NCBI GenBank assembly: GCA_964016885.1
Contig: OZ024756.1
Coordinates: 44,144,001 to 44,208,000, forward strand
Direction of reading: 5' to 3'
Length of the DNA: 64,000 bases
Source of the DNA: Eledone cirrhosa
Lineage: Eukaryota
The notes under the pieces: model-generated
Seen by the model: the letters and a program-made list of their open reading frames with translations, nothing else
Database searches by the model: none
What the model was told of the DNA's origin: nothing
Part shown: positions 1-64,000 of the stretch, piece after piece
Position numbering within the stretch: position 1 is the first letter of the stretch
How the letters are laid out: each line of letters opens with the position of its first letter
Position numbers and translations under genes: made by a program

Positions 1-895
1 CTACTACGACAGAGAGGGGGGGGGAGAATATTGCTGAGAGGGGGGTATATTGCTGAGAGAGGGGGGGATGTTGCTGAGAGAGAGAGGGGGGAGTATATTG
101 CTGAGAGAGAGAGGGATAGAGAGAGAGAGAGTATATTGCTGAGAGAGAGAGAGTATATTACAGACAGAGAGAGAGTATATTACTGGGAGGGAGAGAGAGT
201 ATATTACTGAGAGAGAGTATACCAGATGTCCTCCATCTTCTCTATTGACCAGTCCAGTAGTAACACCATAAACCAGTTGTTCTACTGCAGTAACACAACA
301 ACAACTGACTCACATTTATTTATTTATTTAATTGTTTCATTATTTCTTTATTTGTTTGTTTGTTGTTGTTTTTGTGGGAATTTTGTTTTCTTTTCTCTAT
401 TTTTGATATTTGAAAATCACACAACAACAACAACAGTAATGACCACAACAACAATGGTGTGATGACAGTCATGATGGTGATGATGGTGGGGGGGGGGTAA
501 TGTTGGTGATAACCTCCAATATTTATTTCTTCATCAACAATAACATTTCAATCATTTTATCTATATTTTGTCATATTGGTTAAATCATTCCACCCCCACC
601 CCACCACCACTCCCCTCCCTGCCCCACCAATCAATTCATTTAACCCTTTCATGACACCATATTTGAATTAGTTAATGAAGAATTTGGAAGGATTCACTAT
701 AATTAAAATGGCTGGCCATTTTGTTAGTAGTGGACTAGTGTCATTAATATATGTTACTACTTGGTGATGATGATGATTCAATCCATTCTAACAGCTCCAT
801 TAATGCATAGTGAATATATAGAACAGGATAAAAAAAACAAAGAAGGAAGAAAATGAAGCCAATAATAGAAAAGTGTAGAGAAAAGATTGTTAGAG

Positions 896-1265
896 GATCA
901 TCATCATCATTTTACATCCGCTTTTCCTTGCTTGCAAGGGTGGGACAGGTCCTATTCAGCACACCATCTCTCCACTTGTCACAGTCCTTCGTCATCTCCT
1001 CCGTGAGCTTCAGCGATCTGAGGTCTGCTCTCACCACCTCCGCCCATGTTTTTCGTGGTCTTCCTCTACTATGTCTTCCTTCAACTGGCATTTCTTGGCA
1101 CTTCTTTACCCATCGGTCAACCTCCATGTGCATCACATGTCCACACCATCGCAGTCTTCTCTCCCGCACACCACAACTTATCCCTCTTATACACAGTTTC
1201 TCTCTCAACTCATCTATGCTTGGTCGTTCACGCACATTGACATTGCACATCCAACAGATGAGTTT
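896..1265 (-). mobile_element. RTE-clade LINE 3' fragment
   Basis: Minus frame reads CWMCNVNVRERPSIDELREKLCIRGISCGVRERRLRWCGHVMHM...GRPRKTWAEVV, homologous to the C-terminus of the RTE ORF at 22893-25718; ends in a (GAT)n tail. Confidence 0.9.
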
Positions 1266-1675
1266 GTTAAATAATATAATATATAATATATAACATATAA
1301 CAAATAAATATAATATAACATATAACAAGTAAATATAATATATAACAAATAAATATAATTTAATATAATATATAACAAATAAATATAATATATAATATAA
1401 TATATAACAAGTAAATATAATATATAATATATAACAAATAAATATAATTTAATATAATATATAACAGATAAATATAATATATAACAAGTAAATATTATAT
1501 ATAATATATAACAAATAAATATAATTTAATATAATATATAACAAATAAATATAATATATAACAAGTAAATATAATATATAATATATAACAAATAAATATA
1601 ATTTAATATAATATATAACAAATAAATATAATATATAATATAACACGTAATATAATATAATATATAACAAGTAAA
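1265..1675. repeat. AT-rich degenerate minisatellite (ATATAACAAATAAATATA-type)
   Basis: Visible tandem iterations. Confidence 0.8.
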
Positions 1676-2359
1676 GAATTATAGCCTGGGTTGATAAATG
1701 GAGAATTAAAGAGAATAACAGGATGTTACTCAGTGTAACTGACACAGTACATTTAGATTAGTCATGGATCAGTCATGGAAGATAATAGAAATGAAATATG
1801 AACTATAAATGATGTGTCAGGTTCTACAGTTCTACGGACAGGAAATGGTAAGTCGAAAAGATGATAAAATATTGCTCCGGCATCTAGGATGGTAATAATG
1901 TTGCTAAACATACAAACATCCTAAACCTGTACCAGTAAAAGAGACAACTACTGCACAAATATCAAACTATAGTGTGTAAAAGACACTCGCAAAGACTCAC
2001 TTCCCAACTAACATTCATCTAACTTCTGGTCTTCCATAGATAAGGAGTCTCTTCATTCTGCCTTCCATACTTCTGGAACAAGAAAATACTAGTCAAGAAC
2101 TAAAGTCGATTCTTCTCTCTCTCCTTCTCTCCCCTCTCTCTCTATATATATATCTTCCCCCTATCTTCCTAGGGCTCTACAAGAGGTCATTAAGGGTTCT
2201 GCGAGAAACAGCAATAAATAAACTTATGAATTTCTGAGTAATTTTTGTTTAATTTTATATTCGTAATTTTACAAGATACAAACAGCATATTGTAATATGG
2301 TTATTGTAATAAAGGCTTCAATCTCTTATATTATTTAAGACTATGACATTACCTATAAT

Positions 2360-2640
2360 AATTGTTTCTACTTTTGGCACATGGCCAGCAATTATCCCAG
2401 TACATTACTGGTACTTTATTTTATCGACCCTGTAAGCATGAAAGGCAAAGTTAACCTCGGCGAGATTTGAACTCAGACCATAAAGGGCCGTAACTCTTTG
2501 CTGTAAAGCATGGTGGCTGACACTCCACTGATACTGCCAATTCACTGCCCTCATTACCTATAATAATAATCGTTTCTATTTTTGGCACAAGGCCAGCAAT
2601 TACCCAGTACATTACTCGTACTTTATTTTATCGACCCCGT
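2360..2640 (-). mobile_element. tRNA-derived SINE, one near-full copy plus a partial copy
   Basis: Reverse complement of the SINE at 15410-15600 (GAGTTCAAATC box B, GTCGATAAAATAAAGTACCAG core, TTGCTGGCC...AGAAACAAT tail). Confidence 0.85.
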
Positions 2641-3407
2641 AATAATAATATTTATGGAGGGGTTCCCTGAGACATGAAAACTATTTCAATTGTTTCACGA
2701 GGATAAAAAGGTTGAGAAATGGTGTGAGTGGGAAAGTAAGATGCCCAACAGAGAGGGCAACAGCCCCAGATTAGTACTGACTTGGTCTGTGACAACCCAT
2801 CCAGTCCTTGATAGCTGGGATAATGGACATTAAATGTTGCTACTGGTGCTGGTGCTGTTGTTGTTGCTGCTGCTGGTGTTGATGATGATGATGACATTCA
2901 TAGACAAAAACACGTCCATATAAACATACAAACACAAATGCACACACACACACATATATATACAAACACATACATTTACACACACACAATAAAAGACACC
3001 ATCCAGACACACACACACACATAAATACACATACATATACATTTACACACAAACACATAATAAAAGGCACCATTCAGACACAAAACACATACACACACAC
3101 ACAAAAATGCACACACATATACATACACAACTAAACAACAACAGCAGTAAATGTAATTGTATATTTATATTTTGGGAACTTGGCCAATATTTAAGATTGA
3201 TTGTAAGAATTCCATATGGAGAAGAGGAAAACCAAAAATATCAACATTGAAAAATATACAAAAAAAACAAACAAACTTGTAATAAGGACAACAATGACAA
3301 CAACAATAACGACAACTACAGCAACAATAAGAATAATGGTTTCTTTATTGGCCACTAAGGTCTACATATAGGGGACAGTAATAATAATAGTGAGAATAAT
3401 TTCACTA

Positions 3408-3452
<45 letters not shown>

Positions 3453-3628
3453 GGAATAATAAAAATACTAATGATATTAATAATAAATGATGTTAATGGC
3501 AATGATGAAATTAAAATAGTTATCATAATAGACATTATATGTCACTTTACTGTGTTAGGAATATATTTGGAAAGTTTCATTGGAGGGTGTGTACTATCTG
3601 CTGCTAATTATATATATATATATATATA

Positions 3629-4306
3629 ACGGCGATGAATTAGTTTTGCGAGGTTTTTGATATGAAATCGTGTGTCGAAATTAAAAAAATATCTAAACAT
3701 AGAAATGACCCAGCAGTTAGGCAAATCAGAGAGGCCAGCGAAATAGAACTTAGAAAGCCAAGGCTAAACAGAAAAAATGAATGGAATAACAACACCCAAA
3801 CAAACAACACTGACCTAAGAGAAGTATAAAAATATAAAAAAAATAAATAAATAAATAAATAAATACATACACAAGCACAATAATAACAAACACATATAAA
3901 CACACACTAGTAAACTAAGATAGAATACAATAACCAATACACAGTCACCCAAACACTATACACACACGCAAACGCATGCGCAGAGAAGAAGACAAAAATA
4001 AATAAATAAATAAATAAACAGACTAAATAAAGATGGCGTAGGCATACAATACAACAGGAGGAAACATAATAGCACCACTGACGATGTTGCAGATGTGCAA
4101 CGAAAGAACTTTGTTAGACTATATATATGTGTTTGTGTCTATATTTTATCTGTATTTTTTACCGTTGTCAGTCAATAGTAACATTGAGGACCGAATAAAT
4201 TAAATTAACCGATATAAAAGACACAGAAGCGAAAACCAACCAAACAGTGAGTGTGTTCTGTTATTAATTCTGGCAATATTATTACACAAATATGACCCTC
4301 CCCAAG

Positions 4307-4310
<4 letters not shown>
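3629..4310 (+). mobile_element. 5'-truncated Penelope-like element with a short inverted 3'-end copy
   Basis: 3677-3829 encodes EIKKISKHRNDPAVRQIREASEIELRKPRLNRKNEW (GIY-YIG C-terminus, same family as 27342-28648); 3629-3680 is the inverted element terminus; flanked by (TA)n. Confidence 0.88.
4074..4115 (+). ncRNA. Minimal type I hammerhead ribozyme in PLE 3' region
   Basis: ACCA-CTGACGA-T-GTTGCA(GATG)TGCAAC-GAAA-GAAC-TT-TGTT; weak stem I. Confidence 0.75.
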
Positions 4311-4379
<69 letters not shown>

Positions 4380-4775
4380 ACACACACACATATATATATA
4401 TATGATTAGATATATATTTATATATGATTATATATATATATACATACATATATGGATGCATATGTAAACACCCCCTTGGTCACGAATCACAATGGGAATT
4501 GCACCTAGAAAGTTTCCCTCGGAGGCACAAGTCCAGACAAGGTTGTTTGTGGAAGACCAGCAGTCATCCATACATACCAGACTCCGCTCTCTCCATGCCA
4601 CCGATGATGTCCAAGAGAAAGTCAATGACCGATACAGCTTGGCACCAGTGACGTCGCAACTCATTTCTACAGCTGAGTAAACTGGAGCAAACGTGAAATA
4701 AAGTGTCTTGCTCAAGGAAACAACGCATCAACCAGTTTGAGATTCAAACTCACAAGGCAGGAAAAGGTAGACAGT

Positions 4776-4836
<61 letters not shown>

Positions 4837-5327
4837 TTATTCAATTTATATATATAAGAAAAATATGCAATTTTATACACACATATATATGTATGTAGAC
4901 ATATGTAAATATAGACCAATAACTAATATACAAGAACTACGGCCAGCTATGTTTTGTTTCTCTCAGTATTTAATGTAAGTCTGTTAATGATATGCTACAC
5001 TACAGTTAAAACAAGTCTGTACATGTCACACACTGTTTATTTGTGAGATCTCAAGTGAATAAATTCTGTGTCTTATGCAGCAAATGACATATGCAGTGTC
5101 TCTGTGTATGTATGTGTGGTGTGTATATAAATTTATATGTATATCATCATCATCATCATCTTGATGATATACATATATACATATATTATATATATATATA
5201 TATATATATAAACGTTAGAATATGTGTAATAAGGCCAAGACAATGCAGATATGGACATAGGAAAAAGAATGCAATAGTGAGAGATATTGATGAGAATTCG
5301 TCTTTCACCTTGAATTTATTTAAATGT

Positions 5328-5362
5328 CCTTAATTTTCGAGATAATATCTCTTCTTCGGAGG
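5328..5362 (-). ncRNA. Minimal type I hammerhead ribozyme (U4C variant)
   Basis: Minus: CCT-CCGAAGA-A-GAGAT(ATT)ATCTC-GAA-AATT-A-AGG; palindromic stem III AATT; lies in a unique island between (TA)n tracts. Confidence 0.7.
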
Positions 5363-5423
5363 GAAGTAAAAGTCTCAGACCAGCGTCTAAATTTCCAATG
5401 CTTCAAGTGAACTATAACCTCCT

Positions 5424-5470
<47 letters not shown>

Positions 5471-5637
5471 TATTTGTTTATGTTCATACGCAGAACAAAG
5501 GTGTTATCCAAGGTTTCAAGGCCCAGCTTTTGACCATACCTCCAGAAAACAAGTGGCATCAAAATAGTGACCTTTCATACACACACCCACAGACAAATAT
5601 ATATAGAGAAAAAAGCGGACGTATGATGATGATGATG

Positions 5638-5673
<36 letters not shown>

Positions 5674-6677
5674 TGAAATAGAAATAGAAGCTTTGCCGTA
5701 ATATTTTTTAGCATAATATGGGGTGTATAAACCGACTGAACAGAAAAAGCTGGGTATCGGCTCACATCTATTTCCATTCAGTGGGTTTATATTCCCCATT
5801 ATTAGACTATATTATAGTAAAAATGTTATGGCGAGAGCTGATGAAACCCTCCATCTCACCTCATAAAGCAACACACACAAAATCATCATCATTTTCTAAC
5901 CAGAAGAGCTTATATTTAAATTGTTTATCTGTGAGGTGTCTGGCTGATGAAACCCTCCATCTCACCTCATGCAAGCAACACATATCAACTCGTCGCCTTT
6001 TAAGTATCTTCCACAAATTTACCCAATCTACCTTTCATTGTGCCACCAGTGAGAGTAGCGGCTCTGAAATGAAATATAAAATATTGTGGTGTTTTCTGAG
6101 AGAAAACAGTAACATTGAAATAAGTTTCAGTTAGAAAATTAACCAATGAAAATACAGCATTAAACTAGGGCAGTGGTGGCGGTGGTGGTGGTGGTAGTGG
6201 TGGTGGTGGCGGTGGTGGTGGTGGTAGCAGTGGTGGTGGTGGCAGTGGTGGTGGCAGTGGTGGTGGCAGTGGTGGTGAGAGAGAGGAGTGTGTGTGAGAG
6301 TGACAGAGAAAAGGAAGATAGAAAAGGAAATAAATATGGGTGATATATCATCATCATCATCACAACCACTTATAAGGAGGACTGGGTACCTTTTATTGTG
6401 TCACCAGCACAACCACCTTACATCATGCAGCTGTTGAGGGTGCTGTTACTGCTGCTACTGATGATGATGATGGTGTGGCTATTACTTGTGTTGATGATGA
6501 TGATCATGGTGATGCTCTCCTCCACTCCACTCCTCCCTCACTCAACCTCTCCTCCCCCACTCAACCTCTCCATCACTCCTCTCCTCCTTTCTCTCATTCC
6601 ATCTCTCCATCTTAACCAGAACAATCTCAACAATCTCTAACACCAGTTACTGCTGTGACTCTTATAAAACCACTTGT

Positions 6678-7365
6678 GCAGCGTCACGACAGCATCACTG
6701 CAGCATCACGACAGCATCACTGCAGTGTCACGACAGCATCACTGCAGCATCACTGCAGTGTCACGACAGTGTGAGGACAGCATGAGGACAGCGTCATGAC
6801 AGCCTCACGACAGCGTGAGGACAGCGTCATAACAGCGTCACGACAGCGTGAGGACTGTATCACGACAGTGTGAGGACAGCGTGAGGACAGCGTGAGGACA
6901 GTGTCATGCCAGCGTTACAACAGCATGAGGACAGCGTCACAACAGCGTGAGGACAGTGTGAAGACAGCGTGAGGACTGTGTCACGCCAGCATTACAACAG
7001 CATGAGGACAGCGTCACAACAGCGTGAGGACAGTGTGAAGACAGTGTGAAGACAGCGTGAAGACAGCGTGAAGACAGCGTGAAAACAGCGTGAAGACAGC
7101 GTGAGGACAGCGTGAGGACAGCGTGAGGACTGCATCATGACAGCGTCACGACAGCATGAGGACAGCGTCATGGCAGCATCACAACAGCATCACGACAGTG
7201 TCACAACAGCGTGACGACAGCGTGACGACAGCGTCACGGCAGCGTCACGACAGCGTCACGACAGTGTCACGACAGCGTGACGACAGCATGACGACAGTGT
7301 CACAACAGCGTGATGACAGCGTCACGACAGCGTCACTGCAGCGTCTCAGCAGCATCACGACAGCA
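6678..7365. repeat. 11-bp minisatellite (ACAGCGTGAGG / ACAGCGTCACG variants)
   Basis: About 60 degenerate tandem units. Confidence 0.9.
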
Positions 7366-7747
7366 ATGAGAAATGCAGTAGGAAAATGAAGTAGTATTCA
7401 GGTTTTTGAAAAACGTTGTACACATGTATTTGTATGTATGTGTGTGTATATATATATATATATACATGTATTTGTATGTATGTGTGTATATATATATACA
7501 TGTATAATGTATATGTATGTATGTGTATATATATATATATACATGTATATGTATGTATGTGTGTATATATATATATATATACATGTATATGTATGTATGT
7601 ATATATATATATATATATATATGTGTATATATATATATATAATGTGGGTAATAATAAATATTACCCAGTTACAAGTATGAATATATATATATTTGTATAT
7701 ATAAATACGTATATATTTGTATATTAATACATATATATATGTATGTA

Positions 7748-7783
<36 letters not shown>

Positions 7784-8052
7784 TTCAACAGTCTCCTTCG
7801 CTAACAAGTGCTAGATGAATGTTCACAGACCGTGCCATTTTATATATATATATATACACACACATGCTAGCACTGCTTAGCAAGGTAGATTAATAAAGGC
7901 TGTTTTATCACTAGTTAGTATTACTGTTATTGTTGTTTCAACCCTTGAAATTGTCATATATATTTTATATGCTGCACTACTTAAACAGGTGAGTGATATA
8001 TATATATAAATATAAATGATATATATGGAAAGTATATAGTAGAGAAAGCAGG

Positions 8053-8149
<97 letters not shown>

Positions 8150-8439
8150 TATGATTATCTGTATGCATACATACACACATTCATATATATATACATACAC
8201 TCATACATTCATACACACATGCATACATACATACACAGATATACATACATATATACATACATACATACATACACAGATATACATACATATATACATACAT
8301 ACATACACAGATATACATACATAGATATATATACAGTATATATTATCGTCATTATATCCAGTCTATTTTCCCAGCTAACAGATAGACTGATAGTTGGATA
8401 TCGGAAACATATGGAAACAGTCACAACTGCTACATATAG

Positions 8440-8468
8440 AGTTAGGATCTATTGAGATAGGATCTCTG

Positions 8469-8546
<78 letters not shown>

Positions 8547-8676
8547 CAGAGATAGGATCTATTGAGATAGGATCTCTGTATATATATATATATATGTATA
8601 TATATATGTATGTATGTATGTATATATATATATATATACACATACAGAGATAGGAACTATTGAGATAGGATCTCTG

Positions 8677-8680
<4 letters not shown>
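8440..8680. repeat. Compound repeat GATAGGATCTATTGAGATAGGATCTCTG + (TA)n, 3 copies
   Basis: Three visible units separated by variable (TA)n. Confidence 0.8.
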
Positions 8681-8746
<66 letters not shown>

Positions 8747-8983
8747 TATATACACATACACATATGGAGGTAGAATCCCATATATATATATACACACACA
8801 CATATATATACACATACGTGCTGATGCCCATCTTTTTGACACCCACGTGTATCTGTATATATATATATATATATATTTGTATAAATATATAAATATATCT
8901 ATAGAGAAATTTAAAAATTTATTATTTAAAACATCACACATCACATTCCAGAAGAGTGGGAATAACATATATATATATATATA

Positions 8984-9360
8984 TCATCATCATCATCACC
9001 GTTTTACGTCCGTTCTTCCACGCTAGCATGGGTTAGACGGGTTGTCCTGTTGTGGGCAGTGTCTGGTCGGCTGACCTTGTCTTGCTCATACAGGAACTGA
9101 TTATGGCTTCATTTCTACAGCTGGATGCCCTAACACCAACCTCATTTACAGTGAGTGCTGGGTGCTTTTTTGCCGTGGCACCTCCACGACCACTTTGCAC
9201 TGGGGTCCCTATCATCTCATTTCTAGAGCTGAGTAAACTGGAGCAATGTGAAATAAAGTGTCTTGCTCAAGGAAACAACACATCACCGGGTCTGAGAATT
9301 GAACTCACAACCTTTCGATTGCAAGGCCAATGCTCTAACCACTAAGCCATGTGCCTTCAC
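8984..9360 (-). mobile_element. RTE 3'-UTR segment fused to a SINE-type segment
   Basis: 8984-9190 matches the RTE 3' UTR at 22587-22850; 9220-9360 carries the GAGCAATGTGAAATAAAGTGTCTTGCTCAAGG motif also seen near 4680, 14820 and 43950. Confidence 0.8.
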
Positions 9361-9552
9361 ATATATATATATTTATATATATATGTGTTTATATATATAT
9401 ATGTTTATATATATATGTTTATATATGTTTATATATATATATGTTTATATATATATATATGTTTATATATATATGTTTATATATGTTTATATATATATAT
9501 GTTTATATATATATATATGTTTATATATATATGTTTATATATGTTTATATAT

Positions 9553-9742
9553 AACAAAGGAAATGTGGTAAGGAACCAGGTGGACCATAACGCACCAAAG
9601 TACTCAATACTTAGGGTAGTAGAGTGGGTAATAGGAACAAGACCCCGACGGCTGAGCTCAAGCCGTTTCGACGGCTAATTCTGGACTGAATTAGCCGTCG
9701 AAACGACTTGAGCTCAGCCGTCGGGGTCTTACTTGTTCCTAT
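9553..9742. mobile_element. PLE-like fold-back mini-element
   Basis: Arms of about 50 bp (9630-9680 / 9687-9742) around TGGACT; the right arm has stem-GAAACG like a hammerhead 3' half; embedded in TA-rich repeats; left end resembles 59130-59205. Confidence 0.65.
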
Positions 9743-10062
9743 GTTTATATATATATATGTTTATATATATATATATGTTTATATATATATGTTTATATAT
9801 GTTTATATATATATATATATGTTTATATATATATATATATGTTTATATATATATATGTTTATATATGTTTATATATATATGTTTATATATAAATGTTTAT
9901 ATATATTTGGATGGGTGTGTGTGGATGCCCCATTTTTTCCATTCCAGGGGTCCTATATTCCATGTTATTATATTGTTTTCTTTCTGTGGTGAAAAATATG
10001 GTGAGAGCTTTCAATTCCGTCATATTTTCAATTTCTGCCTGCTGTTTAAATATACGTGTATT

Positions 10063-10124
<62 letters not shown>

Positions 10125-10259
10125 TAGAGGGGATATTTAATTTGTTGGTAATTCAACAAATATAAATGTTTATAACTGATTCAGAGCACTCGACAAGTTT
10201 TCTGGAGTAAATATTCAATGATATTAAATAAATGGAAACTATATTTATAAAACCATATT

Positions 10260-10321
10260 TATTCTATTATATATATTTCAAGGGTACCAAAAACTTTGGT
10301 ACGCTTTAATCAGATAAAATA
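10260..10321 (-). ncRNA. Type I hammerhead, probably inactivated (CTGATTA core)
   Basis: Minus: TATTTTAT-CTGATTA-AAGCGTACCAAAGTTTTTGGTACCCTT-GAA-ATATATAT-A-ATAGAATA; homologous to 29804-29868. Confidence 0.75.
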
Positions 10322-10444
10322 CAAAGAGTGTTTTATAAATTTTGACATAGCCAAGGAAACATACCTTATCATTTGAATTTTTCTTATATACACATGTATG
10401 TATATATATATATACACATGTATATATATATATACACACACGTG

Positions 10445-10476
<32 letters not shown>

Positions 10477-10484
10477 TGTATATA

Positions 10485-10529
<45 letters not shown>

Positions 10530-12184
10530 TGTATATATATATATACACACACATGTATATATATATATATATATACACACACATGTATATATATATATAT
10601 ATATATATATACCACTTATGTTGTGTGGTTTACCATGGGGTAGAACTCGTCATTCAGGTAACTCAGTCATGATGTAATGAATTATTAGGTCATTTACACA
10701 CAACACCATCATCTCTTAAGCCCCCAATACCCCTAACACCAACAACACTACAATTACCTCCCCCAAAACGCTATCTAATTTAGATGGAATGGTCATGGCT
10801 GGAATGTTTTTTTCATAGGTCTACTCTAAACAACAACTAGATAAACATTGAGAGAAAAAATAAAAATTGATACAAGTTTTGCTGAAGAAGGAATGACTTG
10901 ACCTAAAAGACCTGATAAGAGCTCTCTCTATATCAAGACCTACCATGAGATCAACAGAGGTCACTCAACCATCTGAGAACAAGAATCTAAAGTTTGTCTT
11001 AAGCCCGGAAGCTCATCAGGCCAATGAAGCAACTGAGAGTAGATGACTCCCTCACAATTGTAAGTCCAACACTCTTACCACTAGGCCATGTGCCTTCACC
11101 AAGAGCAAGAACGTGATGACCAATAGCTAATTTGGTCAGAAGTGTGTAGTGGACTGGTAATGAGCTCAGTGGAGGTCACACAACCACCTGAGAACATGGA
11201 TGGAATGACCACTAGCAGATGTGGTCAGATATGTAGAGGACTGGTCAAGCCACCTGTAAATGAAGGGACACAGACGAGAGGATGGAATACTGCCATGTCT
11301 TTTCTCTGCCATCCAACTCGTTACAACTTAAAAAACTTTACAACCTTCAATAGAAATGCAAGGAGTGGTGTGTGTGTAGGGGTGTAAGAAGCTGTGTTTG
11401 CTTAAAAAAACAAAACAAAACCAAAAGCTGAACACTATGGTAAGTTACATATAATACACAATATACACAAGAAAGAGGAAAACTGCCCAATGTTTGCCAA
11501 ATAGAAAGAACAGTAAAATCCTGATAATGGACTTGGTTGAAAGCCAGATAAGCTATTAAGATTGGAATTTTTCAGCCTATTAAATTCATATTTAGTGTGT
11601 AAATTTAGAAATACTTAAATCTGTGCTACATATCAATTAGTTTGGTTCTTTAAATGAATCCAATCTGGAAAAATGAAGACTGGAGAATCCAAAGATAAAA
11701 GACAGTGAAGAAGAAGATGAAACCAATTGTGAAGTAGTGGAGATAGAAATATTGGGAAACATCACCGAGGTACCTTAACCCTTTTGGGGATCATTGATAC
11801 CAACATGATAACTTTACAGTGTAAAGGTGATGTGAACAGAAGGAGGTGAGTGGGTTAGGTATGTGGGTGGTGTTAGGTAAATCTGATCCAGGTGGGATTT
11901 GAACTCAGAATGTAGAAAATTGTAATAAAATACTGTAAATCAATATATCTGGGCTCTACCGATACTATCCCACCCCAGCTCACTACCTTTATAATGGTTT
12001 CTGATTTAAGCACAAGGCTCACAATTTTGTTTTAGTCAAGAAAAAGGGATCAGCCCATATCCTTTGCTGTCACAGAACCTTTCTCCATTTCTGTGTTGTA
12101 TGGACTTCTGCATCAGGACTTTGAAGTTCAAATTTCAAATCAAATGTTTTTCTTATAAGGAGATAATAAAGAAAAATACACAAC

Positions 12185-12350
12185 TGTACAGGTAAAACCA
12201 ACCAGCAGGAGACCCAGGGGTAGACTCCATCCCTGTAATATGTTGGGGTAACATACATGAGCTTGACTGGTCTTGCTTGAAGAAGAAGAAGAAGAAGAAG
12301 AAGAAGAAGAAGAAGAAGAAGAAGAAGAAGAAGAAGAAGAAGAAGAAGAA
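12185..12350 (+). mobile_element. RTE-type 3' remnant with (GAA)n tail
   Basis: AGGAGACCCAGGGGTAGAC (RRPRGR) motif shared with 33815-34010 and 45800-45995, followed by (GAA)n. Confidence 0.6.
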
Positions 12351-13043
12351 ATCTGTGTATTTGTGAATATGTATATTTAAATAATTGTTTTGTTTTTTTC
12401 TTTGAATGCGTACCCGCTTGCTTAATCATATGTATGTGTCTGTATACAACTATGTGTGTGTGCACATATATGCATTCATATGAGTGTGTGTGTGTGTATT
12501 TGTGTGTTTAGATATGTTTCCTTAAACATATGTATGTGTGTATATGTGTGTGTATATGTGTGTTTATGTGTGTGTGTGTGATTAAATATGTGCCTGTTTA
12601 CGTAAACATATGTGTGCATATGGGAATGTTTGTGTAAACATATGCATGCTTATGTGTGTATGTATGTGTGTATATGTGTGTTTAAATATATGCATGTTTG
12701 TTTTTATGTGTTTGTGTGTGTATATATATGTGCAAATATGTTTCTATATGTGTGTGCATATGTGCATATATATATATACATGTACATTTGTGTATTTGTG
12801 TTTGAATGTATGCATGCATATGTGTGTGTATGTATGTGTGTATATGTATATGTGTGTGTGTATATGCATGCAAGGCTGTTTGTATGAATGTGTACATGTA
12901 TGCTACCATATGTGAGTGGGTGTATGGTATGTGAGTGAGTACTTGTGCATTCTGACACATGTTTGCATGAACCTGCCTGTGTGTGCATGTATATACACAT
13001 ATATACACATACATCTATATAATCTATATATACATACATATAT

Positions 13044-13104
<61 letters not shown>

Positions 13105-13330
13105 TATATATGTACACATATATATATAGAGATATACATGTGTGTATGAAAGTGTGTGTATGTGTGTGTCTGTGTGTGTTTTGTCCGTCCGGCAAAGATC
13201 GTTAGCTTGTGTGTGATAACGGCTCTGATCACCAACCAGATTTGAGAAGAAATAAAAAAGGAATATACACATATATACATATACACATATATACATACAT
13301 ATACACATATATACATACATATACACATAT

Positions 13331-13391
<61 letters not shown>

Positions 13392-15409
13392 GAGATTCTT
13401 GAACCTTTTGAACTGTATATATATATATACGCATACACATATATATATGCATATATATATATATATATATATATAGGGGGTAAGTGATAGTTAACAACAA
13501 CAACAGTAGACACGACGACAACAACAACAACGAAGAAGAAGGAGACGCCAGACGAAGAGAAGAGACCATCTGGAAGAGGTAGGAACGAAAGACATAACCT
13601 TCTTTGTTTTGTTATTGTTAGTGTCTTCGTATCGTTGTTGTTGTTGTTGTTGGCCCCACCATGATCATCATCACCATCATCATAGTTAAACACCATTGCT
13701 ATACCACCTCCTCTTCGTCATCATTGCTATCATCATCATCATCATCAACTGCATAACTGCAACCACCACCACCACAACCACCATCATCATCACCATTTTA
13801 TTCAGCATTACCAGTATTCCTACCTCTCACCCTATCTAAATCATCATCATCTTCCACAACATAATGCTACCATTTCTATCATAATCTTAATCCCCACCAC
13901 CACCATCATCATCATCACCACCATCACCACCATCAACACCATCACCACCACCATCATCATCACCACCATCATCAACATTGTCACTGTTGTCATATCCACT
14001 ATTTTCCTCTCCTTTCATTTTCCTCTCATTCCCAGCTGCTGCCTACATTAATCCAAACATCGTTCACATCATCATCATCATCAGAATTATTCTCATCATC
14101 ATCATCATAAACATCCTTATTTACATCATCTTCCTCCTCCTCCTCATTTAATGATGATGATGATGATTATCATCATTTCTGTAGCTGGTTAATTCCACCA
14201 CCACCACCATCAGCACCTCAACCATCACCACCACCACCACCAACCACCATCATCACCATCACCATCAGCACCACTACCACCATCATCAATACTGTAGGTG
14301 CCTCCCTCACTAAAGGTGTGTTGGTTTCTCTTCTTGTCAGCAAACATGCCAAGCTGCTGCTGCTGCTGTTGTTGTTGTTATTGCTGCTGTTGTTGCTGCA
14401 ACTATATATTTTATCTGTAACACCACCTGTGTCTTTCACTTACAGCAGCAGTAGTAACAGTAGTGGTATATACAGCAGCAACAGTTGTAGTAGTAACAGT
14501 AGTATCAGCAGCAGCAGTAGTAGTAGTAGTAGTAGCAGCAGCAGTAGTAGTAATAATAGTAGCAGTAGCAACAGCAGTAGTAGTAGCAGCAGTGGAAGCA
14601 ATAGTAGCAATAGTAGCAGTAGCAACAGTAGTAGTAGTAGCAGCAGCAGTAGCAATAGTAGCAGTAGCGGTAGCAATAGTAGCAGTAGCAATAGTAGTAG
14701 TAGCAGTAGCAATAGTAGCAGTAGAAACACTTGATAGAAGGCTTCCCCTGGACAGGACGCCAGTCTATCACAGGTTTAATTCCCCAGCTAGTACTCCCTC
14801 GGTGTACTGGAACAACAGGAAATAAAGTGTTTTGCTCAAGAACACAAAACCTGACTTGAACCTCCGACATTATGATTGTACCTCAATCAACCGAACCATT
14901 TGGCCAATTACTGGAATATCAAGATGTCATCAACTGATGTTATTGTTATTTCTTAACTCCAACACAACCTTGGTTAGTGCACTTATGATAAAAGGACATT
15001 CCAGCCATGACTATCTCATCTGCTTTTTTTAAAACATTATATCCAGGACTACATTACCTAATGTATTCTTGTTATTAAAGTTACTAAGGTGTTATTTAAA
15101 GGATGAGGCTTGGTTCCAGGATTACATTATCTGATGTGTTCTTATTAAAGTTACTAAGGTGTTATTTAAAGAAGGCTTGACTCCTGTTCCTTGCAGGTTC
15201 AGTATCTACCGATCAGTTCCAGCATTTATACAACTATGATATATCTCCATTGTTGAGTCTGATCTTCTCTTGTGTCTTTGTTCAATTCTTTTATCAAGCA
15301 TGTGATATCACATGATTTTGATATTACATACACCATATTGATATTATTACATATATCATATTGATATTAGTACATATACCATATTGATATTATTATATCA
15401 ATATATTAT

Positions 15410-15600
15410 AAGGCGGTGGGTTGGCAGTATCGGTAGAGGGTCGGACGCCATGCTTTCCAGCATAGTTACGTCCCTTTACGATCTGAGTTCAAATCCCACC
15501 GAGGTTGACTTTGCCTTTCATCCTTACGGGGTCGATAAAATAAAGTACCAGTAATGCACTGGGTAATTGCTGGCCTTGTGCCTAAAGTAGAAACAATTAT
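15410..15600 (+). mobile_element. Full-length tRNA-derived SINE (Nin-domain-like core)
   Basis: Box A-like TGGCAGTATCGG, box B GAGTTCAAATCC, conserved GGGGTCGATAAAATAAAGTACCAG core; about 15 copies in the window. Confidence 0.85.
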
Positions 15601-16279
15601 TATATATATCATATTGATATTATTACATATACCATATTGATTTTATTATATATATCATATTGATATTATTACATATATCATAAAGTACCAGTAATGCACT
15701 GGGTAATTGCTGGCCTTGTGCTAAAAGTAGAAACAATTATTACATATATCATATTTGTAAATAAGATATTAATATTCATTTTATGTTATAATATTTTAAT
15801 TATATCAATTATATTATCTTTAATATAATATTATATTATAATAGGATATCATATTTAAACATTATTATATTGTATTAAAATATTTACCATACCTAATTAG
15901 AATATTTTTTTAGCATTCTAAAGGTCTGGATACAAAGTTGAATTAACGAATCCTAGGGTTTAATTAGCATGAGACTGTAATTAACCTTGTAAAACTGAAG
16001 TTAAGGTAAGTTACTTATGTTGCTTCCATCTACAACTATTTCCATCAATCTGTCCATCTATCCTTCCATTTCTCCATCTGTCCATCTGTCTATCCACCCA
16101 TTTCTCCATCTGTCCATCTGTCTATCCACCCATTTCTCCATCTGTCCATCTGTCTATTTTTCCATCTAGTTGCCTGCCTCAATATCTATGTAACATATCT
16201 CGCTTTCTCTCTCATTCTCTTCATCTCTCTCCCTCTCTCTCTGACTCTCTATCTCTTTCTTGTTTTAGCTATCTATCAC

Positions 16280-16332
<53 letters not shown>

Positions 16333-16339
<7 letters not shown>

Positions 16340-16771
16340 GGAATGAGGTGATAAAAGCCGACCTTACCCAACTACACCTCTCAAAGTCAATGATACACGA
16401 CCGTGACTTCTGGCGTCACGCAGTAATACAGGGTACCCGACCTCCCATGGGTACATGCTGAAGCATATAAACAATATGCCCCCCCCCCCCACCACCGCAA
16501 GGTGGTCGTGGAGGTGCCACGGCAAAAAAGCACCCAGCCCACACTGTAAAGTGGACGTGTAGGCGCCACGAAAAAGCACCCAGCACTCACTGTAAATGAG
16601 GTTGGTGTTAGGAAGGGCATCCAGCTGTAGAAATCAAGCCAGATCAGTTCCTGTATGAGCAAGGCATGGTCAGCCGACCAGACACTGCCCACAACAGGAC
16701 AACCCGTCTAACCCATGCTAGCGTGGAAGAACGGACGTAAAACGGTGATGATGATGATGATATTATGGAAT
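16333..16771 (+). mobile_element. Young RTE 3' fragment with 12-bp target-site duplication
   Basis: Nearly identical to the reverse complement of 22587-23015; ATATTATGGAAT at 16333-16344 and 16760-16771; (GAT)n tail. Confidence 0.92.
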
Positions 16772-17316
16772 ACTGTTGGCTTCTTGCTACAATACTTTCT
16801 ATACCTTTCATTTATATATATATATATATATATACATACACATACAAGTATTGATCTGACTGTTTAACCAAGCATCCCTCTGTCTGTCTGTTTGCCTGTC
16901 TGTCTGTCTATGTAATTGCAAGAGTATCTGTTGATTTCACAGTCTGACAATGCCTATATATGGGTGTGTGTATATATACACATATATATATATACACACA
17001 CACACTTACACACATATACACATACAGGTATATATATATATATATAATATATATATATACACACACCTATACATCCTCCCACATATGGTCTTTTACCCAC
17101 TCATAATTGACTATTAGCCCCTCATTTTAACTAGCATATCAAGTTACTTCCCCCTAACGGCCGCCGTTTCAAGTTACCTAGAGGGCGACACATTGATTTT
17201 TATTGCTAGCTTTTGTTTTATTATCAATCAAATGTTTTTTCTATTAACCCTTCAGTGACCGCGTTTCTAACAATATATTCCCTTTCTAGTTTAATTAGGG
17301 AGTTAAATCCTTAATC

Positions 17317-17615
17317 TAAGATGTCACATATTGTGACCTGCTCCTGGCGTCCAGTATTGTCTCTTCGGCCACTGATGGTCCCAATACAGAAGAGAAGAAG
17401 ATAACCAAATACCGAGGCTTGACCAACCACATGTGGTTTACAGCAGTCACTGTTGAGACCTCAGTTGGTGTCCTCAGTCCCTGAACTACCCTTTTCCCCC
17501 TCCATAATATGGGAAAGGTAACAGTCCACCTGAAGAAGGTACTCCATGATATGGAATGGGTGTCACTGGTCATTCTTCACGGCAATGTCTTTACTATTTT
17601 GTCCTCAGTGGACAG
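17317..17615 (+). mobile_element. Decayed CRE-clade non-LTR retrotransposon, restriction-like endonuclease fragment
   Basis: Plus frames give *DVTYCDLLLASS...EEKKITKYRGL...FTAVTVETSVG...VSLVILHGNVFTIL, matching the WDxT...AE..K..KY..L...F.P.AVET.G...LS.A.QRGNA pattern. Confidence 0.7.
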
Positions 17616-17639
17616 TGGAAATATATCACACGTGGTATA

Positions 17640-18497
17640 AGGGGAGTAGACAGGGTGGGACCACACAGATCAGGGTGTAGTAGACCGGGTGGGACCACAC
17701 AGATCAGGGTGTAGTAGACAGGGTGGGACCACACAGATCAGGGTGTAGTAGACAGGGTGGGACCACACAGATCGGGGTGTAGTAGACCGGGTGGGACCAC
17801 ACAGATCAGGGTGTAGTAGACAGGGTGGGACCACACAGATCGGGTTGTAGTAGACAGGGTGGGACCACACAGATCGGGTTGTAGTAGACCGGGTGGGACC
17901 ACACAGATCAGGGTGTAGTAGACAGGGTGGGACCACACAGATCGGGTTGTAGTAGACCGGGTGGGACCACACAGATCAGGGTGTAGTAGACAGGGTGGGA
18001 CCACACAGATCAGGGTGTAGTAGACAGGGTGGGACCACACAGATCAGGGTGTAGTAGACAGGGTGGGACCACACAGATCGGGTTGTAGTAGACAGGGTGG
18101 GACCACACAGATCGGGGTGTAGTAGACCGGGTGGGACCACACAGATCAGGGTGTAGTAGACAGGGTGGGACCACACAGATCGGGTTGTAGTAGACAGGGT
18201 GGGACCACACAGATCGGGTTGTAGTAGACCGGGTGGGACCACACAGATCAGGGTGTAGTAGACAGGGTGGGACCACACAGATCGGGTTGTAGTAGACAGG
18301 GTGGGACCACACAGATCGGGTTGTAGTAGACCGGGTGGGACCACACAGATCAGGGTGTAGTAGACAGGGTGGGACCACACAGATCGGGTTGTAGTAAACA
18401 GGGTGGGACCACACAGATCGGGTTGTAGTAGACAGGGTGGGACCACACAGATCAGGGTGTAGTAGACAGGGTGGGACCACACAGATCAGGGTGTAGA
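17640..18497. repeat. 34-bp minisatellite GGGTGTAGTAGACAGGGTGGGACCACACAGATCA
   Basis: About 25 near-identical units. Confidence 0.97.
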
Positions 18498-18564
18498 GGG
18501 AATAGACAGGGCAGGATAAATTATTCCACTGAAAGTTTTAAAGTATATTGAATTGCTGCCAAAA

Positions 18565-19230
18565 ATGGTAATGATGATGATGGTGATGGTGGTGGTGGTG
18601 GTGGTAGTGATGGTGGTGATGGTGGTGATGGTAGTGGTGGTGGTGATGGTGGTGATAGTGGTGATGGTAGTGATGGTAGTGATGGTGGTGACGGTGGTGA
18701 CGGTGGTGATGGTGGTGACGGTGGTGACGGTGGTGGTGGTGGTGACGGTGGTGACGGTGGTGGTGGTGGTGGTGGTGATGGTGGTGGTGGTGATGGTGGT
18801 GGTGGTGGTGGTGGTGATGGTGGTGATGGGGGGGGGGGGATGGGGGGTGGGGGGGGGTGGTAGTGATGGTGGTGGTGATTGTGGTGACGGTGGTGGTGGT
18901 GGTGGTGGTGATGGTGGTGGTGGTGGTGGTGGTGATGGTGGTGGTGGTGGTGGTGATGGTAGTGATGGTGGTGGTGATGGTGGTGACGGTGGTGATGGTG
19001 GTGGTGATGGTGGTGGTGATGGTGGTGGTGGTGGTGGTGATGGTGAGGTGTGTGTGGGGGGGGGGTGATGGTAGTGATGGTAGTGATGGTGGTGGTGATG
19101 GTGGTGATGGTAGTGATGGTGGTGGTGGTGGTGATGGTAGTGATGGTGGTGGTGGTGGTGATGGTGGTGATGGTAGTGATGGTGGTGGTGGTGGTGGTGG
19201 TGATGGTGGTGATGGTGGTGATAGTAGTGA
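18565..19230. repeat. (GGT/GAT)n trinucleotide tract
   Basis: Direct reading; explains the poly-His/Pro/Val ORFs. Confidence 0.95.
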
Positions 19231-19870
19231 TCAAAGTTCTGGTATGCCTGTAACAACAGAGTACAATTAAAATCGACCCCCCCCCCACCACTACCCCCCC
19301 CCCCTCTGTCCAATAGTCCAACACATGTTCTACAATGTCACAATAAAACCAAACATTTTGTCAACACAACAATTGCATTAACGTCTCAAACAATAATAAT
19401 AATAATGGTGGTGATTTCTGATTTAGACAGAAGATCAATAATTTTTTTTTTTTTTGGGGGGGGGGGGGTCGATTAAATCCCCCCCACCTCGGTCGGTCTG
19501 TTAAAAACATTCCTTGTCATGTCTTCAACATTATAGACTTGTTGTTAGATTTGTTGTAGTTGTTGCTGTTATTGATGTTATTCTTGTTAATGTTGCTGTT
19601 GTTGTTTTGCTATCGTTTATTTCTTCTTTTCCTCCTCTTCTTCTCAATCATGGCTCTCATCATATTTATATGACAGGCTTCTGTATAGTCTTCATCTACC
19701 AAGTCATTGTTTAGTCCAAGTCTATAGTAGAAGACATTTGCTCAAGATGGCAGACAGTGGAAGTGATCCAGAAATACCAGAGTTTCGAGGCCACGGCTGA
19801 ACCACGTTTATAGGTGTTTGTGTCTTGGTCGGTGTGTGTGTGTGTCTTTGTCTGTGTGTGTGTGTGTCTT

Positions 19871-19910
<40 letters not shown>

Positions 19911-20754
19911 TTGGTCGGTTGTGTGTCTGTGTGCGTCTTGGTCTGTGTGTGTGTGTGCGTCTTTGTGTGTGTGTCTTGGTCTGTGTGTGTGCGTCTTTGT
20001 GTGTGTGTGTGTGTGTCTTTGTCTGTGTGTGTGTGCGTACAAATATAATGAACCAACAATCATTATTACCACCTAGGTTAACTTTGCCTTTCATCCTTAC
20101 GAGGTCGATAAAATAAAGTACCAGTAATGCACTGGGTTATTGCTGGCCTTGTGCCAAAAGTAGAAACAATTATTAGTATATATACATACAAGCACATATA
20201 TATATATATACATTATGGAATACTGTTGGCTTCTTACTACAATAATGTCTATACTTTTCAGTTATATATATATGTGTACATATATATATATATATATATA
20301 CATGCACACATGTATGTGTGTGTTTGTGTGTGTGCATATAAGTGTGCCTGTATGCACACTCACACATCCACAGAGTCATACAAACACACACACACAGACA
20401 TTAAGCCAGTAGCAATATTCACATATGTGTCATTGCAGTTGTTTCAGTGACACAACAAATGCTTCACCGCTTCACCCTCCCACAATGCAATTCGTTGCTG
20501 CACTGTTGCGCCGCACACTGCTGCATATATAGCTAGAAGACTTTTCTTTCAATGCATTCATTGATCTAAAATTTTAGTTTGCTCACTGTATTGATTATGT
20601 TATCCATTCTAAATATTGCAGGATATATTGTGGTCTGGTTGGGATGTCTTCTATATTGTTATGTCATCCTCTTTCAATCATCAATACGGTGCTTACCATT
20701 TATATTATTACTACTGAGGTGGTGAGGGGGTGAGGGTGAATTAGGGGGTGGGGC

Positions 20755-21350
20755 TTGGGGTTGATAAAATATAGTACCAGTAATCCACTGGGGTTGATTT
20801 AATTGACTTTCCCCTCCTCCTTTACGGGTTCGATAAAATAAAGTACCAGTAATGCATTGGTGTCGATTTAATCGACTTTCCCCTCTCCCAAAATTGTTGG
20901 CCTGTGTCTAAATCAGAACTATTATTACTATCGAGATGAGAGCAGTGAACTGGCTGTATCGATGGAGCGTCAGACAACAGGATTTGTGGCATAAAGTTAT
21001 GGCCATTTGCATTCTGAGATTAAATCCTGTCGAGGTTAGCTTTGCATTTCATCCTTCCAGGGTCTATAAAATAAAGTACCAGTAACACCCTGGGGTTGAT
21101 TTAATCGACTTTCCCCTCCCCTGAAATTGTTGACTTTGTGCCTAAATCCAAAACCATTATTGAATATGGAAGAGAATTGGCAGAATCTGTAGAGCGTCAA
21201 ACAACATACTTTGTGGTATATAGTTAAAATCTCATTTCATTCTTATGAGGTTCATGAAATAAAGTACCAGTAATACACTGGGGTAAATTTAATCAACTTT
21301 CCCCTCCTTTCAAATTGCTGGCCTCGTGCCAAATGTAGAAGCAATTATGA
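20755..21350 (+). mobile_element. Cluster of tandem SINE copies
   Basis: Four occurrences of the GATAAAATAAAGTACCAGTAA core with heads and tails matching 15410-15600. Confidence 0.8.
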
Positions 21351-21359
21351 ATGTTTCCG

Positions 21360-21945
21360 TCTAACTCTGTTATCTTCATTAATGACACTTCGTTGTAATC
21401 TTGCTAGAATGAGAAGCTGGATCTATGTACTTTGATAGAAATGGCTGCTTCTTTTCAGCTTGACCTGTGTTTAGTGATTGATTGAACTGTTCAGCAGCTG
21501 GATACTTTCAACACCATAGAAATTAAGCTTCTTTTCCATTAATCAATACAAGAACTCTGTTAATATGCTTATTCCTAGTCCAATACTGTTCATCATGAGT
21601 TTTCTAGTCTTGGTTTTTGTGGTTGATGTTGTTGTTCTCTACCTGGAATTATTATGTAAAATATTTTATCAAACCAGCTTGATTCCTTATATGGAGCTCA
21701 TTGTTATCATTCTTTAAAATGTATTCTTCATGTTTCTAAGTCATTTATCCACTCTTATATGTAATACTGTGGTCATATCTGGATAGTGACCTGTGCTGCT
21801 AATCTTTTTCTCCTTCACCAAATTCAACAGAGACTTTCGAACATGGTTCTGATCTTGGCAGCTAAAATCCAGTCTCTTTTGTCTAGCTGGGACATTACTA
21901 CTTTATCTCTGTATCCTATGAATATCTCCAGGCAGTAAATTGTTA
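21360..21945 (-). mobile_element. Highly decayed R4/Dong-like RT fragment
   Basis: Minus-strand peptides such as KTRKLMM resemble the post-RT DRKTRKIM motif; many stops. Confidence 0.35.
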
Positions 21946-22387
21946 AAATGTTCTTTAGAATACTTTGTCGTATTCGTTTCAACTCTCTGAGTTCAAATCC
22001 CACCGAGGTCAACTTTGCCTTTCATCCATACAAGGTTGATAAAAAAAAAAGTACCAGTTTAGTACTGGGGTCAATTCTTCCTCTATCTCTTTATCAATTC
22101 CATTCTCTAATGATGATGACGATGTTGATGATTACAACGGTGATGATGATGGTATTGATGATGACGATGTTGATGATGACGATGTTGATGATTACAATGA
22201 TGATGATGATGCATTATTTTATTGCTAACAAATTGGACATAATTTTGTCAATATGAGAAGATAAATATGGTTGCCATGGTTTTATTAATTTGAGCCATGT
22301 GTGGCAAATATAGAAATCATTATTGAAATATATATATAGATATACTTTAATATATATATACTTTAATATATATATATATATATATAC

Positions 22388-22427
<40 letters not shown>

Positions 22428-22459
22428 TTTAATATATATATATATATATATATATTAAA

Positions 22460-22571
<112 letters not shown>

Positions 22572-22586
22572 TTTAATATATATATA

Positions 22587-25500
22587 TCATCATCATCATC
22601 ATCACCGTTTTACGTCCGTTCTTCCACGCTAGCATGGGTTAGACGGGTTGTCCCGTTGTGGGCAGTGTCCGGTCGGCTGACCATGCCTTGCTCATACAGG
22701 AACTGATCTGGCTTGATTTCTACAGCTGGATGCCCTTCCTAACACCAACCTCATTTACAGTGAGTGCTGGGTGCTTTTTCGTGGCGCCTACACGTCCACT
22801 TTACAGTGTGGGCTGGGTGCTTTTTTGCCGTGGCACCTCCACGACCACCTTGCGGTGGGGGGGGGGGGGGGGGGGCATATTGTTTATATGCTTCAGCATG
22901 TACCCATGGGAGGTCGGGTACCCTGTATTACTGCGTGACGCCAGAAGTCACGGTCGTGTGTCATTGACTTTGAGAGGTGTAGTTGGGTAAGGTCGGCTTT
23001 TATCACCTCATCCCAAGTCATCTTGGGTCTCCCCACTCCGCGGTTTCCATCAACTTCTAGTGCTCTGCACCTTTTTATGCAGCTGTCATCCTTCATACGC
23101 ATCACATGTCCATACCAGCGTAACCGCCTCTCCTGCACGCAGCATTTGATTCCTCTTATGCTCAGTCTCTCTCTCAATTCATTTATGCTTTGTCGTTCAC
23201 GTATATTACTGTTACACATCCATCGGAGCATGCAGGCTTCGTTTCTCTCTAATCTACGTAAGTCTTCCACCTTCAGCGCCCAGGTCTCACTACCATGCAA
23301 CATCGCTGTTCGGATACACGCATCATACAGTCTGCCTTTCATTCTGAGGGAGAAGCCTTTTGCAGCTAGCAGTGGTAGTAGTTCCCTAAACTTCTTCCAT
23401 CCCGTTCTTACCCTAGTTATTGTACTTTCTGAGCACCCACCTCCGTTGCTAATTCGGTCACCTAGGTAGCAGAAGCTGTCTACTGTTTCTACAGGGCCCT
23501 CCCAGAGATTGGTGGTACTTGTTTCCTGTGGCTGTTTGCTTGCTGTTTCAGCACAGCTGCTGCATGTGAATCCTACATTCTTAATTAAGCTTCCTGAGAT
23601 CCCGCTACATCTCTTGTGTACCCATTGTTTGCATTTGGGGCAAAGAATGGAGTTCCTACCTACACCTTTCCTACATACTGAGCAAGGCCATTTCCCTGAG
23701 GGGATCTGGGTTCTGTTTTCTCGTCTACTTATAAGGACCTTAGTCTTTGTCATGTTGACTTTGAGGCCCTTTCTCTCTAGTCCCTGCTTCCAGGTTTGGA
23801 ATTTATTCTCTAGTTCTACCATAGATTCAGCTATGAGTGCGAGGTCATCAGCATACAGGAGTTCCCATGGGCATCCGGTCTTAAACTCCTCCGTTATTGC
23901 CTGCAGGACTATGATGAACAGGAGAGGGCTAAGAACAGAGCCCTGGTGGACCCCAACCTGTACGCTAAATTCCTCGCTACACTCATTGCCAATCCTAACT
24001 TTGCTGACTGCTCCCCTATACATGGCTTGTACCGCTTTCACAAGCCATTCATCTACTCCTAGTTTTCTAAGAGCCCACCAGATTACTGCACGTGGAACTC
24101 TGTCAAAGGCTTTCTCAAGGTCGACAAATGCCAAGTAGAGTGGCTTACTTTTAGCTAGGTACTTTTCCTGTAATTGCCTCACAAGGAAGAGCGCATCAGT
24201 GGTGCCTTTCCCTGGAACAAACCCAAATTGCATCTCGTCTATATTCACCCGGTCCCTAATCAGCTGTGCTATAACTCTTTCTGTTACTTTCATGACCTGG
24301 TCCATCAACTTTATACCTCTATAGTTTCCTCTATCTAGTGCATCGCCTTTACCTTTGTAGCAGTTGACAATGATGCTACTGCACCAATCTTTTGGTATGG
24401 CCCCCTCTAGTATTACCTGGTTAACGATACGTGTGGTTATAGTGTGACCTACAGACCCAGATGCCTTCAGCATCTCGGCAGCTATACCCGATGGACCGGT
24501 TGCCTTCCCTATCTTCATATCTCTGATTGCCTTACTTACTACGCTGCCGCTGACTTGTACTGCTGGTCCCTCTATAGGGTCTACGTGGGGTAGGGTCTCT
24601 TCTTCCCATGCATTCTCCTCATTTAGTAATCTATCATAATGACTCTTCCATGCATCTTTCTTCTCAGCACTTGTGAGGGCAAGCTCACCTTTATCATTCC
24701 GGATACACTTCTCTCCAATGACATCACAACTATCTCTGACACACTGCCTCGCAATCTTGAATACCTCCTGTTTCTGGTCCTCACGTTGTAAAACATGCTT
24801 GAATTTTCTATCCTCTGCTTCCCTCCTAGCTAAGTATACTTGTCGCCTAGCTTCCCTCTTGGTCTCTATGTAATGTACCCTGCTCCCCCCGTTCTTCCAT
24901 TCTTTCCATGCCTGTCTCTTGGCCTTGACTGCTTCATCTACCTTATTGTTCCACCACCAAGTCACTCTCCTCCTGCTTGAGGTCTTACTCCAGCCACAAA
25001 CCTCATCCGTCGCCTCTAGTAAGTTATTTTTTAGGAACTCCCAGTTCTCTTCTACGTTAAATGTCTCTATCTGTTCTTCTTTACTGTCGTAGGCGTTGAG
25101 TAAAATATCTTTAAATCTGTTACTGGTTGAGGGGACTTTCAGCTTCCAGATCTTTCTTCTCCAGGTTGGCCTCTGTTTCAGGGCTCGTCTAGTTCTGACC
25201 GTGAGGTCGCTGACAACTAAGCTATGTTGGGATGTACATTCCTCACTAGGGAAGGCTTTTGTGTTTACGACCGTCCATCTGTCACGTCCTCTGATGAGGA
25301 TAAAATCTAACTGACTAGAGTGCTCCCCTGATCTATAGGTGATCAGGTGGTTGTCGGGTTTTTTAAAGTTTGTGTTACATATCGACATGTCATTGGCGTC
25401 GCAGAATTCTAGAAGTCTGAATCCTTCCTCATTCCTTGTGCCAACTCCATGGCCTCCATGTACTCTATTGAAGCCGTCGCAGTGTTTACCTACGTGTCCG

Positions 25501-25716
25501 TTAAAATCTCCTGCAATGATTAGGAAGTCCTTGTCGTCTGTTAGAGCAGTAGTGTGTATTAGGGACTCGTAAAACCTATCCTTAAGTTCGTCTGGCAGCC
25601 CCGATTGGGGTGCGTAAGCTGATATTATTGTGGTAATTGTCTTATTCAGGACTAGTCTGAGTTTAATGATTCTTGCATTTACCCTGTACACTGAGATTAC
25701 TTTATCTACCCACTTG

Positions 25717-25718
<2 letters not shown>
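22587..25718 (-). mobile_element. 5'-truncated RTE-clade LINE inserted in a (TA)n/CTTTAA tract
   Basis: Long ORF, about 300-bp 3' UTR and (GAT)n tail; the same compound TA repeat lies on both sides. Confidence 0.97.
22893..25718 (-). CDS. RTE polyprotein: partial AP endonuclease, reverse transcriptase, PHD-like zinc finger
   Basis: AYAPQ, GDFNGHVG, SQLDFIL and SQH (APE); NYRGIKL, QFGF, FVDLEKAFD, GVHQGSVLSP, LLYADD (RT); C4HC3 finger; RRLRWYGHV. Frame stays open to the truncation point at 25718 (DKWVDKVISVYRVN). Confidence 0.97.
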
Positions 25719-25778
<60 letters not shown>

Positions 25779-25830
25779 TTTAATATATATATATATATAT
25801 ATACTTTAATATATATATATATATATATAC

Positions 25831-25897
<67 letters not shown>

Positions 25898-25970
25898 CTT
25901 TAATATATATATATATATATATTAATATATATATACTTTAATATATATATATATATTAATATATATATAC

Positions 25971-26018
<48 letters not shown>

Positions 26019-26150
26019 TTTAATATATATATATATATATATTAATATATATATACTTTAATATATATATATATATTAATATATATATACTTTAATATAT
26101 ATATATATATATATTAATATATATATACTTTAATATATATATATATATAC

Positions 26151-26204
<54 letters not shown>

Positions 26205-26280
26205 TTTAATATATATATATATATATTAATATATATATACTTTAATATATATATATATATATATATTAATATATATATAC

Positions 26281-26320
<40 letters not shown>

Positions 26321-26548
26321 TTTAATATATATATATATATATATTAATATATATATACTTTAATATATATATATATATATATTAATATATATATACTTTA
26401 ATATATATATATATATATATTAATATATATATACTTTAATATATATATATATATATATTAATATATATATACTTTAATATATATATATATATATATTAAT
26501 ATATATATACTTTAATATATATATATATATATATTAATATATATATAC

Positions 26549-26586
<38 letters not shown>

Positions 26587-26722
26587 TTTAATATATATAT
26601 ATATATATATTAATATATATATACTTTAATATATATATATATACTTTAATATATATATATATTTTAATATATATATATATACTTTAATATATATATATAT
26701 ATATATTTTAATATATATATAC

Positions 26723-26761
<39 letters not shown>

Positions 26762-26914
26762 TATATATATACTTTAATATATATATATATATATATTAAT
26801 ATATATATACTTTAATATATATATATATATACATACTTTAATATATATATATATTTTAATATATATATATATACTTTAATATATATATATATATATATTT
26901 TAATATATATATAC

Positions 26915-26959
<45 letters not shown>

Positions 26960-26985
26960 TATATATATATATATATATTAATATA
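25719..26985. repeat. 1.3-kb (TA)n tract punctuated by CTTTAA/TTAA
   Basis: Direct reading; same pattern at 22325-22586 and 28650-28720. Confidence 0.95.
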
Positions 26986-27277
26986 GCGGCGATGAATTAG
27001 TTTTGCGAGGTTTTTTTATATGAAATCGTGTGTCGAAACAGATATTGTTATATTTGGGGAGGGTCATATTTGCGTAATATTGCCAGAATTAATAACAGAA
27101 CACACTCACTGTTTGGTTTGACCGCCGGTCAGTCAATGGCAACATTGAGGACCGAGTAAGTTAGATCACAGATATAAAAGACAGCGAGAAGCGAAAACCA
27201 ACCAAACAGTGAGTGTGTTCTGTTATTAATTCTGGCAATATTACGCAAATATGACCCTCCCCAAATATAACAATATA
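26986..27277. mobile_element. PLE fold-back mini-copy (3' terminus only)
   Basis: About 27042-27119 is the inverse of about 27200-27277; same family as the adjacent larger copy. Confidence 0.85.
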
Positions 27278-27549
27278 TATTAATATATATATACTTTAAT
27301 ATATATATACACTTTAATATATATATATATATATATACTTTTATTGATATACTTGGGGAGGGTCATATTTGTGTAATATTGTCAGAATTAATAACAGAAC
27401 CCACTCACTGTTTGGTTGGTTTTCGCTTTTCGCTTCTGTGTCTTTTATATCGGTAATCTAATTTATTCGGTCCTCAATGTTGCCATTGACTGACCGACGG
27501 TCAAAAATAATACAGATACAATATAGACACAAACACATATATATAGTTT

Positions 27550-27591
27550 ATCATAAATCTTTCGTTGCACATCTGCAACATCGTCAGTGGT
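27550..27591 (-). ncRNA. Hammerhead ribozyme in the inverted PLE arm
   Basis: Exact reverse complement of 28342-28383. Confidence 0.75.
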
Positions 27592-27687
27592 GCTATTGTT
27601 TCCTCCCATTGCATTGTATGTCTACGCCATTTTTATTTAGTCTGTCTATATATTTATTTATTTATTTGCTTGTTTTTTTATTTTATT

Positions 27688-28100
27688 AGTACCCACTGTA
27701 CTAATAGGAAATGTATCATATGTAAGGTAAACCCCCGGATAAACTGTAAAACTAGAAACGTAGTCTATAGCATAAGATGTACAGAGGGTACTTGCAGAAA
27801 CATGACAACAACATACATAGGTGAGACAGCTCGTAGCATAGGTGAAAGGATAGACCAACACTGGGGGGAACTAAAAGGATGAAAAACGGGTCAGTACTAT
27901 ACGAACATGCCAGACAACAACACGACGGTAACATAGACAACATAGAAATTAGAATAATATCTAAACATAGAAATGACCCAGCAGATAGGCAAATCAGAGA
28001 GGCCAGTGAAATAGAACTTAGAAGGCCAAGACTAAACAGAAAGAATGAATGGAATAACAACAACACCCAAACAAACAACACTGACCTAAGAGAAGTATAA
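27688..28100 (+). pseudogene. PLE GIY-YIG endonuclease domain with a 1-bp frameshift near 27875
   Basis: HCTNRKCIICK...CKTRNVVYSIRC...C...YIGETARSIGERIDQH / GSVLYEHARQQH...RQIREASEIELRRPRLNRKNEW: VVY-YIG motifs, catalytic R and E, CCHH pattern typical of PLE endonucleases. Confidence 0.92.
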
Positions 28101-28341
28101 ATAAATAAATAAATAGATAAATAAATAAATAAATAAATACACAAGCACAATAACAACAAACACATATAAACACACACTAGTCACCCAATCACGAACACAC
28201 ATCACACATCAAACAAAACACTATACACATGCGCAAAGAAGACAAAATAAAATAAACAAACAAGGAAATAAATAAATAAATATATAGACAGACTAAATAA
28301 AAATGGCGTAGACATACAATGCAACGGGAGGAAACAATAGC

Positions 28342-28383
28342 ACCACTGACGATGTTGCAGATGTGCAACGAAAGATTTATGAT
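28342..28383 (+). ncRNA. Minimal type I hammerhead ribozyme downstream of the GIY-YIG ORF
   Basis: ACCA-CTGACGA-T-GTTGCA(GATG)TGCAAC-GAA-AGATTT-A-TGAT. Confidence 0.78.
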
Positions 28384-28721
28384 TAACTATATATATGTGT
28401 TTGTGTCTATATTGTATCTGTATTATTTTTGACCGTCGGTCAGTCAATGGTAACATTGAGGACGGAATAAATTAGATTACTGATATAAAAGACACAGAAG
28501 CGAAAAGCGAAAACCAACCAAACAGTGAGTGGGTTCTGTTATTAATTCTGGCAATATTACACAAATATGACCCTCCCCAAGTATAACAATATTTGTTTCG
28601 ACATACGATTTCATATAAAAAACCTCGCAAAACTAATTCATCGCCGTTATATATACTTTAATATATATATATATACTTTAATATATATATATATACTTTA
28701 ATATATATATATACTTTAAGG

Positions 28722-28919
28722 TAAAAAGATGAAATCGAAAATGCAACTGGAGTCTTATGAAAAGCAGAAGAACTGCGAAACCGGTAAAAGAACCAAATAA
28801 ATATATTTTTTAAAAAAGACTCCAGTTGCATTTTTGATTTCATCTTTTTTTCTTTATACTTTCACTCGTGTAGGACACCTCGGTTATCTTTCATTTTGTA
28901 AAAAAACCCTCAATTTCAA

Positions 28920-28920
<1 letters not shown>
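28722..28920 (+). mobile_element. PLE-like fold-back mini-element with damaged hammerhead
   Basis: 34-bp inverted arms (AAAAAGATGAAATC...GGAGTCTT); inside ATGAAAA-GCAG(AAGAA)CTGC-GAA-ACCGGT-A; same family as 44215-44975. Confidence 0.7.
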
Positions 28921-28951
<31 letters not shown>

Positions 28952-29630
28952 AGAGAGAGAGAGATTAACAGGTTGTCATAGTAACTGTGGGAGAGGAGAC
29001 AGGACAGATAAAAGTTGTATTCTGATGAAAGGGATGGTGGCCAAGATCTATAATCAATGGGAGGGAGAGGAGGAGGAAGAGGAGAGGGGGGGGTGACAGT
29101 GATGATGACGATGGTGATGACGGTGATGATGGTGGTGATGACAGTGGTGATGACAGTGATGATGACAGTGATGGTGATGATGACAATGATGACAATGATG
29201 ATGATGATAAGTATGAAGGTGATGGTGATGATGGTGATGGTGGTGGTGATGGTGGTGGTGGTGATGATGGTGGTGATACAGAATAAAAGAACCTCAACAG
29301 CAACAGAGTAAAATGAAATGTCCAACATACAAGTTGCCAGTTGCATTCCTGTGCAGCAGATACGGAGGTGCAGAGACTGGCAGAAGGAGGGAGAATTAGT
29401 TTGGCTGCAAGTCTTGGCACAGATATTCATTGTGGCTTTGGTGAAGATGTGGGGGAGGGGAGAAGGGGTGTGTGTGTGTAGGGTGGTGAGTAGGGTGGTG
29501 AGGGTGGGGGAGTAGGGGTGATTGCATGTGTGTGTGGGGGGGCTGCATGTGTGTCTGTGTGCATGTTTGTAACAGAGAGTTATAAACAGAATGACATATA
29601 TATGTTTATATATGTGTGTGTGTGTGTGTG

Positions 29631-29680
<50 letters not shown>

Positions 29681-29803
29681 GAAGTTATATTTAAATTGTT
29701 GGGATACAACAAGCAAATATTTTTATAATTGATATAAAGCACTCAACAAATTATTGGAGTAAAAATACGATATATTACCAAATTATAAAACTGATCTATA
29801 TTA

Positions 29804-29868
29804 TATTTTATCTGATGAAAGCGCACCATAATTTGACTTGGTGTCCTTGAAATATGTATAATGAAATA
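29804..29868 (+). ncRNA. Type I hammerhead ribozyme
   Basis: TATTTTAT-CTGATGA-AAGCGCACCA(10 nt)TGGTGTCCTT-GAA-ATATGTAT-A-ATGAAATA; 8-bp stem I; inside an inverted mini-element 29678-29905 between (TA)n tracts. Confidence 0.88.
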
Positions 29869-30213
29869 AGTATGGTTTTATAAATATAGTTTCCATTTGG
29901 TAATATATATATATATATATATGCGTTATTGTTTATAATTAACAGAAAAATGTACTCAATATGAGGTGTCAAGTATAATTATGTTTATTTAACTGATCCC
30001 TTAGTCTGCTGCCATAGTTCTAATTTCTGTGATTTCTCAATCAGTTGAATGCCTGGTGGTGATCTGTCATGGAGAAAATAAACATTCTTCAATATATATT
30101 ATATTATATATATATATATAGATATATATAGATAGATATATATATATAGAGAGAGAGATAGATATATATATAGATAGATATATCGATATATATATATAGT
30201 GAGAGAGAGAGAG

Positions 30214-30304
<91 letters not shown>

Positions 30305-30504
30305 CATATATATATATCTATATATATACACACACACATATATATCATCATCATCATCATTGTTTAACGTCCATCTCCAATTACCTCTTTAACTGGAATA
30401 TAAATATATCTACACCAAGTGAATCTAATCTGACCCAGTGACTGTGTTGGTCTGGACATGTGATGTGTGTGGACATGTGATGTGGGTGGACATGTGATGT
30501 GAGT

Positions 30505-30760
30505 GGACATGTGATGTGAGTGGACATGTGATGTGGGTGGACAATGACTGATGGATGAAGAAATGCCAGGAAATCCCAGTGGAAGGAAGCTGCAGTAGAG
30601 GATGACCAAGAAAGACCTGGGCAGAGGTTGAGAGAGCTGATCTCAAATCTTTAAGACTGGCAGAGGAGATGACAAAGGAACGTGACAAATGGGGAGATGC
30701 CGTGGTGAGGAGGACCTGTCCAACCCATGCTAGTGTGGAAAAGCAGACATGATGATGATG
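30505..30760 (+). mobile_element. Decayed RTE 3' fragment
   Basis: Homologous to 896-1265 and 39997-40263; preceded by a 17-bp GGACATGTGATGTGNGT amplification of the WxGHV codons. Confidence 0.85.
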
Positions 30761-31409
30761 AAAAGGTTGCAAGGCAAAGTTGACATTAGCAGGAATTGAA
30801 CTGCCAAACTCTTGGTTCACTGTCCAGTATCTTAGCAACTTCAACATCCATACTCTCTAAATAGTAAATAACCAACAAGGTCTGAATGTGTGTGTGGTGT
30901 GTGTGTGAGTGCGTTTGGGTATGAGTGTATGTGTGTGCATGTTTGTGTATATGTGTATGCGCATGTGTATGCATGCATGTTTATGTATGTTTATGTTTGT
31001 TTATGTTATGCTTCTGTATATGTGTAAGTCTGTTTGTGTATGTGTGTATGTATTTGCGAATACGTGTATATGCGTGCATGTGTGTGAATATGTTTGTTTA
31101 TAGGTGTGTGTATGTATGTGTATACGTGTATGCATGTATGTATGTGTGCGTGTTTATTAATTGGAAGACTGACAAACATAAAATTACTTCAGTTTGCTAA
31201 TTAACATAATAAACAAATAGTTAATTAACGCAGCATGTTAATTAGTTGGCAAACTTACAAATGAGGCAACATTCAGTTATTTCACTTAAAATTAATATAA
31301 GGATTTCTTCTATGTAAACATTCATAATAATAATGGTTTCTTTATATAATAATAATAATGATAATAATGATAATGATAATTTCTGATTTAATAATAATAA
31401 TAATAATGG

Positions 31410-31820
31410 TTTCTGAGTAAGGCACAAGGCCAACAATTGTTTTTTGCGGGGAGGGGAAAATAGATTAAATCGATCCCAGTGCATTACTGGTACTTCATTT
31501 TATCGACACCGTAAGGATGAAAGGTAAAGCTAACCTTGGCGGGATTTGAACTCAGAATGTAAAGAGCCGTAACTCTATGGTGCAAAGCATGTTGTTCGAT
31601 GTTCTACTCATTCTGTCAATCCACCACCCTTTAATCATAATTGTTTCTACTATTGGCACAAGGACAGCACTTACCTAAGTGTATTACTGGTACTTTATTT
31701 TATTGACTTTGTAAGGATGAAAGACAAAGCAAACCTTGAACTAAGAACTTAAAGGGATGTAACTATATGCTGTAAAGCATGTTGTCTGACACTCTACTGA
31801 TTCTGTCAATCTACTGTCGT
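31410..31820 (-). mobile_element. Two tandem SINE copies
   Basis: Reverse-complement match to 15410-15600. Confidence 0.8.
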
Positions 31821-31868
31821 AATAATTGTAAAAAACTTTGTGAAGCGGAAATTGAGACAAAAAAACAC

Positions 31869-33250
31869 TTTACCTCACATAATATCTCACATAACATTTA
31901 CATTACTCTATATATACTATTGTATTTTCACAGTAAAGGCTTTACCTCACATAATATCTCACATAACATTTACATTACTCTATATATATTATTGTATTTT
32001 CACAGTAAAGTCTTTACCTCACATAATATCTCACATAACATTTACATTACTCTATATATACTATTGTATTTTCACAGTAAAGGCTTTACCTCATAATATC
32101 TCACATAACATTTACATTACTCTATATATACTATTGTATTTTCACAGTAAAGGCTTTACCTCATAATATCTCACATAACATTTACATTACTCTATATATA
32201 CTATTGTATTTTCACAGTAAAGGCTTTACCTCATAATATCTCACATAACATTTACATTACTCTATATATACTATTGTATTTTCACAGTAAAGGCTTTACC
32301 TCATAATATCTCACATAACATTTACATTACTCTATATATACTATTGTATTTTCACAGTAAAGGCTTTACCTCACATAATATCTCACATAACATTTACATT
32401 ACTCTACATATACTATTGTATTTTCACAGTAAAGGCTTTACTTCACATAATATCTCACAACATTTACATTACTCTATATTTACTATTGTATTTTCACAGT
32501 AAAGTCTTTACCTCACATAATATCTCACATAACATTTACATTACTCTATATATACTATTGTATTTTCACAGTAAAGGCTTTACCTTACATAATCTCACAT
32601 AACATTTACATTATTCTATATTTACTATTGCATTTTCACAGTAAAGACTTTACCTTACATAATATCTCACATAACATTTACATTACTCTATATATACTAT
32701 TGTATTTTCACAGTAAAGGCTTTACCTCATAATATCTCACATAACATTTACATTACTCTATATTTACTATTGTATTTTCACAGTAAAAGCTTTACCTCAC
32801 ATAATATCTCTAATAACATTTATATTACTCTATATTTACTATTGTATTTTCACAGTAAAGGCTTTACCTCACATAATATCTCACATAACATTTACATTAC
32901 TCTATATTTACTATTGTATTTTCACAGTAAAGGCTTTACCTCACATAATATCTCACATAACATTTACATTACTCTATATTTACTATTGTATTTTCACAGT
33001 AAAGGCTTTACCTCACATAATATCTCACATAACATTTACATTACTCTATATTTACTATTGTATTTTCACAGTAAAGGCTTTACCTCACATAATATCTCAC
33101 ATAACATTTACATTACTCTATATTTACTATTGTATTTTCACAGTAAAGTCTTTACCTCACATAATATCTCACATAACATTTACATTACTCTATATATACT
33201 ATTGTATTTTCACAGTAAAGGCTTTACCTCACATAATTATCTCACATAAT
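31869..33250. repeat. 72-bp (70-72) AT-rich minisatellite
   Basis: About 19 units of TTACCTCACATAATATCTCACATAACATTTACATTACTCTATATATACTATTGTATTTTCACAGTAAAGGCT. Confidence 0.97.
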
Positions 33251-33479
33251 AGTGAATCTACGAGATTTTTATATTATTTATTATGAGAACAATACCCTAA
33301 CATAACTATGAGCAACTGGTTACAGCCGGTTTGAAGAGAAAAAGGTGAGAGAATTCTGGCTGGATATGGCTGGTTTAAATGCTAAAGGGTTAAAATCAGA
33401 AATTGCAAATTCTCACAACTCACGACCAATGTGTGGCTACAAACAGTTCATCCCCTTCTGCCTCATCATTTTACATCTT

Positions 33480-33705
33480 TTCCAGAACAACAATTAACTA
33501 TAAAAACACAATAATCAAAATGGATCCTGAAACCAAATACAGACTGTACAATGAGGAGAATGAGACGGTTGACCAGATTAACGCCAGCTGCCCAGTCCTT
33601 GCCAAGTCTGAATATATACACAGACATGATCGAGTTGGCAGCTATAGCTACTCGGCAATATGCCAACCATTAGCCATGAAAATGGACAAAAAAATGATAT
33701 AAACA
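33480..33705 (+). mobile_element. R4/Dong-clade non-LTR retrotransposon C-terminal fragment
   Basis: KYRLYNEENETVDQINASCPVLAKSEYIHRHDRVG is a decayed CRxC...ETxxHIxSxCxxLAxxEYxxRHDxV zinc knuckle preceding the RLE domain. Confidence 0.8.
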
Positions 33706-33811
33706 TGTAGGAGACATGACAACAGCTGGGTCCCCACCATGTTGAGGTGTACATACATCTATTAAACAGATGGGAGTGTGCACATAGTACAGTTTATTGA
33801 AACTGGTTACT

Positions 33812-34010
33812 CCTTCTTCGCCTTCCTCACCCACTTATTCCTGCGAGAGTCGTGGGAGCAGTGTCCTCAAACACTCCTTCCTGCAAATCCTGTCAGAAGC
33901 AACCATTTCCAACTGATCCAGCTGGATCTCCAAGTGAGACCAACTAAGCTCATGGATGTTATCCAACCATCTTTCTCGTGGTCTACCCCTGGGTCTCCTG
34001 CCAGTTGATT
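33812..34010 (-). mobile_element. RTE-type LINE 3' fragment (second family)
   Basis: Minus reads TGRRPRGRPRERWLDNIHEL...DR..RK..LRTLLPR; homologous to 45800-45995. Confidence 0.8.
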
Positions 34011-34267
34011 TTTGCTTGTAAAATTGGAAACCTTTAAAATTGGTGGCTTTATTTCATAGAATCAGAACCGGCTTTGGACAGATTGGTAACTAAAGAGTTA
34101 ATCTAAATCTTAAACAACAACTTGCACTAGGAAAGAACATCTTCTCTGCTTGAAACAAACATTTTTTTTTACTTTTACAGATCTGGAGAAAAACCAAAAC
34201 AACTAAAACAAGAAGATAGAAAAATAGAAAAATATTCTTTGATTCTTAGAGACTTGATTCCAAAAAA

Positions 34268-34442
34268 ATGGACACGAGCAGCCAAGAATTGGACGAGTTA
34301 TGTGATAAAAGGTCATCTTTAAGACGGTCTTACAGTGAAGAAATGACTAGCAGTACATTGGCAGATCCATTTAAGAAGCCATGTTACTGTTGTTATATTC
34401 CAAAGAGATATATTTTAGCTTGTATGGCTTTTCTTGGCTTTG
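34268..34442 (+). CDS. First coding exon of an SLC17-family anion transporter (sialin/VGLUT-like)
   Basis: Exon 34181-34442 bounded by TTTTTTTTTACTTTTACAG and G|GTAAGT; MDTSSQELDEL...PCYCCYIPKRYILACMAFLGF matches the SLC17 TM1 signature (R-Y-x-L/I-A-x-x-x-F/G-x-G-F); phase-1 donor. Confidence 0.8.
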
Positions 34443-34933
34443 GTAAGTAATTTATACTTTTCCACATTTAATGCTGACTCATTTTTCATATTTTTAAAAT
34501 ATATATATTTTTTTTGTCTTTTAACTCTTCTTTTTCTTATTCCATTTAATAAATATTACTATATATGGTTACTATATTAAAAAGAAAAAAAAATATCTTT
34601 TTATTGTATCAGTGAGTATTATTATAATTATTTGTATATATATATATAAGAATAACATTAAGAAAGATGCTGATGTTACATAAATCGATTTATGTAACTC
34701 AGCATCTTTAAATCTCCATTGTAACTACACACTACAGATGTAGAGAGCTTTCTCCTGCTTACTCCTGTTTTTACCAAAACAACTTCTACTAAACATATAT
34801 ATTTCCTGATGATTTCTTCCGAACGAATAGTTTTAGTCCTGTAAAAGCCATTTCTATATTAAATATTTATACTCTGCTTTATATTGAGTACCTTACTTAT
34901 TATGCTTACCCCCGAATGAACTCATGATAAGCA

Positions 34934-35013
<80 letters not shown>

Positions 35014-35950
35014 CTGTAGAACTGCATCTTATGTTATACCAAACCTTACTCATGTACAACTACTTGAAACAATTATTTGTCAGAATTGTCAGAGTGTTAG
35101 TGGAGTTTGAACTCACCATGTAGTGACCCTGAGAGAAAATACCACTGCCCCTTTTTTAAATCTGACGCCCTAACCTCTCTGCCAAACCATTGCTTTGTTT
35201 TACAGAAATATTGCACACACATGCAGCTGCATAAAGTTTACAGTTTACTTGATTGTTGAATGTAGTTGATTGGATGTACGTGCAAATGTTGGTTGGTTGC
35301 AACTTGTTGCTGGCGCTATCGGCGTACAATGTAGATAGTTGTAGAATTGTGTACTAAGGAGTCCACATGTCTGGAGCAAGCAGAAAGACAAAGAAAGGAT
35401 AGAGAGGTGATAAAGAAGAGAAGTTAGGTGAGCTGGGGTGAGGTGAGGTGAAGAGAGGTGGTGGTGGTGGTGGTGGTGGTGAGGTGAAGAGAGGTGGTGG
35501 TGGTGGTGGTGGTGAGGTGAGATGAGGTGGTGGTGGTGGTGGTGGTGAGGTGAGGTGGTGGTGGTGGTGGTGGTGAGGTGGTGGTGAAGAGAGGTGAGGA
35601 GGTGGTGGTGGTGGTGGTGAAGAGAAGTGAGGAGGTGGTGGTGGTGGTAAGGTGAAGAGAGGTGAGATGAGGTAGTGGTGGTGGTGGTGGTGGTGGTGGT
35701 GGTGAGGTGAGATGAGGTGGTGGTGGTGGTGGTGAGGTGAGATGAGGTGGTGGTGAAGAGGGGTGAGGAGGTGGTGGTGGTGGTGGTGAAGAGAAGTGAG
35801 GAGGTGGTGGTGGTGGTGAGGTGAAGAGAGGTGAGATGAGGTAGTGTAAGGTGAGGTGGTGATGGTGATAAAGAGAGGTGACATAGGTGGGGTGGGGTGA
35901 GATGAGGTGGTAGTGGGGTGAGATGAGGGGGAGGTAAATGGGTGGGGTGA

Positions 35951-35982
<32 letters not shown>

Positions 35983-36428
35983 GGGGCTAGTGACTTAAAC
36001 ATGACACACATGCACACATATACTCTACATACTACATAGATACACACATACTACATACATACACACACTCCGACATATGTATATATACTTACACACACAT
36101 ATATACATCCTTATATATGTATATATAAGATGTGAGTTAGAAGCAGAAGTGTAAGGTTGGTGGGGAGAAGAAGGTAAGTATAAAGAAATGTTGAAGGTAT
36201 GAATAGAGAATTTGGTTGAAATTAGACAGTATTCAGTGAATAATGGGGAAATGTTGGAGTGGTTATTCTGCTGGGAGGAGGAAAATGACATGGTTCTCAT
36301 ATATACGTATATATACATACATATATGTATATACACATACATATATATATATACACATACATACATATATACACATACATATATATATACACATACATAC
36401 ATATATACACATACATACATATATACAC

Positions 36429-36466
<38 letters not shown>

Positions 36467-36689
36467 CATATATATGTATAAATGTGTACACACATATGTA
36501 TATATATACATGTATAAAGGTATATATGTATAAAGGTATATATATATATAAAGTTTATCACAACGAAGAGTTTCACATAAATGTTTTTATTGATTATTGA
36601 CCAGTTACATACGTTTTTCAAAAATATATATATATATACACACACGCATACACACATATATATATGTATATATACGTATATATGTGTGT

Positions 36690-36705
36690 ATGTGTGTGTG
36701 TGTGT

Positions 36706-36768
<63 letters not shown>

Positions 36769-37365
36769 TGTGTATGTGTGTGGTGTGTGTGTATGTGTGG
36801 TGTGTGTGTATGTGTGTGGTGTGTGTGTATGTGTGTATGTGTGTATGTGTGTGGTGCGTGTGTATGTGTGTGTGGTGCGTGTGTATGTGTGGTGTGTGTG
36901 TATGTGTGTGTGGTGTGTGTGTGTGGTGTGTGTGTGTGTGTGTGTGGTGTGTGTGTATGTGTGTGGTGTGTGTGTATGTGTGTGCGTGTGTGTGTGTGTG
37001 GTGTGTGTGTGGTGTGTGTGTATGTGTGTGGTGTGTGTGTGGTGTGTGTGTATGTGTGTGGTGTGTGTGTGTGGTGTGTGTGTATGTGTGTGGTGTGTGT
37101 GTGTGTGTGTATGTGTGTGTGTGTGGTGTGTGTGTGGTGTGTGGTGTGTGTGTATGTGTGTATGTGTGTGCGTGTGTGTGTGTGTGGTGTGTGTGTATGT
37201 GTGTGTATGTGTGTGTATGTGTGTGCGTGTGTTGTGTGTGTGTGTGTGGTGTGTGTGGTGTGTGTGGCGTGTGTGTGGTGTGTGTGTGTATGTGTGTGTA
37301 TGTGTGTGTATGTGTGTGTATGTGTGTGTGTGTGGTGTGTGGTGTGTGTGGTGTGTGTGTGTGTA
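36690..37365. repeat. Long imperfect (GT)n tract
   Basis: Direct reading. Confidence 0.95.
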
Positions 37366-38288
37366 CATATATTAACTCACAGTGTTCTGGCATCATTCTA
37401 AAATCTGTTCTATAATTGAAACGTCCCTGGTCAAACTGTAAACTCCAACACCTTCAAACTCTCCAACAGTTGAGGGAGATATCCGGGATTATTGCCAACA
37501 TGCAGATACATACAACACACAACATACAACACACATATACACACAAGCAGGCATGTATATACACACTTCCATACACACACATACATACATCACACTTTCA
37601 CACAAGCAGACATACACACATTTCACAACACATACACACACATCCATACACACACACATGCATGTGCATCACTGCCATGTGAACACACACTCACACAAGT
37701 AGGCATGTACACACACAACCAGGCATGTACACACACAACCAGGTATGTACACAAAAACATACACATATATCTACATAAACTTACACATATATCTACATAA
37801 ACACACATATATCTACATAAACACACACATATATCTACATAAACATACACATATATCTACATAAACATACACAACTATACACACACGGCCCCTATTTTAC
37901 TGTCTGTACCATAGTATAATACCTTCCTCTCTCTCTCTCTCTCTCTTTCACCCTCTCTTTCTCTCTATACATATATATATACACACATATATATATATAT
38001 ATACATATAGACACATATCATTTTTACATTTCCTTCTTTAATGCTCGCATGAGGTTATATGAGTGATATCCAGTAGAATATCTCTCCACCTGTTTCTTTT
38101 ATCATATATATATATATGATATATATATGATATATATGTGTGTGTGTGTGAGAGTATGTGTGTGTATATGTGTGCGTGTGTGTGTGTATAGGTACGTGTG
38201 TTTTTTTTCTCCCCAATCTTTTTCTCGTTTTCTTTGTTCCTTCTTCTCATCCCTCTTTATTTTCTATTTATCTTTTATTTCTAACTCT

Positions 38289-38330
38289 ATCTCCTGATGA
38301 AGGACTAGTGTCCGAAACTTTAAAATTCTC
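38289..38330 (+). ncRNA. Degenerate minimal hammerhead
   Basis: CTGATGA-A-GGAC(TAGT)GTCC-GAAAC-TTTA; core and stem II intact, stems I and III damaged. Confidence 0.55.
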
Positions 38331-38418
38331 CACCTGCTATTTCAAGCGTTAAACTAATATATTTCTTCCATGCACTGTGCCATTTAATTGTTAATTTTGT
38401 TATTTCTGATTACCTATT

Positions 38419-38484
<66 letters not shown>

Positions 38485-38557
38485 TAAAATAAGAGATTGA
38501 AGTTTAAGCAAAGAATCGCTGCTTTCACCCTTAACAGGATCTTCACATTTTTATTAT

Positions 38558-38594
<37 letters not shown>

Positions 38595-38650
38595 TAAACA
38601 AATAATGAATAAAACAATGAAACAGTTCCTTATATTAAACAAAAAAAGTT

Positions 38651-38800
38651 CATTATTTAACGATCGTTTCTAGGATATATATGTGTTAGAATTGGCATGC
38701 ATATTCAACAGATCTATGTACAAAATTATACAAAATTATACAAACTATCAAGATTAAATATACATACCAAACACACATATATGCCGTCTTCAGAAATAAT
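38651..38800 (-). ncRNA. Hammerhead ribozyme, mirror copy
   Basis: Reverse complement of 38812-38961. Confidence 0.85.
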
Positions 38801-38810
38801 CTGAAATAAT

Positions 38811-38961
38811 CATTATTTCTGAAGACGGCATATATGTGTGTTTGGTATGTATATTTAATCTTGATAGTTTGTATAATTTTGTATAATTTTGTACATAGAT
38901 CTGTTGAATATGCATGCCAATTCTAACACATATATATCCTAGAAACGATCGTTAAATAATG
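38811..38961 (+). ncRNA. Type I hammerhead ribozyme with about 115-nt stem II
   Basis: CATTATTT-CTGAAGA-[CGGCATATATGTGT...ACACATATATATCCTA]-GAA-ACGATCGT-T-AAATAATG; perfect 8-bp stem I, palindromic stem III. Confidence 0.87.
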
Positions 38962-39235
38962 AACTTTTTTTGTTTAATATAAGGAACTGTTTCATTGTTT
39001 TATTCATTATTTGTTTAATATTTTATCTTGACTCTGTATACCGTTTATCTTTCACCGAAAGTGATTTTTCATTACATCTCTTCTTTCCATGATATCCGGA
39101 ATACATTGAGTTCTTCATACGGATTGGACACTACCGTAAACTCTTGGTAGATTTATCTACATATATATATATATATATATAATAAGGAAAATGTGAAGTT
39201 CAATGTAAATGTTAGAGAGTCCTTTATTAACAAAA

Positions 39236-39307
39236 CTGTGATACATATTTCAATGACAATCAAGGATGGTTGAATCACGTAACCGGTCATGAGATATCAT
39301 CAGACAG
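39236..39307 (-). ncRNA. Type I hammerhead ribozyme
   Basis: Minus: CTGT-CTGATGA-TATCTC-ATGAC...GTCAT-T-GAA-ATATGTAT-C-ACAG; stem I CTGT/ACAG, AUC cleavage triplet. Confidence 0.8.
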
Positions 39308-39942
39308 CTTCTTTATGTTATAAGATACGGTACCGGGGCAATCCAATCTAAAGACAAGGAAACAGTCTTGGACTCTGAAAACATGATTTCTGTCTCTTCC
39401 TTTGTCTCTAGATTGGATTGCTTGGGATAAGTAACCTTATTACATAACTGATGAAGAGGAAGAGAGGTAGAAGAGATGATGAGGAAGAAGAGGTAGAAGA
39501 GATGATGAGGAAGAAGAGGTAGAAGAGATGATGAGGAGGACGATGACAACGATGATGATGATGAGTAGGAGGAGACTGAGGAGTTGAAGGAGGAAGTGAA
39601 GTAGTGAGAACATGTGACACATGTAAGATCAGATCACTCTCTCTCTCTTCCATCCAAAGACCTCATTAGCTACTGATATTATATGATACTACTCTATCTT
39701 ACTCTATCACAATTTCACTATCGCCAGCCATGTAATTAACTGGCTTGATTAAGATAACGAATCGTCTAATCAACTTCTTATAGCCTACAGGGATTTTTAT
39801 ATATCTCCTGCATTTAAACATACATATATTATATTTATATGTATGTGTATATATATATATGTAAATATGTGTGTGTTCATATATATGTGTGTGTATGTAT
39901 ATATACATATATATACATATATATATATACATATATATATCT

Positions 39943-39996
<54 letters not shown>

Positions 39997-39997
<1 letters not shown>

Positions 39998-40263
39998 CTG
40001 AGGTGGTATGGACATGTGATGCGCATGGAGGATGACCGATGGGTGAAGAAGTGCCAGGAAATGCCAGTTGAAGGAAGACGTGGTAGAGGTAGACCACGAA
40101 AAACATGAGCGGAGGTGGTGAGAACAGACCTCAGATCATTGAAGCTCACGGTGGAGATGACGAGGGACCGTGACGAGTGGAGAGATGCTGTGCTGAATAA
40201 GACCCGTCCCACCCTTGCAAGCAGGGAAAAGCGGACGTAAAATGATGATGATGATGATGATGA
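39997..40263 (+). mobile_element. RTE 3' fragment in (TA)n
   Basis: [36 protein letters not shown], (GAT)n tail. Confidence 0.9.
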
Positions 40264-40268
40264 TATAC

Positions 40269-40304
<36 letters not shown>

Positions 40305-40524
40305 TGCAGTAGTAATCAGTTTCCATTAGTTAAACTTGTGTAACTTAAAATGGAAGACTGTAGTCTTTGACTCAACACACAAATCATTTTCCAAGTTGTT
40401 TCTGTGCTGTTCAACCATAACTATTATCAGTGGTAATTCATATTTATATAAATATTTATATATAAATTAATAAATTACATGAATACACCAAATTCCACAA
40501 TTGAAGGATTAATATTCATTATAT

Positions 40525-40653
40525 GACTTACATGTGTTTCGTTAATATGTAAGTGATTACATCTAGAATTGCTAATCCAATGAATGTTTCAGGACAATTC
40601 GATTTCCAATATGCTGCATCACATTGAGACTTAAAGAATTCTTCATCGGAATG
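40525..40653 (-). ncRNA. Possible decayed hammerhead with long stem II
   Basis: Minus: ATT-CCGATGA...about 100 nt...GAA-ACACATGT-A-AGT; stem II pairing not established. Confidence 0.4.
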
Positions 40654-41574
40654 TGCCTTTCATTAGAAATATGGTAACGAAAGGGTTAGAGATAGAGGCA
40701 GTGTATTTTATTAGAATTATGGTAAAGAAAGGGTTAATGACATAGTGTCTTTCATTTGAAATATATTAACAAAGGGGTTAAACATGGACCCTTTGTATAA
40801 TGTATTTCTTGGTGGTGGCCATGTGTGGAATGCCTATGATCATATGTCTGCTGAATCAGGTTTGATCTAGGGTTAAACAACAACAATGACACCTTCTCCA
40901 CTAATATTTACAGCAACAACACCACCACTACCAACATCACTGTCACCACCACCTCTACTACCACCCCTGCCACCATCTCCACCACTACTACCACTGCCAC
41001 CATCATCACCACAACCACCACCATCTCTACTACCACCACCACCACTACTACAACTAACACTACCATCACCTCTACTACCACCCCTGCCACCACCATCACC
41101 ATCTCTACTACCACCACCACCTCTACCATCACCACCACCACCACTACCACCACCACCAACACCACCACCACCACTACCACTATTACTACCACCACCACCT
41201 CTACCACCACCACCACTATTACTACCACCACCCCCACCATCACCACCTCTACCACCACCAACAACAACTGTTACCATAACTACCAACATCACATACACTG
41301 CAGTATTACTGATTCTGCATTGCCTATCCCAGTAGGTTTTGATTTAGTCAATGTCGACATACATACACACAGACAGACACAGTCATACACACACACACAG
41401 ACATACAGACATACACACACACAGTCATACACACAGACATACAGACAGTCATACACACACACACACAGACATACAGACATACACACACACATACACATAG
41501 ACACACACAAACACAGACATACAGATATACACACAGACATACACACGCACACAGACATACAGACAAACAGACAC

Positions 41575-42008
41575 ACATACAATCTACACAACACATACAC
41601 ATACAATCTACACAATCTACACAACACACACAATCTACACAACACATACAATCTACACAACACATACAATCTACACAACACACACAATCTACACAACACA
41701 CACAATCTACACAACACACACAATCTACACAACACACACAATTTACACAACACACACAATCTACACAACACACACAATCTACACAACACACACAATCTAC
41801 ACAACACACACAATTTACACAACACACACAATCTACACAACACACACAATCTACACAACACACACAATCTACACAACACACACAATTTACACAACACACA
41901 CAATCTACACAACACACACAATCTACACAACACACACAATTTACACAACACACACAATCTACACAACACACACAATCTACACAACACACACAATTTACAC
42001 AACACACA
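41575..42008. repeat. 18-bp minisatellite ACACAATCTACACAACAC
   Basis: About 23 units. Confidence 0.95.
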
Positions 42009-42334
42009 CTACACATCAACCATTTCTTTATTCCAGTCATAGAAACAAGTTTTGATGTTTTCTTATCTTTATAAATTATTATTATTTTGTTGTTTTATCA
42101 TGTTTTTCAAAAGAATCATCATCATCTTTATAACTATCATCATCATCATCTTTATAACTATCATCATCATCATCTTTATAACTATCATCATCCTCGCCAT
42201 CATCATCATCATCATAATTACCACCATCACCCTCCTCATCATCATTATTATTATTATTGGTTTTATTCTACCAAAGGAATATTAGATTCAATATAAACCA
42301 ACCAAACAACATTAAACACGCAACAGTGGTACAG

Positions 42335-42471
42335 TGGTATGGTGGTATATATATACATTAAACACACTGGTGGTATGGTGGTATATATATATATATATAT
42401 ACATTAAACACACTGGTGGTATGGTGGTATATATATATATATATATACATTAAACACACTGGTGGTATGGT

Positions 42472-42522
<51 letters not shown>

Positions 42523-42957
42523 TAAACACACTGGTGGTATGGTGGTATATATATATATTAAACACACTGGTGGTATGGTGGTATATATATATTGAACACA
42601 CTGATGGTATGGTAGTATATATTAAACATACTGGTGGTATGGTGGTATATATATATTGAACACACTGGTGGTATGGTGGTATATATATATTAAACACACT
42701 GGTGGTATGGTGGTATATATACATTAAACACACTGGTGGTATGGTGGTATATATATATATATATATATGCATTAAACACACTGGTAGTATATATATTGAA
42801 CACACACTGGTGGTATGGTGGTATATATATATATATATATATATTAAACACACTGATGGTATGGTGGTATATATATTAAACACACTGGTAGTATGGTGGT
42901 ATATATATATATATTAAACACACAGTAGTGAAGCTGATGGTATGGTGGTATATATAT
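42335..42957. repeat. Compound minisatellite ATTAAACACACTGGTGGTATGGTGG + variable (TA)n
   Basis: About 15 units with length-variable TA spacers. Confidence 0.93.
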
Positions 42958-42999
42958 TCGGCCAGTCTTCCCGCCTGTAAAATTGTTCATTCTCTCCAT

Positions 43000-43330
43000 G
43001 TCCCCTCCACAAATGAGAGATGTACATTTGTTGGCTGCCATCTTTGTTTGCAATGATTCAGCAGATTTGAACAGGACAAGAAAACAAAATGGAGGTGATG
43101 GAGGGGGTAAAGACAAAAAAAAACAGAAAAAAACAGAAAAAAAAACAGAAAAAAAAACAATAGAAAACAAATGAAGGATTGGTGAGTTTGTTGTTGAAGA
43201 GGATATTGGAAAATAAGTAGAGATATATAGATAGATAAAATAAAGAAATAAAACTATGGTAATATGTAAGAAGAAAACTGCTGTAGGGTTTCATTGGAAA
43301 GAAGATATAGATATGTAGATGGCTTAGATT
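43000..43330. repeat. Unclassified dispersed repeat (also about 47770-47925 and 48725-48910)
   Basis: Shared GCTGCCATCTTTGTTTGCAATGATTCAGCAGATTTGAA core plus similar downstream sequence. Confidence 0.75.
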
Positions 43331-43475
43331 GAACTGGTGTAATTGTGTATAGATGTCGATGGTATAGCTGGATGATAGATATAATATGTTGTTACAGACA
43401 AATGGTGATGTATAAAATGTGTATGGGTTGATTGAGTGGAATATATATATATGTATGTATATATATACATGTATG

Positions 43476-43519
<44 letters not shown>

Positions 43520-43765
43520 CATGTATGTATATATATATATACATGTATATATATATATATACATGTATGTTTGTATATATATATATATACATGTATGTAT
43601 ATATATATACATGTATGTATATATATATATACATGTATGTATATATATATATACATGTATGTATATATATACATGTATGTATGTATATATATATATACAT
43701 GTATGTATGTATATATATATATATATATACATGTATGTATGTATATATATATATATACATGTATG

Positions 43766-44070
43766 TATCATCATTTCATTTTACGTCCACTTTTCCCTGC
43801 TTGCAAGGGTGGGATAGGAACTGATTCTGGCTTGATTTCTACAGCTGAATGCCCTTCCTAACACCAACCTCATTTACACCTCCACGACCACTTTGCAGTG
43901 GAATGATATGGACCCCAGTCCCTATCATCTCATTTCTACAGGTGAGTAAACTGGAGCAATGTGAAATAAAGTGTCTTGCTCAAGGAAACAACACATCACC
44001 CGGTCTGAGAATTGAACTCACAACCTTTTGATTGCAAGGCCAATGCTCTAACCACTAAGCCATGTGCCTC
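43766..44070 (-). mobile_element. RTE-tail/SINE composite, as at 8984-9360
   Basis: Near-identical motifs. Confidence 0.8.
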
Positions 44071-44135
44071 ATGTGTATGTATATATATATATGAGTGTGT
44101 GTGTGTATGTATGTATATAAATATATACATGTATG

Positions 44136-44177
<42 letters not shown>

Positions 44178-44283
44178 CCATATATCATATATACATATTT
44201 ATATATATATATAGAAAAAAAGATGAAATCGAAAATGCAACTGGAGTCTTATTTTAAAAAAAATATATATATTTATTTGGTTC

Positions 44284-44319
44284 CTTTACTGGTTTCGCAG
44301 TTCTTCTGCTTTTCAAAAG
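44284..44319 (-). ncRNA. Minimal hammerhead with U3-A8 core variant
   Basis: Minus: CTT-TTGAAAA-GCAG(AAGAA)CTGC-GAA-ACCAGT-A-AAG; lies in PLE-like element 44215-44975. Confidence 0.65.
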
Positions 44320-45799
44320 TAGAGTTGAGATGGAGGGTCTGTGGTTTTTCTCACATCTGGTTGGTCTCTGAATGTTACTTATTTTATATGGAAAAAAGTG
44401 GCTCGAAATGCCAGGTTTTTAGAGAAGTAATTTGATTGGTCGGTCAATAATTATAATAAATTTCGCGCCAGTTCGCGTTACAAAGTTCTTCAAACAGGGG
44501 AGGGGGGGGGGGGGGGGACACAGGTTGTTTTTTTTCATATATGAGTGTTTGAATTTCTTTTTACTTAAAAAAGGGGGCTCACGAAGGCTTTTTTTTAATA
44601 AACGTAATTTGATTGGTTATAAATGAAATTATGGCTGTCACATGAACAAGTTTTCATTAAATTTTCGCGCCCTTATTTGGAAATCTATTCTGTAGCCTTT
44701 TTAGAGAATTTTATGACAAGCAAAAGATAATGGTCAAGAGAAATAGGATGGGAGAATTGTTCTGGTTCAGTGAATATGGTTAGTTCACTGGGGTGTCAGA
44801 ATTCAGATTTTCTATTGAATAAAGAAAGTAAAGATATGTATGTTTATTTGTGTGCTTCTGTGTGTGTTGTGTGTGTGTGTTTGAATTTCGTTTTACTTAA
44901 AAAAAAAGGGGCTCACGAAGGCTTTTTTTTAATAAACGGTTATTTTTCATTTTGTAAAAAAAAACCTCACTTTCTAATATATATATATATATATATGGCA
45001 TTGAACGGAAACCTGTTGAGTGAACCCTCTGTTCAATCATCTAAAACCAATAACTTGCATACCCCGCAAGTGGATTTGTTGATTTCGGGTTCACAGAAAC
45101 CTACCGGAGATATTGCATAATATCGACGGGATGTTCCAGGTTTGTCAAATTATCGTGAGTTGGTTTCTCGTTGCTTTGGTCCTTGCGGCTAGCTTACTGG
45201 TCGCAATCTTCAATTTGCAAAGCTGTCTAAACGTAATGTTATTATTCTAAGGTAAAACTACCTTATTGAGTGCTTAGCTGCACATTCCGATTGCATTCGT
45301 TAGCTTAGCTGCAGCCAGAGCTTCGATTATGCTGTACTAACTTTTGTATATATATATACTTTGTTTTTGTATTTGCTATGCAAGGTTCTTGATGTGAAAT
45401 TGTGAGTTGAAACAGATAATGAAATATTGTTAGATTTTGGGAGAGTCATGCTGCCAATAAAAACATATGCCCCTGTTGCATTTCACTGAACAATGTAAAT
45501 AGGGAAAACCTATACCATGACGAACATAGAAACATCTAGAGTAGCACCCCAATGACTGGCTGTATGGGGAGATGGCCCCCACCAAGATTTTCTAAGGCAC
45601 ACTGAAATGGAGTGATGGAAAGAATGGATGATTGTAAGAAGCAAGGTATGATAAGTTAAATCAGTCATGGTGATGATGATGATGAATGAGGATAAACCTT
45701 ATAAGCATGAATTTCAGACAAAAATGAGAGACAAGCCTTCTGATGTATTTTGGACAAGTTGAATGCTCTGTAGTGTAATCAGCAATACAGTTGTGTCTT

Positions 45800-45995
45800 C
45801 TTTTTCTTCTTTGCCCACTTATTCCTTAGAGGGTCGTGGGGACAGAGTCCTCAAAAACTCCTTCCAGCAGGTCCTGTCAGAAGCAACCATCTCCAACTGA
45901 TCTGAACAGATCTTCCAAGCAAGACCAGCCAAGCACATGGATGTTATCCAACTATCTTGCTCGGGGTCTACCCCTGGGTCTCCTGCCAGTTGGTT
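45800..45995 (-). mobile_element. RTE-type LINE 3' fragment (second family)
   Basis: Homologous to 33812-34010. Confidence 0.8.
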
Positions 45996-48001
45996 TTAAT
46001 GCAAAATTGTGTGTGTTTTTTTGTTGTTGTTATTTTTGTCTCCTTTTAAGAAAAGCATATATTTGATTTGAAATTTGGAAGTGTTGAAATTGAAACAGAA
46101 AAATCTCTCCAATGATAATAACATTAGAGATTCGGGTGAAATAGCCTCAGGGAGAGAAAATAATAGGTTAGTAACTACTACAGAGAATCAAACTCTGTAT
46201 CTCTTGAATTCTGGCCAAGCACATTAACCTCTATGGCAGCTGACAAGAGTTTCTGTCTAAATTAGGAACTATATATAATAGTTTTAGTGGCTAGAAATGG
46301 TTGTCAGACACCATTTGGCATAGTGGTTAGCATGCTTGGCCAGAATTCAAAATATACAAAGTTTGACTCTCTGTAGTGACTGCTGACTACTTATTTTCTG
46401 ACTCTAAGATTAGTTTACCTGATTTTCTAAAGCTTTTATCATTTATAACAATTCTGTGTTTGGATTCCAGTGTTTCCAAATCATCCAAATACTCTAATAA
46501 ATAAACCACTTTATGGCATGTATTGGGTTTGTTTCTCATGGCACCACCTCGACCACTTCACAGGGTGGACTGGGTGTTTTGTACATAGTACCAGCACTAC
46601 CACCTTATAGAGTGGACTGGGTGCATGTTGCCATGACACCAGCATTTCCACTTTCCATCAAGGGCTGAGTGGTGAGTACATTTTATTATGGAACCGGTAC
46701 TACCACATTTCAACAGAACAGTAGGGTGCTTTATATCCTTGACTGGGCAAGGAGGCCAATGATAGGGAGTGTGGAATGTGGGGGGGGGGGGGGTGAATGA
46801 GTGGGGTAGAAAGAGGTGACGGGATGGGGTGAGAAGAAGGATGTGAGGGGTGTAAATGGAGGGATGAGAGGAAGAGGGACAAGAGTTCGGGATGAAGGTG
46901 TGTTTAAATGTTGAAGGTAATTCAAAACTGGTTTCACATCCCAAATATTAGTGACAAGTGTTCTGAACTGAAACACACCTTTCTAGAATCTATAAATTAA
47001 CAGGTGTAATCCCACTCTATCAATGCTGCTATTTATTAAGAATAAGAAATGAGGTCAGTGTACTTCTAATGGTATTAATCACTCTCTGTCGCTTTTCCTT
47101 CTTCTTGTCTGATGACATATACACAATGGTTAGAGATCAAGATTGGTAAGCCAGATTAAGGTGGCACTTGTAGTATAATGGATTGCCTCTGTGGTCGGGT
47201 AGGAGCCATGATAAAAACCACCCGTGCCACTCTGTAAATGTGGTTGGCATTAGGAAGAGCAATTAACCATAGAAACGAAGCCAAAATAAGTCTAGTATGA
47301 GCAAGACATGGTCATTTGATCTCACAACTGGCAGCCTAGCAATGGAAACATGGATGTTAAATGGTGATGATGATAGATAGATAGATGTGTAGGTGTTCAT
47401 TGAGTATATATATATATATATTGTGTGTAACTTTTGACTAACTACACACACACACATATATGTATGTATACACACAAATACAAATGTGTGTATGTGTGTA
47501 CATGCTGTGTACACAGCTTGTAGATATAATAAATTAGATAGACAGACATAGTCTGTAGATAACTAAACACAATGCAGTATATTAGATAGACAGATAATGT
47601 AGATAGCTATTCAACTATTTATATTGACACAGTACATAGATAGATCATGCTAACTGGCTAGATAGAAATATATTGGCTGTATAAATATGAAGCGACCAAA
47701 CGGCAATGAATACATACAACGACAAGCCACTATTGGTAGTTTTGCAACCAGTAAATCTTACTACATTTATGTCACTAAGCGAGAAGACCTACATTCAGCT
47801 GCCATCTTTGTTAGTAATGATTCAGCACATTTGAACAGCAGACAAAGGGAGAAGGAAGAGAAAGATTTAATGAGTTTCTAGCTGAGAAGATTAGAAAATA
47901 AATGGAGAAGCTGATAGATAAAATGACTTTAAAAAATTATACATATATATATACATATATATATATATATGTATATATATGTATATATATATATGTACAT
48001 G

Positions 48002-48039
<38 letters not shown>

Positions 48040-48951
48040 TATCTATTTATCTATCTATTTATCTATCTATCTATATATATATATCAACAAGTATACCGAT
48101 GGAAAAATCAGCATCTATCATTTAAATTACCATATTCAATCCCTTACACATTTTTCAAAGGAATTTTACATCCAATTATTTACATCCAGTTTGGAGAACT
48201 GTGTTTTGCTCACACAGAACTGATTTTGGCTTGGTCTCTAAAGCTGGATGCCCTTCCTAAAGCCAACCACATTTACAGTGTGGACTGGGTGCTTTTTGTT
48301 GTAATAACCTACACGACCAGTTTACAGGGTGGACTGGGTGTGACTGTCAGACCATATGGAGGTTGTGGTATGACTGTCAGACAATATGGAGGTTGTGGTA
48401 TGCCTGTCAGGCAGATCATCAATTCATTGCCAAGATGGTAGCCCCATCATCCAACTATTCTACTGAGGGCCAACCACCCATCCCAGGAGAAATTTCATCT
48501 CGTTACAACACACAGTTATATTAACTGGGTAGATACAATGAAAGATAGGTCTAGATCCTAGATATTTAATTCTATATGTACTGTATGTTGATTTGGAATG
48601 GATACATAAATAGATATTAAAGAAGCCAGCCCAACAGTATTGGACACACACACACAATAATAAGAAGCCAGTTGTGGACAGCTTGGCAGTCTATAAATCC
48701 TCCTCCATTATACAAGTATATATCAAGTCTTACATTCAACTGCCATCTTTGTTTGCAATGATTCAGCAGATTTGAAAGAGGAGAATAAATGAAAGGAAAG
48801 GATTGCCTTGCTAGTTCTTGAAGAGAGACTATTGGAAAAGGAAGAGAAGAGTTAAAACATAAGAAAAGAATGGTAATATGTAAAATAAATACAGGATATT
48901 GTCTACTGGTATATATATATAAGATCAAAAGATGGTTAAATGAGTTCCATG

Positions 48952-49022
48952 TATTTTATTATGCGCATTTCAAAAACAAATATCATCATGCAATAACATT
49001 TGTGTTTTCATCAGATAAAATA
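48952..49022 (-). ncRNA. Hammerhead ribozyme, mirror copy
   Basis: Reverse complement of 49147-49217. Confidence 0.9.
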
Positions 49023-49146
49023 GGAGGACATGATATGAAGGTTAAAAAACACTTGTGGATAGTGCCGTTTTAAATCAACATATATATATGTTGATTTAAA
49101 ACGGCACTATCCACAAGTGTTTTTTAACCTTCATATCATGTCCTCC

Positions 49147-49217
49147 TATTTTATCTGATGAAAACACAAATGTTATTGCATGATGATATTTGTTTTTGAA
49201 ATGCGCATAATAAAATA
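49147..49217 (+). ncRNA. Type I hammerhead ribozyme
   Basis: TATTTTAT-CTGATGA-AAAC-ACAAATGTTATT(GCAT)GATGATATTTGT-TTTT-GAA-ATGCGCAT-A-ATAAAATA; all core residues present, perfect 8-bp stem I, palindromic stem III. Confidence 0.92.
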
Positions 49218-49340
49218 CATGGAACTCATTTAACCATCTTTTGATCTTATATATTATGTATACTCCAGTCCTACAAACTGTAGAGTGCTTCTTATCCGAT
49301 ATCTGCATTGCTTTATTGTACTACAATAAAACTCACCTCC

Positions 49341-49384
<44 letters not shown>

Positions 49385-49889
49385 AATAACAGATTAAAGT
49401 TTGAGCAAAGAATCGCTGCTTTCACCCTTAACGGGATCTTCTGATCTATATATATATCATCATCATCATCATCATTGTTTTATGTCCATTTTTCAATGCT
49501 AGCATGGGTTAGACGAGTTGTCCTCTTGTGGGCAATGCTAGGTCAGGTGACCATGTCTTGCTCGTACAGCACTGATCTGTGATGGTTGTGGTGGTGGTGA
49601 GGATGATGGTGGTGGTGATGGTGGTGGTGGTGATGGTGGTGATGGTGGTGATGGTGGTGAAAGTGGTGATGGTGGTGATGGCAATGATGATGCTGCTGCT
49701 AGAGAGATCACCTTAGCTTTACTGTAACTGTAGATAGATATGCATCAGTGATGCTGCAGTAAAATAAGTCCAGGTATGTCCATGTTGTATAACAGGTGGG
49801 GGGGGGGGGGGGCTAAGGAACCACTGAGGTGGAACAGGTGGGGCAGTGGGGAGGTGAGAGTGATGAGGAAGGGGGTAATGTAGGGAGAG

Positions 49890-50576
49890 GAGGTGATAGT
49901 TATGAGGGAGGGGGTGATAGTTATGAGGGAGGGGGTGATAGTTATGAGGGAGGGGGTGATAGTTATGAGGGAGGGGGTGATAGTTATGAGGGAGGGGGTG
50001 ATAGTTATGATGGAGGAGGTGTTAGTTATGAGGGAGGGGGGTAATAGTTATGAGGGAGGAGGTGATAGTTATGAGGGAGGGGGTAATAGTTATGAGGGAG
50101 GCGGTGATAGTTATGAGGGAGAGGGTGATAGTTATGAGGGAGGGGGTGATAGTTATGAGGGAGGGGGTGATAGTTATGAGGGAGGGGGTGATAGTTATGA
50201 GGGAAGGGGTAATAGTTATGAGGGAAGGGGTAATAGTTATGAGGGAGGGGGTGATAGTTATGATGGAGGAGGTGTTAGTTATGAGGGAGGGGGGTAATAG
50301 TTATGAGGGAGGCGGTGATAGTTATGAGGGAGAGGGTGATAGTTATGAGGGAGGGGGTGATAGTTATGAGGGAGGGGGTGATAGTTATGAGGGAGAGGGT
50401 GATAGTTATGAGGGAGGGGGTGATAGTTATGAGGGAGGGGGTGATAGTTATGAGGGAGAGGGTGATAGTTATGAGGGAGAGGGTGATAGTTATGAGGGAG
50501 GGGGGTAATAGTTATGAGGGAGGAGGTGATAGTTATGAGGGAGGGGGTAATAGTTATGAGGGAGGGGGTAATAGTT
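49890..50576. repeat. 21-bp G-rich minisatellite GATAGTTATGAGGGAGGGGGT
   Basis: About 32 units. Confidence 0.96.
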
Positions 50577-51116
50577 CAAAATTGCCATAAATGTTTTAGC
50601 AGTGCGGCCCACCATATGATGAGCCATGTCGTATGTGGCCACCACTTGTAAAAGGTTGGCCATGTCTGGGATAGATGTATATATATGTATCATCATCATT
50701 GTTTTAACGACCACTGTCCCTGCTAGCATGGGTTGGACAGGTCTACATAGACCAAGTCAGTACTGAAGTGGGGCTACTGACCTCCCTGACAGGCAGGGAT
50801 CTGGGTGTCACATGACACAGAGTGCACAGGGAAGGTTGTCATGTCTATATGTATAAATGTGTATATATACTATATAAATGTGTATATATACTATATAAAT
50901 GTGTATATATACTGTATAAATGTGTATATATGTGTATAAATGTATATATATGTATAAATATGGCAGTTGTGACTAGTTGAAGCTGTGCAGTTGTAGTGAG
51001 AGAAAAGAGGGGGGGGGGTAGAGTGGAGAATGACTTTGTCAATCACACATAGGCACACACATATATATATATGTATATATATACATATATATATATACAT
51101 TTATATATACATACAT

Positions 51117-51155
<39 letters not shown>

Positions 51156-52164
51156 TATACATACAACACATGCATATATATATATGTAAATATATATATG
51201 TATGCATATATACACACATACACACGCATATATCCACACATATAGACATACACACACACATATATATAGACACAAACACACATACACACACACATATATC
51301 GACATATACACACACAGAGACACACACTTATATAGACACACATACACATACATAGACACACACATATATAGACACACACACATATCTAGACACAAACACA
51401 CACACACATATATATCGACATATACACACATACACACACACACACACACACACATCTAGACACACAGACAGACACACAACAGAGAGCTATGCAACATCCA
51501 ATCAATAGACAGAGAGGGAAAAGAAGTTGTTTTTTTCACAAACTAATTCAATAAAAAAAATACCCACTCTTTTGTAAAGGAGATTGGAAATGGCTGTTTG
51601 TGCTTGGCAGTAATTTATCATCATCATCATCATCATCTTCACCCTCATCTTCTTCACCATCATCATCATCATCACCATCATCTCCACCATCATCATCACT
51701 ATCATCATCATCACTATCATCACCATCATCACCACCATCATCATCATCTCCACCACCGTCACCATCATCATCACTATCATCATCATTAGCATCTTCATCA
51801 TCATCATCAACTTCATTGTCATTATTTTCTTCTCCCTCCACCTACTCCTCAACATTAGCAGTAGAAGCAGCATCCTACCATTTTCTTCCTCATGATCATC
51901 ATTTCTATCATTCTTGTTATCATCATCATCAACATCATTGTCCTCACCATCATTACAACCACTACTGCCACCACTACCACTACTATCACTGCAACAACCC
52001 TACCACCACCACAACCTACAACACCACAAACAACAACCCCACCACCACCACAACCTACAACACCACAAACAACAACCCCACCACAACCTACAACACCACA
52101 AACAACAACCCCACCACCACCACAACCTACAACACCACAAACAACAACCCCACCTCCACCATTG

Positions 52165-53385
52165 TTACAGCACATAGTTACGTCCCTTTGCATTCTCAGT
52201 TCAAATCCTGCCAAGGTTAGCTTTGCCTTTCATCTTTAAAGGTAGGATCGATAAAAATAAAGTACCAGTAATGTACTGGAGTTAATTTAATTCACTTTCC
52301 GAGCTACGTACTCTATCAAGTAACGGAACTCCACTCTACCTGGAGTGACCCTCAGTTCTCCGAGCTACGTACTCTATCAACATTACTCCACTCTACCTGG
52401 AGTGACCCTCAGATATCCGAGAGCTACGTACTCTATCAACATTACTCCACTCTACCTGGAGTGACCCTCAGATATCCGAGAGCTACGTACTCTATCAACA
52501 TTACTCCACTCTACCTGGAGTGACCCTCAGTTCTCCGAGCTACGTACTCTATCAACATTACTCCACTCTACCTGGAGTGACCCTCAGATATCCGAGAGCT
52601 ACGTACTCTATCAACATTACTCCACTCTACCTGGAGTGACCCTCAGATATCCGAGAGCTACGTACTCTATCAACATTACTCCACTCTACCTGGAGTGACC
52701 CTCAGATATCCGAGAGCTACGTACTCTATCAACATTACTCCACTCTACTTGGAGTGACCCTCAGATATCCAAGAGCTACGTACTCTATCAACATTACTCC
52801 ACTCTACCTGGAGTGACCCTCAGATATCCGAGAGCTACGTACTCTATCAACATTACTCCACTCTACCTGGAGTGACCCTCAGATATCCGAGAGCTACGTA
52901 CTCTATCAACATTACTCCACTCTACTTGGAGTGACCCTCAGATATCCGAGAGCTACGTACTCTATCAACATTACTCCACTCTACCTGGAGTGACCCTCAG
53001 ATATCCGAGAGCTACGTACTCTATCAACATTACTCCACTCTACTTGGAGTGACCCTCAGATATCCGAGAGCTACGTACTCTATCAACATTACTCCACTCT
53101 ACTTGGAGTGACCCTCAGATATCCGAGAGCTACGTACTCTATCAACATTACTCCACTCTACCTGGAGTGACCCTCAGATATCCGAGAGCTACGTACTCTA
53201 TCAACATTACTCCACTCTACTTGGAGTGACCCTCAGATATCCGAGAGCTACGTACTCTATCAACATTACTCCACTCTACTTGGAGTGACCCTCAGATATC
53301 CGAGAGCTACGTACTCTATCAACATTACTCCAGTTACCTCCCTTTCTTACAAATTGCTGGCCTTGTCCCAAATCTAGAAATATAT
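52165..53385 (+). mobile_element. SINE interrupted by a 59-bp array
   Basis: SINE body 52165-52280 (...AATTCACTTTCC) resumes at about 53338 (CTCCCTTTCTTACAAATTGCTGGCCTTGT). Confidence 0.85.
52279..53337. repeat. 59-bp minisatellite GAGCTACGTACTCTATCAACATTACTCCACTCTACCTGGAGTGACCCTCAGATATCCGA
   Basis: About 18 near-identical units. Confidence 0.97.
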
Positions 53386-53503
53386 ATCCTATTTTCACCA
53401 AATCAAAAACTTCAACACATTTCATCATCATCATCCTCATCACCAGCACCTTCATCATCATTAGTGTTGTTATTATTATCATTATCATTATTATTGCTGC
53501 TGC

Positions 53504-53547
<44 letters not shown>

Positions 53548-53716
53548 TTGTTGCTGTTTTCACCAAATCAGAAACTTCAACCCAATTGTAATGAGATTAT
53601 TTCAATAGCAATTCTCTTATTTTTTCCCTTCTATCACACTTACTGGCATAGTGTATGTGTGTATGTGTGTGTATGTGTGTGTGTATGTGTGTGTATGTGT
53701 CACACTTACTGGTATG

Positions 53717-53748
<32 letters not shown>

Positions 53749-54048
53749 GTGTCACACTTACTGGCATAATTAATGTATATGTGTATATATGTGTGTATGT
53801 ATGTATATATGTATATGTATGTATGTATGTATGTATATATGTATCACACTTACTGGCATAATGTGTGTGTGTGTATGTGTATATGTGTGTATGTGTATAT
53901 GTGTGTGTGTATGTATGTATGTATGTGTCACACTTCCTGGTATAATGTGTGTGTACGTGTATAAATATGTTTGTATGTGTCACTCTTACTGGCATAATGC
54001 GAGTGTGGATGTCTGTATGTCTGTGTATATATATACCTTTGTTTTTGC

Positions 54049-54082
<34 letters not shown>

Positions 54083-54094
54083 GCACACACACAC

Positions 54095-54134
<40 letters not shown>

Positions 54135-54975
54135 GTGTGTGTGTACGCCTGTGTATGTGTGTGTATATGTTTATATATTTTCTCTCATGTCTGGCTTTCT
54201 TTCCTGGCTATGGTAGAGATTGTTTTGACTTGCATGTTATTCCTGTGTTACTTTGAGAAATATCACATTAACAACAACTACAACATTTCCAACACCAATA
54301 ACAACAACAACACCAGCAACAACAACAGTAACAACAACTGCAACAACAACAATAGCAAGACCAACAATGCCAATAAAACAACAACAACAACAACAATAAC
54401 AACAACAGCAACAAGAAAAACAACAACAATAACAAGACCAACAATGTCGACAAAACAACATCAACAACAACACCAACAATTAGCCAGTGTATGACCCTCT
54501 GTATAGTTGCTTCTTCCACTAGAAATAGCAACAAAATCTACATCAAAATTTTCATCCTGCTGTTTAACAAAAGACACATTTGATAATGTAGTCTTAGATA
54601 TATTTATCATTTCTACTTGAGTACAATGAGATCTTGAAGACACTGTGGCCCCCAACTTTTTGTAGCTAAAAATCATTTTTTATAATGTACCCCCAGTGCT
54701 AAGAAACTCTCAGTAGAACTAACCAGCCGAAGGTCTTCAGAGATTAACACCTCCCTACCCAACCCTCAAGCAAGTGTACCAGCTCTTAACTTCTTGGGGA
54801 TGCCAAGCTACATCCAGGTTATGACTCCTGGGTGCTCTTCTGCTGACATTTAGCTATTCAGATATCGGAGACTTGTTGTGTATTTAAACCGTATGGAGAA
54901 GATTTTTTTGACAGGATCTAGCTGGAACTCCTCTCCAGTGCCTCCAATTTCAAACATATTTTTTGTAACTAAAAA

Positions 54976-55018
<43 letters not shown>

Positions 55019-55076
55019 GAACACTGGAAGGTAATATCCATAGTAGCAGAGCACTCAGTCCATGGGATGAGTTTGG

Positions 55077-55180
55077 TAGAAGTAGTAACACAACAGTTGG
55101 TTCACCATACCTGAAGATTCGCATGAGGTGAAACATTTGTTCTCGGTATGGTGAACCAACTGTTGTGGAACTATTTCTAT
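55077..55180 (+). ncRNA. Hammerhead-like motif enclosed by a fold-back
   Basis: Inverted arms CACAACAGTTGGTTCACCATACC / GGTATGGTGAACCAACTGTTGTG enclose CTGAAGA-TTCGCATGAGGT-GAA-ACATTTGT-T; (TA)n flanks. Confidence 0.62.
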
Positions 55181-55581
55181 AATATATATATCGTCATCAT
55201 ATATAATGTGACAACAATTTTTTTGTGGTTAAGAATCAGTTATATAATATATCCTATTATATAATACAACCCTAATACAGCAATAGTAATTTATATTTTT
55301 TAAGAAACCAGTGTAATATCTCTGAATAATTTAAACGTCTGAAAACATAGAAACTAAAAAAAGCTCTGTATTAGCTTAACAGTTTCTTTCTTTAAAAGCT
55401 ATTAAACAAAAGCTGCAGCATGGGTTAAAAAAAGGTCATTGTTCATAAAATGAGTTTATCACTTAAAAACCAACAAAATATGAATCATTGGCTGATTTTT
55501 CTAAATAATTCCAGCTTTTCTTCTTCATTTAGCTTGTCTTTCACTTGTAACTTTATATGTGGTATATGTATTGAGAAGTTG

Positions 55582-55710
55582 ATAGACTGACCAAGATACT
55601 CTCATGGAATGACCAAATGAAGAGTTCATAGACTGACCAAGATACTCTCATGGAATGACCAAATGAAGAGTTCATAGACTGACCAAGATACTCTCATGGA
55701 ATGACCAAAC
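55582..55710. repeat. 46-bp tandem repeat, about 3 copies
   Basis: ATAGACTGACCAAGATACTCTCATGGAATGACCAAATGAAGAGTTC. Confidence 0.9.
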
Positions 55711-57189
55711 GAGTCTCTGGAAAGAAACAATGTAGTTATTAATATGAAGAGTTGAAATGGATTTCATAGCTCTAGCATCACTCTTTCATAATCTGCTTAT
55801 GAACTTTTCAGCCAGTACCTGTATATACATCACCCAATCAATGTATCAGTTGATAGTCACCAGGGTTCTTGGTTATTTCAGAGGGAGCTTCTATGTGATT
55901 GATTGACCTGTTAGAATTAGCAGCTAAATCCCCTCAAATCTCTTGAAAAAGGAAGGACACCATTATATCAGATGGTCTTTAATATATGTAAAAGATGAGA
56001 TGACAATAGCAACAACAACAACAACACTATCTTCCAGTCTCAACAACTAAAACCTACATTACCACCACCACCACCACCACTACCACTACTACCACCACCA
56101 CTACAACCACCACCACCACCATTACCACCACTACCACCACCACCAACACCACCACCAGCACCAACACCATTACCCTCACTGCCGCCGTCACCACCACCAC
56201 CACTACCACCACCACCAACACCATTACCACCACCAACACCATTACCACCACTACCACCACTACCAACACCATTACCACCACCACTACCACCAACACCACT
56301 ACCACCACCACCACCACTACCACAACCACCAGCCATATTACCACTAACTAAAGCAAGGTGGAGTGGAATGAAGCTCACAGAATCCCCAAGGAGCCATATG
56401 TCTCCAAAATGGCAGACATGTTTGCCATGTGTGACCTATCATTAAAAATTTGTAAACCTTTCACACCCACCATCTATCAAACTGTGAAACACTTTGACAG
56501 TTCTATCATGCTTCACTAACTATTACAACAATGTACATTAAGGTGGTGGTGGTGGTGGTAGTGGTAGTTATAGTGGTGGTGGAGGTGGTGGTGGTAGTAG
56601 TGGTAGTTGTGGTGGTGATAGTGGTAGTGGTGGTAGTTATAGTTGTGGTAGTGGTGGTAGTTATAGTGGTGGTAGTAGTGGTAGTTGTGGTGGTGATAGT
56701 GGTAGTGGTGGTATAGTGGTGGTAGTAGTGGTAGTTGTGGTGGTGATAGTGGTAGTGGTGGTAGTTGTGGTGGTAGTAGTGGTAGTAGTGGTAGTTGTGG
56801 TGGTGGAAGTGGTAGTGGTGGTAGTTACAGTGGTGGTGGTAGTAGTAGTGGTAGTTGTGGTGGTGGTAGTAGTAGTGGTAGTTGTGGTGGTGGTGGTGGT
56901 AGTGGTGGTAGTTATAGTTGTGGTGGTGGTGGTAGTTATAGTGGTGGTGGTGGTGGTAGTGGTGGTGGTGATAGTGGTGGTGGTGGTAGTAGTAGTTGTG
57001 GTGGTTTGGGTGGTAGTAGTGGTGGTAGTAGTAGTTGTAGTGGTTGTGGTTTAAGTAGTAGTTGTTGTAGTTGTTGTAGTGTTGCCGGATCTTTTAATAC
57101 ATTAATTTCATTTTTTTATCTCTTTTATTCTTTCTTTTTTCCCATCCATCACATTCCTTCTTTCTTTCTTTCTTTATTGCCTTCATGAA

Positions 57190-57395
57190 TGTAATCGGTA
57201 GTGTCGGACAACATGCTTTGCAGCACATAGTTACGGCCCTTTACGTTCTGAGATCAAATTCCGCTGAGTTTAGCTTTACCTTTAGTCCTTACACACTTGA
57301 TAAAATAAAGTACCAGTGATGTACTGGGGCTGATTTAATTGACTTTCCCCTTCCTTTCAAATTGCTGGCCTTGTGCCAAATATGGAAGCAATTAT
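57190..57395 (+). mobile_element. SINE copy
   Basis: Matches 15410-15600. Confidence 0.8.
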
Positions 57396-57609
57396 TCCAG
57401 AATTCTAATGAAAAACTCCCCCAACGTTGGTGACCTATAGAGGTCACCACTGTCAGTAGGGACGGCGGTTCCAATGTCTCCCTCGCCATTCTCAGGGGCA
57501 ACACTGTCTCTCTGTCTGCTGGGACCACGAGATGACCTGCACCTGGGCTGCCACACACCAGGGACACTCCCCACGCCCACATATCTGGTATCCCATCATT
57601 GGGGTAAAG

Positions 57610-57729
57610 ATGTTATGACAGTACTAATGTTATGACAGTACTAATGTTATGACAGTACTAATGTTATGACATTACTAATGTTATGACATTACTAATGTTA
57701 TGACAGTACTAATGTTATGACATTACTAA
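57610..57729. repeat. 17-bp tandem repeat, 7 copies
   Basis: TGTTATGACAGTACTAA. Confidence 0.92.
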
Positions 57730-58154
57730 CCTTTTTTCTTATATTTTCTCTCAAATTTGTTTTTTCATTACCTTTAATTGTTATCATTACAAATCTTCTT
57801 TACTAGACTCTACCGATAGTTTTTATAGCAATGTCTTATGGTGGGTTATACCATGTAATATTTCTGTGGCAGTTTCGTTGCTAGTGGTAGTGGTGGTAGT
57901 GGGGTTGTTGATGGTGTTGGTAGGGGTGTTGGAGGTGTTGATGGTAGTAGTAGTGGTGGTGGGGTGGTACCAGTGATAGTAGTGGTCGTGGTAGTAGTGG
58001 TGTTGTTGATAATAGTGGTGGTAGTAGTAGTGGTGTTGTTGATTATAGTGGTAGTAGTGGTGGTGGTACTGCTAGTAGTGTTGGTGTCTTATAATAATAC
58101 TAATAACATAATAAAGATTTCTAACATGTAACAACAACAACAATATTGATAATA

Positions 58155-58336
58155 ATTGTTTCTACTTTTGGCACAAGGCCAGCAATTACCCCAGTGTATT
58201 ACTGGTACTTTATTTTATCAACCCTGTAAGGATGAAAGGCAAAGTTAACCTCGGCGGGATTTGAACTCAGACCATAAAGGGCCGTAACTCTATGCTGCAA
58301 AGCATGGTGTCCAACCCTCTACCGATACTGCCAATC
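58155..58336 (-). mobile_element. SINE copy
   Basis: Reverse-complement match to 15410-15600. Confidence 0.85.
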
Positions 58337-59243
58337 AAATGAAACACAATTATTACTATAATGGATATATTTTTTCCTGAGTTTGTTAATTTGGTTTTAT
58401 ATATTGGTAACTGGTCAAGGAAACATATGTTACATAAATAGAAATGTCAAAACCTTTCTGCTTATTTGGATGGGAAAATTGGTTATCGTGATATATATAT
58501 ATATATTGTACATACATATATATATATATATTGTACATACATATATATATACCATCACCAGACTACCATATAGATGATAAACAGAGAAAAATGTAATAAG
58601 GGAAATGGATAGAAGAGAGAGAGGGGGGGGGTTGATTTATAAAGTAAAGCAATAAACAGCTGAAAGAATGAGGAGGGGAGAAACTTGCTGAAGGCCCCCA
58701 GATTCTCTGATGATTTCAAGTGGAATGTGCTTGAGATGTCTTCAACTATAATGGAATGACCGATATTATAATGATGTTCCATCCTTGATAACACAACTTG
58801 GTTCCATGCTATTTCCATGTATGTGTATATGAATTTGTGTGTATAAGTGTGTGTATGTGCATGAGGGGGGGGGGGAGATAGAGATAGAGATAAAGAGAGA
58901 GAGGGGGAGACAGGGAGATAGAGAGATAGAGAGATAAAGAGAGAGGGGGAGAGACAGAGATAGAGAGATAAAGATATATATATAACATCAATGATGAAAA
59001 GTACTTTGATGGAAAGAAAGAAATACTTTGTGTGTAAAGTGATTTTTAGAGAACTTAAAGGTAGTAGGCAAAAAATATCTTTGCCAAGTATTATTTGATA
59101 ACATAAATAAATATATATATATATATATAAATCAGGATAGAACCAGTTTAGACCATTACCCAACAGAGTACTCAATACTTGAGGTAGTAGAGCATGGATA
59201 CATTGTAATATATACACACATATATGATGTTGAAGATATATAC

Positions 59244-59286
<43 letters not shown>

Positions 59287-59979
59287 GATATTTTCTTTTA
59301 AAGAAATTCTCTGAACTTCCTTTCTGCATACAAACCGTTTACTAATGCTTTTGACCTTTGGAGTTGAAGATTATTCTTTCAAGTTTCAAATCTCCCAACG
59401 TTCTTTGGTGAATTTAGCAATGTGAGACAAAATACCCAACTTACATTCACGATTTTCCCTGGACATTCACTGATGGACATTCTTCTGTGTGGTTTCCTGA
59501 AAGAGGAAGTTAAAGAAATATAGATATGAGATACTGATGACAGGAGTAGAGATATTCCCCCCTACACTGAGATATCCCCCCCCCTACATTGAGATATCCC
59601 CCCCTTACAGTGAGATATTTCCCTTACACTAAACTACCATGAAATATTGATGAAGATTGATACAACAGCTACAGAGAATCAATTTTGTCTAAATTAAGTT
59701 CATTGTTATTCTTGGTTAGCAGACATCCCCACCGCTCCACCCCACCCTCCACTATACCTGTTATATATAAGTTTCCATCGACAAGATTTGACCTCATTCA
59801 CTTCCCAAGTCGGTTGGAACTTATCAATTTGGACCAAAGAAACAATATTTCCATTGGTCTTTCCATTGCTGATACTGTCTACCGGTCACATTTCCATCTC
59901 TCTAACCACTAAGCTACGTGCCTTCACTACAGGCCCCTAAAACTACACTACCTGAAACTATGTTGCTTGCTTTAACACA

Positions 59980-60217
59980 ATAATTGTTTCTACTTTCGGC
60001 ACAAGGCCAGCAATTACCCAGTGCATTACTGGTACTTTATTTTATCGACCCCATAGGGATGAAAGGCAAAGTTAACCTCGACGGATTTGAACTCAGAACA
60101 CAAAGGGCCATAACTCTATGCTGCAAAGCATGGTGTCTGATGCTCTACTGATACTGCCAATCCACCGCCCTATCATGGTGTCCGACGCTCTACCGATACT
60201 GCCAATCCACCGCCCTA
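59980..60217 (-). mobile_element. SINE copy with duplicated head
   Basis: Reverse-complement match; CATGGTGTC...CCACCGCCCTA occurs twice. Confidence 0.85.
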
Positions 60218-60957
60218 CACCCAACACAATAATACATAGATCACGGTCGTTTTCTTGATTGGTTCCTCCATTATTTTATATTTGAAGTGAAGAAATACCA
60301 TCTTCTTCCTAATCTAAATTCAGTTTGCCTCTTTATAGAACAGTTATCAGTTGATAGGAAAATTGGGTAAATTATCTAAAGTGATTGACTTTTATTACTG
60401 ATATTTTCTCCATTTGGGAGGATTACATTTTCAAATTTTTAAAGATACCAATATAGCCATCACTACCACCATAACTACCACCATAACCATCACTACCACC
60501 ATAACCATCACTACCACCATAACCATCACCATCACTACCACCATAACCATCACTACCACCATAACCATCACCTTCACTACCACCATAACCATCACCACTG
60601 CCACCATCACTACTACAACCATCACCACCATCATCGCCACCACCAGTACCATCATCATCATACAACCTTCTACAATAACCAAAATCATAGTTGAGCTATA
60701 AATATTTGTGATGACTAACAAACCAGTTTAACAACAGTAGTGGTGGTAGTAGTGGTTGTGGTAGTAGTGGCAGTAGTTGTAGATGTAGTGGTTGTAGTGG
60801 TGGTAAGGTTGCCAGAACAAAATAAAATTAGGTTTATTTCCTCCATTTGTTTTCTGGGATTTAGAATGACCCTCATCACATGATCCTTTCCAATGTGTAC
60901 TGACCTGCCCCCTCCAAACCCCTTTTTTCAACCCCCTTTAATCTAACACAGATCCAT

Positions 60958-63900
60958 ACTCCAGTCTTTGGTTAACACAACACACCACACCAGATAGAAC
61001 TCTCAGACAGGGTCACTCCAGTCTTTGGTCAACACAACACACCACACCAGATAGAACTCTCAGACAGGGTCACTCCAGTCTTTGGTCAACACAACACATA
61101 GAACTCTCAGACAGGGTCACTCCAGTCTTTGGTCAACACAACACACCAGATAGAACTCTCAGACAGGGTCACTCCAGTCTTTGGTCAACACAACACATAG
61201 AACTCTCAGACAGGGTCACTCCAGTCTTTGGTCAACACAACACACCAGATAGAACTCTCAGACAGGGTCACTCCAGTCTTTGGTCAACACAACACACCAG
61301 ATAGAACTCTCAGACAGGGTCACTCCAGTCTTTGGTCAACACACCAGCACCAGATAGAACTCTCAGACAGGGTCACTCCAGTCTTTGGTCAACACACCAG
61401 CACAAGATAGAACTTTCAGACAGGGTCACTCCAGTCTTTGGTCAACACAACACACCAGATAGAACTTTCAGACAGGGTCACTCCAGTCTTTGGTCAACAC
61501 ACCAGCACCAGATAGAACTCTCAGACAGGGTCACTCCGGTCTTTGGTCAACACAACACACCAGATAGAACTCTCAGACATGGTCACTCCAGTCTTTGGTC
61601 AACACAACACACCAGATAGAACTTTCAGACAGGGTCACTCCAGTCTTTGGTCAACACAACACACCAGATAGAACTCTCAGACAGTGTCACTCCGGTCTTT
61701 GGTCAACACAACACACCAGATAGAACTCTCAGACATGGTCACTCCAGTCTTTGGTCAACACAACACACCAGATAGAACTTTCAGACAGGGTCACTCCAGT
61801 CTTTGGTCAACACAACACACCAGATAGAACTCTCAGACATGGTCACTCCAGTCTTTGGTCAACACACCAGCACCAGATAGAACTCTCAGACAGGGTCACT
61901 CCGGTCTTTGGTCAACACAACACACCAGATAGAACTCTCAGACATGGTCACTCCAGTCTTTGGTCAACACAACACACCAGATAGAACTCTCAGACAGTGT
62001 CACTCCGGTCTTTGGTCAACACAACACACCAGATAGAACTCTCAGACATGGTCACTCCAGTCTTTGGTCAACACAACACACCAGATAGAACTTTCAGACA
62101 GGGTCACTCCAGTCTTTGGTCAACACAACACACCAGATAGAACTCTCAGACATGGTCACTCCAGTCTTTGGTCAACACACCAGCACCAGATAGAACTCTC
62201 AGACAGGGTCACTCCGGTCTTTGGTCAACACAACACACCAGATAGAACTCTCAGACAGGGTCACTCCAGTCTTTGGTCAACACAACACACCAGATAGAAC
62301 TCTCAGACAGGGTCACTCCAGTCTTTGGTCAACACAACACACCAGATAGAACTCTCAGACAGGGTCACTCCAGTCTTTGGTCAACACACCAGCACCAGAT
62401 AGAACTCTCAGACAGGGTCACTCCGGTCTTTGGTCAACACAACACACCAGATAGAACTCTCAGACAGGGTCACTCCAGTCTTTGGTCAACACAACACACC
62501 AGATAGAACTCTCAGACATGGTCACTCCAGTCTTTGGTCAACACACCACACCAGATAGAACTCTCAGACAGAGTCACTCCAGTCTTTGGTCAACACACCA
62601 GCACCAGATAGAACTCTCAGACAGGTTCACTCCAGTCTTTGGTCAACACACCAGCACCAGATAGAACTCTCAGACAGGGTCACTCCAGTCTTTGGTCAAC
62701 ACACCAGCACCAGATAGAACTCTCAGACAGGGTCACTCCAGTCTTTGGTCAACACAACACACCAGATAGAACTCTCAGACAGGGTCACTCCAGTCTTTGG
62801 TCAACACAACACACCAGATAGAACTCTCAGACAGGGTCACTCCAGTCTTTGGTCAACACACCAGCACCAGATAGAACTCTCAGACAGGGTCACTCCAGTC
62901 TTTGGTCAACACACCAGCACCAGATAGAACTCTCAGACAGGGTCACTCCAGTCTTTGGTCAACACAACACACCAGATAGAACTCTCAGACAGGGTCACTC
63001 CAGTCTTTGGTCAACACAACACACCAGATAGAACTCTCAGACAGGGTCACTCCAGTCTTTGGTCAACACACCAGCACCAGATAGAACTCTCAGACAGTGT
63101 CACTCCAGTCTTTGGTCAACACAACACACCAGATAGAACTCTCAGACAGTGTCACTCCGGTCTTTGGTCAACACAACACACCAGATAGAACTCTCAGACA
63201 GTGTCACTCCGGTCTTTGGTCAACACAACACACCAGATAGAACTCTCAGACAGGTTCACTCCAGTCTTTGGTCAACACACCAGCACCAGATAGAACTCTC
63301 AGACAGTGTCACTCCAGTCTTTGGTCAACACACCACACCAGATAGAACTCTCAGACAGGGTCACTCCAGTCTTTGGTCAACACACCAGCACCAGATAGAA
63401 CTTTCAGACAGGGTCACTCCAGTCTTTGGTCAACACACCAGCACCAGATAGAACTCTCAGACAGGTTCACTCCAGTCTTTGGTCAACACACCAGCACCAG
63501 ATAGAACTCTCAGACATGGTCACTCCAGTCTTTGGTCAACACACCAGCACCAGATAGAACTCTCAGACAGGGTCACTCCAGTCTTTGGTCAACACACCAG
63601 CACCAGTTAGAACTCTCAGACAGGGTCACTCAAGTCTTTGGTCAACACACCAGCACCAGATAGAACTCTCAGACAGGGTCACTCCAGTCTTTGGTCAAAA
63701 CACCAGCACCAGATAGAACTCTCAGACAGGGTCACTCAAGTCTTTGGTCAACACACCAGCACCAGATAGAACTCTCAGACAGGGTCACTCCAGTCTTTGG
63801 TCAACACACCAGCACCAGATAGAACTCTCAGACAGGGTCACTCAAGTCTTTGGTCAACACACCAGCACCAGATAGAACTCTCAGACAGGGTCACTCCAGT

Positions 63901-64000
63901 CTTTGGTCAACACACCAGCACCAGATAGAACTCTCAGACAGGGTCACTCAAGTCTTTGGTCAACACACCAGCACCAGATAGAACTCTCAGACAGGGTCAC
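60958..64000. repeat. 52/53-bp satellite ACCAGATAGAACTCTCAGACAGGGTCACTCCAGTCTTTGGTCAACACAACAC, continuing past the window end
   Basis: More than 55 tandem units. Confidence 0.98.

What the first reader, a model, noticed from the sequence alone, without database searches (positions are those of the whole stretch)
38586..39160. Second palindrome with a hammerhead pair whose stem II carries about 115 nt
Seen: 215-bp arms with an 11-bp spacer. The ribozyme has a perfect 8-bp stem I and an ACGATCGT stem III, but CTGAAGA and GAAA are separated by 116 nt closed by ATATATGTGT/ACACATATAT. Size-limited descriptor searches would miss it. The spacer CTGAAATAATC partly repeats the arm end, suggesting slippage during fold-back synthesis.
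Basis: partly seen in the sequence, partly recalled or inferred. Interest (0 to 1): 0.75.

Follow-up and report, generated by a model that had tools for sequence, protein, structure and literature searches.

The report
Penelope hammerhead with 116-base stem II
This palindrome is a two-armed insertion of the end of a very young, high-copy Penelope-like jumping gene, and its predicted self-cutting hammerhead RNA carries an arm about 100 bases longer than in published relatives; genomic copies suggest where the RNA starts and that it is likely cut, rarely, at the predicted spot.

Summary
Observation confirmed. 38586-39160 is a back-to-back insertion, in a TA repeat, of the terminal repeat of a young Hydra-clade Penelope-like retroelement (about 124 of 150 scored copies have open 820-847-aa frames). 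Each arm holds a type I hammerhead with 116 nt in stem II. The long stem is the fixed state of a lineage of four families (over 11,000 pattern hits; inserts 97-126 nt). The basal helix was rewritten between families yet still pairs, and one family has a U3-A8 core swap and a compensated stem I. Of 35 palindromic junctions found near the cut site, 5 start exactly there on both arms with no microhomology: indirect evidence of rare cutting. Of 30 copies chosen by their 3' end, 13 begin at 38812-38820, so the RNA likely starts at the ribozyme's first base. Two-armed insertions have one short and one long end (39 of 40). A downstream strand is predicted to keep the ribozyme mostly off. No RNA data or assay. 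Inverted ends and hammerheads are known in these elements; the stem size is new against the papers searched. The scan noted similar oversized hammerheads on other DNA before.

The parts
38562..38585 (.). (TA)n target microsatellite, left flank
   Evidence: sequence
38586..38800 (-). Inverted arm: pLTR copy from A38812-equivalent to the short fixed end (39026-equivalent); holds a mirror hammerhead (core 38793-38787, stem II 38786-38671, U17 at 38659) with 7-bp stem I
   Evidence: mirror positions by symmetry
38801..38811 (.). 11-nt junction; in cDNA sense: arm end + C, re-copy of the last bases + C. Templated re-priming plus likely non-templated C
38812..39026 (+). Direct arm of the pLTR; A38812 is the inferred RNA 5' end (Inr-like TCA+1TT)
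38810..38818 (+). Stem I 5' strand (7 nt if RNA starts at 38812, 9 nt in read-through RNA)
38819..38825 (+). Hammerhead core C3-A9 (CUGAAGA); U3-A8 in a sister family
38826..38941 (+). 116-nt stem II: C.A and C.C mismatches at the base, long basal and middle helices, apical hairpin
38845..38898 (+). GTATGT...TTGAT...TACATAG, 54 nt: splice-like signals inside stem II (42-54 nt typical across families); untested, no intron-less copy found
38862..38901 (+). Near-invariant apical motif TGATA-N-TTTGT..loop..ACATAGATC (72 of 89 copies of four families); function open
38942..38953 (+). G12-A13-A14, palindromic stem III ACGATCGT (38945-38952), U17 at 38953; predicted cut 38953/38954
38954..38962 (+). 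Stem I 3' strand
39003..39012 (+). Rival strand TTCATTATTT that can pair 38954-38963 instead of stem I
39027..39160 (+). 134-nt one-sided tail between the short (39026) and long (39160) fixed ends; in full copies it runs on to the ORF start 495 nt after C3
39161..39181 (.). (TA)n target microsatellite, right flank
   Evidence: sequence

Best explanation
This is a two-armed insertion of the terminal repeat (pLTR) of a young Hydra-clade Penelope-like retrotransposon, and each arm carries a type I hammerhead motif with a conserved 116-nt stem II that is likely a real but mostly switched-off ribozyme. Inferred working: the element's RNA starts at A38812, so the ribozyme is the first ~150 nt of the transcript. 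The element's enzyme breaks a (TA)n repeat and primes reverse transcription of one RNA from two fixed internal sites (39026 and 39160), one for each broken end. Both cDNAs run off at the RNA 5' end, often adding a C and re-priming, and are joined head to head, giving this palindrome with a one-sided 134-nt tail. Cleavage after U38953 would need stem I plus, probably, dimerisation through the palindromic stem III; a rival strand at 39003-39012 and the short 7-bp stem I would keep it rare. Stem II grows freely because the core needs only its base; the long hairpin keeps the two core halves together and presents an invariant apical motif, most likely a protein-binding or internal-promoter element. 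Shown: carrier identity, copy structure, pairing conservation. Inferred: start site, double priming, cleavage, switch.
For: Carrier: L020/L031 continue from this sequence into an RT + C-terminal GIY-YIG ORF with RWR, DKT, CxCx5C, CxxC and CxH motifs and no literal CCHH string, the Hydra diagnostics (PMC8557442 section 11). 22 of 30 ORF loci show the long hammerhead upstream. Lineage: 6539, 4777, 1092 and 319 pattern hits (sets overlap in part; controls 0, 12, 0, 0). In 89 distinct inserts, basal positions 5-11 pair 0.91-0.99 within a family; 0.31-0.69 across Y/O, G and U families. C.A and C.C mismatches are the commonest state in all four. The U family was found through a chance CTGATGA; its true, unselected core read UUGACAA in 5 of 5 first copies, with stem I pairs 3-4 changed to C-G/G-C. 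It lies in the 3' pLTR of a sister ORF, 74% identical over 180 aa. 38810-38962 folds as a hammerhead at MFE. Cut-site footprints: 5 of 13 older-family junctions start exactly after H17 on both arms without microhomology (binomial 0.0008 under a rough 1/16 null), at independent loci. Ends: 20 of 20 (L110-129), 13 of 13 (L180-192) and 6 of 7 others have one short and one long end. 5' ends: 13 of 30 at 38812-38820, none at 38807-38811; G just before A38812 in 9 of 30 against 19 of 180 nearby (p 0.003).
Against: No RNA evidence and no assay. The 3' core (GAAACGATCG) was a search criterion for all families and CTGANGA for three, so their conservation is partly by construction. Covariation rests on three independent basal-helix states and one core swap; Y and O cross-pair at 0.96-0.97, and slid-partner controls reach 0.74-0.86 for Y/O (AT repeats) and 0.76-0.96 for U at a 3-nt slide. 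Sense folds better than antisense in 69 of 89, only 14 of 28 in family O. Some G and U copies fold weakly (z -1.3 to -2.7). The canonical G10.1-C11.1 pair is absent (C.A), and the young family has GUU, not GUA. Stem I probability is near 0 once 70 nt downstream are included (0.01-0.17 in U). 0 of 30 copies begin at the cut site, and 11 of 35 junctions fall at the stem III palindrome centre, showing that hotspots arise from microhomology alone. One extra C also occurs at an uncapped cut-site junction (L184), so the G is not proof of a cap. In Anolis Poseidon, the ribozyme was dispensable for insertion in vitro (PMC11167929).
Confidence: 0.72

Rival explanations
1. The motif is a structurally conserved but catalytically dead hammerhead relic. 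The fold is kept as a protein-binding or promoter element, and the cut-site junctions come from RT pausing or end joining.
For: C.A at the stem II base, GUU triplet, stem I out-competed in folding; 0 of 30 copies start at the cut site; apical motif conserved in sequence, not only in pairing.
Against: U3-A8 swap with only N7 free in the unselected core; blunt T3A3 junctions need both arms to end exactly after H17; mismatch at the stem II base and U17 occur in published Hydra motifs (File S2) and a U-U base supports cleavage (PMC3088659 passage).
Confidence: 0.2
2. The palindrome forms by snap-back: one cDNA from the long site folds back at the RNA 5' end and copies itself, and the endonuclease resolves it at the short site (self-priming idea of PMC3846280; the first reader's fold-back).
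For: Arms of one insertion are the same subfamily variant (0 differences in 12 of 20, at most 6 in 19 of 20); re-copied arm ends in junctions.
Against: Single-armed insertions exist with either end (short only: L151, L163, L167, L177; long only: L004, L008), so both sites can start an insertion; two adjacent initiation sites and extension of both strands were shown for a relative (PMC11167929). Same-variant arms also fit two passes on one RNA.
Confidence: 0.25
3. The RNA 5' end at 38812-38820 is not a start site but the downstream product of poly(A) cleavage directed by the AATAAA 9 nt upstream.
For: AATAAA within 25 nt upstream in 46 of 89 copies, all four families, counting truncated copies that lack the region; GU-rich sequence follows; ends spread over 38812-38820.
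Against: Mode exactly at the A of TCA+1TT with excess G before it; spacing of 9 nt is short for cleavage (general knowledge); Penelope start sites lie in the pLTR (PMC8557442 passage).
Confidence: 0.2
4. Stem II is long because it holds a retained 42-54-nt spliceosomal intron (GTATGT/GTAAGT, YTGAT, T-rich, CATAG), like the 5'-UTR intron of Penelope.
For: Signals in the right order in all four families, lengths mostly 42-54 nt; precedent for an intron overlapping promoter and hammerhead (PMC4209133; PMC8557442).
Against: 0 of 27 and 0 of 10 shortened genomic copies are precise intron losses (weak, since these elements retain introns); 42 nt with ~19 nt from donor to branch point is very short; some G-family copies have ATGAT; removal would still leave ~55-60 nt; the signals also fit the predicted hairpin.
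Confidence: 0.12

Closest known systems
Hydra clade of C-terminal EN+ Penelope-like elements and their hammerheads (Craig et al. 2021, PMC8557442; passages, section 11 and supplement part 2 read)
   Same: ORF motifs, (TA)n targeting, inverted 5'-truncated copy, one-sided tail, type I hammerhead in the pLTR with palindromic stem III and often a mismatch at the base of stem II.
   Different: Stem II insert 97-126 nt against about 12-26 nt in the 26 Hydra rows of File S2 (counted by eye; longest in the whole table about 54 nt); tail 134 nt against 30-40; tandem unit about 6.6 kb against under 3 kb.
Minimal PLE hammerheads, including the U3-A8 variant of Schistosoma Cercyon and the intron-overlapping D. 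virilis motif (Cervera and de la Pena 2014, PMC4209133; parts 1-2 of 4 read)
   Same: Dimer-type stem III, U3-A8 covariation, motifs 100-700 bp apart on opposite strands.
   Different: Helix II there is 6-8 bp with G10.1-C11.1; here about 35 bp in stacked helices, C.A at the base and an invariant apical motif.
Poseidon PAc of Anolis (Frangieh et al. 2024, PMC11167929; parts 1-2 of 4 read)
   Same: Two internal initiation sites that define the tail, both strands extended, predicted dimer; protein-assisted hammerhead near the 5' end.
   Different: Sites there are adjacent and inside the ORF, and no RNA ends were found at the cut; here they are 134 nt apart in the 5' UTR and a few genomic junctions mark the cut.
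Animal non-LTR retrozymes (PMC7229834, passages; bioRxiv 10.64898/2026.07.22.740005, part 1 of 5)
   Same: Type I hammerhead in mobile repeats derived from or carried by PLEs.
   Different: Here the carrier is autonomous and protein-coding, not a tandem non-coding unit.

Membership tests
Hydra-clade PLE | Single ORF with RT and C-terminal GIY-YIG endonuclease | tested here: met
   YRDD at 346, VY..YIG at 693 in L031; Pfam itself gave 0 hits, so the assignment is by motif
Hydra-clade PLE | RWK-like motif, DKT, CxCx5C linker, CxxC and CxH around the EN end | tested here: met
   RWR 37, DKT 115, CNCRNKANC 673, CRLC 771, CNH 799 against section 11
Hydra-clade PLE | Placement in the Hydra clade on an RT tree | not tested
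   No tree built; reference proteins seen only as supplement text
Hydra-clade PLE | pLTRs, inverted truncated copy, one-sided tail, (TA)n target | tested here: met
   tail is 134 nt rather than 30-40
Hydra-clade PLE | Generally under 3 kb | tested here: not met
   pLTR-to-pLTR 6.1 kb in L031, tandem spacing about 6.6 kb, owing to a long 3' UTR; a tendency in the paper, not a diagnostic
Type I hammerhead ribozyme | Core C3 U4 G5 A6 N7 G8 A9, G12 A13 A14, A15.1-U16.1, H17 | tested here: met
   window; U3-A8 in 28 of 28 U-family copies, N7 = C/A/U (23 of them selected on that core)
Type I hammerhead ribozyme | Three helices around the core, supported by covariation | tested here: met
   stems I and II; stem III is invariant by selection and weak as a monomer (P about 0.2)
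Type I hammerhead ribozyme | G10.1-C11.1 closing pair of stem II | tested here: not met
   C.A in 86 of 89; usual but not required, U.U is common in Hydra motifs
Type I hammerhead ribozyme | Self-cleavage after H17 | tested here: inconclusive
   indirect only: 5 of 13 older-family junctions exact; 0 of 30 unselected copies; no assay possible
Type I hammerhead ribozyme | Loop I-loop II tertiary contact | not testable with these tools
   no candidate identified
Non-LTR retrozyme | Non-coding tandem unit of 150-500 nt | tested here: not met
   sequence belongs to an ORF-bearing element

The most novel reading that the evidence does not exclude
The oversized hammerhead is a regulated 5'-end module: it begins at the cap, is held off by a conserved rival strand lying just before the first initiation site, fires only in read-through or protein-remodelled RNA, and its 100-nt stem II carries the element's recognition signal (possibly a retained micro-intron). 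The genome then records all four landmarks of Penelope copying (RNA start, ribozyme cut, two priming sites) at single-base resolution.
Probability: 0.3. Interest if true: 0.75.

Novelty: new variant of a known kind. Interest (0 to 1): 0.55.

Why it matters
What the hammerhead does in Penelope-like elements, and how their head-to-head insertions form, are stated open questions (PMC8557442, PMC11167929). This family has over a hundred intact ORFs, thousands of near-identical insertions with base-exact ends, and four diverged ribozyme versions, so it offers ready constructs and natural controls. It also shows that stem II can reach about 120 nt in a thriving element, so size-limited searches undercount ribozymes, and some 'no hammerhead' calls may be artefacts. 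It is not a new ribozyme class or a new kind of element.

Tried and rejected
Rfam: no hammerhead among the top 150 of 267 window hits, none at 38801-39170, but also none at the compact core at 38294, so the miss says nothing about stem size. Pfam: 0 families on the ORF. Sequencing runs: no RNA holder listed; contigs of four unlabelled runs showed no joint at the candidate intron, which is no evidence either way. Neptune and Naiad assignment: my first guess was Neptune; rejected on motifs and domain order. Splicing to the AG at G12 to rebuild a compact hammerhead: rejected; G12 would be lost in two families and 0 of 10 short-stem copies are such products. A short-stem ancestral family with this core context: none (10 and 27 scattered deletions). 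Assembly artefact: rejected, same architecture at dozens of independent loci. MAFFT alignments A1/A2 misplace the basal helix, so pairs were counted by offset from the core. The rival strand at the 9-of-10 threshold is not discriminating (47-60% of shuffles in three families); only 10 of 10 is (64 of 89 against 1-8%). L082/083/086 (branched stem II), L079 and L065 were left out of the 89 as a different family or chance hits. Minimum intron length in this animal group: search gave nothing usable; cap-copying literature search gave one irrelevant paper, so that signature is recalled. Lunse et al. 2017 not held. Novelty searches; subscription papers and Repbase were not searchable.

Full report
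Observation. The palindrome is exact: arms 38586-38800 and 38812-39026, spacer CTGAAATAATC, both outer ends in (TA)n, with 134 further bases (39027-39160) on the right only. On + the core box is at 38819, the insert 38826-38941 (116 nt), G12 at 38942 and U17 at 38953. Stem I is 9 bp on + and 7 bp on -. The region folds far better than shuffles (z -5.8), and 38810-38962 adopts the hammerhead as its minimum-energy fold.

Carrier. The genome is 3.0 Gb; a search with 38805-39160 gave 673 candidates, the 40 scored 99-100% identical. In L020/L031 the sequence continues past 39160 into an ORF with RT and C-terminal GIY-YIG, then a long 3' UTR and a second pLTR that stops at the 39026-equivalent. Motifs RWR, DKT, CxCx5C, CxxC and CxH match the Hydra clade as described in PMC8557442 section 11; no tree was built. 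About 124 of 150 scored N-terminal matches sit in open frames of 820-847 aa (counted by eye), so the family is very young. 22 of 30 such loci show the long hammerhead upstream, 21 of them 477-498 nt before the ATG. Inverted truncated copies, one-sided tails and hammerheads in pLTRs are all described for these elements.

The long stem is a lineage trait. Pattern counts: 6539, 4777 with a different stem start, 1092 with a U3-A8 core, 319 with a G-rich base; the sets overlap in part and controls were 0-12. Only 27 and 10 shorter versions exist, all scattered deletions. I compared 89 distinct inserts picked for diversity from the first rows of these lists (23 Y, 28 O, 10 G, 28 U; 97-126 nt; families 64-90% identical). 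The basal helix is AU-alternating in Y/O, G-rich in G and different again in U, and pairs 0.91-0.99 within families but 0.31-0.69 across these three states; C.A and C.C mismatches at positions 1 and 4 persist. The U family entered through a chance CTGATGA inside its stem; its real core, not selected for, read UUGACAA in all 5 first copies, a U3-A8 swap known from Schistosoma, and stem I pairs 3-4 changed from U-A/A-U to C-G/G-C. It is attached to a sister ORF (74% over 180 aa). Limits: few independent events, 3' core selected by the search, high slid-partner controls in repetitive helices, weak folding in some old copies. Published Hydra stems hold about 12-26 nt (File S2).

Does it cut? A search for back-to-back junctions near the cut site found 35 genome-wide. 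Eleven lie at the centre of the stem III palindrome (microhomology), two look unrelated. Among 13 older-family junctions, five have both arms starting exactly after H17 where the natural sequence offers no microhomology; L184 (extra C) and L181 (one arm) add to this. The 13 loci fetched are independent insertions. A rough null gives 0.0008. Against thousands of copies this is rare: 0 of 30 copies chosen by their 3' end start there. Folding offers a reason: with RNA starting at 38812, or with 70 nt downstream, stem I is out-competed, and a strand at 39003-39012 pairs all 10 bases after the cut in 64 of 89 copies against 1-8% of shuffles. The start-dependent effect does not hold in family U; the downstream effect does. 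Cleavage is therefore inferred, not shown.

How the palindrome formed. Two-armed insertions carry one short and one long end in 39 of 40; single-armed ones exist with either end. The two arms are the same subfamily variant. In the first 100 rows, 15 of 32 back-to-back pairs turn within 49 nt (counted by eye). Of 30 copies, 13 begin at 38812-38820, none at 38807-38811, 11 run beyond the 570 nt examined. 2090 arms begin at A38812 without the native C; about 26 of the first 100 have G in front (by eye), and 9 of 30 in held loci against 19 of 180 nearby. This fits run-off at an RNA 5' end in an Inr-like TCA+1TT, with C added opposite the cap (cap copying is recalled knowledge; one uncapped junction also has an extra C). 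The window's spacer reads as arm end + C, re-copy + C. Double priming at two sites fits the in vitro behaviour of Poseidon; snap-back with endonuclease resolution and a poly(A)-cleavage origin of the 5' end remain rivals.

Open feature. The tip of stem II is near-invariant in sequence (72 of 89) while its loop and neighbours drift. It may bind the element's protein, act as internal promoter, or be the 3' half of a 42-54-nt intron; no precise intron-less copy was found and no RNA run was available.

Verdict. A real feature, a new variant of a known kind. The searches showed no description of a stem II of this size; Lunse 2017 and Repbase could not be seen. Earlier scan notes on this and other genomes report oversized hammerheads, double priming and start-site turns in other families; they supplied leads, and none matched this sequence. 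Interest 0.55.

Noticed in passing
window 48916-49253: Another palindrome with a hammerhead pair (36-nt stem II, stem III palindrome ATGCGCAT); a related core with 30-nt insert at 29812.
   Followed up: no
window 4078, 27587(-), 28346, 38294, 55111: Compact hammerhead cores (12-17-nt stem II) from other repeat families; Rfam misses the one at 38294.
   Followed up: partly
window 22893-25805 (-): Open 970-aa endonuclease + reverse transcriptase frame of a LINE (RTE-like, recalled), with inverted copies of its end at 16343-16755.
   Followed up: no
L082, L083, L086: A different family shares the ACGATCGT stem III but has G10.1-C11.1, GUC and a two-hairpin 97-nt stem II; left out of the counts.
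   Followed up: no
L031:2014-4455 and 4455-7068: ORF has an Asn/Lys/Thr-rich insert after the RT thumb, like N-rich inserts in rotifer Penelopes, and a microsatellite-laden 3' UTR of about 2.6 kb; this copy has a premature stop near the C-terminus.
   Followed up: no
window 38812-39314 equivalent (L031:1512-2016): The inferred 5' UTR of about 500 nt holds 10 upstream ATGs, so translation from the capped RNA is not straightforward; splicing, cleavage or internal entry may matter.
   Followed up: no
L002, L018, L130, L132, L134: Other Hydra-like families (42-59% protein identity where measured) nested in the same TA tracts.
   Followed up: no
window 38953: H17 is U in the youngest family (23 of 23) and A in the three older ones (62 of 66), a recent GUA-to-GUU change.
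   Followed up: partly
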